A DNA stretch of 64,000 bases from Carcharhinus amblyrhynchos (Eukaryota): assembly GCA_965287045.1 (NCBI GenBank), contig OZ336885.1, positions 38,316,001-38,380,000 of the forward strand, given 5' to 3'. The notes under the pieces are model-generated. The model worked only from the letters and a program-made list of their open reading frames with translations. It had not been told where the DNA came from and searched no databases. Position numbers and translations under genes: made by a program. This document shows positions 1 to 64,000 of this stretch, in pieces; the stretch's first letter is position 1, and every line of letters starts with the position of its first letter.

Positions 1-825
1 TGGTGCTTGGTGTCCTCCAGTGAATTGATCCTTTATTAGAAATAAGGCTTGAACTTCAACTTTTTACAATTGATTCGAATGCAAAACTGGAGACACCAGA
101 AAGGGAGTGGTAAGAGCAATGGCTTCCCCTGTTTTAAGAAATTTCGATATTGTATTTTCATCTGATTTGCAGATTGTCCTAATGCTACTAGTTAATTTGA
201 GGTAGTGTCCAGAAAATGTTACATTCTGATTGTTATACTGGGAAAGGGGTCTGTTCTGGTAGTAGCCTGCAGTGAAACATTGGGCTCAGCCTTGCAGTCA
301 GTGGCATAAGCATTCATTATACTTGCATAACTTGCTGTGATTAGGAAGTTCTATAGGAGATCTTGGATCTCTGAATGGATCATCTCAAGTCAGATTGAAT
401 CAATTATTAATGAGCAATGCAGAATCTGAACCAGGAAATTAAGAATAGTTATCAGAGATACGAATAGAGTTAAAAGACAATTGAAGTAAAAATCTAGCAG
501 TAACTAAAAGTGGATAGAATGAGACCCCATGACTGGTATCCAGGTCATCTGAGTTTGGATGCAGATGCATGTTTGGAGGCTTGAAAGATGTGTGCACAGT
601 AATTGGCCAGGAAGCTCAAACTTCTGATGGGTTGATTTCTGCTGCGCAAGACCCTCTGCAAAAACTTGCCTGGATACTGGTGTTGGAATATGTGGTCTAA
701 CTCCCAAGATTAGCTGATGTAACTGAACTGAAGACCATAACTGCTCCTGCCTCACCCACTCAACAAAAGTGTTATAACGCAAACTGATGATCATGATCCG
801 CACAAGGCCATGTTAGAACAGATAA

Positions 826-1072
826 CTTTATCATTAGTCACAATTAGGCTTGCATTAACACTGTAATGAAGTAACTGAAAATATGGCACCTGTTTGGATA
901 CTCTGAGGGAGAATTTAGCATAACCAATGCACCTAACCAGGACTGTGGGAGGAAACCAGAACATCCAGCAGAAACTCACGCAGACAAGGAGAACATGTCG
1001 ATTCTGCACGGTGACCCAAGCTGGGAATTGAACCTGGGACTCTGGTGCTGTGAGGCAGAAGTGCTAAGCACA
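826..1072 (-). mobile_element. tRNA-derived V-SINE (HE1-like), tail type B
   Basis: Reverse complement shows a tRNA-like head (B box ggttcaattcc), V-domain (gtttcctcccacagtcc) and tail cagtgttaatgcaagcct. Confidence 0.85.
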
Positions 1073-1079
1073 GTTTAAG

Positions 1080-1500
1080 TATCTGAAGGGATGGAAAAAT
1101 ATAGGGTTGGAATTCAAAAGCTTGGCAGCTAAGGGAACCATTGATGGAGCAATTAAAATAAGGGATATTCAAGAAATCAGAATTTTCTTGGTAGTGGAGG
1201 AACTTGCAGAGATGAGAGCAAAGTCAAGGAGGGATTTTAAAATCCCTTGAGTTTTGGGCATTGCTCAACTGCAAGCCAATATAGGTCAGTGAGGATAAAA
1301 ATGATAGGAACGTGGGACTTTGCAAGATAAGCCACAAGCAGCATACTTTTGGATGACCTCCAATCTCTAGGGGTAGAATGTGGGAAGTCATCCTGGAGTG
1401 CTTGGAGGAGTTGGTCTAGAAGTAACCAAGGTACAGTATTGTCAGCAGACAAACAAAGGCAGAGATGGAGTCAGATCATTACTGAGGAGGCACTAGGTCT
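1080..1500 (-). mobile_element. Degraded L2/CR1-group LINE fragment
   Basis: Purine-rich decayed LINE-like sequence similar to 38300-38640; no intact ORF. Confidence 0.4.
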
Positions 1501-2234
1501 AAGTTCTTGTTTTAATGGTGCAGGTGTGTGGCTGGAAGCACACTTTTGGAATCCTATTTGGTAACAAAGTTGCAAACAGTCTGCTCCACTCCTGTGAATA
1601 TTGCTTGAGGAGGATGAAGTTGGGACAGATTTGTAGTGGATAGTGGCAACTCTGACAGCAGCCTCATAATTTCCAGGTTTATCTATCTGTATTGTTGCTG
1701 AAAGTTGCCAAAGGATTTCCACTTGAGTAACTTTTAGCACTGATGGGCTAACCACTCTTTCCATGGTAAAATAAAGGCTGAATGAGTGCAAAGGAAAAAT
1801 GGAGGCAGATACCTAGGTCTCTCATTTAATAGAAACAGATGTGCACAGAAGTGAATGTTTACTAGGTTTTAAACTGGAGCGCTTTCAATAAAGCCTGCCA
1901 AAGAGTAGCTTCCTTTGGATTTTCAATTTTTTATTGTCCTTTTGTCACTGACATTTGCAGTGCAAAACATCTTATGCACATTTGTGTAGAGTATCTTTTA
2001 TCATGAATTTAGAACTGTATTTTCTATTCAGTTATTTTTGGCACCAACATATAATGTTTAATCTAGTTTTGTGTATTAATGAGTGAAATGGTGACATTTT
2101 TAATCTTGTGTTGAATACTGTGTATTCTACTTTCAGCAATTGAAACCCTGCATCTGTAAGTACAAGGACACAAGAAAAACAAGCTTTTGAGATTGGGATT
2201 GAAATTCTAAAGCTTTGCTGTTTCAAATAATGTG

Positions 2235-4002
2235 ATGAGAATTCAATATCAAGACAACCAAGAAAGAACATCTGAAGAGCTTATGCCTTGGTTTTCTGAT
2301 CAGCCTCCTCATGAATTTGTGATGAAATCTTCTGAGAGCACCGTAATGCAAACAACTGAGGATGTCCAAGATGATGTGAATTTGACACTTGGTGATGCAA
2401 GAAATTCTATTGAACATCATTGTCCAATTTGTGATCAATGCTTTTCTTTTGGTAGTCTTTTAACACAACACATGCGCATGCACGCCAATGAAAAGCGTCC
2501 ATTTTGTGACCATAGAACTTCCCAGAAAGCAAATTTGAAAGTTCATCTTCAAAAGCACAAGGTAGACCATTTGCAGCAAGGTAGAAAAACCGGAAGAAAT
2601 AAGGCTAATCTGTCATCTGCGAGCTTTGAAATCCCAAAAACTTTGCCGAATAGTATCTGTTCAAATGACACTGAAATGAATGAGACTGATTCAATAAATG
2701 GTGTTGCATTGTTCCTGGATGATTTGGAAGGAAGTATTGCAGCCCAAGCTGAAGAATGTCCACCTCTCCCTTGCATGTTTTGTAATAAGGTTTTTCGACA
2801 CTCTGAAGAACTCCGTCACCATGTAGTGATACAGCACCGGCCCACATTATGCGAGCCTGCCGTTCTCCGTGTGGAGGAGGGGTTGAGTCCTATTGTTGAG
2901 GCCCACGTTACAGTAAGCTCTCCAGAACAGGAGGCAAATGATGAAGATGACGGTGAACTCAGCTGCAAAGTGTGTGGACTGACCTGTGAGAGTGCTTTGA
3001 GTTTGGAGACGCACATGAGGAAGCACAAGGATTCATTTACCTATGGTTGTAATGTATGTGGACGACGGTTTAAGGAACCCTGGTTTCTGAAAAACCACAT
3101 GCGAACACATTTGAGTAAAGCTAGGGGAAAATCTCAGCAGGATTTGGAAGGTCCTGCAACCATCAACAACGTTGCGACGCAGGAATCGCTTTCAGGAAAT
3201 GTTGTGTCTCCTTATAAAATGTGCATGATCTGTGGATTTCTTTTCCCAAATAAAGACAGCTTGAAGGAACATAATAAAGTTCACAGTAAGGATCTGCCTG
3301 ATGATGATAGAATGGATGATTACTATTTAAATCCGGAAGTTGCAACATCACAGGAAACATTCCTGCAAATGCTAAATTTAAGCCCCCTCTTGTCACCAAA
3401 TTGTAAATCCGTGAAGTTGGGCAAATGGATACCCGAACTTGATCCTTTCAATACGTACCAAGCTTGGCAGCTGGCCACTAAGGGGAAGGTGGCAGTTGGC
3501 CGAGAGAATGTGAAAGATCCAGGGCAAATAGCAAACTCTGAGAATGAAGAGGAGCCCTCTGACAAAGAGGATTCCAGTGAACATTGGACCACCGATAAAG
3601 GCAGTAATGGTCCTACCTTGGAGAACCTTGAAAAACCTAAAATCAAGAACAGCAATATAGGCCAGAATGGACCACCTGCTCTGGGCGATGTCGAAATTGA
3701 CCCCAAGTTAACCCAGAATAAACTTAAACCCACCGACTGCACAACAAAACTTAAACCGACTGACTGCACGATGTGTGGTAAGATTTTTAGAACCTACCAT
3801 CAGTTAGTACTCCACTCCAGAGTACACCGGAAAGGCAGGAAAAGTGTGGAGAATCCTCCAGTTTCAGCAGATGGGGAAGCTGGCACTCAATCTATAGATT
3901 CTGTTACGGCAATTGAAGACCACAGCCCAGGAACTGACAAACCTGAGGAGGGTTCTGAAGAGGGCTCAGAAGATGGAGTACTAGGAGAAGGACTTTCATC
4001 AG
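2235..4002 (+). CDS. ZNF217: ZNF217 coding exon 1 (N-terminal extra ZF pair plus ZF1-ZF5)
   Basis: First ATG at 2235 after an in-frame TAA at 2208. Contains the ZNF217 signature peptides QHRPTLCEPAVLRVE, HKDSFTYGCNVCGRRFKEPWFLKNHMRTH, LDPFNTYQAWQLATKGKVA and FRTYHQLVLHSRVH. Phase-1 donor TCAG|GTAGGA at 4002/4003. Candidate upstream acceptors at 2031 or 2136. Confidence 0.95.
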
Positions 4003-5139
4003 GTAGGAAAATATGAAACTATTTGGATGCTTGGGTTTAATGCTCTAAGTGCTTGTTGATTACCATTTTTCAAAATTGTAAAGTCCCCCTTTTTTTGTCT
4101 TGAATAAGAATCTGTGTGGAAAAACTCTGCCACTGAATCTGTTAGATAAAGCCAAAATTTTAGGTGATCCTGTAGTCCAATGCAGTAACGTTTCAAAAAT
4201 GGAGTAGTCTTGCCAAATTCTAAGACTTTTCTTAAAAAAAAACTGAAGAATTAGTTTTAATTACTACCCATCATCTCAAAACATTAATTGGGGAGAATCC
4301 AAATTCACGTTTTAATAAGAAACTATGTTGTGACATTTTAAGTTGTAATTGAATCAAGTGAGCTTATTGAGCTAAAATACTTGAGACTCCTTTTTGCTTA
4401 TTTATTGCTCTTCATTCTAAGTTTACACCACAGGGAATTGCAGTAGAACATATTGTCATAAAATTGTTATAATAGTGTTCAAATGAAACACATTATTGAT
4501 TTACTGATAAAGTATTCTAATATCTGTAAATAATTAAAACCAGCTTTGTGTTTTAAGAATCTCATCCTGTATTCCAATACACATTTTAATTCTTTTCCAC
4601 GTCTGCGGAAGAGTCCAAGCCATTCGCGTCAAATCCATTGCGGGATTTGATCAAACGTGTAATGAATCTGAAACTAAATATGTTTGGTCCTGCGAAAATT
4701 GCTTCCATAGGTGACGAGGAAAGGCAAAAAACACTTAATATTCACAGCAGTTGCCAACTGTTTTTGAGCTATACTAGGAAATAGTTCAATGCAACAACAC
4801 TTTTTATTAAAGAATGGATTCCTGCTGCTAATGTTTAATGCCATTTTTAATGCATTTCAATTCAAAACTTGAATTAAAGTGTAATGTTCTTCTGATGCCT
4901 TGTAATGTAAAAGTGCTTGAAATGGTGTTGCCTCTTTCTGCTGTAAGCATGCTACAGATACATCTAGAGATGAGCAAGTGGAACTCCTCCACTGCACAGA
5001 CTTGATTTTATAGATTTAAAACTCAGCAATACCAAATGTGAAGATTAAATTAACTTCCAAAAAGTTTACGGGCATGTAATTGGAGTAGCTTGCAACTATT
5101 GCTTTTAATTGATAGAAGCATCTTTTCTTCTAGGGCAAA

Positions 5140-5950
5140 TTCCCCAAACCCTACACAACAGGAGGAAGGAATCCCTCCTCCCCACAGGTGCTATTTAGAG
5201 ATTAGGCTATTTGCTCACTTGATTTCTTCTGGCTGCTGCTTTGATGCCTCAAGTGTCTGCTGCTTTCTATTGCTGTTTCAAGTTACATACATCTCCAGGA
5301 AGTGGTGAGGCAGGTGCTGAAGGAGATTTTAACGGACTTCTGCACGAATCAGTTGTTCCCATACTTGGAGGCACCAATTGACTAGTGGCTGTGCAGAGCA
5401 AGTCATGTCACTCAAAGCAGGAGGAGGGCAGCTCTCAACAGGATCATTTCTCTTCCCAGAGTTCAGGATGCCAATTTCTAATCTAAAATGTCACACTTGA
5501 GTGAAGAGGTCTGCCCTGAAATGTATCACTTGCTGCAACCACACATGCAACCTTGAAGCAGGGCAGGTCAAAGGTGGCATTGCCAGTGGCTGTCAAGGTG
5601 TCTCCTGGCAATGAGCTTTAATACATCTGGCTCCTCCCAGCTCTATTTCCAATATCTGTAATTTTCCAAAAGGTCACTGCTACTCTCTTCAAAGAATACA
5701 AACTATGTTTCAGTCTCTTGCCAGCACTCAGCAGGTGGAGCACGCATGACTTTCTAGGATTGCAGGATTCACCATGATGCAGGTTGTCGTTGGCATGTAT
5801 GTCAACTATTTTGCTCTTCTAGGAGCTGAGGGGGATTCTCCTTCCTGAATGTCCAGCTATTTGAACCCATATGTAGCACACGTAGGTCAGTATCCAATAG
5901 TATCCTGTTGTCTTCTCTCTGGCAGTCTACTTTGTTAGCTGCATTTGAGC
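5140..5950 (+). mobile_element. Decayed PIF/Harbinger transposase remnant
   Basis: Fragments translate MSHLSEEVC, ALPVAVKV and AGFTMMQVVVG, resembling the Harbinger/HARBI1-type motifs ALPVAVKV...SGSFQ and AGFPxVQGAID. Frameshifted. Confidence 0.5.
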
Positions 5951-6664
5951 AATCACAACTCATTGCTCAGTTGCCACCCTGCCAGCTATAGGCCAGGTTC
6001 ATTGTGTAGCGTGCAGTAAAGTAGACCATTAGTGTGCAAAAATGCTTCTACTGCCTAGGCTGCTCTGAAAAGTCTGATACTTTGCAGTGTAACTGAAGAA
6101 TTATGGCCGTCTACTGTTACGTTGCCCAAAATCCCCATTGATGTGAGCCCTGATCAACAGCTATATGGTGAGCAGTTGAGCATGAGGGAGAGGAGGCAAC
6201 TTAATCAGCGACTTTGGCCAAGCTGTTCACGAAAAGCTTACTCAAGTGATATCAATAACCATAATCATAGAATCATACAGCACAGTAGAGGACCTTCAGC
6301 CCATTGAGTCCTTACCAATACTTAGAAACACTTGAACTTCCGCCTAATCCTAACTTGGTCCATAGATCTGAATGTTATGATGTGCCAAGTGCTCATCCAC
6401 TTCCTTTTAAAGGATGAGGCAACCCACATCTACCACTGCCTGAGGCAGTGCTTTCCAGACCATAATCACCCTCTGGATAAAAATGTTTTCCCTCACATCC
6501 ATGCTGGCTCCCTTCTCCCTAAAACCTCCTGCCTCTTACCTTGAACCTATCCCCCCTCGTGACTGCCCTAAACTAAGGGGGACAACTGCTCCTATGTCCC
6601 TCATAATTTTGTATGCCTTGATCAGGTTGCCTCTCAGTCTTTTCTGCTCCAACAAAACCAAGTC

Positions 6665-6890
6665 ATGATGTGCAGATGCTGGTGTTGGACTGGGGTAAAC
6701 ACAGTAAGAAGTCTCTCAACACCAGGTTAAAGTCCAACATTTTATTTGGTAGCAAACACCACTAGCTTTCAGGGCTCTGCCCATTTTGTCTGGCGAGCTC
6801 ACCTGATGAAGGGGCAGAGCCCTGAAAGCTAATGGTGTTTGCTACCAAATAAACTGTTGGACTTTAACCTGGTCTTGTAAGAGGTCTCAA
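6665..6890. mobile_element. Penelope-like element terminus arranged as a head-to-head palindrome
   Basis: Inverted arms (accaggttaaagtccaaca / tgttggactttaacctggt) centred on GAGCTC 6795-6800. Same sequence as the termini of the GIY-YIG element at 35.5-36.9 kb. Confidence 0.85.
6800..6834 (+). ncRNA. Minimal type-I hammerhead ribozyme motif (Penelope-associated)
   Basis: CAC-CTGATGA-(aggggcagagccct stem II)-GAAA-GCTA: core boxes intact, helix III reduced to the palindrome AGCT. Confidence 0.65.
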
Positions 6891-9800
6891 TGAAAACAAC
6901 CCAAGCCTACCTGACCTCTCTTCGTAACTTAAATGTTCCAGCCCAGGCAGCATCCTGGTGAATCTCCTCTGCACCTCCTCCAGTGTAATCACAACCTTCC
7001 TTGTAATGTGGCGACCAGGCCTACACACTGTATTCTATTAGCAAATTTCTATACAACTTCAGCATGACTTCCTGGTTTTGTAATCTATGTCTCAACTGAT
7101 AAAGGCAAGTGTCCCATTGGTCTTTTTAAACATCTACTAATGTATCCTTCCCCCTTTGGGGATCTGTGGACAAACACACTAAGAATCATAGAATCCCTAC
7201 AGTGCAGAAGGAAGCTATTTGGCCCATTGGCGCCTGCACCGACCACAATCTCACCTAGGCCCTATCCATGTAACCTTATGTATTTACTCTAGTACCATTC
7301 ACTGAATGTCAAATTAATCCTTCCAAAGTGTCTCCTCACACTACTTAGGGTTAAGTTTTGACCATTTGGTCTATATCTTGTAGCCCAAGACCCTCTACCT
7401 CATTGTTAACCACCCAGTCAATCTGTTATCCCCAAATTTGCTAATTCTACACCCACGTACTCATATGTCATCTATATAAAGACAAATAATAGGGGTCCAG
7501 AACATCACTGGACTCTGGCTTCCCAGTCACTAAAGCAGCCTCTGTCATCACCCTCTGTCTCTTACAACGGAGTCAATTTTGAGTCCACTTTATCAAACTA
7601 CCCTGAATCCCATGTGCATTTACCTTCTTTACAAGTCTGCTCTTTGGGAACTTTTCAAAGGCTTTGCTGAAATCCATATCAGCTACATTGACTGCACTAC
7701 CCTCAATTACATATCTGGTCACTCTTTAAAAATTTCAATCAAATTTATTAGGCATGACTTCCCTCTGAAGCCATGCTGTCTACCCTTGAACAAGCTTTGC
7801 CTCCCAGTGGCGATAGATGCTCTCCTCCTGAATGTTCTCCAATAGTTTCCCTGCCACTGACGTGAGACTCACTTGTCTATAGTTCCATGGTTTATCTCTA
7901 CAACGTTTCTTAAATAGCAGAACCAGCATTCCCAGTTTTTTATTCACATCTCAACTTGTCTTTGCCACTGACCATCACAATATTGGCTTGGCCACAGTGC
8001 AAAAATAAAAGCGAGCACAAAATAAACATTCCAAAGCAAATTTATGAATTAAAACTATGCCATACAAAAATTGATAATCAACCTCGTTTGTACTTTTTAA
8101 AATCTTTTATGTTACTATGCATAATGGGCCTGCTGGTGGTTGCATGGCTGATGGGAGGTTGCTGATTTTTTGGTGGAAGTCTGCTCATTGCCCAGTAGCT
8201 GTCTCCATGGGTATAAGGATATATACTTTGGGTTACTTTGGTTATACACCATCTTTTCATAAGGGGAGTTGTGCAGTCCATGCTGACATGTTTGAGTAGC
8301 TGGTGACATTTTGGCTACAAAGCTTGCAGTAGTAGTAGTAGTACTTATTGTGGCATTGTGTGGTGAAGCACGTGAATTTTAAAATATAGGTTGTAATTGA
8401 TAGGGATTGTTAGTGGGTGAGTGAAAGTGTGATGGTGGTGATTTCACCAAAATCTGAAGCTAGTGGTCTAGTTGGTAGGGTATGGCATTTAACAATGGCT
8501 TCACTGCCCCACTAGTGATGCTAAACAAGACATTTCAGCAAAGTGGTCCCTCCTGCTTTTTGCTATCTTGACCAAATCCTCTTTGTGTCAAAACCTTGAG
8601 GCCGCTGTGCCCTATATCTCTCAAACTATTTCTCTGGTGAGATTCATATCCAGCCACAATGCAACTCGTATTTTGAACAGTTTTAGCCATTCGTGCTATA
8701 GATGATGCTGCCGCCGCCACCACCACCGGTCTGCAGTTGTTGGTATGGTGCATTGATTATTTTGTTTGTTATCTCATTAAATTGGTAGAATGTCTGATGC
8801 AGATAGGTTTGCTATGTGGCACATATGGAAAAACACTTTTGAATATCTGATTTCAGTAGTGCAAGAAGTCTTTTATAACTGGTTGTTTTCATCTCTTGCC
8901 AGTGAGAGAATAATCTCACTTCACAATGGAAGTTGTGGTGTAATTGAGATACTTCTGGTTGAAGGGCTACTGTACAAACTGCTGTGCTTAACATGAAAAT
9001 AGTTTTGAAGCTGGAAGCTCATTATGGTCACGTGGCAGCAATCAGTTGGATGAAATGTGATCGCCTCCCCATGCGCTGTGCGGTACCTCCTTTTTAAAAA
9101 AAATCCTGCTTGACAATGATGAACAGTACAACGACTTTCAAGCTGGACAAGGACCCTCTTGTTTCATGTGGATATAGATCAGATAGTTCTGCATTTAATG
9201 TACAAGGGCTAGAAATGTCTTGCTCTAGTGGGGCAGTGAAAGGGTTGAAATTAATTTTTGATCAGCGGTTTTGAGTTTGCAACTGACTTTTTTTTGCAAT
9301 GACAAATTAAAATGGCCAGTACATGTGCAGACATTCACATCAAATCCTTGACTCCAAAAGCAATATTTTTTGGGTTCAGTTTACTACTGAGAATGATGCT
9401 CTGTTTTAATATCTTTCGAATGTTCTGAAGGTGGAATAGTGTAAACCATTGTTCTCTCCAGGAATGACAATTTAAAGATGCGCACCCTGGGATTTTTAAA
9501 ATGTATTGGTGTATGTACTCCTGTCTCTTCGAAGGCAGCAACGTTTTCCTTAACTTGCAGACCATTGATGCTACAAGGCATTCGATCAAATAGATTTTCA
9601 GGATTCAGCCAGAAGCATCTTTGACTCATTCTTTTTAACTTGGACAACAAGCTAGTTATTATTACATATCAGTTCAGATATTACAGTAGGATTGCACCAT
9701 CTAGTGCTCTGCTATTTTATTACAGTAAAAACATTCTCCATTTTACTAAATTACTGATGCCTTAGAAATGCAAGTGACATTGCAGTTTGATAAAATGACC

Positions 9801-11327
9801 TTCAACTGAATAAAAGTCTGGTTATGACTAATCACTGTGTACTATTGTGAATAGGCTAATCTGAAGTTCACATTAGCATATGTAGGGTTGTGAAGAATTA
9901 CATATACAGTGGGGGGGGGTGGAAATTGGAGGAAAATGACCATATTTAACACAAATCGCACTATTCCATCTTCCTTTTTATCACGTTATCCCCTGTAAAA
10001 TTAAACTTAAACTTTAAGTTATTTTAAGGCCCTCCTTGGTTCTTTGAAACTTCATCTTAGTCCCTCCACCACTCACCTTCCCCATGCCTCACTTATGCAA
10101 ACTTATGCCCTCCACATCCAGGTGCTCCCCACTAATTTGAAAAAAAAAATCGATTTTAAGTATCCAGATCAATCTTCACCCTCATTGGGTTCTTGTCATT
10201 TGTGTACTAACCTTAGGATTGTTATATACTATACTAAGTATATAGTATGTAACTATTATATATATATATAGTTTTTGCTTTCACCTTACAAATAGCTGAG
10301 AAGTTATGTGCATGTGCAATATTATATATATTGTGTGCACGTTTGGAATTGGTCCAAGATGGTGTCCATATCATATTCCATTACTTTGTTCCTTTATCTA
10401 AACTTTCAATAACTTTATTTTTGAAAGTTTAATATTTGTTTAATTTACTGACAAAATGCCCTTTTAGTATGGCTTTTATTGAAGATTAAGGCTTTGAGTA
10501 ATCATTCTCTATATTTTAACATGTTAGTAAATAGCATACAATGGTGTTTAAGATCAGTTAATATACCTGATGATGACGACGACGTAAGTTGAGGAAGCTG
10601 CTTCTAAATTAACCACATGGCCATCCTGTGGCCACAGCCTGCAACTGCATCATGGGAATTAACATGGAAAATTTTTGAATGGGTTTGTTTTCATTTTTGA
10701 AAGATGGGTGTTTACCCACCCTCTAGTTGCCACTGTGACAATGGATAACCTCGAGCCCCAGAAATTTACAATGGTAAATGTCAGTTCTAGGGTTCGACTC
10801 CTATATTGCTGTATTTGCTGATGTGTGTACGCATATTTCAGTTTTTCCATTAATGAACATTGGATAGCATTCTTCAGCAACACTTCTGGCTCTCCAAGTA
10901 TCAAGATTAAAAAAAAACAATGCTGTATTCCTAAAGTTAACATTCAAATTTCCAAATACATCCATGTCAATGGGTGCATTCCACTTCTTTGGTGTGGAGG
11001 AAGGAAAGGTAACAAAAAAAATCTTTTGAATAGTTAACTGGCTTCATAGTCAGCAGTTAACTTGACAGCTTGCCTCTGAATTTGGTTGTTACCTATTGCT
11101 TTTATACTCTGTATTCATACTTTGCAAACTTTTGCATTATTATACTTACTAATATTAAGGATATAAATGCAAATTTTCGTGCAACCCATTTTCAAAAGAT
11201 TTCTGCCACCCTGTTAATAATAAATGTGTAATTTTGAAGTGTTTTCATTGCATATAATTAGTAAAAGTTCGTCCTTTTGGATTAGTGCAACATTTTCAAA
11301 GAAAATTGTCAGATGAAAATAGTTTAA

Positions 11328-11540
<213 letters not shown>

Positions 11541-12149
11541 TAATGTTGCTGCAGACTTCATTGCCACTTATTACAAAGGCATAGATTAAAAACAGGTTGA
11601 ACTTTGTGGATTGGGACCACAAAGAACATCAGTATGTTATTTTGAGTGGGAATGGGCCTTTGGATGGATTTTGCTTCATGACTCAGAGTCCATTTATTCT
11701 ATCATGTTTATCTCCCCTCGCCGGTAAGAACGTGCCCTAATTTAAGGAAGAGCGTTCTTTCCAGCCTTATTCTACCTTTCATAGAAGGGAAGTTCTGAAA
11801 AATGCTGGATGCTAATGGGTTGACCTATGAAATTAGTTTACTGCCATGCTCAGCAATTGCTTGGGGTCTAATTAATAAATTCTGATTTTGATTATTTTGC
11901 AATTCTAATCCTATTTTTCATTTACAGTTTGCCTGTGGCTGTGCTAAAATGCTTTAATATATCTTCTCAATAAAGGGAGACAAATAACTATCTAAATATC
12001 CGTTGATCCTACTTTTCTGGAACTCTGCCTCGCACGTGCTGTCCTATTGAAGGAAACTTACTTGACCTTGTTCAAAACTTTGTGAATCTTGTACTCCTGT
12101 CTTTTTTTCTCAGTTTCCCCTCAGTTCTGTATTTTAAAGTCATTTGCAT

Positions 12150-12560
12150 GTCTTTTATTTTGCTGTGTATATAAGCTTTTTCTGCTGACTTCAGTCCCTA
12201 AGGCCTGAATAATGCTGAGCTGTTTTGAGTTCTTGACATATGTTTTCTTTTAACTGTGGTGACCAGAACTACATGGCATATTCCATGATTATGCCATTTC
12301 AATACCCTTCATCCAATGCCCAGTTTGTTTTCCGCTGACTAGTGTGTTATATATTACTCCCAAATCCTTTGTTTGGCCTCTACCAGTAGAATGGCAAAAT
12401 CAAATCCCTCCATCTTTGTGTGCACTTACTGTTTGATCTCGTAATTCATTACTATTATCCAGATGAAAATCCATCAGCCTATCTACTTAAATCTTTCTGA
12501 AAATAATCAAAAGACTCATTAATTTTTGATCATAGACTGACTGCCCATTCTACTCGTAAC
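12150..12560 (-). mobile_element. Old CR1-like fragment
   Basis: tgtggtgaccagaactaca (reverse of the conserved YCVQFWSP-type region) plus further decayed RT sequence. Confidence 0.45.
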
Positions 12561-13645
12561 CTGATTTTTTTTTTTCCTTCCCCTCCACTTATTCCCCCAT
12601 CTACTTGTTTCTTTCCCCCCACCATGATTATTGGATAACCAGTCTTTAATTAGTGAGTTACAGCATTGCCCCTAGCATCACATTTTGAAATCTTTCATTT
12701 TCTGTTTCCGCTAGGGCCTGGGAAGCTTCAGTGCTAGGTTTTATTAAAACACTGAATTTCCATAGATTTTAAAATAACTACTGATTGAAGGTTTTAATAT
12801 GTTAATAAACCAAGCATTGTAGAGGCTAACACAATGAACAGCAATATTAAACAAATCCTTATCTGGTCTGGGCGGCCATACAAACATGTTAGTAAGTATA
12901 AGTGGGCTAATTCTATTCATGAGTCTGAGTATGCACTTGGGGAATATGGTAGTAAGTTTAGTTGGTTGACACATTCCTGAATGAGCAGGCCTCAGATTTT
13001 CTCTGGAGGGAGGAGGCTAGTGTCAAACTCAGCCAATTCCATCTGAGAAGATATCATGGACTAGAGAGGAAAACTTGTCCATTTAACTTTAATCTATATT
13101 CATAATGGGCTTACTCCTATGGAGTTCTGAAGTAGGTAGCAGTAACTCACTGGCTACTGTAAAATAAAATAGCGTGATGGTGTGTATATATATCGCCAAA
13201 GTTTTTTTGTCTGCTAGCTAAAATATTGAAGGTGTCAATATAAGAAAGACCTCTATTACTCTAACATAGAATAGGAAATAATGCAAGGGACAAGTGTATT
13301 TAGGAGAATTTTCTTGACTGGTTGCTGGCCCAGTGAGGGAGGAGACATTTCTGGATGCAGTTCTGGGGAATGAGGTGGATCAAATGTCAGTCGGGGAATA
13401 TCTAGCTATCAGTGATCGTAGTTTGGTTAATCAGGGACAACAGCCAAGGCTATATTCGGTAGTGTGAGAATAGACTTATCCCAGATAAATTGAAATCAAA
13501 AGATTGGTCATCAGAGCATCACGGTAACAATAAGCTGCTTTTAGTTTAGTTATAGTCTAGTACATTTCTGTACTGCGGATGCTGGAACCTGATACAACAT
13601 GCTGGAAAATCTCAGCAAGTTTAACTATCTGTGGAGAGAGAATAG

Positions 13646-14205
13646 AGTAAGAAGTCTCAACACCAGGTTGAAGTCCAACAAGTTTACTAGCTTTTGGAGT
13701 GTTGCTCCTTCATCAGGTGAGTGGGATTTCAGTTCACAAACAGGGCATATAAAGACACAGTCAATTTACAAAAGAATGCAAGTCTTTACAGTAATCAAGT
13801 CTTAAAGGTACAGATAATGTGAGTGGAGAGAAGGTTAAGCACAGGTTAAAGATCCCGGACCAGGATCTAGAGTTCATGTCACAATGTCTGTAACTCCCAC
13901 AACTTGCCTGGGCTTTCAGAATCTCATTAACTGTCCTGTCTGGAAACAATACACATCTCTTTAACCTTGCTTAATGCTCTCTCCACTCATTGTACCTTTT
14001 TAAGACTTCTTTACATGTAAAGATTTGCATTCCAGCCATTATTTTGTAAATTGATTGTCTTTATGTGCCCTGTTTGTGAACAGAACCCTCTCTCACCTGA
14101 TGAAGGGGCAGCGCTCTGAAAGTTAGTGACGTGTGCCACCAGATAAACCTGTTGGACTTAAACCTGATGTGAGACTACTTACTGTGTTTACCCCAGTCCA
14201 ACACC
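13646..14205. mobile_element. Penelope-like element 3' fragment with inverted pseudo-LTRs
   Basis: Left arm 13646-13855 is the reverse complement of right arm ~13955-14185. Homologous to 35499-35830 and 36715-36929. Confidence 0.85.
14094..14128 (+). ncRNA. Minimal hammerhead ribozyme motif (Penelope-associated)
   Basis: CAC-CTGATGA-aggggcagcgctct-GAAA-GTTA-GTG; stem I CAC/GTG. Confidence 0.6.
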
Positions 14206-14208
14206 AAG

Positions 14209-14675
14209 TTGAGGGGGTTGAGCTATGAGGAGAGGCTGAATAAACTAGGCTTGTACTCGTTAGAGTTTAGAAGAATGAGGGGCGATCTCATTGAGACGTA
14301 TAAGATGATGAATGGGATGGATAGGATAGAGGTGGAGAGACTCTTCCCGCTCAGAAAGGACAGTAGGACTAGGGGGCACAGCCTCAAGATAAAGGGGGGG
14401 GGGGAGTGGTTTAGAATGGAGTTGAGGAGGAACTTCTTCACTCAAAGGGTGGTGAATCTCTGGAATTCTCTGCCCATTGAGGTGGTGGAGGCTGCCTCGC
14501 TAAATATTTTTAAGATGCGGGTTGATGGGTTTTTAAGCGAGGGGATTAAGGGTTATGGGGAGAGGGCAGGAATGTGGAACTGAGCCACGACAGATCAGCC
14601 ATGATCTTATTGAATGGCGGGGCAGGCTCGAAGGGCTAGATGGCCTACTCCTGCTCCTATTTCTTATGTTCTTAT
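14209..14675 (+). mobile_element. Young CR1-clade LINE 3' end
   Basis: Open ORF RGLSYEERLNKLGLYSLEFRRMRGDLIETYK...RNFFTQRVVNLWNSLP (CR1 ORF2 C-terminus) and (ttcttatg)n tail. Confidence 0.92.
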
Positions 14676-14959
14676 CTCCATGTCAAGAGAGTAGAGTCCA
14701 ATGTTTCAAGTCTAGGTGATCCTTTCAGAGTTGGTAGTATTTTGCCTTACCTTGGTGTTTATCTCAGGCTTTGTTCATTTCGCTTTACCTCTTCATTAAC
14801 TTGAAGATGGCATCTAATAGATGTCTAGGTGATTATATAAGTGAGTACTAGGCAAAATTTATAATATATTCAGCAGAGGGTAAGTGAAAAAAAATCTGAA
14901 AAGCAAACACTTGAAGTTGATATAATTAAAGTGGTTGCATCAACATGAAATTTGAATGA

Positions 14960-15520
14960 TGGTAAATCATGAATGCTTGTCTGACACAGGAGGAAGGTAT
15001 ATAGTGGGGTTCCCCAGAGGATCAGCACTAGGGGCCACTGCTACATATGTATGTACTAGAGACAATTTTAAAATTGGCAGGTGGCATAAAATGTATGTGT
15101 TGTGAACTGAGGGGGATGGCAGTAAACTTCATGAACAAATAGACGGGCAATTGGAATGGGCAGTCACGATGAAATGTAGTGCAATGACCTGTCCGGTGGT
15201 AGGAAGGATGAGGAGAGGCAGTGACTAAAAATAGACCCAATTTGGAAGAAGTATAACAACAGATACCTGGGTATGCATGTGCAAATTGTTGAAAGTGGAA
15301 GGCTTGTTGAGAAATACGCCTTTTAAACCATTTTCACAAGGCATCAAATACAAAAGCAAGGAGGTTGTGATAACCTTTAATAAAATACTAATTTGATCTC
15401 CAAATGGGCATAGCACCAGACATGAAGCCTTTGAGAGGATGCAGGAAAGATCTATAGGAATAGATGTGGATTGATGAGAAGCTGAGCTTGTATCTCCTTG
15501 GAGAAGAAAAGCTTAGGAGT
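14960..15520 (+). mobile_element. Degraded CR1 RT fragment
   Basis: agtggggttccccagaggatcagcactagggccactg corresponds to the frameshifted SGVPQGSVLGP motif. Confidence 0.6.
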
Positions 15521-15822
15521 GTATTCTTCACCCTCTTGCCTCACTATCATCCCATTCTCTGAACCACCACAGCAAACCATTTTAATAGTGAAGTTTTCTT
15601 TTTGAGAGTTTCTGGTTCATGTGATGTTTTAATATTTCTGCCCTTCTCAAAGGGACGAAGTGTGCAAGACTGAAATGGTGTTTAGTAATTTAAAATCATA
15701 TCTCTAATTAGTTTAATGTAATTTGTGACATTTTTAACAAACAGTCTGTATTTGGATGTAAATTAATGAGTACATTCTAACTATTGAAGTGCTATGTTTA
15801 AACCTCTTTTTTGTTTTTACAG

Positions 15823-17544
15823 GTGAAAAGCCTCATAGATGTCCTCTCTGTGACTATGCTGCAGCGCAAAAGACCTCACTTAAATATCACTTGGAGCGAC
15901 ATCATAAGGGTGAGCAGAAAAAGGCTGAAGAAAAGAGTGATCCTCCAAAGGTTTCACTGGCATCTCCAAAATTGGAAGTACTACCAAAAGGAAGTGATGA
16001 ACCTGTTCAGGAGTCTGTAGACTCAAAAAAGTTGTTTACAGATTCTTCGGGCAGTGCCAAAGATTTAGGTGCAGACTTTTCTCGGAGGAAAAACAAACCG
16101 ATCCATTCTTCTCGCCCGATTTTTCCGAATGCTATCTTTACAAACGTGAGTAGAGAGTTCCCAGACTTGAACAGGGATACTAGTTCACTTAACAGTCGCC
16201 GGATTTTCTCTAACGCAATGCTGCCACACCATGAGAAAACAAAGGATGAGAAGGTGGTGAGTGAGTTGCACAGGACTGACTCTGACCCAAAGGTAGTTAC
16301 TGATCCGGGCAATTCCAAGATTTTGGAGGAATGTTCAATGGAAGCATTGCCAGAAGCTGGTGCACAACAGAATAGTGCTAAAAATACAAGATGGGAACCT
16401 GCTTTGAGAAGTGACCAATATTATGTTAGCGGTAGACTTAGAATAGAGGACTTCAGTGATCGATCTGAATCCAGCTCATTAGAAAAGCCCTTGAATCTCT
16501 GCACCATGGTGCATCAGCAAAGCCTGTGTAGTGACAGAAGTCCTTGGGGAAAAGCATCTACCTCAGTTTCCAACAGTGCCTTACTGAGCAACGCATGCCC
16601 AATTTGTACTTACAGAACTTTGTACCCAGAGGTCTTAGTGATGCACCAAAGGTTGGTACATAAATATAACACTGACCCAAGTCCAATAAATGGAATTCGA
16701 AGTGCTGTTTGCAGTGGGTCAGTTAAAAGCAGACGCACTGGATGTCCTCCTGCACTATTAGGTCAAGATGTCTCTTCACTTGCCACCAAAGAAATGACCA
16801 GAGAATTTTATCGTCGGACCAAGTCACCACCACCAGCAGCTTCACCAGATGCTCCAAACTTGTTGCTTGGGAAGGCATCATCATCATCCTCCTCCTCCTC
16901 ATTACCCCATTCTCCGTGCAATAATTTCCTTCCTTCTGTGGCAGGATCCAGACCTTCAGGTGACTTTAAAGCATTTAAGGTGTCCCAGAATCCTAACTTG
17001 CAAGTAGAAAATTATGGACCAATGCATACTGAACTTAGACAGACACCGGATGTGCAAAAGATGGAAAGAAGTGGATCATCAGAAGCCAGCAATAGTAAGA
17101 GAAATATGCCTGAAAGACCTGGTATCAAGTTGGCCTATGAACCTGATGGACCTAGGGGACCCTTCCTTAGATTTGACAGTTGGGCTCCAAATGCAAGCAA
17201 AACGTGTCATACTAATGTGTCCGAGAATCAGGGAGGCTTGGACTCTCATGAGCCTACAGCTAAAAAAATGAAAATAAGCAGTCCTTTAAGAAATGACCAG
17301 CTTGCATTTGGCATTAGGAGGGGTGCCCCAGGAAGAAATTTAAAACTGTTATCTCAGGAGATGCCCCCTGTTCAGGCACGAAACTCTGGGGTCTCGTCTA
17401 AGTCTGGCTCGGCCTTGGATTCAAATGGAGTTGACTCTCATTGGAATGTATTGAAACTTTTGAAGTCCTACGGCCCTCAAGATTTTGCCTCACTATATAA
17501 TAATTGTGGACCCAGTAATAGAGATCCTAACATTGGTCAAGAAG
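15823..17544 (+). CDS. ZNF217: ZNF217 coding exon 3 (ZF7, ZF8, CtBP-binding PLNL and RRT motifs)
   Basis: Acceptor ttgtttttacag|GT. Encodes GEKPHRCPLCDYAAAQKTSLKYHLERHHK, EKPLNLC, CPICTYRTLYPEVLVMHQRLVHKY and SRRTGCPPALLG. Phase-1 donor GAAG|gtaggt. Confidence 0.95.
16488..16502 (+). other. PXDLS-like CtBP-binding motif (PLNLC)
   Basis: EKPLNLC at the position of human EKPLNLS. Confidence 0.8.
16731..16757 (+). other. RRTGxPPxL CtBP-binding motif
   Basis: RRTGCPPAL, identical to the human ZNF217 motif. Confidence 0.9.
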
Positions 17545-17669
17545 GTAGGTGTGCTTTTAAAAACTTGTCTAAATGCATTTTTACAGTTTGATCAGTGTTT
17601 TAAATTATTACATCATATCTTGTAGCTTGAGGCTTTACATTTTTGAAATAGTGCTCTATAGAGGGAAAG

Positions 17670-18060
17670 GCTCACGGGATGGTGTCCCTCCATCTTGGGA
17701 GGCAATGGACTGCATGCAAGATGTGCATGTCACTTCTGGGTAGGACAGCATCTGTAGGGGCTGAATATGAATGGCAGTCCCTTGTGTTGCCCCAAGGTCA
17801 GCTGATAAGCTCTTTGCCATCTGGTTATTTATTTTGTCCTGTGCTTTTTCCGTGCACTTTGTGACTGCTTGTCTCAGCAGCAAGGATTTCCTATGCATCA
17901 ATTTCAATCCTGATCAACTTGAGAGGTCTTGTTTGCAGACATCCTTGTATCAAATGTGGCCAAGCTGTTGGTCTAATGCCAATAACAAGTAAACCATAGA
18001 GCATGTCTTTGGGGATGTAACCATCCTCTCTTCAGTTCACATGGTTGGGTCACATGAACC
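17670..18060 (-). mobile_element. RTE-clade LINE 3' fragment
   Basis: Reverse strand gives YKDVCKQDL and a downstream C/H-rich remnant typical of the RTE ORF C-terminus. Confidence 0.6.
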
Positions 18061-20241
18061 AAATGAGTGACAGTCACATCCCCAGAGATGTCAGAGCATA
18101 AGGGAAGTGGGGACAAAAAGCACCCATATTTTACTGGGTCCAAATGTTCATTTTAAGCCTTCCCCACCCAAAGGTCTGCAATCTTGAAATTATTTTTTAA
18201 GTTTAAATGTTTAGCAGATTTTATACTTTGTAATGTCACCAACCCTCTGCACTAGCTATTCTTTCGCTTTCGTCAGGTTTTTATTTGAAAACGCATGCAC
18301 CATCTCGTGCACAAACACAACCGCGCACATTTGAAGTGTGCCAACCCTCAAACACACAATTACTGAAAAATTACTCTATGCTTCTGGCCAACTAACTTGA
18401 CTTTAAACGAGTGCTTCAATCACCTGCTATAGACCAACCTCTTCAATTTTGGGCTTCTTTTGATAGCATCTTTAAAATATCACTGGTAAGGTTTGTTTGA
18501 ACAGACAGAACATGTACACAGTGAAGGAATGTTTACATGGGCTGAACTTCTGACAATACCATCTGCTTTGGACCAGCAACCTCATTATGGGTTTCCTCTG
18601 ATCTTGTCTACAAACTGCTGATTTTTAATTGTGTTTGAAGTCAATTATTGATGTGCAGATGCGACAGGTTAAATGAAGATTCAGATTAAATTAATGCTGG
18701 GATGTTTAGTGTGGCAGGATTGAAAGCTGTTAGCATGTAAACTGCAGGCATAATTGCTCTGCTAAATCTTTAGCTCCTTTTCCAGTGGAAATGGGTTTTG
18801 AATGAGAAGGTGTCACTGATCCCGTTTTCACTTTACACTTGATGTAGGCAGTAGGAAACACTAAATATCTTCAAGCCCAAAGTATCTTCGAGCACTATGA
18901 ATTACAGAACAGGTCTTGTTGGTCTGTGACAGCATTCTCTGGGGCAGATGAGTGTGTTGGATGGAAGATCAGGAGTGACATGGGAAATGCATTACACTCA
19001 GCAAACTTGATTAGCCCATGATGTTTCCAATCACTGCTTATTCATCACACTGATTTTTTTTTTGCCAGAGGAGACAAAGTTCTGGTGCCACTCATTTCTT
19101 GTTTTTTTTTTGCATCACTTGTCCCTATCAAGGTGATGCCTTTCCATCTTGGCTGACTTGCTGGTTGATGTCTGAAAAATAAAACCAGCTGCTTAAAGAA
19201 TCATGCCTGACAAGTGTGATGCTACTGGAGAAACACATCAAGCTTGTGGCTTTTAATTTAATGCAATTTATTCATACTTGCAGTCTTGCACTTTTTGTGG
19301 GCTGCCAGCACTGATGACAATGAAAGCTGACAAGTAGTCATGCCGAGGCTCGTAGTAGCCAGAGAGGGCCCTGGCATATCAGAAATGCTAATGACATCTT
19401 CCTATCCTGAATTTTTAACAGGATCATTTCTCCTGCTGTTTTTCTGGTCATTATGTTACTTGGGACACATGCAGGGCACAGAGATGGTGTCAGACACAAT
19501 GAAAAACTGATTATTGTTGCTCAGCAACTGTTCACACCTAGAAGTGGAAGATTTTCAGGGTAAAACTCAAACAATAGCATTGGTCGATGTGGCTTTGCTG
19601 TTTGTTCATTATCTATAAATACCAGCTTTAGAGGACATGGTTGGAAAGTTTTGTGTAATTTAAGATGTGTTTCTTGTATCTCACAGTGGAACAAGGATCA
19701 GCCAGAGTTCTGTGGTCTGGAAAAGTTGCTGAATTTAGGGGGTTTGTTGGGTAGTTTCTTAAGCAAGCTATCTCTCAAACAATTCAGTGTTATGCAGGGA
19801 AAATTTTATGGAACAAATGCTGCACCTTTTTGAGCATTTTTACTGAGGTGTTTTTCATTTCTCATTTTACCTCGAGACACAACAAATCCCCAAAATCTAC
19901 TATGGTACAGAGTGATCATTATTCCACATGTATACAAATAGTCAAATTGTCGATCATTCTTCTAGTCTACATCTCTTGTTTTTGTATGGACAGTTTGATT
20001 TATTATCATGTATTAGGATACAGTGAAAAATATTGCTGCTTGTGAGCTATACAGACAAAACATACCATTCATAAAGTGCATGGGGAGAAGGAAAGGCGAG
20101 GGTGCAGAATAGTGTTACGGCCATTGCTAGAGTGCAGCAAAAGATCAGCTTAATATGGTAGGTCTGTTCAAAAGTCTGGCAGCAAGACTCCCTCTCTATC
20201 TTTTTTCCCCTGACTACTGAAAGTGGAAACATGGTGGTACA

Positions 20242-20530
20242 GGAGCAGCAGAGTGGTTAGCACTGCTGCCTCAGTGCCAGGGATCCAGGTTCAATTCTGG
20301 CCTCAAGTCACTGTGGATTTTGCACGTTTTCCCTGTGTTTGCATGACAGCTTCTGGGTGCTCCAGTTTCCTCCCACCATCCAAAGATGGACAAGTTAGGT
20401 TGATTGGGCCATGCTAATTGACCCTAGTGTCATGGGATTAACAGGGTAAATATATGGGGTTACAGAAATAGGGCCTAAGTAGAATTGTTGGTGCAGGCTG
20501 AATGGCCTCTTTGTGCACTGTAGGGATTCT
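20242..20530 (+). mobile_element. V-SINE (HE1-like), tail type A
   Basis: gtggttagcactgctgcctca A box, ggttcaattc B box, V-domain, tail gaatggcct...tgcactgtagggattct. Confidence 0.85.
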
Positions 20531-20537
20531 GAAGTTG

Positions 20538-21010
20538 TGTGCCCAGGGTCTTGGTGTTCTTGATTATGCTGGCTGCTTTTGAGACAGTGGGAAGTCTAGA
20601 TGGAATCAGTGGATGGGAGGCTGGTTTGTGTGATGGACTAGGCTACGTTCAGAAGTTTCTTGGGGTCTTGGTCAGAACAGGAGCCATCCCAAGGTGTGAT
20701 ACCTCTGGAAAGGAGGGTTTCAATGGTGTATCTATAAACATTAGTGAGTCATAGCGAACATCATGAATTTCCTTGGCTTCCTTAGAAACTAGAGGCAGTG
20801 GTGGACTGTCTGAACTATAGTGTCTGGAGAGACCAGAACAGGTTGGTGGGCATTTAGAAACTTAAAGCTCAACCATTTCATTACCCTTGATGTAGAAAGG
20901 GGCGTGCTCGCCATTACACTTCCTGAAGTCAATGACTATCTCCATTTTACTGTCATTTGAGGGAGAGATTATTGTTGTCGTGCCAATTCACCAGATTCTT
21001 TGTCTACTGT
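20538..21010 (-). mobile_element. Rex1/Babar-like LINE fragment
   Basis: Reverse strand resembles FYRCTIESILSGCITAWYG...AQSITQTSLPS of the Rex1 ORF C-terminus. Confidence 0.6.
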
Positions 21011-21019
21011 CTCATCATG

Positions 21020-21900
21020 AAAGGATAGCAGAGTGGGAGCTCTCAGGACAACAGGATAAAGCCATGAGCACATGGCCCATGATACATGCCCTCCTCCACA
21101 GGATAACAGTTACACAATATACAGGATTAAAGTACAACCAATTGGAACCTAACTTGGCATCCCAGGACTTGCCAAGCAATGAAAGGATAGCCCAGATAAA
21201 GGGTAACATCAGGATACTGTCACTGGTACAAGAGGTGGTTTTAAGGTGCAGACTTGTATACAGGAGCCAGTAAGCCAAGGAATCTTGACCCCACTATCAC
21301 CTGTAAACACAAACCATTTTCCACCGAAGAAACCCTACCAACAAGGCAGAAAAACCAAGTTCCCCATCAATGGGGTCTCGCTGAGATACAATTCTCCTCC
21401 CAACATGATGCGTGAAACCCTCGAGTTAAATATAACAAATCAGAACCTGTATGAGCATCTCACCTACCTAGATAAAGAAAGGAAACTCTGGAGAGGAATA
21501 CCAGGATTAGCTAAGACATCGGATATGGTCTAGTGATGTACATTTTACAAGAATATCCAGAACTGTTATATCCTCATTTGAAACCTCTTCCCAGTCTCAA
21601 GAAGGAGGACAGTCTTGGAAGTCCCTATATAACGCCAATTGGAGGAGGGTGATCTCCAACCAAAGAAAGATGCTGGTGTTGAACCAAACCACTTGGACTC
21701 TCACTCAGGCCCCACAGCCATCCGGATACTATATCCCCAGGGGAATCGAGTCTCAATAGCCACTGTTAATGCCCGTGTAACCAAATAAATATAGAATTAC
21801 ATGTTAAGACATTTCGTTAAGAAGAATATACTGAAGTCAAATTCAGTCATCCAATGGCAGTGTTCCAGAAGATGAGCCTTTAAATTGCCCCCCCTGTCCT
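21020..21900 (+). mobile_element. Possible decayed LTR-retroelement (integrase tail-like) fragment
   Basis: A/C-rich, coding-like block. QLEEGDL...GPTAIRI loosely resembles a retroviral integrase C-terminus; weak. Confidence 0.25.
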
Positions 21901-22506
21901 ATAATAGGACCTCGGAGTTTGTGTAAATAGTGTAATGAAGTCCTGCAACTGATCCAGGCCTTGTCACCTAACTACCAAACGGCACATTTAGTGAGGTATT
22001 GTTGAATAGTGAGTAGAAATGAATGCCTTGTGTTCCCTTTCCATCTCCTTACCGACAACTGGAAGGACAAAGAACCCCTAATTCCACTTTCACTCGAATC
22101 ACTTTACTCAAGACCTCTCCTGCCACCCCACTGATTAAAAAGAAATAATCGATTGATCAGCCTTTAGTCAAAAAGTGAAAATAAAATCATGAGCTGTGCT
22201 TCACAGTGGGTGGGGTATCATATTTTCACTGCCTAAAAATTAATCAAATTTAACTTCTGAAGGAGCTGTATCTCTCTTTAATATGGAAGAAATTTAGCAA
22301 TACTGATATTCTGACTATCACCAGCAGAGACTTTAAGAAAAGGGCATTTCTCTGTTCAGTCTCCAATTGGCTTTGATTTTATTTTTCCTTGATCACTTTG
22401 TAGAAAGAACAAGGCCCTGCCACACCAAAATGCATATTTTTCATGCATTGTGGCATAATGGAAAATGCAAATGTTCTAATGAAGACAAGTACAGCAAAGT
22501 AGAAAA

Positions 22507-22780
22507 TGGCAGTGGTTAGCATTGCTGCTTAACAGCACCAGGGACCCAGGTTCAATTCCTGGTTTGGGTCACTATCTGTGTGGAGTCTGTTTTCCCCCTG
22601 TCTCTGTGGGTTTCCTCCAAGTGCTCTGGTTCGTTCTCATAGTCCAAAAACATGCTGATTAGGTGCATTGGCCATGCTAAATTCTCCCTTAATGTACCCG
22701 AACAGGCACCGACTAAAGGATTTTCACAGTAACTCATTGCAGTGTTAATGTAAATCTACTTGTGACACTAAAATAAACTT
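22507..22780 (+). mobile_element. V-SINE, tail type B
   Basis: A/B boxes, V-domain, tail ttcacagtaactcattgcagtgttaatgtaaatctacttgtgacactaaaataaactt. Confidence 0.85.
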
Positions 22781-23329
22781 GAGGGTGAGTTCACTGTTGG
22801 TTAAATAAGTGCATTTGGGATGCCAGAATTGGTGAGTTAACTCTACTGAAAATAGATATGGGTGGTACTCAGTTGAGGACAGAATTGGACCTTTGTGATC
22901 AGTAGTTCTTTGAGGCTGCATCAGGCTACCAGTGCAGACATGACTAATAGCTCTTTTTGAGTATTTGGCTCAAATTCCAGATCCCTTTGCTCCCCAAGCT
23001 GGGCAAACAGTCCGGGGCCTAGAGTTTGGTTTCTTCATTCTTTGTTTATACTAGGATATTATTCATAGAACCTGGCAGGATACTGTGCCCAGTTAGCTAT
23101 ATTTGGGTCAACCTATACTCATTGAAGTGTCTAATAATCCTTGTAGCCGTTAGTATGTTATAACATAGAATTAGATCTTGTGTTTACACTCTGAATTAAA
23201 TAAGATAATTTTGGCGCTCATGCACTGGGATCGATGGTAGTGTCTGGGGTTGGACAGAACGGAAAATTGAGCTTGAGTCTATTTAGTATCTTGTCACATC
23301 AAGATCCCAAGAACATGTCAATTATATTT

Positions 23330-23535
23330 TGAATTATAGTCACTGTGGTAGGGAGCTTGTGTACAGCAGATGTTAATGAGATAAATTACCTGTTGGTTGA
23401 GGAATAAATATTGGCTAAGACAAGGACCACTTTTTTTTTGCTTACTGGAAGCTTTGTATTCACCAGAGAGGTTTAGCATATCATTCATATAACATCATCC
23501 TCAGTTTTGCACTGAAACGTTAGCCTAGATTTCCT
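23330..23535 (-). mobile_element. Deu-domain SINE remnant (SacSINE1/AmnSINE1-like)
   Basis: aatgagataa...ttggttgaggaataaatattggc...tgcactgaaacgttagcctagat, similar to 49350-49660. Confidence 0.55.
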
Positions 23536-23933
23536 ACAAAGTTTGGGTGATTGCTGCCACCAAGCTGTATTTAATTATTTTCCTAGAGTACTAATTGAAA
23601 AATTAACCTTGTAATGTACCAAAAAAGCTTGCAATTGTATAACACCTTTATCACGTGTCTCTGACATGGTCCATGCATAAAATAATTTTGAACTGCAGTG
23701 ACTATTGTTATCTAGGCAAAATTTTTTTTGCTTATTTGTGAATTTCTGGCATATTTATCTCTTGGGTAGATTTGGGAGGGAGGTTGAGAGTCCAAAAAGC
23801 AGTTAGATTTTGGTCAATTGCCTTAGGTTTTTGATAGTTGGGTTAATTTGTATCATTGAAGCACATGTAATGGCCAAATGAGAACTGGAATTCATCCGGT
23901 TTTAACCTATTGTTTCATTTTACATTTACACAG

Positions 23934-24040
23934 GGAAGAGGCCTTTCCAGTATCTGCAGCACTCTAACAGTATGTCGCAGAAAAGGAGCATTAATCATTG
24001 TCATAGTGGATCTTTAGACAAAGAGTACATGACCCAGTGA
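23934..24040 (+). CDS. ZNF217: ZNF217 last coding exon
   Basis: Acceptor tttacatttacacag|GG. Translates (G)KRPFQYLQHSNSMSQKRSINHCHSGSLDKEYMTQ*, similar to the human C-terminus GKRPVSYQHLSNSMAQKR. Spliced CDS is 3723 nt = 1240 aa + stop. Confidence 0.9.
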
Positions 24041-25747
24041 AACCTGTCAATGGAATAAGGTAAATATAAGTATGAAGAATGCACTGGCTTCTTGCAAAGG
24101 AGTAAAGTTGTAATAACCAGTAAGTTGGCCATTTTAAACCAAACTTGCACCTATTTTAATAAAGTAACACACAACCAGGCACTCAAGCCACTTCATAAAA
24201 GGACAAGGCTTCCCTAGGGGCCACAAAAGTTGGACGTCGGCCTAGTAAGTGGCAGAGCAAGAAGAAAAGGGAACAACATGTCCCCTGTATCTGACACCAA
24301 AAATCCAAATTTATTTATTATATAACAAAGCTTGATTTTGGTTTTTGCTAGACTGGTTTGAAATTGAGGTAAAGCTATGTTTCAAAACACTTAAGGAAGT
24401 ATTTTATCAGCATTTGCATTTGGTAAACTATTTGATATCCCATTTTGGCAAAGAGCCATGGGAAGATTGGGACTCGATCTGCAAGTAGGCTGCATGTGCT
24501 GTCAAATTGAGTTTAAGGGTTTGGGTGGAATTGGGGTCTGAAGCAATGGCAATAGCCCACAGAACAACAAATTAGCTGCAACCAATTAGCTTCTGGAATT
24601 AGTAGAAATATTAAACATACAAAACTAATGATTTGAAGATGCAAAGGAAGCATTTTAAATCTTTTAATTTTAAAACTGTAAATTTAGAACACAGCTGTCT
24701 AGAATTGTGCTGTCAACATTACAAATTGGTGTAGGCAAAACGTATCAAATTATTTGCGGTTGGATGTGGCAATAGGAAATTAGTTATGAACAACATGCAA
24801 ACTGATTTTTAATACACTAAGAATCCACCTCGAGTATTGCCTCATTTTGATTGTGCTGCATGTCCTCTAGCACTCTGCTTACCCAGTTTACAGTATAGGC
24901 TTTCTAAATATTGCTTGTACTTCAAATGGCCATTGTTAACTTGATTCATTTCTGGTTTAGAGTAATAATTTCCTTTATAAATTTGCACAACAGCAATGAA
25001 ATAAAAAATCAGAATCTTTGTAATATTTGGAGGAGAGCTTAATACTGACCAGGATACCAACATCCAAGGCCATTTTAAGAAATTGGCCACCAGATCTAGA
25101 TCTATTAAACAGCATTCAATCAGTACATTGGGACAGATAGTTATTTGACGACATGCTTTTGCATTGTTGTACAAGCCTGAAATTAGATTTTCACCTGTAC
25201 AGCTTTTCACAACCATTTGACATCTCCAAGCATTTAATAGCCAATGGAATACTTTGAATTGTAGTTACTGTCATGGTATGATGATGAGGGGAAAACTGGA
25301 GTTGAAAAGTTCTCGAAGTTGAACTTCACCAGAGGAACATACTTCAAAAATTGTCTGACTTTAGAGAAAACATTTTGGACTTTGTTTTAATTTGATTTAC
25401 TAACTTTTTTATTTGACAGTAAGCATGCTGTCTTCTGGAGTAGAATATGAAGAGGGGCTTTTTTCCTAAGTAACTTGGTGTAAATAACAAGATTATGCAG
25501 GGTTCCATCTGATCGAGCCATCCTAATCTGGGGAGTTGATAAATGAAACAAACAGTGTAGGTGGAAGGGGTGGAGTACATTTCTAAATTCCAAACCTCCA
25601 GAAGACAAGTGTTGAGGAGAGAGGCATGTTTCTTCAGGATAAAATGCCAATAGGAACTTTACGTTTTGCTATTTGTTTTCTAGTTGCCTGTGATGTATTT
25701 ATGATTCTCCCATTATATTTTCTAACAACATATGTTCTTGACCCCAG

Positions 25748-28700
25748 ATCTGTTGAAAGCTGTGAATGGAATACTCCTTCTGTGTCAAGAGTTGATTTTT
25801 AGGGTGCCAGCTGACCCACTGGTGAAATCTGACAACATCTGAAGTACAAGATCCACCTCAAATAAGCTGTGATTTGTACATGTATTGAACACTACTATTC
25901 CATTCATTTTGGGTTATGTTTTTGTTCTGGTTGTAAGCAGAAATTATATATAAATATATATATATTTACAAATTAACTTGTATTCCATTTTGATTATGAA
26001 CTTGAAATTGTACTGTTTCTAATTGTCAACTGTTCCTGTTTTTTGCAATAACTACATTGCTTGGCACTAATAAATGAGTTGGGGGGGGGGGGCATCACTT
26101 CTGCAATGCCAGGCTCTAGATTTTTTTGTTTATGAATTTTGGTACCTGATATTGGCATTTCTGGGAAATTGTGTTACCGTTATTGAGCTTTTTCTTTCCA
26201 CTGAAAAATGAGCAATAAATTGTATGACCTGTGGTAATGCTTCTAGCATCAGTCTTCCAATAGTCTCTTTATATTCCATTTGGTGGCACAGCTGTGGTAA
26301 GCAATACTTTGGTACCCTTTTAAGTTGCAATATTACAAAATCTTGGAACACTAGTCCTCTGCAACTGACCCTTGATTCTTTATATATTCATAATGTGTAC
26401 ATGAGATGCACCAAATATGGTTGCCTGCTGCACTGTGCAGTGTTGGATTATCATATAGTAAGACCACAAGTGCTACTTGGCAGACAATTGATGCACTGTT
26501 GGAATATAACTTGGGAATCTTTTCACATTCAGACTGGGCAAACTGCAACAAATGCATGCTGGTCATATCAGGTCTACTAATGTTCCAGAAGTGCGTTTTG
26601 TGTACTTTTTCTAAAATTGAAAACACAGCAAAGTGGAAATTTGGTACTAAACCACGTTTAAATTCACAATTTTTAAAAGTAATCTATGTATATATAGTTT
26701 GCTTTGTTCAATTTTAGACCGTGTTTCCATAAGATCAAAGTTTAGTTGGGGGGGTGGGGGGGAGATGCACTGTTCAGCATATCATATGCTCTGATCTTTC
26801 ATTAGGTTAATTATGCAAGTTTCTTGATTCTCCCAAATGACAGACTGATCTTTGGGCCTCCTCCTTCCCCAGGTGAAACATTGATAATTACAAGGTAACA
26901 AGTCAGGAACTGAAGCAATGTACCATAGTGATGTCTAGTTTTAACAGCCGTTCAAGCTGTGGAATTTTCAGATTCTGAAAACAAATGTTCTTGTCTGGAG
27001 ATGTGTACATGTAATTAATTTAACAATAAGCAAAATATTGATCTACAGAAGAATGGAAAAGGTTAAGTGTTTAAACTAAAATGCTCATTGGATGAATATT
27101 TTTATAGGCAACTGATTACAGAGTACTCTAGCTGACATCTTTCAAAAGAACAAAGCTTTAATGAACCAGTTAAGGAAGAATTCCCAAAGTTTGATTTTGA
27201 AAATAAAGCTATATATTTGACAGAGTATAGGGCATGCAGATTTTTATAATTTGAACATTCCTACTGAGTTCAGCTTTCTTAGCTGGAAGCAATGCTGAAC
27301 GACAGTTGACAAGTGCTGTCCACTTTAAACTGTTGGCTCGTCTCCTTGTGCTAGCTCTCAGTAGCAAAGTTATTGCTGAAACCTTGCTAATAGACAGCCC
27401 AAAAGAGGCAGTTGTACAAGTGCATTTTTGTTATAGTCATACTCAACATTTACCAAACTCCCAGCATGTTTTTTGCCTGCAGCGAATCTAGCAGTTGTAC
27501 TTGTCGTGCAGCCACGTTTGTTATACCTGTTTTTTGATGGGTGTATGTATATTAACAGTTCTAACTTTAATGTACTAGAATAAGTAATGCTTACCACAGC
27601 TATGCTTAAATCTGTGTTGCATTGGGTGAAATTCCGTGAATTGAATTTTTCTGATGCATTGTTCTGCTACATTTAAAATGTTCAGTTTTAAACAAATGTT
27701 GCATTTTATGTAGCTGAAAGATTAAATCAATAATTCTGTTGAAGACTATCTGTTTACTGAACTTGCCATCTTTGCAGTATCCCGGAGAGGGAATCCTAAT
27801 TGTTAAAATTCATAACGTATTTTATTTAGTCTATGAAGATTTGTGTTGCATTTTGATTAACTCTTAAGAATTGAGCTTCTCAACTCACCTTGATTTGTCA
27901 TTTTGGCAGGGACCAAGAGTGTTTGGAAGTTTCAAACTTTTTGTTACAACTGATTCAAAATTTATCAAATTTACAGTAATGAAATGCACTAAGTTGCTGT
28001 TCCTTGAGGGAAGGACAGAATGAACAGAACTGTGATTATTGTAACATTCAAATGGAATTCAACAGTTGAGTGAGACTATGGAAGAATTTTTTGTTCTCTT
28101 GGCATTATCTAACCTACATTTCAAGAGACAACTGACCAAGGATAGTGTGTAGGAATGGCAATTTGTATATAATGCACAAATGAAAGGAATGCTGTCTATT
28201 AATGACCTAGTCCTGTACCCTGGGAAGAAATTGTGTACATAGAAGTCAAATTTCAGGCAATTTTTTTGAGATGAGTACAAGGTCAGTTTTCAGTTCTGTT
28301 GTGAAATTAGGCTGGGTACATAGCCCCCAATTGTTTGGATTTTCTTGGATGTAAATACAGCAACCTTTTAATATTGCATTTCAGTACAATTGGGCTGCTA
28401 AAATACTTGCTGTTCATTTTGTACATTTTAGGTGAAGGGGCTTTATTTTTGTTGGATTCCAATTGGTTTTTATGAAGTAAATTAAGCTTTTGGTTTAGTT
28501 TTAGTTTTTATGAATTGGGTAACATTCTGACTTGTTTCTTTTAAATGGATTAGTTGAAAGCAATCTCTATTCATAAATGAAAACATTTTGGTGCACAACA
28601 TACACAGAACATTGGTACATGGTCTATCAGCTCTCCAGAAATGCTGCTAATATAAACCTGGTAATGGAACCATTGGAAGACTGTGAACTTTGCTTAGTTC

Positions 28701-29300
28701 TACTGTACCTAATAGTTGTGCTTCAGCTGTTAGGCTCAAAGTTTATAAGAAGCATTCATTTTATTTCCCATTAAGCATCTTGGTGATATGCAAATGAGAA
28801 ACTAGCTATGCAGCAAGAGGATGTGTATGTTATATTAGGCTTGCAGACCGCTCGAACACTTCAAGCAGAGCGTCTGAATTGTGCCGTGTGCCTTACCAAG
28901 AAACCAAACTCTTAATTTCTGAGAAAAAAGACAGCTCAATCAGCGGAGCATTTGTTTGTTTGGGGTTTGTAATATTGACACTACTGACCTCCTGTGACAG
29001 TGGATTCTGATTTTTCTTTCCCGGAGAAGACTGAGCCATATATACATGTGCTAGAAAATGTTTTATAGTTGCACTTTTATGCATATTTTTGAAATTGTTA
29101 TGCATCACATACAGGGGCTAACAGTTGCTTGTTTGATCTGAATATAAAATTGTTGCTTGAGGGTGCATGCTGAATTCATTAATTCCTATTCCATTGAATT
29201 TTGGATATATTCATTTACAATGCAATTTATAGGGAATTTCCATCTGTTTTGTTTGGATCCCTCAGTGTTACAATATTAGAAAATAAAAGTTTGTTGTAGT
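25748..29300 (+). other. ZNF217: Probable terminal 3'-UTR exon of ZNF217 (both ends uncertain)
   Basis: Donor AAG|gtaaat at 24059/24060 and candidate acceptor ...gttcttgaccccag| at 25747. Long AU-rich stretch with no recognisable TE. AATAAA at 26068, 26214, 27202 and 29282; several TGTANATA motifs. Confidence 0.5.
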
Positions 29301-30867
29301 TGGGCACACTGTAGTATGCATATTAAGGTACATCTTATTTAATTCAGTTTCTTTTTTGTATTTATTGCATTTTTGGTTCTTTTTTGATTTCCTTAATCAT
29401 GTTCAACCATACAATAGTGTTTCAAACTGTCTCTAATTTATGATGTACTGTTGTTTGATGTACATTCATCCAGTTTTGGAATATATATATATGGTGTTTT
29501 GCATCCCCTGGTTCTGTTGGAGTTTTTTCTCTCCAGAAGTTATTGCTGTTTTTTTTTCTTGCAAAGCTTACATTTTCCTGCAGCTTCTCATCATTCTACA
29601 ATTTTAATCTGGTTTGTTGCCACCATTCATGGTACAACGCTGTGCAATTTGTCGCACAAATTTGCACTGAAGTATTCATACACACGATCAACAACACTTT
29701 AATTGGAAACATTTTGTAGCACACATTTGTGGTGGCTAAATCTGGACCAGGCACAGGGAATCTGCCAAGAGTGCACATGTAAGTATTGTCCCCAGGGAGG
29801 GGAGGATGCCCTGGCAGGGGGACATGTTGGGGATTGGGCCTAGGGGAGCTTCACTTGGAAGGCGGGGACACAGTCTGTCCTTTTTAATCTGAGATTGGGG
29901 TGCCCTTTAAAAAGGCAAGGTTGCTGGCTTTTTCTGATGCTGCACCATATTGTCAGTGTGGGTCACACTTTTTTTGTCTTTGTGCATGCACTCTGTGCAA
30001 ATTTAGTGAGAAAAGCCTGTTGTGCAGCTAGTGAGCTGCACCTCAGTTTCTTTCCTTCAGCCAGCACTCTGCAAAAGAGAGAATTCCACCACATTTGCAT
30101 CACAGCAGGGCTTTGCAGAAGCTTATCATTTGGAGGAAAAAAATCGTATCAACATTATCTCGAGCAAGCATTTTAAAACTGCAGTGAACATTTCCTAGCT
30201 ATGATCATCTTTGGACTGCCATCTGGTTTTACAATGATACAAATGTAAATATACTCCTAGAGTGTATAGAATACTCCTGAGCTTTGAAAGCAAAGTATAC
30301 TTTTGCACATTTTGTTCCCTTTGTTTCCTGTTTTCCAATTATATGGCTTAAGAACATCAGTAATTAGAGAATTAATGAGATTTTGGCATAAAATCACATC
30401 ACTTGGGCAGAGATGGCAGGTTTTTTAACTTCACCTGGCCACCCATAAGTGTATTGCTCAAATATTTTTCTTTCTCATTTCCCATCCTAAACATCCTTTT
30501 TCACTTCACAGGGTAAGAAGGTAAATTGAGGTCCTACTGGACAGTATGATCTAGTTGAAATTGCCCAAATTACTTACCTCTGGGAATTCCATAGCCAGCA
30601 TTCTTTGCTGTCCAATCAATTCCAATCTGAAGGATTCAACTTGCACTGGTCTCTTCCACCATCTTCTACAACCTCTGCAAAGTTATGGATCTTAGACTTA
30701 GTTACTTGGGCAACATCATCTTAACAGGCTAGTGGAACTTCTGTGGCTGTGGATCCCAGAAAATAGCATGTAAACCTATAAAGTTGTTTTTGTGTCCTGT
30801 GTGAAATGGTTTGCAATCCCTTTCTAATGGTGCAAACTAGAGCATTTACATTTGCATAGCCAGTTTG

Positions 30868-31465
30868 GCACCGGATTCTCTCAATTCCCAGGATCTACTG
30901 ACCTTTTGGGTATGGTGCGAGACCTGCAAGAAATATTGCTGGTCTCCACTAGCAGAGACTAGGTGTGATAGCCACACCAGGACGCTTGGTCATTGAAACT
31001 CTGGGGTGGCTGGGGATATGGCTGGGCAGTGCTAAGGGGGTGGGCCTGAGTGGCAGCTAAAATGGGAGAATTGTGCAGATAGGGAGGGGGTGGGGCATGT
31101 CAGGGGTCATGAATGGGGAGGCTAGTTGAGAGGGCCCTAATGCCAGGGCAGGAGTGAGGAAAGATGCAGTTGATGAGTGAGATGTACCTGTGTCTGAGGG
31201 GAGAGGCAGTCTCCCTGGGCAATCTTCCAAAATGGCACCTGGCCACTTTTTACAGCTAGGCTCAACTGGTATGCTTAGGCCCTGCCCTTCCCAGAACTGG
31301 CACATAACTCACCACTCTTTCCCCACCTCTCTCTTCCCACCCCGCCCCCCCAAAAAAAACTTAGTGTGGGGTAATAGCGATCCAGGCTGCCCCTGACAGA
31401 CCAGTGTGGGTCACTCTGGTTTTCTTGACATTATGACACTTAGAGTTTTGGGAAAATTGTGGTCA
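30868..31465. mobile_element. Non-autonomous DNA transposon (Harbinger-like MITE)
   Basis: Degenerate termini ccggattctc...gggaaaattgtgg with a G-rich interior, similar in style to 57322-57434. Confidence 0.4.
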
Positions 31466-31749
31466 ACAGCTTTTTAGATTTATAACAATTATTAAAAGCA
31501 TTCTACTTGCATGTGGCAAATTTAACCCTTAAACTTAATTGTTTAGTTTATTTCTATGGTGTCTACTGATTGAAGAATAAACGCTTGTCAATATATTGGG
31601 GGAACTCAACTGCTTTTCTTCAAATAATTAAATTTGGCTATTTTATTTACCCAAGAGGCAAGCAAGACTTTTAAGGCCTCTTCCCAAATCAGTGCCATGT
31701 TCCCTCAGTGAACACTTGCTGTCACCATGGATTATGGGAGTAAAGTTAA

Positions 31750-32290
31750 AAGCATAGAATGGTTATACCACAGAAGGAGACCACTTGGGCCTGTTGTGTC
31801 CATGCTAGTGCTCTAAGAACAAGTCAGCTAGCTCCTTTTTCCATAGACCACCAAATGTTCTTCTCTTAAGGTCATCCAATTCTGATTTGGAAACCATAAT
31901 TAAATATTCCCCCATCACATTTGGGTGGTGTATTCCAGATCCTAACCACTTTTATGTTAAATGTGGTTTTGTTGCCAATTGGTATAATCTGGCCCTTGAC
32001 CTTTCTGCCAACAGCAAAATTGCTCTTCTTTCACTCCATTTCACCCCCTCATGGTTTTGAACATCTCTATCAAATCTCTTTTTCTTCTCTAAGGAGAAAA
32101 ATCACAGCTTCTCCAATATGCCCACAATAAATGAAGTCCCTCACCCCTGAAACTTTTCTGGTAAATCTTTTCTGCGCCATACCAAAGCCCCCATCATAAA
32201 GTATAAAGCCCATAATTGGACAAAATGCTCCAATTGATGCTGAAACAGTGCTTTATAAAAGTTGACCCAAACTTCATCTATTTTATTAAA
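31750..32290 (-). mobile_element. Degraded CR1 3' end
   Basis: catagaatggttataccacagaaggag tail start followed by decayed ORF2 C-terminus. Confidence 0.55.
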
Positions 32291-32879
32291 TCCCTGGATC
32301 CAGGATGGCTAACTGCCCCAGATTTTATGGAATCATGTCATAATCAAGGTGATTGTCCCCATGTACTGTGGTGCATGTTACCAAGAGACTGTTTTTCTGG
32401 TGTACGCATTTCACACATGTGCAGTGCATCCCCAACACCCCTGCTCTCAAACCAGCAACTGCTGCTCACTCAATTAGTTGCCCTGCCTGGATTCCCAATA
32501 TTTTAACAATTTTATTCAACCTACCCTGTCACCTTCAATGGCTTGTCTCATAGCCCCATTAAAATTGTATTTGTTTTGCCTCTGCTAATTCTATGTAAAC
32601 TGGACTGATTTTGTTGGTGCATTTACTCTAAGTGTAACCCATGCAAAAGATTGCAAAATTTAAACCACAACTTGTGTTCAGTGCAAATGGAATTGTGCTC
32701 ATGTGTGCCAGTTTAAAACTCTGCTCTGGAAGCTGGCCATGCCCTTGGGATAAAGAAATAAACTACTGGCCTCCTGGCTCCCATGTTAACAAATATTTTG
32801 AAATTGTTTTTCTCTGCTCAAATCTGTTATAATCACCCCTCCCAAAAAAAAACTACTTCTGTATTTGAACTACTGTTCA

Positions 32880-33920
32880 CCTACAGCCTCCACCCCCCCC
32901 CCCCCCCCCCCCGCCACTCTCGTGCTTGCAAGTATTGTCTTCATTCAAATCTATTCCCAACTTTTCCCAGAGCTCCACATTTTAAAATCTGTCCAATCCA
33001 GTTTCTGCTCATAGTATTAAAATTGTTCTTGCCACAATCATCTGAAATCCTACATGACTGGCAACTATAAAATATCTCTTGTCATTCTTCATGACCATTG
33101 ATGCAAGTCTTCGATATAGTTGACCACTATTGTCCAGCAGCTGCCTGGATGAGGCTCCACTTGCCTGCTTCTAGCTTCTATTATCTATTTCTAGTCAAAG
33201 AATTTTATCCCATGACTTCTCTTCCTACTTCCACATCATTATGTTTGGCTCTTAATGATCTATTCTTTGGCATTTTCCTACATAACTGTGACATAATCCA
33301 AGATGAGCATCTGGTTCCATATTTTTCCCCCTTCACTACCAATGCTCATATTTACCACCAACACCCCCCACCCACCCCAAGTTGGCTCAAAAATCATCAG
33401 ATTGCATATCTGACATCCAATCATGGGTAAGCAGAAATTTCTTCCAGTTAAATTTTGAGAAGACTGAAGCCATTTTTGGTCCCTAAAACAAACTTTTCCT
33501 GAGCCACTGACTATTCATCTTCCAGGCAACTGTTTGAAGCTGTATCAGGCTGCTAATGTTCTTGGTTTTATATTTGACCATGAGATGAGCTGCTTTCTGA
33601 CCACATCTGTATAAGCACGCATCTGTGTCTGCAAGGTCTATATCCACTTAAGCAGGGTTAGCATCACTCAACATTAGTCAAGTCACAGCTGATAACTTTT
33701 GGTATTGTAATGGGAAATTGGATGACCAAGTTTGCAGAGGCTACCAAAGTTCTGTTGTCTGTTTCCTAACTCATTAAGACCCATTCAACCATCATCCCTT
33801 TATTTGCTGACCTTTGTGTTAAGCGGCATTGCTTTTTCATCATTGTTTCTAAATCCTGCTATGGCTTTGTACCTTCTATTTTCTAATCTCTCCCTATTGT
33901 CCCACTATTGGAGTCCTTGA
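32880..33920 (+). mobile_element. Degraded L2-clade LINE
   Basis: gtcttcgatatagttgaccac (AFDxVDH-like) and aagactgaagccattttt (KTEAI); similar to 45730-46750. Confidence 0.55.
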
Positions 33921-34667
33921 CTTCAACTGCCAAGTCTTAAACTCATATTCTCTCCCTGATGATCTTGGAATCTTTTGTGATCTGCAAATCAGTTTCTATG
34001 AAAACCTGGAGTGAGGTGAAAGGATGGAGGGGTGAAAAGAGACATCCAGATCTTGGCACTTAAAATACAATCTCTTTCGCGTCTGTATTTGTGAACAGAA
34101 GTTTGATGGCCTCACTCAAATGTCTGTAACAAGCTTGCTGCATCCATTGAGAATGCTACTAGAAATTAAGGTGAAGACTGAATATAATAATTCACTGACA
34201 TTTGCTGAGTAAATCACTGAAAAGAATGTTTTAATCACCTTTTTGCTGTCAGTTGGTATGTTCTGAGTTGTGATGAAATCAGAATTTCTGAGCCATGTGC
34301 TGCAAATAGGCAACTGGTGCTGTAGCAATTCCACCTTTACACACACTGTAATCCAGTCTATGCTTTGAAGCTATAATTGTGGCCTGGGGTTTTTCTCTGT
34401 CCTAATTATTTTCCATTAAGGGATGTGCTTCTGTGAAGTCAAAATATTTCACCAGAATTGCATCACTTCCAACTCAAAATTTCAGATGATTCCTCTCAGT
34501 AATAAGTCAGTGATTTGGACAGTCAAGAAGTTTTGGACCTTTTGGTAGTAATTATCTTTCCTTGACCCTCAGTAAGGTATTCAAATTCTGGCTTTCTCTC
34601 CTCCAGATAATGAACTTACAATGCTACTCAGGAACATTTGTGGGAGAGAGATTCCTATAAGTTTACT

Positions 34668-34955
34668 CATAGAATCCTTGCAGTGCAGAAGGAGGCCATT
34701 TGGCCCATCGGGCCTACACCAACTCTGACTATCTTACCCAGGCCCTGTCCCTATAAGCCCACACATTTATCATGATTTATCAATTTAACCTTCGCATCTT
34801 GGGACAATTTAGCATAGCCAATACACCAAGCCTGCACATCTTTGGACTGTGGGAGGAAACTGCAGCACCAGAGGAAACCCACGCAGACTATCACCCGAAG
34901 TCAGAATTGAACCTGGATCCCGAGCATTGTGAGAAGTGCTAATCGCTGTGTTGCT
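34668..34955 (-). mobile_element. V-SINE, tail type A
   Basis: catagaatccttgcagtgcagaaggaggccatt tail, V-domain and tRNA head on the minus strand. Confidence 0.85.
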
Positions 34956-35498
34956 ACTGTGGCATTGACAGCCACATGCCTTTCTAAAATAAAATTTCTA
35001 AATTCTTCGTATTGTTTGTTTTAATGTGCTACTCTGAACGTTTCAATTCCGTTGTAGGCAGTGATGAAGGCTATTGCGAGCTTAAATGATATGCTCCAGG
35101 GCCAATAATAAAAGGAACTGAAATTGTCTAGCAGAATTATTTACTCATATTTTGAAATCTCATCTCTTCTAAACTCAGCCAGGAGCTTATCTTTTTACAG
35201 TCTATTTTCAGGTTAAATTGGAGTCCATGTTCTATACTATAAATGATTTCTGGACCACCTAAGGACTTGTTGAAACCAGCGCTGCCTCTGTAATTGGCGA
35301 TAAAGCAATGGAAAAATTTTGTGCTATTTTCTACTTCAAGGTGATAATTGTTGCTTTTGAGTATTTCTGATCACATCAAGTGATAGGCTAATCCTACTGT
35401 TCTCTTAGAAAGCACTCCATCAGTACCTCAGACGTAATGTTTAGAAATCGGGCAATGCCTATGTTGGTAGGGACCCTGGTCCTGGGGCTACCAAGGAC

Positions 35499-36929
35499 AG
35501 TAAGAAGTTTCACAACACTAGGTTAAAGTCCCAATAGGTTTATTTGGCAACACTAGCTTTTGGAATCTTGAGCTCCTCCTTCAGATGAGTGAGGACTTGT
35601 GTTCACAAATAGGGCACATAAAGGCACAAACTCAATTTACAAGATAACGGTTGGAATGCGAGTCTTTACAGGTAATAAAGTCTTAAAGATACAGACAATG
35701 TGAGTGGAGAGATGGTTAAGCACAGGTTAAAGAGATGTGTATTCTCTACAGCCAGGACAGTAAGTGAGATTTTGCAAGCCCAGGCAAGTCGTGGAGGTTA
35801 CAGATAGTGTGACATGAACCCAAGATCCCAGTTGAGGTAGTCCTCGTGTGCAGAACTTGGCTATTGGTCTCTGCTCAGCGATTCTGTGTTGTTTGTCATG
35901 AAGGTCATCTTGGAGAACACTAACCTGAAGATCAGACGCTGAATGCCCGTGATTGCTGAAGCGTTCCCTGACTGGAAGGGAACACTCCTGCCCGATGATT
36001 GTTGAGCAGTGTTTGTTCATTCATCCATTGTCGTAGCTTCTGCGTGGTCTCCAAATGTACCATGCCTCAGGACACCCTTTCCTGCAGCGTATCAGGTAGA
36101 CAAGGTTGGTCGAGTTGCAAGAGTATGTACTGTGTACCTGGTGGATGGTGTTCTCGTGTGAGATGATGGCATCTGTGTCGATGATCTAGCATAGCTTGCA
36201 GAGGTTGCTTTGGCAAGGTTGTGTGATGTCGTGCTCACTGTTCTCCTGAAGGCTGGGTAGTTTGCTGTGAACAATGGTCTATCTGAGGTTGTGCGGATGC
36301 TTGAAGGCAAGAAGTGGGGGTGTGGGGATGGCCTTGGCGAGATGTTCATCTTCATCGATGACATTTTGAAGGCTCTGGAGAAGATGTCATAATTCTCCAC
36401 TCCGGGGAAGTACTGGACGACGAAGGGTATCCTGTCTGCCATGTCCCATGTTCCTCTTCTGAGGAGCTCCGTGCGGTTTTTCCTTGTGACGTGTCAGAAC
36501 TGTCGATCGATGAGTCAAACACCATATCCTGTTCTTATGAGGGCAGCTTTCAGCATCTGTAGGTATGTTGTGGTCATCCTCATCTGAGCAGATCCTGTGT
36601 ATATGGAGAGCTTGTCCGTAGGGGGTAGCTTCTTTAATGTGTTTAGGGTGGAAGCTGGAGAAGTGGAGCATCGTGAGGTTATCCGTGGGCTTGTGATAAA
36701 GTGCAGAATGATGATTACTTGTAAAGACTCACATTCCAACCATTATCTTATAAATTGAGTTTGTGTCTTTATATGCCCTGTTTGTGAACACAAGTTCTTA
36801 CTCACCCGAAGAAGGAGCTTGAGGCTCCGAAAGCTAGTGCTGCCAAATAAACCTGTTGGACTTTAACCTGGTGTTGTGGAACTGAATGAGTGTGCTTACC
36901 CCAGTCCAAAGCCGGCATCTCCACATCAT
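35499..36929 (-). mobile_element. 5'-truncated Penelope-like retroelement (RT C-terminus + GIY-YIG endonuclease) with inverted pseudo-LTR and 13-bp TSD
   Basis: Minus-strand fragments LHFSSFHPKHIKEATPYGQALHIHRICSDE, RIPFVVQYFPG, NLVYLIRC..GCPEAWYI and FSNHGHSASDLQVSVLQ. Perfect direct repeat ggctaccaaggac at 35486-35498 and 36930-36942. Confidence 0.92.
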
Positions 36930-38299
36930 GGCTACCAAGGACCCAGATGACCCAAGAAGTGTATGAGGAGTTTATGGTCTCTTGAGAACATTTAAACTAG
37001 TCATTCAACTCTAAATTCAATAACAAATGTTCCAGTCCCATGCTGATTTGCAATACATATCACTTGTTAGTCCCTTCAGTTGAGTACCATTGTCACAGGT
37101 AATTTAAATCCTCAGCAGATATCCTGTTCTGAAGGCAAGTAATCTACACAAACAAGTAACCTACTGACTTTCTTCCTGTTCTTCCCTGTAGTGCCTTGCT
37201 AAGCATTCTGTGGTTCTAGAATGGTATCCTGCTATGTTGTGCAGTTCACAAAGGTTTACTTTGCAAGGGAGCCATTTTGTGATCTATACACACGATTGTA
37301 TTTTGTCAGTTGCGCAGATGTGATGTAAACTAATGAGTTCTTGTGTATAGAAGATGGTCCTTTGGTAGAAGCATACTGCATGCTACATCTAAATATCATA
37401 CAGAAGGAAATTCCATTTACATGCTCGGATCAGAAACTGATGATAAAAAGGTGCAAAACTTGTATTTTAATAAAACTAACTTTTAATGCAAGTAATTTGT
37501 AATGTGCACTGTTTAAAACTGTATCTACCACCATAGCATGTTTTTACTAAACATACTCCAGGAATGGAGTGGGTAATATTGTCACTAAAAATTATGTTCG
37601 ATCCAAACATCGCTTTTATAAGTCAGTCTAACTTTATTGCTTGTTTAAATTGATACAGTCTAATCTTATTTGAACTATTTGCCATACTGGCATGAAACAT
37701 TTCTGTGAAATATCACTCTTGCTTGCATGTTAGGAGCTTTCAACAAATACAATAGACTAGTCATTTTAATTTCCTTTTTGTGGTAGAAATCAGCAGCATG
37801 GTTAGTGCTCTGGTGTTGTTTTTGTTCTCCAATTTTAGCTGAATGGATTTATAATTTCATTGTTTGATTGCTTTAGAACATCACACTTGTATCATTTTTT
37901 TTGTAGGCAAATATTCCCCTGGGACATTTAAAAGCCTTTCCTGAACTATGGTGACAGACACCATTTTGAGTTTCTGATTATTCAATTAACGTTTATCAAT
38001 TAAAACGTTTTCATGAAGGTTTAACACTGGGCTGCCATAGTTTTCAATTATAACTTTAACATTCATCATTCTTTGGCAGTACTGTTTGTGAACATTAACA
38101 ATGCCTGCCATTTATATAATTAAACTAGCCCCTAATTTACAATATTTTCTGCTTGGATTATATTTAGGTGGAAATTTTCTAATCTGGTATTTAAACCCCT
38201 TCAGATTATGCAGCAGTTCATGGATAAAAGGATATAATGCAGAGATGGTGAACTGTATGCAGAGGCAAGGAAGTCACTTTGCTGATCATGAGGGCAATT

Positions 38300-38640
38300 A
38301 GGCTGGATAATAAATTCTGGCTATGATGCCCAAAAGCAAAGATTTTTCTTAAGAAAAGACGGAGAGGTAAAGCTCAATTCAGGATCAAACCAGATACCAA
38401 AGGTTTCACAGGGTCTGGCTCAGCCTGACTTGGGGCTTAGAAGGGGAATGGGAGTTCAGTGACAAGGGAGGAGAGCTCATTGCTGAAAGAAAAAGTGGTG
38501 GCTTTGTTCTCAATGTAAAATTGGAGGAGATTATTACTTATCCATGACTGGATATTAGACTAGTGGTCTGGTAACGTGGAGATGGTTATGAGAGCAGAGG
38601 TGGTGGTGGAGGAGCTTGACACCAACAGTATACAGGTGAC
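38300..38640 (-). mobile_element. Degraded L2-like fragment
   Basis: Reverse of a KATTF / LRLSQT-like region seen in the other L2 copies. Confidence 0.4.
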
Positions 38641-40334
38641 CGTAGATAGGATTTATGCCACATTGAGCATGTCAGAGCGTTGGAAAAATTCTTGCTTCAT
38701 TGGTAATTTCAGACTGCACATCTTTGACTTTCAATAAATGATTGGAACATTGTGGTGACTAAACTTCTGCTCTCCTGTGTTTACTGGATGTTTTAACTGT
38801 TTTGATGATTTAAAATTTTGTGTTGCTGTTAGATTTTGTTCTATTGCATTAAATAAATGATGAGCTGGTTGCATGAGCTGTACGTGAATTGCTTGGTCAG
38901 GCTAATATGTAATTTATTTAAAAGTCTATCTTAATGAGGTACAGAGGACTCTGGACATTGTTTCATAGCCAGCTGTTTAAGTGCTTCCTCTGTAATTGAC
39001 AAAGATGATGGAAAGTTTTCTGCTTTTCACTCCATTTAGACAATTGTCTGATGTTTGGAAGTGGCAGGTAGCTTTTTAATACTTCTTAAATTCTAGTAAT
39101 ATTTAAAATAGAGTTTATTCATTTCTGGGCAGGAAGATTAGAAATGAATGCTAATAGTAATTAATTAAGACATTTAAGTTTGTCCATGCAACAATAAAGC
39201 AGCTGATTTGAATAATTAAAATGTAGGAAGGTTGCTTCAGCTGCAAGGAAACCCCCACACCCCCCAGGTGTGTGTAGACTTAATTTGCTGCCTTCATCAG
39301 TAGTTCTGATGATTACCTTGTCCTTAACCGAGCCCAATCCAAAACACCACCATTTGTTTTCAACTCCCAATGAAAATAATAGAATTGTGGAAATTTCTGG
39401 AGAGGAAAAAGGTTAATTGTAAAATTAGTCATTTTATAATGATTCAAATAATGATCAACTGTTACCAATTGTCTAATGTCTTCCATGTGTGCATACTAAT
39501 TGAGACTTTGCCACTTTCTTGATGGCTAATTAAGACACATTTAGACACTTTTCTCAGTTAATGGCAATTACAATCATCAATAATAGAATGTTCTAAGGCC
39601 CAATATGGAAAACCTAAGGTGCTAAATTCTGGAAACCATAACTTTCTCCCTCTTTCCCAACTTGTTTTTACATGAGTTGTTGGGCAGGAATAATTTAGAT
39701 ACTACTAATCATGTTCTAAAGTGATTAGTATTCAAAAGATTTGAGTTTTTGTTGCATTGAGAATTTTAAGTTTTTTTTTTCTCTCATCCATAGTGAATAT
39801 TTTGCTTACTTATCTCCAAAACTCATTATTTATTAGTAATTGTAAGGATTATTAGCAGTAGAAAGGTATTGGGGCATAGTATTGTTAATTTATTAATTTT
39901 TAAATAATAAACATAAAGATGGCAGCCAAGCGACATGTTACGACGGGACACTTTGTACCAGGAGGCAGTCAGAATTTTTGGGGTCTTCTGATTTGGTCAG
40001 TAGTCGTGAACAGGATAATTTGACTGCAAGATAATGCACGTACAGTGACCCAGAAGGTAAACGCAGAGGAGCCTCAATCTTTGCAATTGTTGACCAGGTT
40101 TGAGGATTTTGCAGCCCTTATGGATAAAAGTGGTGGCTGCAAGGTGGATGAGCAAACTGACCATAGTACAGGAAGCCACACAAATGGGAGAAGGTAATAG
40201 GAATGTAGTGGTAGATAGGGACAGTATAGCCAAGAAATATGCACTTCCCTGCAGCTGGGAGCATAAATCCAGTACTAGGGTTCAGGGCATATGCAATGGA
40301 TTGGAGAGGAACTTACATTATGAGGGGAAGGAGC

Positions 40335-40910
40335 TAGAAGTTGTTATTCATAAAGGTACAAGTAACATGCAATGAAGTTACTGTGACAATTCCAAAGTCA
40401 CCACACGCCAGTACCCCTTTGGGTACACTGAGGAGCAATTTAGGCTGGCCAATGCACCTAATCAGCATGTTTTTTGGCCTGTTGGAGGAAATCAGAACAC
40501 TTGGAGGAAACCTGTGCAGACAGTGACCCAAGGCGGGAATCAAACCCAGATTCTGGCACTATGAGGTGGAGAGGCTCTTCCCGCTCAGAAAGGACAGTAG
40601 GATGATAAAGGGGGGGCAGTTTAGAACGGAGTTGAGGAGGAACTTCTTCACTCAAAGGGTGGTGAATCTCTGGAATTCTCTGCCCATTGAAGTGGTGGAG
40701 GCTGCCTCGCTCAATATTTTTAAGATGCGGGTTGATAGGCAAGGGGATTAAGGGTTATGGGGGGAGGGCGGGAATATGGAACTGAGCCACGACAGATCAG
40801 CCATGATCTTATTGAATGGCGGGGCAGGCTCGAAGGGCTAGATGGCCTACTCCTGCTCCTATTTCTTATGTTCTTATGAGGCAGCAGTGCTAACCACTGC
40901 CACCATGCCA
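40335..40910 (-). mobile_element. V-SINE (tail B) interrupted by a CR1 3' end
   Basis: SINE body 40335-40566 resumes at 40875 (gaggcagcagtgctaaccact). Confidence 0.8.
40563..40878 (+). mobile_element. Young CR1 3' end with 7-bp TSD (tatgagg)
   Basis: Nearly identical to 14329-14675; TSD at 40560-40566 and 40875-40881. Confidence 0.9.
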
Positions 40911-40914
40911 CCAA

Positions 40915-41605
40915 TATAAAGAACAGCAAAGAATGACTAAGATTAATACAGAGGAAGGAATGAGAAAAAGCTAGCAAGTAATATAAATTAATAGTTTCTG
41001 TAGGCTTTTAGGTAAAGTGAACACTTTGGATCTCTAGGAAGGAGTGGGGAATTAATAATGGAAAATAAGGTAATAGTGGGTTAATTGTACAAATACTTTG
41101 CATCTATCTTCACTGCAGTGCATACAAATAACATCTCAGAAATAATTGTGAATCAGGAAGTGAAAAGGAGGAAGGAACCTGAAATCACAATCACTAGGGA
41201 AGGGGTACTGAGAAAATTAATGGAACTAAAAAATGACAAGTCTCCAAGTAACAAGCAACATGGATGAAAGGGAACCTGTGGATCAGCTGTACTTGGATTT
41301 CCAGAAGACATTTCATTTGACAAGATTCCATATCTGCAAATGTTACTACGCAAAATGAGCTTGTGGTATAGGAGGTTACATATTAGCATGGGCAGAGGAT
41401 TGGTTTGTTCGCAGGAAATGGAGTCGGAATAAATGGGTTTCTTTTGAGTTGGCAAGCTACGAGTGGGGCTGTCGTGGGCTTCAGAACTAGGGTATCAACT
41501 ATTTACAATTTGTATCAATGACTTTGAAGGGATTGTATGAATGGTTGTGAAGTTTGCTAATGACACAAATGTAAGTAGAAAAGTAAGTTGTGAAGAAGAT
41601 GTAAG
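40915..41605 (+). mobile_element. Degraded CR1 ORF2 fragment
   Basis: KYFASIFT, YLDFQKTF and FANDT (FADD-like) motifs with deletions. Confidence 0.7.
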
Positions 41606-41829
41606 GGGTGGGATTCTGCCCAGAAAATTTGAAGTTTAAATTCGTCTTCTCCTTCTGTACGCACCACTCCTGGCTGATGAATCAGTAATCCACTATGTTC
41701 AACACCACCGGCAAAAGCACTGAGGGTGGCAAGGGTGCAGAATGCCCACTAGGTAGGGGACTTCACTGTCCATCACTGAGTGGCTTGGTAGTTCCATTAC
41801 GAACTGAGCCTTCCCCCACTACTATTAAC

Positions 41830-43190
41830 TAGGGCATCAACCCTGCTTTAATAAGGAGTATAGGAAGCATGCCGGGGTAATGCCAGGCATATGTAAAAAT
41901 GTGGTGTCAACCTGGCAAAGCTAAACCTCAGATTGCTTGTGTGCCAAACAGCATAAAAACAAAGTGAAGAGGGAACAAAGTGATCCCATAACTGGTGGAT
42001 TAGATATAGTCTCAGTCCTACCCCATCCAGTCATGGATGGATATGGACAATTAAACAGCTCACTGGATGAGGAGGCTCCACAAATATCCCTATCTTCAGT
42101 GACAGGAGAGCCTAACAAAACCATGCAAAAGATAAGGCTGAAGCATTTGCAACAATCTTTAGGCAGAAGTCTGAGTGGATGATCCATCTCACTCACCACT
42201 GGCAGTGTCAGCAGATGTCAATCTTCAGCCGATTGAACTTACTCCTCGTGATATTAACTGCAAGTGCTGGATGCTGCAAAGGGTATGGGCCCTGATATTC
42301 CAGGAATAGTACAAAAGACTTGTGCTCCAGAACTTGCTGTGCTCCCTAGCCCAGCTGTTATAGTCAAAACACTAGCATCTACTTGGCAATGCAGAAAATT
42401 GTCCAGGTATGTCCTGCCCACAAAGAGGACAAATCCAACCCAGTCAATCACTGCCCATCAGTCTACACTCGATCACCAGTGAAGTGTTGGAAGAGTTCAT
42501 TAAACAGCACTTACTCAGCAATAATCTGCTCACAGATGCTCAGTTTGGGCTCCGTCAGGGTCACTCAGCTCCTGACCCCCTTACAGCCTTAGTTCAAACA
42601 TGGACAAAAGAGTTGAATGATATCAAGGCAGCATTTGACTGAATACGGCTTCAAGGAGCCCTAACAAAACTGGAGCCAATGGGAATTGGGGAAAACTCTC
42701 CACTGGTTGAAGTTATACCTAGCACAAAGGAAGATAGTTGTGGCTGTTGGAGGTCAATCATCTCAGCTCCTAGCCATCACTGCAGTAGTTCTTCAGGGTA
42801 GTGTCCTAGACCCAACCGCCTTCAGTTGTTTCATTAATAACCTTTCTTCCATTATAAGGTGAGAAATGGGGATGTTTGCTGAAGTGAAACACCATTCACA
42901 AGTTCTTAGATACTGAAGCAGGATCCAGGCTTGGATTGACAAGTGGCAAGTAACATTCATGCCACACAAGTGCCACACAATGACCATTTCCAACAAGAGA
43001 GAATCTAACCATCGCCCTTGACATTCAATAGCATTATCATCAATGAATCCACTGCCACCAGCATCCTGGGTTATCATTGACAAATAACTGAACTGGGCTA
43101 CCCATAAAAATAGTTGGCTGCAAGAGTTGGTCAGAGGCTAGGAATCCTGCAGTGAGTAACTCATCTGCTGACTTCTGAAGCTGGTCCACA
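41830..43190 (+). mobile_element. CR1/L2-group LINE RT fragment (second family)
   Basis: AKGMGPDIP, HKEDKSNPVNHCP, LLTDAQFGLRQGHSAPD, DIKAAFD, QGSVLDPTAFSCFINNL. Confidence 0.85.
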
Positions 43191-43191
43191 C

Positions 43192-43785
43192 TTAGAACGT
43201 TAGAAAATTACAGCTCAGAAGCAGGTCTTTTGGCCCTTCTTGTCTGTGCCAAACCATTTTTTGCCTAGTCCCACTGACCTGCACTTGGACCACATCCCTC
43301 CACACCCCTCTCATCCATGTACCACTATATCTGGCAGCTCATTCCACACTCCCAACACTCGCTGCGTGAAGAATCCCTCCTAATATTCCCTTTAAACTTT
43401 TCTCCTTTCACCCTTAACTCATGCCCTCTGGTTTTTTTCTCCCTAGCCTCAGTGGAAAAAGCCTGCTTGCATTCAATCTATCTATACCCATCAAAATCTT
43501 ATACACCTCTATCAAATCTCCCCTCATTCTTCAACACTCCAGGGAATAAAGTCCTAACCTATTCAATCTCTCTCTGTAACTCAGCTTCTCAAGTCCCGGC
43601 AACGTCCTCGTGAACCTTCTTTGCACTCTTTCAATCTTATTTACATCCTTCCTGTAACTAGGTGACCAAAACTGTACACAATACTCTAAATTTGGCCTCA
43701 CCAATGCCTTATATAACCTTACCATAACACTCCAACTTTTATACTCAATACTTTGATTTGTAAAGGCCAATTTACCAAAAGCACT
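43192..43785 (-). mobile_element. CR1 3' end
   Basis: IEYKSWSVMVRLYKALVRPNLEYCVQFWSPSYRKDVNKIERVQRRFTR. Confidence 0.9.
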
Positions 43786-45729
43786 TCTCCCATCTGGGAC
43801 CAAGACCTGTGGTGGGAGTGGAATCATGGGAGTGTTTCCTGCTGTAGAGGCCAGTGGGAAACATGCCAAATCTTCTGGCTCTGACGTCATTATGCAACTG
43901 GGTGTTTTGCAGCATCTTCCTTGGCAGGGTGGGCCTGATGGCGTACAATCTGTCACCCAATCTGGATGTCATATTGCAAAACCTTCCAACATCACCTCTG
44001 CATTATTGAAGCAAGATGATGGATCTCTTGAGAAAGGAGATGGATCTCCAGAATGTTCTCTGGCTGGAAGATGGACCCTCTTCAGGGCACTAAATCCAGA
44101 AGATCGAGCTGTAAATGCTCCCCTCGCCCACTAATGTGGTGTTCCAGAATCCAGGGTTGTCATTAGCCCCCATCCTGAACATTGTGCAGGTGAGTTCCAC
44201 CATCTGCACAACATTGTTTCAGATGTGTTTTGTGCCAACATGTCTTTCCGCTGGCAAAGGGGAGATTTGAGCATGGGGGTGTCAGGCCTTCACATGTACC
44301 CTACCGTGCTGGTCTCCAGCAGGTTCTCGATTCGCCAATGAAGGTAGCAGTGGAAGATTCATGCCAGCTTAAAATTGATTTTTGGGTCCCCTGTTGATGA
44401 GGCTTTGGGAGAATTTTATCCAATTTCTGTACACTTGCTGTCCATTCCCACCTGGCTGACTGGAGTCAGGCCCCCAAAGACAGCCTTCTAAGTGCAAAGG
44501 CTGGCAAAACCAGGCCCCCCTTGGTGTGCTAAAATTTCATCCCAATTTTAATAAAAACAGTAAAACAAGAAAACATGCCTCTAGCCCTTACTCCTTACCC
44601 CTTCAGCCCCACAGACTCTCATGCCCCATCCAGGCCAACTCGTGCACTTTATGTCTCTAACCTCCCATGGCCCTCACATCCTCCATGCCAACCTATTGTC
44701 CTTTAACCACCCCAGCTCTTTATAGCTCATGCCAACTTAGTGTCAACCCATACCCCCACCATCCTTTATCCTTATATTATCCATGCTGACTCATCCTGTA
44801 TCCATTGAGTAGATTCCAGAGTCATGCTGAGATGAAATAAAGTTTTAAGTACCTCTTAACGACCTCACAAAGACCTCACCATTTTTCTTAAACACTCAAC
44901 AAATACCCATTCAATACATCTAAATCCTGTTAGTACTTCATCCCCTATAAAAACAAATATTTTTATCATAGCCCCACATTAAAAACAGAATTTATTTCTA
45001 AGCAATTTATGAATTAAATTTCAAACTTGTAAGTCTCCTCACTGTGATAATGCTAGGCCATTGAAGCAGTCGAGCAGCACTAATCCTATGATGATAACCA
45101 TAATGTTTATGTCACCAAATAGCTGGTCAAATTGCAAGTATATACTTTTTTGTAGTCTTTTTATTTTCAGGAAAATGTTGAGTGCAAGGGATTCAAATGA
45201 ATCAAACAGGTTCATTGACATTATTCATGTTCTAAACACAATCATATCTATCCTTAACAATCCAAAAGGGTACCCAATCTCTTCAAACGTGTACCATCAC
45301 TCTCCAAAGAACTCTGGCAGTTTTAGACTTTTCCTCAAATGTTTACAGCCTGTGCGTTATGCTTCAAAAACCTGAGTGACCAAAATTGCTTTCAAGTGAA
45401 GGAAACTGCATTTGGAAGTGTGCAGCTGCCTCCATGTATCACAGATGAGCAAAATATGCCCACCATCTTTTCTCTGCAAAAATGGTGGGTGCTGAGTTCA
45501 GGAGTAGGACTACAAGATGCATGGAACCCTTCCGATTCAGTTTAAATTCAGGCCCTCACATCCTGGTGACTGCTCTAAGGCTAACTGCAGTTCCCTGATT
45601 TCTCTTTCTTCCTCCTTGCTTGGACAGTAGTTACGTTTTTTAACTTCCAATTCACTTGGACCATTCCAGGTTCTAGGAAATTTGGAATATCATAGCTTGG
45701 TTAACCTCTGTTTCTGGTATGTCTTTCAC

Positions 45730-46750
45730 AGCCTATCTGCAGTCTTTGACAAGGTTGACCACACCATCCTCCTCCATGTCTCTCAGTTGTTATCCAGCTG
45801 GATGTGACTGCACATTCTTGGTTTCACATTAATTCGTCTAATTGTGGACAAAGAATTATCTGCAACAGGCAACACTTTCCTCTGGTGTCCTTCAAGGATC
45901 TAACCTTGACACTGTCTCCTATTTTTCACCTACATCCTTCAGCTCAGCAATATCCTTCAAAAACACAGCATCAGTTCTCACACTCTGTCTGATAACAGCC
46001 AGTTCCAATTCACTACTAGCTCTCATCTTCCCTCCACTGTCCCTCAATTATTGAACTGGCTGACATCCTGTATTGAAAGTGCAGAAATTTCCTCCAAGTA
46101 TATATTGAGAACAAAGCCATTGTCTTTCACCCACTCCAAAGCCCATTCTCTACTTGGATTCCATCTCTCCCTGACAACAGGCTGAGGCTAAACAAGTCTG
46201 TTCACAACTTTGCTGCCCTCTTTAGCACAGATGAGCTTCTGTCCATATATCCATGCCACCATAAATGCTGTCTAACTTTACCTCTGTCTCAGCTCATCTG
46301 CTGCTGAAACTCACATCCATGCCTTTGCTAGTCTAGACCTGACTTTCCAATGCATTCCTGGCCAACCACATCTCTTCAACATGCTGTAAACCTGAGGTCA
46401 TCCATCATCCAAGACCTTGCCTTTCTCTCATCAAGTCTCATTCACTCATCAATCCTGTGCCCTCTAAAACTTCTTGTAGTGCCTCAATTTTAAAATTCCC
46501 ATTTTGTTTTCAAATCCCACACTATCTTTCTCCTCTCTATTTTTAACCTCATTCAGCTCCACAACCTCCTGAGGTATCGCCTTAGGAGGTTATGTGACAC
46601 TAACTCTGGAATTTCGCCCTTAAACCTCTCTATCTTCCATTTCTTCTTCAAGATGTTGCTTAAAACTTGCATTTACCTGCCTTTTGTTCAGCTGCCCTAA
46701 TATCAGGTTTTGCCGGATCAAGCTCCTTGTTTTTATCAGTGCTGTATAAA
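45730..46750 (+). mobile_element. L2-clade LINE 3' portion
   Basis: LSAVFDKVDHTILL, SGVLQGSNL, LIHAFASLD-like and FKMLLKT motifs; ends gctgtataaatacag. Confidence 0.75.
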
Positions 46751-48927
46751 TACAGCACTGTTGGTATGGTGTGGTAGGAGCCTTGCTTGTTTTTGTTACT
46801 TGTCCACATGGTGAACTCCCAATCCTCGACTAGTTATCAGGGAGGTTTGGTAGGAAAGAAGCAAAACGATTTGTCTGATTCTGATTGACTTTGGCAGAAA
46901 CTTAAGAGTTTGTCCAATCTCTTTGGTTAGCCAAAACAGATGGGCAATGAGTGAGTGAAAATATTTAGGGTGAAAGAGCAGCATTTAAACAAAGTAAGTT
47001 ATATTGCTACACTTGCATTCCACTTAACTTGCATTCCACCTAACTGTACTTAAGAAAGAGATTATCCTTAAAAAGGTGAAGTTTAATAATATGCACTAGA
47101 GGTCACTATTGCAGCATGCTGTACTTTCACACCATTGTAACCAGTGGAAACATTTTTTTTGTACATCACATCTTTTCTGGATGATCCTGTTCAGACAGAA
47201 ATCTTCCCATTCAAATGACCTGAATACCAGAATGTGTGATCTGAGGAGAAAGGGTGGTGGTTAATTTTGTTAAGTTAGAGGACAATTACTGCCTTGCGTA
47301 GTTAAGTCACAGGAAATGGCAAATAGTCATGTGTAGACATTTCAACAGGTCACATTAAATCAGTGTGCAAAGACATTTTAATAACTTACGTCTCTGTGTA
47401 TAACCTGGGGGCATAATAATGAAAAGCATACCACTAGCCTGAATGTCTGGTTAATAGTCTCCAAGGTTTACAGCCATTACCTTCCATTTATGCAGGTTAG
47501 GACAGAGGAAGAGCATCCTTTAACCAGATGCTTATTTATTGAATTAAATTGTTTACACATGGATTAGGTTAGACTGTATCCAGTTTACTTTTGAGTTCAA
47601 ATACATTTTTGCATTTTGTTGACTGGCTCTGATTCAGTTTATTTTCGCTATATTAAATTATTTTCATCTAAACAACAGCATTCTGTGTTTCCAAACCCAC
47701 AATGGGTGAACTATTTGCAATTGATCATTACTATCTCACATTGCAGCCAGTCACTTGGAGCATGCTGAGCTCAAATAGCCTTTATGCCCATGTCTAAAGC
47801 AGCAAATCCATTCCTGCTAACCTACTCCCACAAAAAACTGAAAAGGAATAAAACTACTTAAAATAAGACAATATACTGGTCCAGAATGAAAACTGAATCG
47901 GTGAGGTCTCATTTATTATCTTCTTATCTATCTGCAACGCAAAAAAAATTAAGGCTTTTTGCTATGCTGCTTCAATATTCACAGCTGTGATTTTTACTAT
48001 TTATTGCAAAAGGCATATTTGTGCTGCATTTCAAAACACTGAATATATTTTGTACAGTAGCCCTTTGTTGTAACCATGGTCTGATAAATCATCTGGGCGG
48101 AGCTATTCTGCTAAGACAGATTTCCTCCAAAATAGAAAATCTGCAAGAAAATCCAAAGGAGCCCTTCCACATTCCCTCCTTAGTTAAGGAAAGGTATTGG
48201 TCAATGTCTTGCTCAACATCTGAGAACAGGCTTGTGAATCATCACACACGAGACTCTTTGCAAAGGCAGGAATGGGCTTTCTTAAACTCAGGTTGGCTTA
48301 CAGTCATAAATTTGTTCTTGAGTTGCTTGCTTTAAATAAAGCTCCAATATTTTCCCTACAATCTTTTCCAATTCATAATTTCTATGAATGTGTATCTGAC
48401 TTTCCATAAAAAGTGGACCAATATTTGTCTAGTGTTCTGCTACATGTCTGTATTTAATAGGTGTGAATCATCATTTCAACCACGGCTGTATACTTTTCTT
48501 GCTTTCTTGATTTCTTCTGAACTTCCAAGTGTTTGGTCTTTTTCGATCAATCCATTACCAATCTCGCCTACTTATTCGATAACTCTATTTGCCATGTCAC
48601 AATTTTTTATTGTAATAACACAAATTTAAATAACATCTTCAGTTCAAAGCACCTCGAAGTATTCCACAAGATGGATTAGTTTTCAATTACAGTATCTGCT
48701 TTGAAGGCAAATATGACAACCACTCTGAAATCATATTCACAAACAGCAATGTAACTGGTTAATTTAGTGATGGATATCATTTGTAAATGGAGGAAAATTG
48801 TTCAGGAAGCAGGAAAATTGTCTATCCTTTCTGAATGTACTTGCAAGGTCTTTAACATTCATCTGCAGTACAAGAACAGGCAACATGATCATGGTTTGCC
48901 ATTTTAGGGCATTTACAGTTAGATTCA

Positions 48928-49215
48928 GATTAAAGTTTATTTATTAGTGTCACAAGTAGGCTTACATTAATATTGCAATGAAGTTATGTGAAAATCCCCT
49001 CGTCACCACCCTCTGGTACCTGTTCGGGTACACTGAGGGACAATTTGGCATGGCCAATGCATCTAACCACTATCCCTTTTGGACTGTGGGAGGAAACCTG
49101 CACTGACATGAGGAGAACGTGCAAACTCCAGACAGGCAGTAACCCAAGCCGGGAATCAAACTTGGGTCCCTGGCACTGTGAGGCAGCAGTGTTAACCATT
49201 GTGCCACCATGCCAC
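48928..49215 (-). mobile_element. V-SINE, tail type B
   Basis: Full-length head, V-domain and tail on the minus strand. Confidence 0.88.
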
Positions 49216-49349
49216 TCCTAGTTAGATTTGTTCTTAAATTGCCTTTAGCAACATTGTCCCTCCAACCCTGCAGAGTCAGATCGAGTTTGTGTCCTCAAAT
49301 TGTGATAATGGGCTTGACTTGATAAATTTATAGAAAAAATACATTCAAT

Positions 49350-49660
49350 AACTGCTTTCACAAAGTGCTTTACAGCCAGATGCTACAAACATAAATGAGA
49401 TAATGACCAGATAATCTGTGTTAATAGAAACGTTGGTTGCGAGTTAAATATTGACCGCATCACAGGGGAAAACTCCTCAGCTCCTAAAATAGGGCCATAC
49501 TTTTTTTACACCATGAAAGGACAAATGGGGCCTTGTGTTAACATCTCATCAGAAAGATTGCGAGCGTGACACTGCAGCACTCCCTCAGCCTAGCGCAGAA
49601 GTATCCGCTAGATTATGTGCTCAAGCCTCTGGAGTGGGATTTCAACTCTTAACCATCAGA
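49350..49660 (-). mobile_element. Deu-domain SINE (SacSINE1/AmnSINE1-like)
   Basis: aatgagataatgaccagataatctg...aacatctcatcagaaaga...tgcagcactccctcag...ctagattatgtgctcaagcctctggagtggga. Confidence 0.75.
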
Positions 49661-50377
49661 GTATTATCTCTTGAGTCATGTTGAAAGAAGCTAATGGCGT
49701 GAACTGAGCTAATCTAAAAATGTTACAAACACTTTTTCTGTCATTTATCTTTCCCTTCCATTATTTGTGATAATTTAGGATCTCAATTTATGTACTTTGG
49801 CATCTTTTCAACTATGATGTAACCCACAAATTCTATTCCCTTTTACTTAAATGTTCTAATCTACCCTTTTCCTAGAATCAATTCAAACCTTTTAAAATCT
49901 GTTTTTTATTTTTGGTCAGCCTCTTTGACTATTTTGATCAATTCTAACAAAACTGTTGTTTCTGCAGTGTCTATGTTTATCTGTAAATTCTCCAATGGTG
50001 AAGAGTTATCCCTGGGGTCCTTAATTAACAGAACTGAAACAGATTATATGGTCATTATCAGATTGACATTTGTAATGCTCATAGTGCACATTTTGGCTGC
50101 AAAATTTCCTACAATGCCAGCATGTCCATACTCTCAGGAAGCAAAGTAATTAATTGGTTAAAAAACACTTTGTGAAGTCCTGAGTTGCTATATAAGTGTT
50201 TTTCTTTCATTTTTTTTTCCTCAGTGTATTGTCCAAAGTTAACATTTTTGTGTCAATCCCCAAGGTGTAAAGTGAATCCCACTAGATTCCGTATACATCT
50301 GATAATTCCTGGTTGAATGCTTCCTCACTTAAATTTTAAAAGTTCCCCTCATATTCTAAACCAAGCCTACCTATTTT

Positions 50378-50822
50378 AAGAACATAAGAAGGTAAGAAAT
50401 AGGAGCAGGAGTAGGCCATCTAGCTCTTCGCGCCTACCCCACCATTCAATAAGATCATGGCTGATCTGAAGTGGATGAGTTCCACTTTCCCGCTTTCTCC
50501 CCATAACCCTTAATTCCCCTGTCTATGAGAAATCTATCTACCTATGACTTAAATATATTTAGCGAGATAGCCTCCACCACTTCAACGGGCAGAGAATTCC
50601 AGAGATTCACCACCCTTTGAGTGAAGAAGTTCCTCCTCAACTCCGATCTAAACTGTCCCCCCTTATTTTGAGGCTGTACCCTCTAGTCCTGCTATCCTTT
50701 CTAAGCGGGAAGAATCTCTCTACCTCTTCCCTATCTATCCCCTTCATTATCTTATATGTCTCTATAAGATCCCCCCTCAGCCTTCTAAACTCCAACGACT
50801 TCAGACCCAGTCTATTCAGTCT
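50378..50822 (-). mobile_element. CR1 3' end (same family as 14209-14675)
   Basis: aagaacataagaa tail and reverse-complemented ORF2 C-terminus. Confidence 0.9.
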
Positions 50823-50914
50823 CGTTTATTCTGAATATGAATTATGTAGCCATGTGTTATCTTTTAACACTCTCCAAGCTGGCTGGATGTGTATTTTTAA
50901 AAATTTGCATTAAT

Positions 50915-51187
50915 GGTGGAATGGTAGCACAATGGTTAGCACTGCTGCCTTATAGAGCCAGGGACTCGGATTCGATTTCAGGCTTGGTCACTGTCTGTGT
51001 GGCGTCTATACATTCTCCCTGTATCTACGTGGGTTTCCTCCCACAGTCCAAAAGACACGCTGAATTCATGCTAAATTCTCCCTCAGTGTACCTGAACAGG
51101 TGCCGGAGTTTGGTGACTCGGGGATTTTCACAGTAACTTCATTGCAGTGTTAATGTAAGCATACTTGTGACTAATGAATAAACTTTA
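50915..51187 (+). mobile_element. V-SINE, tail type B
   Basis: A/B boxes, V-domain, tail ending aataaacttt. Confidence 0.85.
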
Positions 51188-52142
51188 AGTTACTGATCTC
51201 TGAAATGAACTTTCATTTTCAGCTATATTCATCTGTAAAGTTGACTGTGGGTTACATATAAAAGCTTTTAAAGCCAACATAACTCTCAGCTGAATTTCAT
51301 AAAATTGTGGAATGCCTACAGTTCAGAAGGAGGCCATTCAGCCCAATCAACCACAATCCCACCCAAGCCCTTTTCCCATGACCCCTCTGTATTTACCCCT
51401 GTTACCACCCCACCCCCTTCCAACCCCCCCACACAACTACAACGCATGAGAGATGCATAAATACCAGAACACACTTGTATCAGCAATTCAAAAGTAATAT
51501 TTGACCTTGGGAGCTGGTTTCTCTCATCACTTTCTAATTAATTTTATTGTTAATTAACTGTACTGTTAAATGAACTGCAGGACTTTAGCAAAGGTCCTAA
51601 ACATAACTAAGTTCAGTATTTCTATGGAGTTAGTAACCCACTGAGAATGTGTTTGGTCTACGCTCACAGTTTGTCAGAAGTTGAGATTAATTTAATTGTC
51701 GGTCAAACAAAGATGTTGACAGTTCCCATTTGCATTTTCTAAAAATGCCATACGCACATCAATGTTGAGCAAAGGGAACTCTGGAAGATGAACATCAGAC
51801 AGTATGCCTGTGGGCATATTTGAGATTTAAGCAGTTTTGAATTCTTGAATATTGGATCATGCACTCAAATATAGCCAATAACGTGAATAAAAATTGCTTT
51901 GACTAAATTTAATACAAACCTTTTAATCTTGATGGTAAAGGTGACGGGGGAATATGTTTGATTGTTATAAGTAAACTGTAAGTTTATAATAAACAGGGGA
52001 ATTGCCATTTAGAACAAACTCCTCACCCAGTTCTCTAACCTGACTTGCCTTCCCGACCAACAGTAATACACTAGTGTAGGTGAACACACTAAGATTTTTT
52101 TCAACATTAAAACATAGGGCAGCAATCAGCTGGAGAGGCAAT

Positions 52143-52478
52143 GGCATGGCGATGTTGTTACTGAACTGCTAATCCAGCAAGCCGGGTAATGCTCTGGGGA
52201 CTTGAGTTTGAATCCCACCACGGCAGCTGGTGACAATAGAATTCAATAAACATCTGAAACTTGAAGTTTACTGATGAGCGTGAAACCACTGTCGATTGTT
52301 AAAAAAAACCCATCTCGTTCACTAATCTCCTCTACGGAAGGAAATCTGCATCCTCACCTGGTCTGGTTTACATGTGACTCCAGAGCCACAGCGATATGGT
52401 TGACTCGACTGCCCCTTGATCAATAAATGTTGACCCAGCTAGCGACACCCACATCCCATAAAATAATTTATTAAAAAA
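52143..52478 (+). mobile_element. Second tRNA-derived SINE family
   Basis: Head with gagtttgaatccc B box, body aaacccatctcgttcactaat...ggaaggaaatctgc, LINE-like tail caataaatgttgacccagctagcgacacccacatccca. Confidence 0.75.
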
Positions 52479-54554
52479 GCTGCAGACAAGAGGCTTGCCA
52501 GACAATGTGCTCCTTGGCCTCAGCCGGTGGCTCCCCTATCCCAAGTGCTAGGATGTTCCCTAGTGATAGTTCAGATTTGTTTATCTCTTTCCACCTCTCT
52601 GTATGGAAGATTTTGCCTTCCCTCAACTATGCAAGCGGAGTTCAGAGGTCTGAGTATTAAGGGCCATGCCCTACTACTTTTACCACACATAGAGAAAACC
52701 ATGAGTTATGGTAGCTTGTAGCTGTTATATTACCTCTTTAATTTTCTTTTTGCTTTAAAAATATAGCTGAACTACTATTTTTGCTAAAATAGCTGATTTA
52801 TCTCTTGTCAGCCCTTGTGTTTCTTCTCATGGGGATTTCAGACAACATCAGGACCAAATCTGCTGAAGTTCTATGGTGTGATTTGCAATTTCAAATCAAA
52901 AAAGCAAAAAATAATCTACTCTTCAAATTGCTCATTCAGCCTCAAGTCAATTTGGGTGAATGTTACCTGGAACAGTACAAGTTGAAGCATCTGCATCTGT
53001 ATCTGGAAATAAAATTGTTCCCTAGAAATTTTCCTGTTCAAATTTGATCTCCTCCTGTAATATAAACTAAGATTTTGTTTAGCCAGCAGATTCAGAATGC
53101 TGAGAGTGAATAAAGTGAGCCGCAGCATCTGATGTTATAAAACAAGATCAGAATATTTCTAACTTGGGAATATTTCCTCCCCCACCCCACTGAAAGAAAC
53201 CCTAAAAATAATGTATAATGTCTTTGTAGTGACCATGCAGATTAATACCTGGTGAAACTGAGATGGCTGAAGTTACATTGGTATGTGTAAATCCACACGA
53301 ATGCTTGTAGCTCCTTTTATTATCAAATGATGGCACTCCTGAGGTTTAAATACACTGCTCTACAGTGGTTTACTGGTGGAATTGCAAAGCTGAAGAGGGA
53401 AAAAACATTCCTAATAGAAGCAATGATTTGATTTCATTAAATGACACCCCACCCCTTTGACTCATGGAAATGCAAAGCCCTTATGATGAAAGACATCAAA
53501 CGGTATTAAAATTGCAAACAGTAAGGTGGTACAGGCCTCAGGCTGGGTGTGGATCTGCAGCATGTCTTAATTTTACACACAGCCATTAAAACCGTGACAA
53601 AGCTTCCAATTGTGCTATAAGCTGTGTAGGTACACACTTAAAAACTATTGGTGTTGGTTCTTAATATGTGTACTCAAAGATCCACCTACTACACAACATA
53701 ATTGCATCCTCTGAGGCGAAATGCTATAAACTGCATCATTTCTGAGCAGTTGGAAATGGTTGTTAGTAACTCTTTTTAAAGGACACTGTCTTGTGTCCTT
53801 TAAATAGTTTCCACCACAACTACATTCAGTATTCTTCTACCCTCTGGACATGACACAATTTATACTTCTATGCTTTCCAAAATACTATATTTATTGTACC
53901 TTTTAGGCTCAATTTCTTAATGTGACTGTCTAAAATGCAGTCACATGTGATAAAATATTTTCACTGCTATCCCCAAACTGGCTTTGAAAGGCAGTCTTTA
54001 ATATATAACATGATGGAATGATATTACCTAAATTTTTTCACATTAATACTTTGAAGTTCTGTTAACATTTTTATTGTGTTTTGTAACTTAAGTGTTCAAT
54101 TTATCCAAGAGCATTATATTATGCTTTATGCTGAGAAACACATTACGATGCATAGTGCTTTTGTTAGAAAACTATAATTTTTGTACCTGCCTGGTGATTT
54201 AAATCTGGTTGATGTAGTTCCCCTAATACCTGTTTGTAGATGCACAGCCTGGGGTGGAAATTGACTATATATACCAGGGCTTCACTCCTATATTTTTGTT
54301 GGTTTATTTCAGATGAATAGGCTGCAAGTGATACAGCTTTTATCAGACCCCTGAACTGATTAGGAAAAGAAACCAGCCAGCCAGCGTTATCAGTCCTGAT
54401 CTCTGGATGGATTTATGGGCGCCTGGAGAATAAGGTTGAACATAATGCACTTCATGGTGTATAGTTGTTAACACTCTACTGACATCTGTGAAATTATACC
54501 TCAGCAAAGGGGGAGTTTGTTTGTAACCAAAAAAACTATAAAACTACAACTGGC

Positions 54555-54680
54555 AGAGGAGTACCACATGGCCTGCAGCAGTTCAATAAGGCAACTCACC
54601 ATGACCTTCTCGAGGACAAGTAAGGATGGGTCACAATGTTGGCTTTGCCAACAACACTCAAGTGTCCTATGAAAGGATAA
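54555..54680 (+). mobile_element. LINE 3' terminus fragment
   Basis: ctgcagcagttcaataaggcaactcacc...ggatggg...tgttggctttgccaacaacactca; a related fragment lies on the minus strand at 55900-56090. Confidence 0.55.
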
Positions 54681-57321
54681 CGAAAGTGATCAAATACATA
54701 TAGTAATCCCCTCCCATTTTCAGCCAAGGGTAGCTTCTGGAGGATGTCATTTCCTAGTTTCAGTCCGAGGAAAAATTGCATTCAAACTCTTTCTTTTATG
54801 ATATTGGGGTTCTCCAGAATATTTCACAGCCAGCAAAGCATTCACAAAGAAGAGAAAACACCACCACCAAATTGTGCACAACAAGTAGCATTGGACAAAA
54901 TGACCAGCGAAACCGTTTTGATAGTAGCTCACGAACAAAGATCATCCCCTGGAGAAGGAAGAAACTTTGACCAGGGGAAGACAATACTGCTGAAGTGCTC
55001 CCCCTGTTTGGTTAATCAAAGTTAACTTAACAATTGTTATGGAGATATCAATGGTCTAAGTTATTCTCAGGGTAAAGTAAATTTGAATGTAATATTTGGT
55101 GGAGGTGAAGAAAATTAAAAATTCTCTTTCATACAATACTGTATACTTCAAGTGGTAGCAGGAAAACTTGGCCTTTGACTAGTTAGTAGTAACTTGTGTG
55201 AAAATATTAGAGATGTTCCCATAATCTATTTGAAAATTTTCTCTGTCGGATAGCAGTAGCTAACACCTGGCCATTTGATGCTTCCAAGGCTATTGCCATA
55301 TCAGCTGTGACTGGCAGAAAATAAGAGTTTGAGGTGAGACCGAACCAAGTGAGACTACTTTTTTACGTTCATAAGAGCAACATTAACAAGAATGCACTAG
55401 AGATGTCTCTTAGTTAAGTGTTGTCTACTGATTAGCCTGGGACTATGGAAAAATGATTTGAAGGGGCAAGTTTTATTGCCCAACCAGCCAGGGGAATCAG
55501 AGTGGGGAAGGGGCAGACCATGGAAATGTCCGTTGACTTCGAGTGGGATTTTCTAGTTTTGGGTTGAGCAAAGCCAGAAAAGAGTTTGTTGCACAATTAC
55601 TCATGGCAGAATTTTAACTATTGATGGACAACTATCCAAACCATTTCAGTTCCTAATTCCTTTTCAGTTTTAGGAATTATAAACTTTGTTTTTCCTTTCT
55701 CACTATGTAGTTTACAAGGATCAGTTTCTATTTTTATTGTATTTGGCATGATTTGTCATCATTCTATAAGACCATCCATCTTCAGTTATTCTCCACCAAT
55801 GAGTCAAAAGAAGGTTCTTACAAAAGTCAGATATCAATGCATTTAGTTAAACAATACATTGCCTGTAAACTTCAATGGTTTATTTTCACAATTATTCTTG
55901 AAATGTGTTCATTTGCTAGTAGCATCAGCATTTGTTGTTCATCCCTAGTTGTCCTGAGAAAATGATAGTGAACTGTTGAAGTCTTGCGTTGTGAAGATGC
56001 ACTCGCAATGTTGTTAGGTAGGATTTTAACCATACAATGACAAAGGAACAATGATATATGTCCATGTTGGGATGTTGTGTGACTTGGAGAGATGCGGGGA
56101 AATGAATGTTAAATGTGGATGGAAGAAAAGGAGAAAAGATAAAATATTAACGTCCTGTGCACAAGTTAGGAAGAAATCATACAATGACCATGCAGTATCA
56201 TTGCCAAATCCAACATATTCATAAGGGCAGCAATTTCTGATACAACATCTGGGACAAGTAAATGTTCCTCAAAGATTAAACATTAGGAGGAAATGCTATC
56301 TCTGGATGGCAATAACTAGGGAACAGCATATTTTGTGGGTCTCTGTGCCTGTGATAATTATTGCAAACAATAAATGTGTATCAGTGCTCAACTCTGCTGC
56401 TCGGTCCAAGGAAGGATCAATTTATGATGTAATTAAATCTGGTACCTCTATATGATGCAATACGTTGCTGATGCATATTTTCCAAATGTTTATATAACCA
56501 GAACTCCAGAGATGGTTTGTCTGTCTTTTTGTGCCTCTTAAAGTTACTTGGGGTGTACGTTAGTTCCAAGAAAATTGTGGACCAGATTATTTGTAGCACT
56601 CATTCCAAAACCATTTGCCTTCCCAAAAACCATTTATGCAAAGGACCACACTACCATTAATGACCTAGAATGCTGAGGAATATCGACCTTGATTGGCATA
56701 CCTGAAGCCTCTAATTCTGATCCATAAGGTGAGGTGAAAGCCTGAAGAACAAAGGGAAAAGAAAACATAGAGCAGAATTGAGATACACGTACAAATTTAT
56801 ATATGGACTATTTTTATTCAGGGGTTTTAATGTCATACTAGTGTCCTATCTCATTGAATTCTCAGAGGACTGAAAAATGGCATAGCTGGTTTGCTCCAAA
56901 TTTTTTTGCAACTGGATTTCTGAGTTATAGTTCTCCCTTTCTTCTATAAAGGGACAAGCTGTTTGTAGAACATTAAACATAAAAGAGAGAACATATGTCC
57001 AATAAATTTGACAACTTGTATGGACTAGACCTTTTCCCCAGCTATTTTAGCCAGCCTTCTGATAATTTCATAATGTTAAAGTTCTTCTTCTTTATCCTCT
57101 GAGGGGGAGATGGCCATGTGCATCATCTGGGGCAATTGATAGAGTTCCTGTGGGTGCATGCACGTGACTGCTAAGTTTGATCTGCATCTGGAACATTAAA
57201 GTACAGGGTGGATAAACTCCAGGCATTCACAATGCAATACACTTGAGATAAAAGTTCATGGATCTTTTTCCTTCTGTTGAATTTGATCCCTAAAGTGATT
57301 GTTAAAAACAAGCGGAAGAGG

Positions 57322-57434
57322 GCCAGAATTTTCCCCAAGTCCTACTGGATTAGAAGATTCTGGTTTGGAAAGCTATGACCATTCCTGCTGAAAACTGTAT
57401 ATTTCCCACAAACAGGGGCCTAGAGAATTCTGGC
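57322..57434. mobile_element. Short MITE with terminal inverted repeats
   Basis: gccagaatt(t)tc ... gagaattctggc inverted termini. Confidence 0.55.
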
Positions 57435-57995
57435 AGCCAGAATAAGCTGATTTATGGTTCAGCTATTGAAAGGACCAGTCTACCGTCTCACAATTATCCC
57501 CTTGTGCTATTAATCCATCCCTATCCAAAGTTCCTGCGTAAGTTAATGCTCGAGTTCTCTTTGGTTTCAGAACTCACATGCCATCTGTATATCCTGCTTT
57601 GTCGAAGTATACCTTTCTTTTTATTCAGAAAGAATGCAAGGGTTGCCCAGTGTCATCAAAAAAAGAAACTGAAAAACAAAATGCTTCCTCCCCTTGTAGA
57701 GGGGCACAACGAATAGAAAACAAAATAAAACAGAAGGAAACTTATCAAATTAAATAACATTGTCACCTGGGTCCATCTCGAGAGGCATATGGAGGAACAT
57801 TTGTTGTTTTTAGCTTTATCGTTGTACTATCAGACTGTTCAGCTGCTTGCATCCTATGAGATTAAATCTCCTTGGCTTCGACTTGCATTGTAAAATGCTT
57901 TATATAAATATACAATGAGAACCCTCTTAAGAAATTAAGGAATGCTTTACTCTTAAAAGGAATGAAAGAATCACATTTACCTGGCACCTTTCATG

Positions 57996-58283
57996 GGGCG
58001 GCACGGTGCCACAGTGATTAGCACTACTGTCTCAGAGTGCCAGGGACCCAGGTTCGATTATAGGCTTGGGTCACTGTCTGTGTGGAGGCTGCACATTCTC
58101 CTCGTATCTGCATGGGTTTCCTCAAATGCTCTGGTTTCCTCCCATAGTTCAAAAGACATACTGGTTAGGTGCATTGGCCATGTTAAATTCTCCCTCTGAA
58201 CACCCAAACAGATGCTGGAGTGTGGTAACCAGGAGATTTTCTTAGTAACTTCATTGCAGTGTTAATGTGAGCCTACATGTGAA
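57996..58283 (+). mobile_element. V-SINE, tail type B
   Basis: ggggcggcacggtg head through aataaataaactta tail. Confidence 0.88.
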
Positions 58284-58351
58284 ACTAATAAATAAACTTA
58301 ACTTCCAAGGATTCCAAAGTGCTTTACAGACAATTAAGCACTGTCGTCTTA

Positions 58352-58658
58352 ACCACAGAACCATAGAATCCTTATAGTGTTTTAGGAGGCCAATTGGGTC
58401 TACACCAACTCTCCACAAGAGCATCATATTCAGGCCCACCCACCTGTCCTATCCCCGTAACCCCATGTATTTACCCTCCTAATCCACCTAACTTGCACAT
58501 CTTTGGAATTTGGGAAAAAAACCAGAGCACCTGGAGGAAACCCACGTAGACACAGACAATGTGCAAACTCCAAACAGACAGTACCCAAGGCTGGAATCAA
58601 ATCCTGGTCCCTGGCACAGTGAGGTAGCAGTGCTAATTACTGTGTCACCGCGCCACCC
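58352..58658 (-). mobile_element. V-SINE, tail type A
   Basis: ccatagaatcc tail; head cgcgccacccc on the minus strand. Sits within a Deu-SINE remnant (~58290-58990). Confidence 0.85.
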
Positions 58659-59530
58659 CATGGACATGTTGTGCACATTGTTACATTGTAGGAAACCCAG
58701 TAGCCAAATGGCACACGGCTAAGATCTGCAAAGTGCAATACGATAGCAGTCAGATAATCCGTTTTGGTGAATCTAGTTGAGGCTAGGCTGTCACAAAGGA
58801 TTTTTGTTATGAGGGCTCAAGTATCTTACCAATGTGGACATAGCAACATCCCACAAATCTTAAAAAGAATGGATGCTTTCCTTTTAGGTGAGTAAAAATG
58901 CTGACCCCAGAAGAACTGCTTCTTTTTGAGAAGTGCCATGGGATCTTTTTAATGTCCCTCCGAGCAGAGAACTTTGGTTTGACTTTTCTTTCTAAAGGCA
59001 TCACCGGAATCATTGACTGCTTTATCATAACAGTATTATTATGTATTTTGTTCCAATCCATCATTTCAGTTTCAGTGTAGCAGGGAGTGACTTATAGTCC
59101 TTCCAATATGTTGAAAAACACGTTCTTCTGTAATTTTTGTTTAAGCGAATGGTGCACTTTTTGGATTATTTCCAATTTTTAATTTTTTCTGCTATTTATA
59201 CAAAATTGATAGACTTACCAATCTACACACGATCCTCTAATGCTGTGATTTTTAGGTCTTGTCAGATTGAGTCCTGTGTGATTCTTCATGCTACTCACAA
59301 AGACTGCATCTGGTGTGGTCTCTAACATTTGCTCTTTATCTCTTCTCTAGCACACAAGCAAATATAGAAAATACTTGGCACCCTAAACACAGTAAAATAA
59401 GTGAATTGGGGTTAAAAAAGTTCACAACTAAGCATTTCCAGTGAAATTTAACAAAAGATAAATTGAAATTAAAACATCCAGCCATTGATCTGAATGGTCA
59501 AGTGTCTGAACTTGTCAAAAGAACTGGAAC

Positions 59531-59835
59531 TTGGGCGGCACAGTGGTTCGCACTGCTGCCTCACAGCACCAGGAATGTGCGTTCAATTCCGGCCTTGGTC
59601 ACTGTGAGTGTGGGACTTGCACATTCTCCCTGTTTATATGTGGGTTTCCTCCGGTTTCTTCCCACAGTCCAAAAATGTGTGAGTTTGGTTGATTGGCCAT
59701 CCTAAATTGACCCTAATGTCAGGGAGATTAGCCCGGTAAATAGGTAAGGTAACAAAGTTAGGGCTAGGGTGGAAATGTAGCCAGTACAGACTTGAAGGGC
59801 TGAATGGCCTCCTTCTGTACTGTAGGGATTATATG
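59531..59835 (+). mobile_element. V-SINE, tail type A
   Basis: gggcggcacagtggttcgcactgctgcctcacagc ... gaatggcctccttctgtactgtagggattatatga. Confidence 0.88.
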
Positions 59836-62212
59836 ATGAACTACAGCTGAATATGGCATGGGAGTCACTTACACTTAATGTGCCCCAAAATGAAACTTTT
59901 CAGATTCACCTGAAACTTTAACTCATTCTTTCCTGAACAGATGCATACTGAACAGCTGTTTATTTTTCAGCATTTTGTTTTTGTTTTAAGGAGAGAGGAA
60001 GGGCTAGAGATTAAATGTTGGCCATAGTATTAGATAGTATTCTTACAATGGTCGCCCTTTTATACTTCCTCCTTCAAATTTAATTCTATTTAAAGTCAAT
60101 TGAACTGAATATTGTGGGGGTGGGAACTGGCAGCTCGTTTCACACCACCAATACTGTGCTCCTGAATTTCTACCCCAATACGCGAGTTCCTGCTGGGAAA
60201 CCACATAAAAGTACACAGAAGACTCTAAAATATACAAGTGGAAGGAATCGCTTACCATATTTGCTACTGTTTAACCTTCAATGGTTGCTGCTCAATCTAA
60301 AGGGTGACTAAGTTGCTAAAAACAATTTACATTTGATGAGGTACTCACTTCATAACTCCAAACATGAAGACTGAATTTAAATTCTTGAGTATTTGGCAGT
60401 TCTTTTAGGTCATTTGAAGCATTCTATAGTAGATGCAGAGAGTGCAGAGGGCAGTCCTCCTTACAGCTGCTCGCAACAACAGGTTTGTGGGGGCATTTTT
60501 GAAAACTGGGAACAAATGTGTTTAATCACTGTGAATTTCATGCTCATTATGGTGCTTGTCTTGTCTTTCTTCTTGGGTTTTTATATAGTGATGTAGATAC
60601 TTTTTTTTTACTTTTGCAAGGCTATAATATAGGTGTGGTGCAAAATAAAGCTGTTTTAAATCTGTCACAATGAATATCTTTATACCTATCCTCAAAACAT
60701 CTGATAGCACAGAGTGCTGCTTTGGGTGTACAGAGTGTAAAGTGGGAGTTTGGTGAGTTAGGGAGTTCAGTGAGGGAGGTGTTCCTTTCTTTCATTATCT
60801 TTTTTCAACCCCCAGTAACTGGTTCTTTCTTTGGTATAGGGGAATAAGCTGATTGGTGAGTAACTGGTAAGTTATTCTAATTGCAATAAATAGCTTTTAA
60901 AATTACAGCATGGCAGGTCAGCTCAGCTGAGTGGAATGTTCATCCTGCTGCATGTGGGAAGTCATGGATGCATGAACACATTTGTAGGAAGTGTCACCAG
61001 CTGCAGAAGCTTGAGCTCCAGGTTTTAGAACTCAAGTTGTGGCTGGAGTCACTGTTGTACATCAATGAGACAGAGAGCTAAATGGGAAAGCATGTTTATG
61101 GAGCTGGTTACATCACAGATTTGGAGTACATAGGCAGGGAAGGAATGAATGACCAATAGGCATCTAAGAGACCTAGACAGGTAATGCAGGAGTCCCTTGG
61201 GTCTACCTTCAATTTTCCATTTGAATACTAGTGAGAGGGATGGAACCTCAGGGAGTGCAGTCAGGGCCAAGTCTGTGGCACCACAGGTGATTCAGCTGCA
61301 CAGGAGTGCTGGAGGTGGGAGGGGGGGAGAAGTGGAAGAGCATTAATGATAGAGGATTCCATAGTCAGGGGAGCAGACAGTACAAGTAATTCCAGGATAG
61401 TGCTGCCTCCCTAGTGCTTGGATCAGGGCTATCTGCAGGGGTATCCTTCTGGGGGACAGCAATAGCCAGAGGTCATTGTCCACATTGGTACCAATGACAT
61501 AGGTAGAGAGAGATGCAAGGCTGAAAATCAGATTTTAGGAATTAGGAAGGAAATTCAAGAGCAGGACCTCAAGAACAATGATCTCAGTATTACTACATGC
61601 CAAAATGAGCATATAAATAGGAGGATTGGTCGATTGAACACACAACTGGAGAATTGATGTACAAGGGACGACATTAAATTTCTGAAACATTGGGACCAGG
61701 TCTTGAGGAGATGGGATCAGCACAAGATGGACAGAATACACCTTCACAGGATTGGGATTATTACCCTCACAGGAACATTCACTAGTGCTGTTCAGGAGCG
61801 TTTAAAGTAGTTTGTCATGGAGAAGGGAACATAAGGATTGCTCACATTGGAAGTAAAGATGGCAATAGGAAGTAGAAAAATACCAAGCAAAATTAAAAGG
61901 CAGTTGAAACAAAAGTGAGCATCAACTAAGGTTAAAATGTAGAATAATGTCAAAAAGACTAAGTTAAGGGCACTCTACCTGAATGCTTGCAACCAGGTGG
62001 ATAACTTAAATGCACAAATAGGGGTAAATGGTATGATCTAATTGATATTACAGAAGTGTGGTTACAAGGTGACCAAGACCAGCAACTGAATGTTCAAAGA
62101 TATTTAATGTTTAGGAAGAACAGGCAAAAAGGAAAATGAGGCGGTGTTATGCTGATGAAAAGAGATAGGACTAGTAAGGTAGGATCTCAAATTGGGAGAA
62201 TAAAATGTAGAA

Positions 62213-62752
62213 TCTATGTACAGCTCTGGTCTCCTTACTTGAGAAAGGATGTACTGGCACTGAAGGGGATGCAAAGGAGATTCACTAGGTTGATTCTGGA
62301 GTTGAGAGGTTTGCCTTATGCAGAGAGACTGAGTAGACGGGTACTATATTCATTGGAATTTAGAAGAATGGTGAGGGGAGATCTTATAGAAACATATAAA
62401 ATTATGAAGGGAATAGATAGGATAGAAGCAGCGAGGTTGTTTCCATTGGTAAGTCAAAACAGAACTGGGGGCATAGCCTCTAAATAAGTGGGAGCAGATT
62501 TACGAGGAAAAACTTCTTCACACAAAGGGTTGTGAATCTGTAGATTTTCCTACCCATTGAAGCAGTTGAGGCTACCTCGTTGAATGTTTTTTAGGCAAAT
62601 GTAGATAGATTTTTCAACAGCAAAGAAATTAAGGGTTGTGGTGAGCAGGTGAGTATGTGGATCTGAGTCCATGAAAAGGTCAGCCGTGATCTTACTGAGT
62701 GGCGGAGCAGGCTCAAGGGGCCAAGTGGCCTACTCATGCTCCTAGTTCTTGT
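62213..62752 (+). mobile_element. CR1 3' end nested in the 60.7-64 kb CR1
   Basis: VQLWSPYLRKDVLALKGMQRRFTRLI... ending ggcctactcatgctcctagttcttgtg; the host endonuclease region resumes afterwards. Confidence 0.85.
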
Positions 62753-63387
62753 GTTTTGTGCTCTTTATTTGACTGAAGCTAAGAAGCTGCAAGGGCAGCA
62801 AGAAGTTGTTTCTAGGAACTAAGCATGGGCATAATATTAATCAGGAGATAACAGAAGCATGTAGCAGGAGTGACTTCAGTCTGTATGTAGACACGGTGAA
62901 CCACATGAGCACAGATGCTGTGGAGGATGAGTGTCGAGTATGCTAAGCATGGTTTTTGTTAGCATTTTGCTAAAGAACTGAATAGAGAACAGCCTATTTT
63001 AGATCTCTGACGTAGTGAGAAAAGGCTAATTAGTAATCTTATTGCAAAAGAACCTTTAGGGATGAGTGACAACAATATGATAGAATTTTACATTATGTTT
63101 GGAAGTGAGATAATTCAATTTGAAGTCAGGATGTTCAATTTGAACAAAGAAAATTATGAAGTTACGAGGGGCAAATTGGCTAAGGTGGATTTGGAAAATA
63201 CATTAAAAGGCATAACGGTACACAGATAGTGTTTAAAGAATTATATCACAGTGTACAGCAACAACACTTTCCTTTAAAAACACAAAAACCCAAAAAGTTA
63301 GTCAATCAAGGGTAACAAAAGAAGTTAAGGACTGTATAAGATTTAAAGTCGGATAAAGTTGCCAGATATTGTATTACCTGAAGATTA

Positions 63388-63727
63388 GGGGCAGCACGGC
63401 ACAGAGGTTAGCACCGCTGCCTCACAAGTCCAAGGACCTGCGTTCGATTCCCAGCTTAGGTCACTGTCTGTGTGGAGTTTGCACATTCTCCCCATGTCTG
63501 TGTGAGTTTCCTCCAGGTGCTCCGGTTTCCTCCCACGGTCCAAAGATGTGCAAGTTAGGTGGATTGGCCATGCTAAATTGTCCCTTTATGTCCCAGGATG
63601 TATAGGTTATGGGGATTAGCAGGGTAAATATGTGGGGTTACGGCGATAGGGCCTAGATTGGATTGTTGTCGTTGCAGACTTGATGGGCAAAATGGCCTTC
63701 TTCTGCACTGTAAGCGTTCTATGATAT
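63388..63727 (+). mobile_element. V-SINE (tail A) nested in CR1
   Basis: ggggcagcacggcacagaggttagcaccgctgcctcac...gtctgtgtggagtttgcacattctcccc...tgcactgtaagcgttctatga. Confidence 0.9.
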
Positions 63728-64000
63728 CTATGTCTGGGAGATTCTGAAATATAGCAACAGAGGACCAAGAAATTGATTTTAAAAAAGTGAGAGTAGAATA
63801 TGAATATGAACTAGCAAGAAACATAAAAACAGACTGTAAAAGCTTCTATAGGTATGTAAAAAAGTATGTTTGGCTCAGGGAAATATTGGTCCTTTACAGA
63901 CAGAGTCAAGAGAATTTATAATGAGGAGTGGAGAAATGGCAGAGAAACTAAATAATTAGTTTGTGTCTATCTTCTCTGAGGATAATATAAGAAAACTGCC

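Follow-up and report, generated by a model that had tools for sequence, protein, structure and literature searches.

The question raised by this locus is whether a shark ZNF217 that starts with a partly broken pair of zinc fingers records a step in the loss of fingers that led to the human protein. Human ZNF217 has eight C2H2 fingers, of which ZF1-4 bind CoREST and ZF6-7 bind DNA, as stated in the accessible part of PMC11905140. We have analyzed a window of 64,000 nucleotides from Carcharhinus amblyrhynchos (the window being the whole of this stretch of DNA) in which the ZNF217 reading frame includes a finger pair like the one that opens ZNF516, ZNF536 and ZNF219. The account that we prefer, and consider probable as a whole, is that this pair was inherited from an ancestor common to the paralogs, that finger 1 stayed intact, and that finger 2 lost its first Cys by a deletion shared with other sharks and with it, likely, its zinc binding.

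The ZNF217 gene and its N-terminal pair

The frame at 2211-4016 is open over 601 codons, and the top protein matches of this ORF are annotated shark and ray ZNF217s. Over residues 40-330 the identity to the ZNF217 of Mustelus asterias was 97%, and that protein, 96% identical and with nine intact C2H2 patterns, mapped onto the window as four exons (tblastn). ZF1-5, ZF6-7 and ZF8 of the ZNF217 core are all present in the window. The features are as follows.

2136..4002, + strand: first coding exon of ZNF217, containing the leader, the N-terminal pair and core fingers ZF1-5; the RNA-like contigs X5 and X7 end exactly there, with AG/GT flanks
2235..2237, + strand: first in-frame ATG, with G at -3; predicted start
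2421..2483, + strand: finger 1, an intact C2H2 finger (Cys63, Cys66, His79, His83); Pfam PF00096
2484..2498, + strand: shortened linker and Arg88 (CGT, 2496-2498), from the alignment to Heterodontus and other intact relatives
2499..2558, + strand: finger 2 remnant (Cys91, recognition helix, His104, His108), from alignment and codons
11356..11481, + strand: exon of ZF6, 126 nt, first half of the DNA-binding pair
15823..17544, + strand: exon of ZF7, ZF8 and the C-terminal region, located by tblastn with the protein of Mustelus; AG/GT dinucleotides give the inferred splice sites
23934..24040, + strand: last coding exon, ending at the stop codon

X5 and X7 are RNA-like runs from two other organisms that have ends at 2136 and 4002 and continue into the exon at 11356. 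Their status as RNA is presumed; ends placed exactly at exon borders are what spliced RNA would give. The junction of the upstream exon lies outside the window. Further in-frame ATGs, also 5' of the pair, were found at 2283, 2322 and 2346. The models of annotated relatives place the start at the first Met, at the second, or further upstream. At 2230-2237 an ATG followed by TGA forms a start-stop element that overlaps the first in-frame ATG, and the residues encoded across it are identical in the long models of Mobula, Hemitrygon and Heterodontus.

Three observations concern the rest of the coding sequence. The ZF6 exon (11356-11481) has the same phase at both ends, and Callorhinchus and Geotrypetes have models that lack exactly this finger, which suggests that skipping of this exon in frame is old; it would disrupt the DNA-binding pair. 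Immediately 5' of ZF5 a 9-residue tandem duplication (3712-3774) occurs in the window, in Mustelus and in the two Scyliorhinus, and the 18 other elasmobranchs scored by pattern lack it (Heptranchias was unmatched); the coelacanth model has a tandem duplication of its own at the same place. The Pristis model (P0005) contains an internal repeat of ~70 residues duplicating core ZF1, a candidate for either a real repeat or an assembly error.

The translation of 2235-4001 reproduced exactly the peptide quoted in the earlier note, with Cys63 at 2421, His83 at 2481-2483 and His108 at 2556-2558. Finger 1 has the pattern C-x2-C-x12-H-x3-H with a hydrophobic core and matched Pfam zf-C2H2 with an E value of 4e-8 (33.7 bits, 71-aa piece). 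Added to the core it is a ninth intact finger, one above the human number, as the earlier note had it. Only five residues separate finger 1 from the remnant of finger 2, which begins Pro-Phe-Cys and has its His codons at 2544 and 2556. Compared with Heterodontus ZNF217 the window is exactly 3 residues shorter and has Arg88 where the first Cys is expected, a net 9-nt in-frame deletion at 2484-2498 that takes out the first Cys of finger 2. The description from which we started, an intact finger 1 and a finger 2 some three residues short and missing its first Cys, is thus accurate. Three canonical zinc ligands are left in the remnant instead of four, and its match is limited to the C-terminal portion of zf-H2C2_5 (positions 6-25 of the 26 in the profile). 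Two complete fingers joined by a 7-residue His-to-Cys linker, as seen in Heterodontus and six others, are not found in the window. The CGT codon could have arisen by one deletion that fused the Pro and Cys codons, or by a codon deletion plus a point change.

One DNA run, which may come from the source of this DNA, and the RNA-like runs X5 and X7 cross the site with no indel there, and a fourth run did not align; the sole difference within the pair was an Arg/His change at 2476, in finger 1. The same deletion was found in ten annotated shark proteins. The 9-base gap is genuine and sits in a spliced exon. AlphaFold gave a beta-beta-alpha fold for finger 1 (pLDDT 87-88) and a long helix with a low-confidence hairpin for the remnant. 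The intact finger of a skate, modeled from the same alignment, looks alike, so that the predictions do not discriminate between a broken and an intact finger 2.

Distribution and origin of the pair

We aligned the window exon with its counterparts in 22 named elasmobranch species, using one isoform each and leaving out the Logan skate duplicates. A chimaera model was also aligned but starts too late for scoring, the Callorhinchus models beginning inside or after the finger 2 helix. All four ligands of finger 1 are present in 23/23 elasmobranch sequences. Finger 2 is intact in seven (Heterodontus, Pristiophorus, Heptranchias, Narcine and three skates), eleven carry the three-residue deletion (the window, Mustelus, two Scyliorhinus, Cetorhinus, Carcharodon, Rhincodon, Stegostoma, two Chiloscyllium and Hemiscyllium), and five have the full linker with the first Cys changed to Arg or His (Pristis, two Mobula, Hypanus and Hemitrygon). 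In a tree built from 1130 columns, with the pair excluded, the 11 deletion carriers were monophyletic (97.7/100) with Heterodontus outside, and the five Cys-substituted rays formed a separate clade (95/95). With the species placed in what we take to be their orders, the deletion arose once, as a derived state of the carpet, mackerel and ground sharks, and the Cys was lost independently a second time in the clade of sawfish plus stingrays and mantas, so the same ligand was lost twice. The earlier note had asked whether the deletion is shared among sharks; it is shared by those three groups and is absent from Heterodontus, Pristiophorus and Heptranchias. Loss of the first Cys is thus not typical of shark ZNF217, contrary to what the note implied, since seven elasmobranchs keep both fingers. 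As a clean rare genomic change, the deletion groups the carpet, mackerel and ground sharks and leaves Heterodontus out, in agreement with the position of Heterodontiformes as sister to the other galeomorphs in the consulted text of PMC7995966, a point on which trees have differed.

When proteins were searched with the pair region of Heterodontus, 12 ZNF217s of elasmobranchs came first and then multi-finger proteins, nearly all ZNF236, and no new ZNF217 appeared among the matches listed (best 120 of 129). In bony vertebrates a finger 5' of core ZF1 was found in 3 of 144 ZNF217-like proteins, namely two Geotrypetes isoforms and Rhinatrema. The set was mostly from amniotes, with 141 proteins scored by pattern and 3 judged by eye, and it consists of annotated models that may hide upstream frames. 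A third caecilian model has no such finger, nor do the coelacanth and lungfish models, nor 20 more from bichir, bowfin, teleosts and newt, as far as annotations go. The caecilian finger has four ligands, aligns without gaps to finger 2, has a changed helix and stands 69 residues before ZF1, compared with 71 in sharks. The caecilian models P0420 and P0056 (residues 1-40) start at a Met homologous to the helix of finger 1. When eight tetrapod N-terminal extensions were compared with the two caecilian fingers in a search for remnants (16 comparisons), the lowest shuffle P values were 0.011 and 0.027, nonsignificant after correction. Taken at face value, these sequences would mean that finger 2 survived into tetrapods and that the pair disappeared bit by bit on several occasions. 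The shark state then represents decay on a side branch, off the path to mammals, from an ancestral ZNF217 that likely had ten fingers. It is not the intermediate stage toward the human protein that the earlier note had proposed, as the deletion is a derived event and the caecilians keep the opposite half, finger 2 only.

The genome of the window has three paralogs with an intact pair at the corresponding N-terminal place, which we take from their motifs to be ZNF536-, ZNF516- and ZNF219-like. The Heterodontus ZNF217 pair is identical to these at 30-31 of 51 positions (16-17 of 23 for finger 2 alone), compared with 22/51 for its own ZF6-7 and 13/51 for its ZF2-3, and confirms the type assigned to the pair from the motif. 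The distance from the pair to the next finger is also similar, 71 residues to core ZF1 in ZNF217 and 76-91 in the paralogs. These resemblances establish homology between the ZNF217 pair and that at the N-terminus of ZNF516/536/219. The pair was likely inherited from the common ancestor of ZNF217, ZNF516, ZNF536 and ZNF219 and so likely is older than all four genes. A SALL-type gene lies on the same contig, 1 to 7 Mb away, at three of the four loci (ZNF217 and two paralogs), which fits an origin in old duplicated blocks. The identity of these neighbours was examined for the one next to ZNF217 alone (L006 121-2820, minus strand, ~1 Mb from the window), whose best PDB match is SALL4; the similar genes are on the paralog contigs L005 and L007. 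In human, SALL4 and ZNF217 are presumably linked as well.

Constraint on the pair and readings of the remnant

Rates were obtained as parsimony counts on the elasmobranch tree. ZF6-7 had no change over 52 sites. Among 40 zinc-ligand sites every change was in finger 2, with none in the other 36. Chiloscyllium punctatum has lost one residue between the two His of finger 2, and changes of His to Asn (Scyliorhinus) and to Arg (Stegostoma) appear in deletion carriers only, as one would expect had loss of the first Cys put an end to zinc binding. The site vacated by this Cys changes between Arg and His four times in the clade, one of only 8 in 1215 columns with 4 changes, and an Arg or a His ancestor is equally parsimonious. 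The N-terminal fingers evolve faster than the other fingers even where intact (about 0.35 vs 0.14 changes per site in the deletion clade, P 0.03-0.04). The remnant had a relative rate of 0.62 in the deletion clade, where finger 2 of the intact lineages had 0.60 (P 0.47 for the broken against the intact state), and this absence of an increase after the break counts against our preferred account. The remnant was slower than the pooled disordered regions (7 changes over 20 sites, P 0.008, in a test that ignores rate variation). It falls at the 20th percentile of non-finger 20-residue windows, about 20% of them being equally conserved, so that its conservation is not significant against local windows and continued function is no more than possible. 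The recognition helix is present, as noted before; its retention is as yet no evidence of function.

Under the account of decay, the sequences suggest the following course. Finger 2 of an inherited ancestral pair would have lost its first Cys by the 9-base in-frame deletion and would likely no longer bind zinc. Without the metal the pair presumably cannot read DNA in tandem; for a similar pair, that of SALL4, loss of a zinc ligand or a change in the linker weakens DNA binding (PMC9838217, in the part consulted). By analogy with human ZNF217, DNA targeting would depend on ZF6-7, which are invariant, while ZF1-4 would bind CoREST, and these intact fingers may have made the N-terminal pair dispensable and open to repeated erosion. 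Finger 1 is likely still a folded finger under weak constraint, with an auxiliary role that is probably protein binding. As a mechanism, it is nothing unusual for a redundant finger to lose one of its zinc ligands.

The alternative that survives best, although we hold it to be unlikely, is that the remnant was repurposed, as a zinc-free helix packed on finger 1 or on a partner, or as a His-Cys-His-His finger where a His occupies the old Cys position, selection having favoured, in both losses, a change from reading DNA to binding a partner. The unchanged rate speaks for it, and so does the near-invariance of the helix after the break, its eight residues having 1 change in the deletion clade vs 4 in intact lineages. 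Lys98, Leu101, Lys102 and Cys91 are moreover invariant across 28 aligned family members. At the vacated Cys site 9 of the 16 broken sequences have His, and none has Cys. Both helix His are kept in 6 of the 9 His carriers, which makes zinc binding possible in these six and counts against the account of decay; in the other 3/9, however, another His ligand is gone. The conservation of the remnant, furthermore, is matched by the 20% of non-finger windows given above. Arg/His exchanges are common over the whole protein (23, vs 7 for Arg/Cys), and by a hand calculation from these counts the probability that all 4 of 4 changes go to His is about 0.3. CGT to CAT is a CpG transition, the codons being known for the window alone. 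These background exchange counts do not support the idea that His was selected over Cys at this position. A partner-binding role is also consistent with a second-hand statement, in the accessible part of PMC9455175, that CHD4 seems to be a binding partner of the four N-terminal ZNF219 fingers, and this is the one hint that suggests, by analogy, such a role for finger 1.

A convergent version of this idea appears to us quite unlikely. It supposes that the same ligand was disabled twice while the helix stayed nearly constant, that a His then took the vacated position in several lineages, and that selection thereby turned a double finger that reads DNA into a module that binds partners (as a zinc-free helix or a His-Cys-His-His finger). 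If it were true, the caecilians with finger 2 only would show that each finger can work without the other and that the pair was still present after tetrapods arose.

That the whole pair is a functionless relic, by a downstream translation start or by drift, with the slow evolution of shark proteins mimicking conservation, we regard as very improbable. Finger 1 does fall within the range of non-finger windows (26th percentile, deletion clade), bony vertebrates manage without the pair, and the start codon is a predicted one. However, the ligands of finger 1 are invariant and spliced RNA-like contigs span the region. No stop or frameshift was found upstream of or within the pair in 23/23 elasmobranch sequences, in-frame indels only, as holds partly by construction in annotated models. 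In 5/23 sequences the stretch from finger 2 to core ZF1 contains no Met, and a start at a downstream ATG would cut ZF1; in the others the Met positions are unshared. With four in-frame ATGs before it and five species without a Met from there to ZF1, the pair is likely translated. Finally, an assembly or sequencing error behind the 9-base gap has nothing in its favour and practically no chance of being right, and is refuted by the 3 of 4 runs that cover the site and the 10 annotated species with the same deletion.

The pair among known zinc-finger systems

In the openly accessible main texts on the ZNF217 family, shark ZNF217, its evolution and degenerate fingers we found no description of the pair. 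It is not described in ZNF217 in the accessible parts of PMC11439700, PMC6061687, PMC11886822, PMC13047888 and PMC12939413, nor in those of PMC10410575, PMC12558893, PMC9545347 and PMC5612949. Its decay is apparently undescribed, and the database models of sharks already include the residues. Ancestral ZNF217 was likely ten-fingered like the paralogs and the human eight-finger form a truncation, which corrects the picture of this oncogene family. The living species offer a natural series, with both fingers, finger 1 only (reached by two routes), finger 2 only and neither, useful for testing the function of the poorly mapped N-terminal pair of ZNF516/536/219.

Among known systems, the Z* finger of ZNF750 also departs from the CCHH consensus and, although called degenerate, does bind zinc, according to the consulted portion of bioRxiv 10.1101/2023.06.10.544471. 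This is a point against the loss of zinc binding in the remnant. Z* swaps its last ligand and keeps four, whereas the remnant in the window has three, a shortened linker and no conserved substitute, His93 being replaced by Arg in 7 of the 16 broken sequences. SALL4 ZFC4, a reader of AT-rich DNA in the accessible text of PMC9838217, is another comparison; the SALL4 and SALL3 pairs match the ZNF217 pair in the PDB with E values of about 1e-6, and SALL4 Znf7 resembles it in the Asn at +3 and the small residue at +2 of the second finger. This similarity is far below that of the paralogs, however, and generic C2H2 proteins score equal or higher.

Human ZNF217 has the orthologous core, with ZF1-8 in the same order and spacing as in the shark, and shark ZF6-7 are nearly identical to the tetrapod versions. 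Binding to CoREST, CtBP and DNA is known from the human protein only. The shark protein differs by ~110 additional N-terminal residues that contain one intact and one broken finger, the start Met of the tetrapod and fish models being mostly 3' of the pair. In ZNF516, ZNF536 and ZNF219 the pair is in the same position and has a canonical linker and all eight ligands, nearly invariant, whereas the ZNF217 pair has a drifted linker and Ala for Gly at helix position 2 and, in the window, is also without its first Cys.
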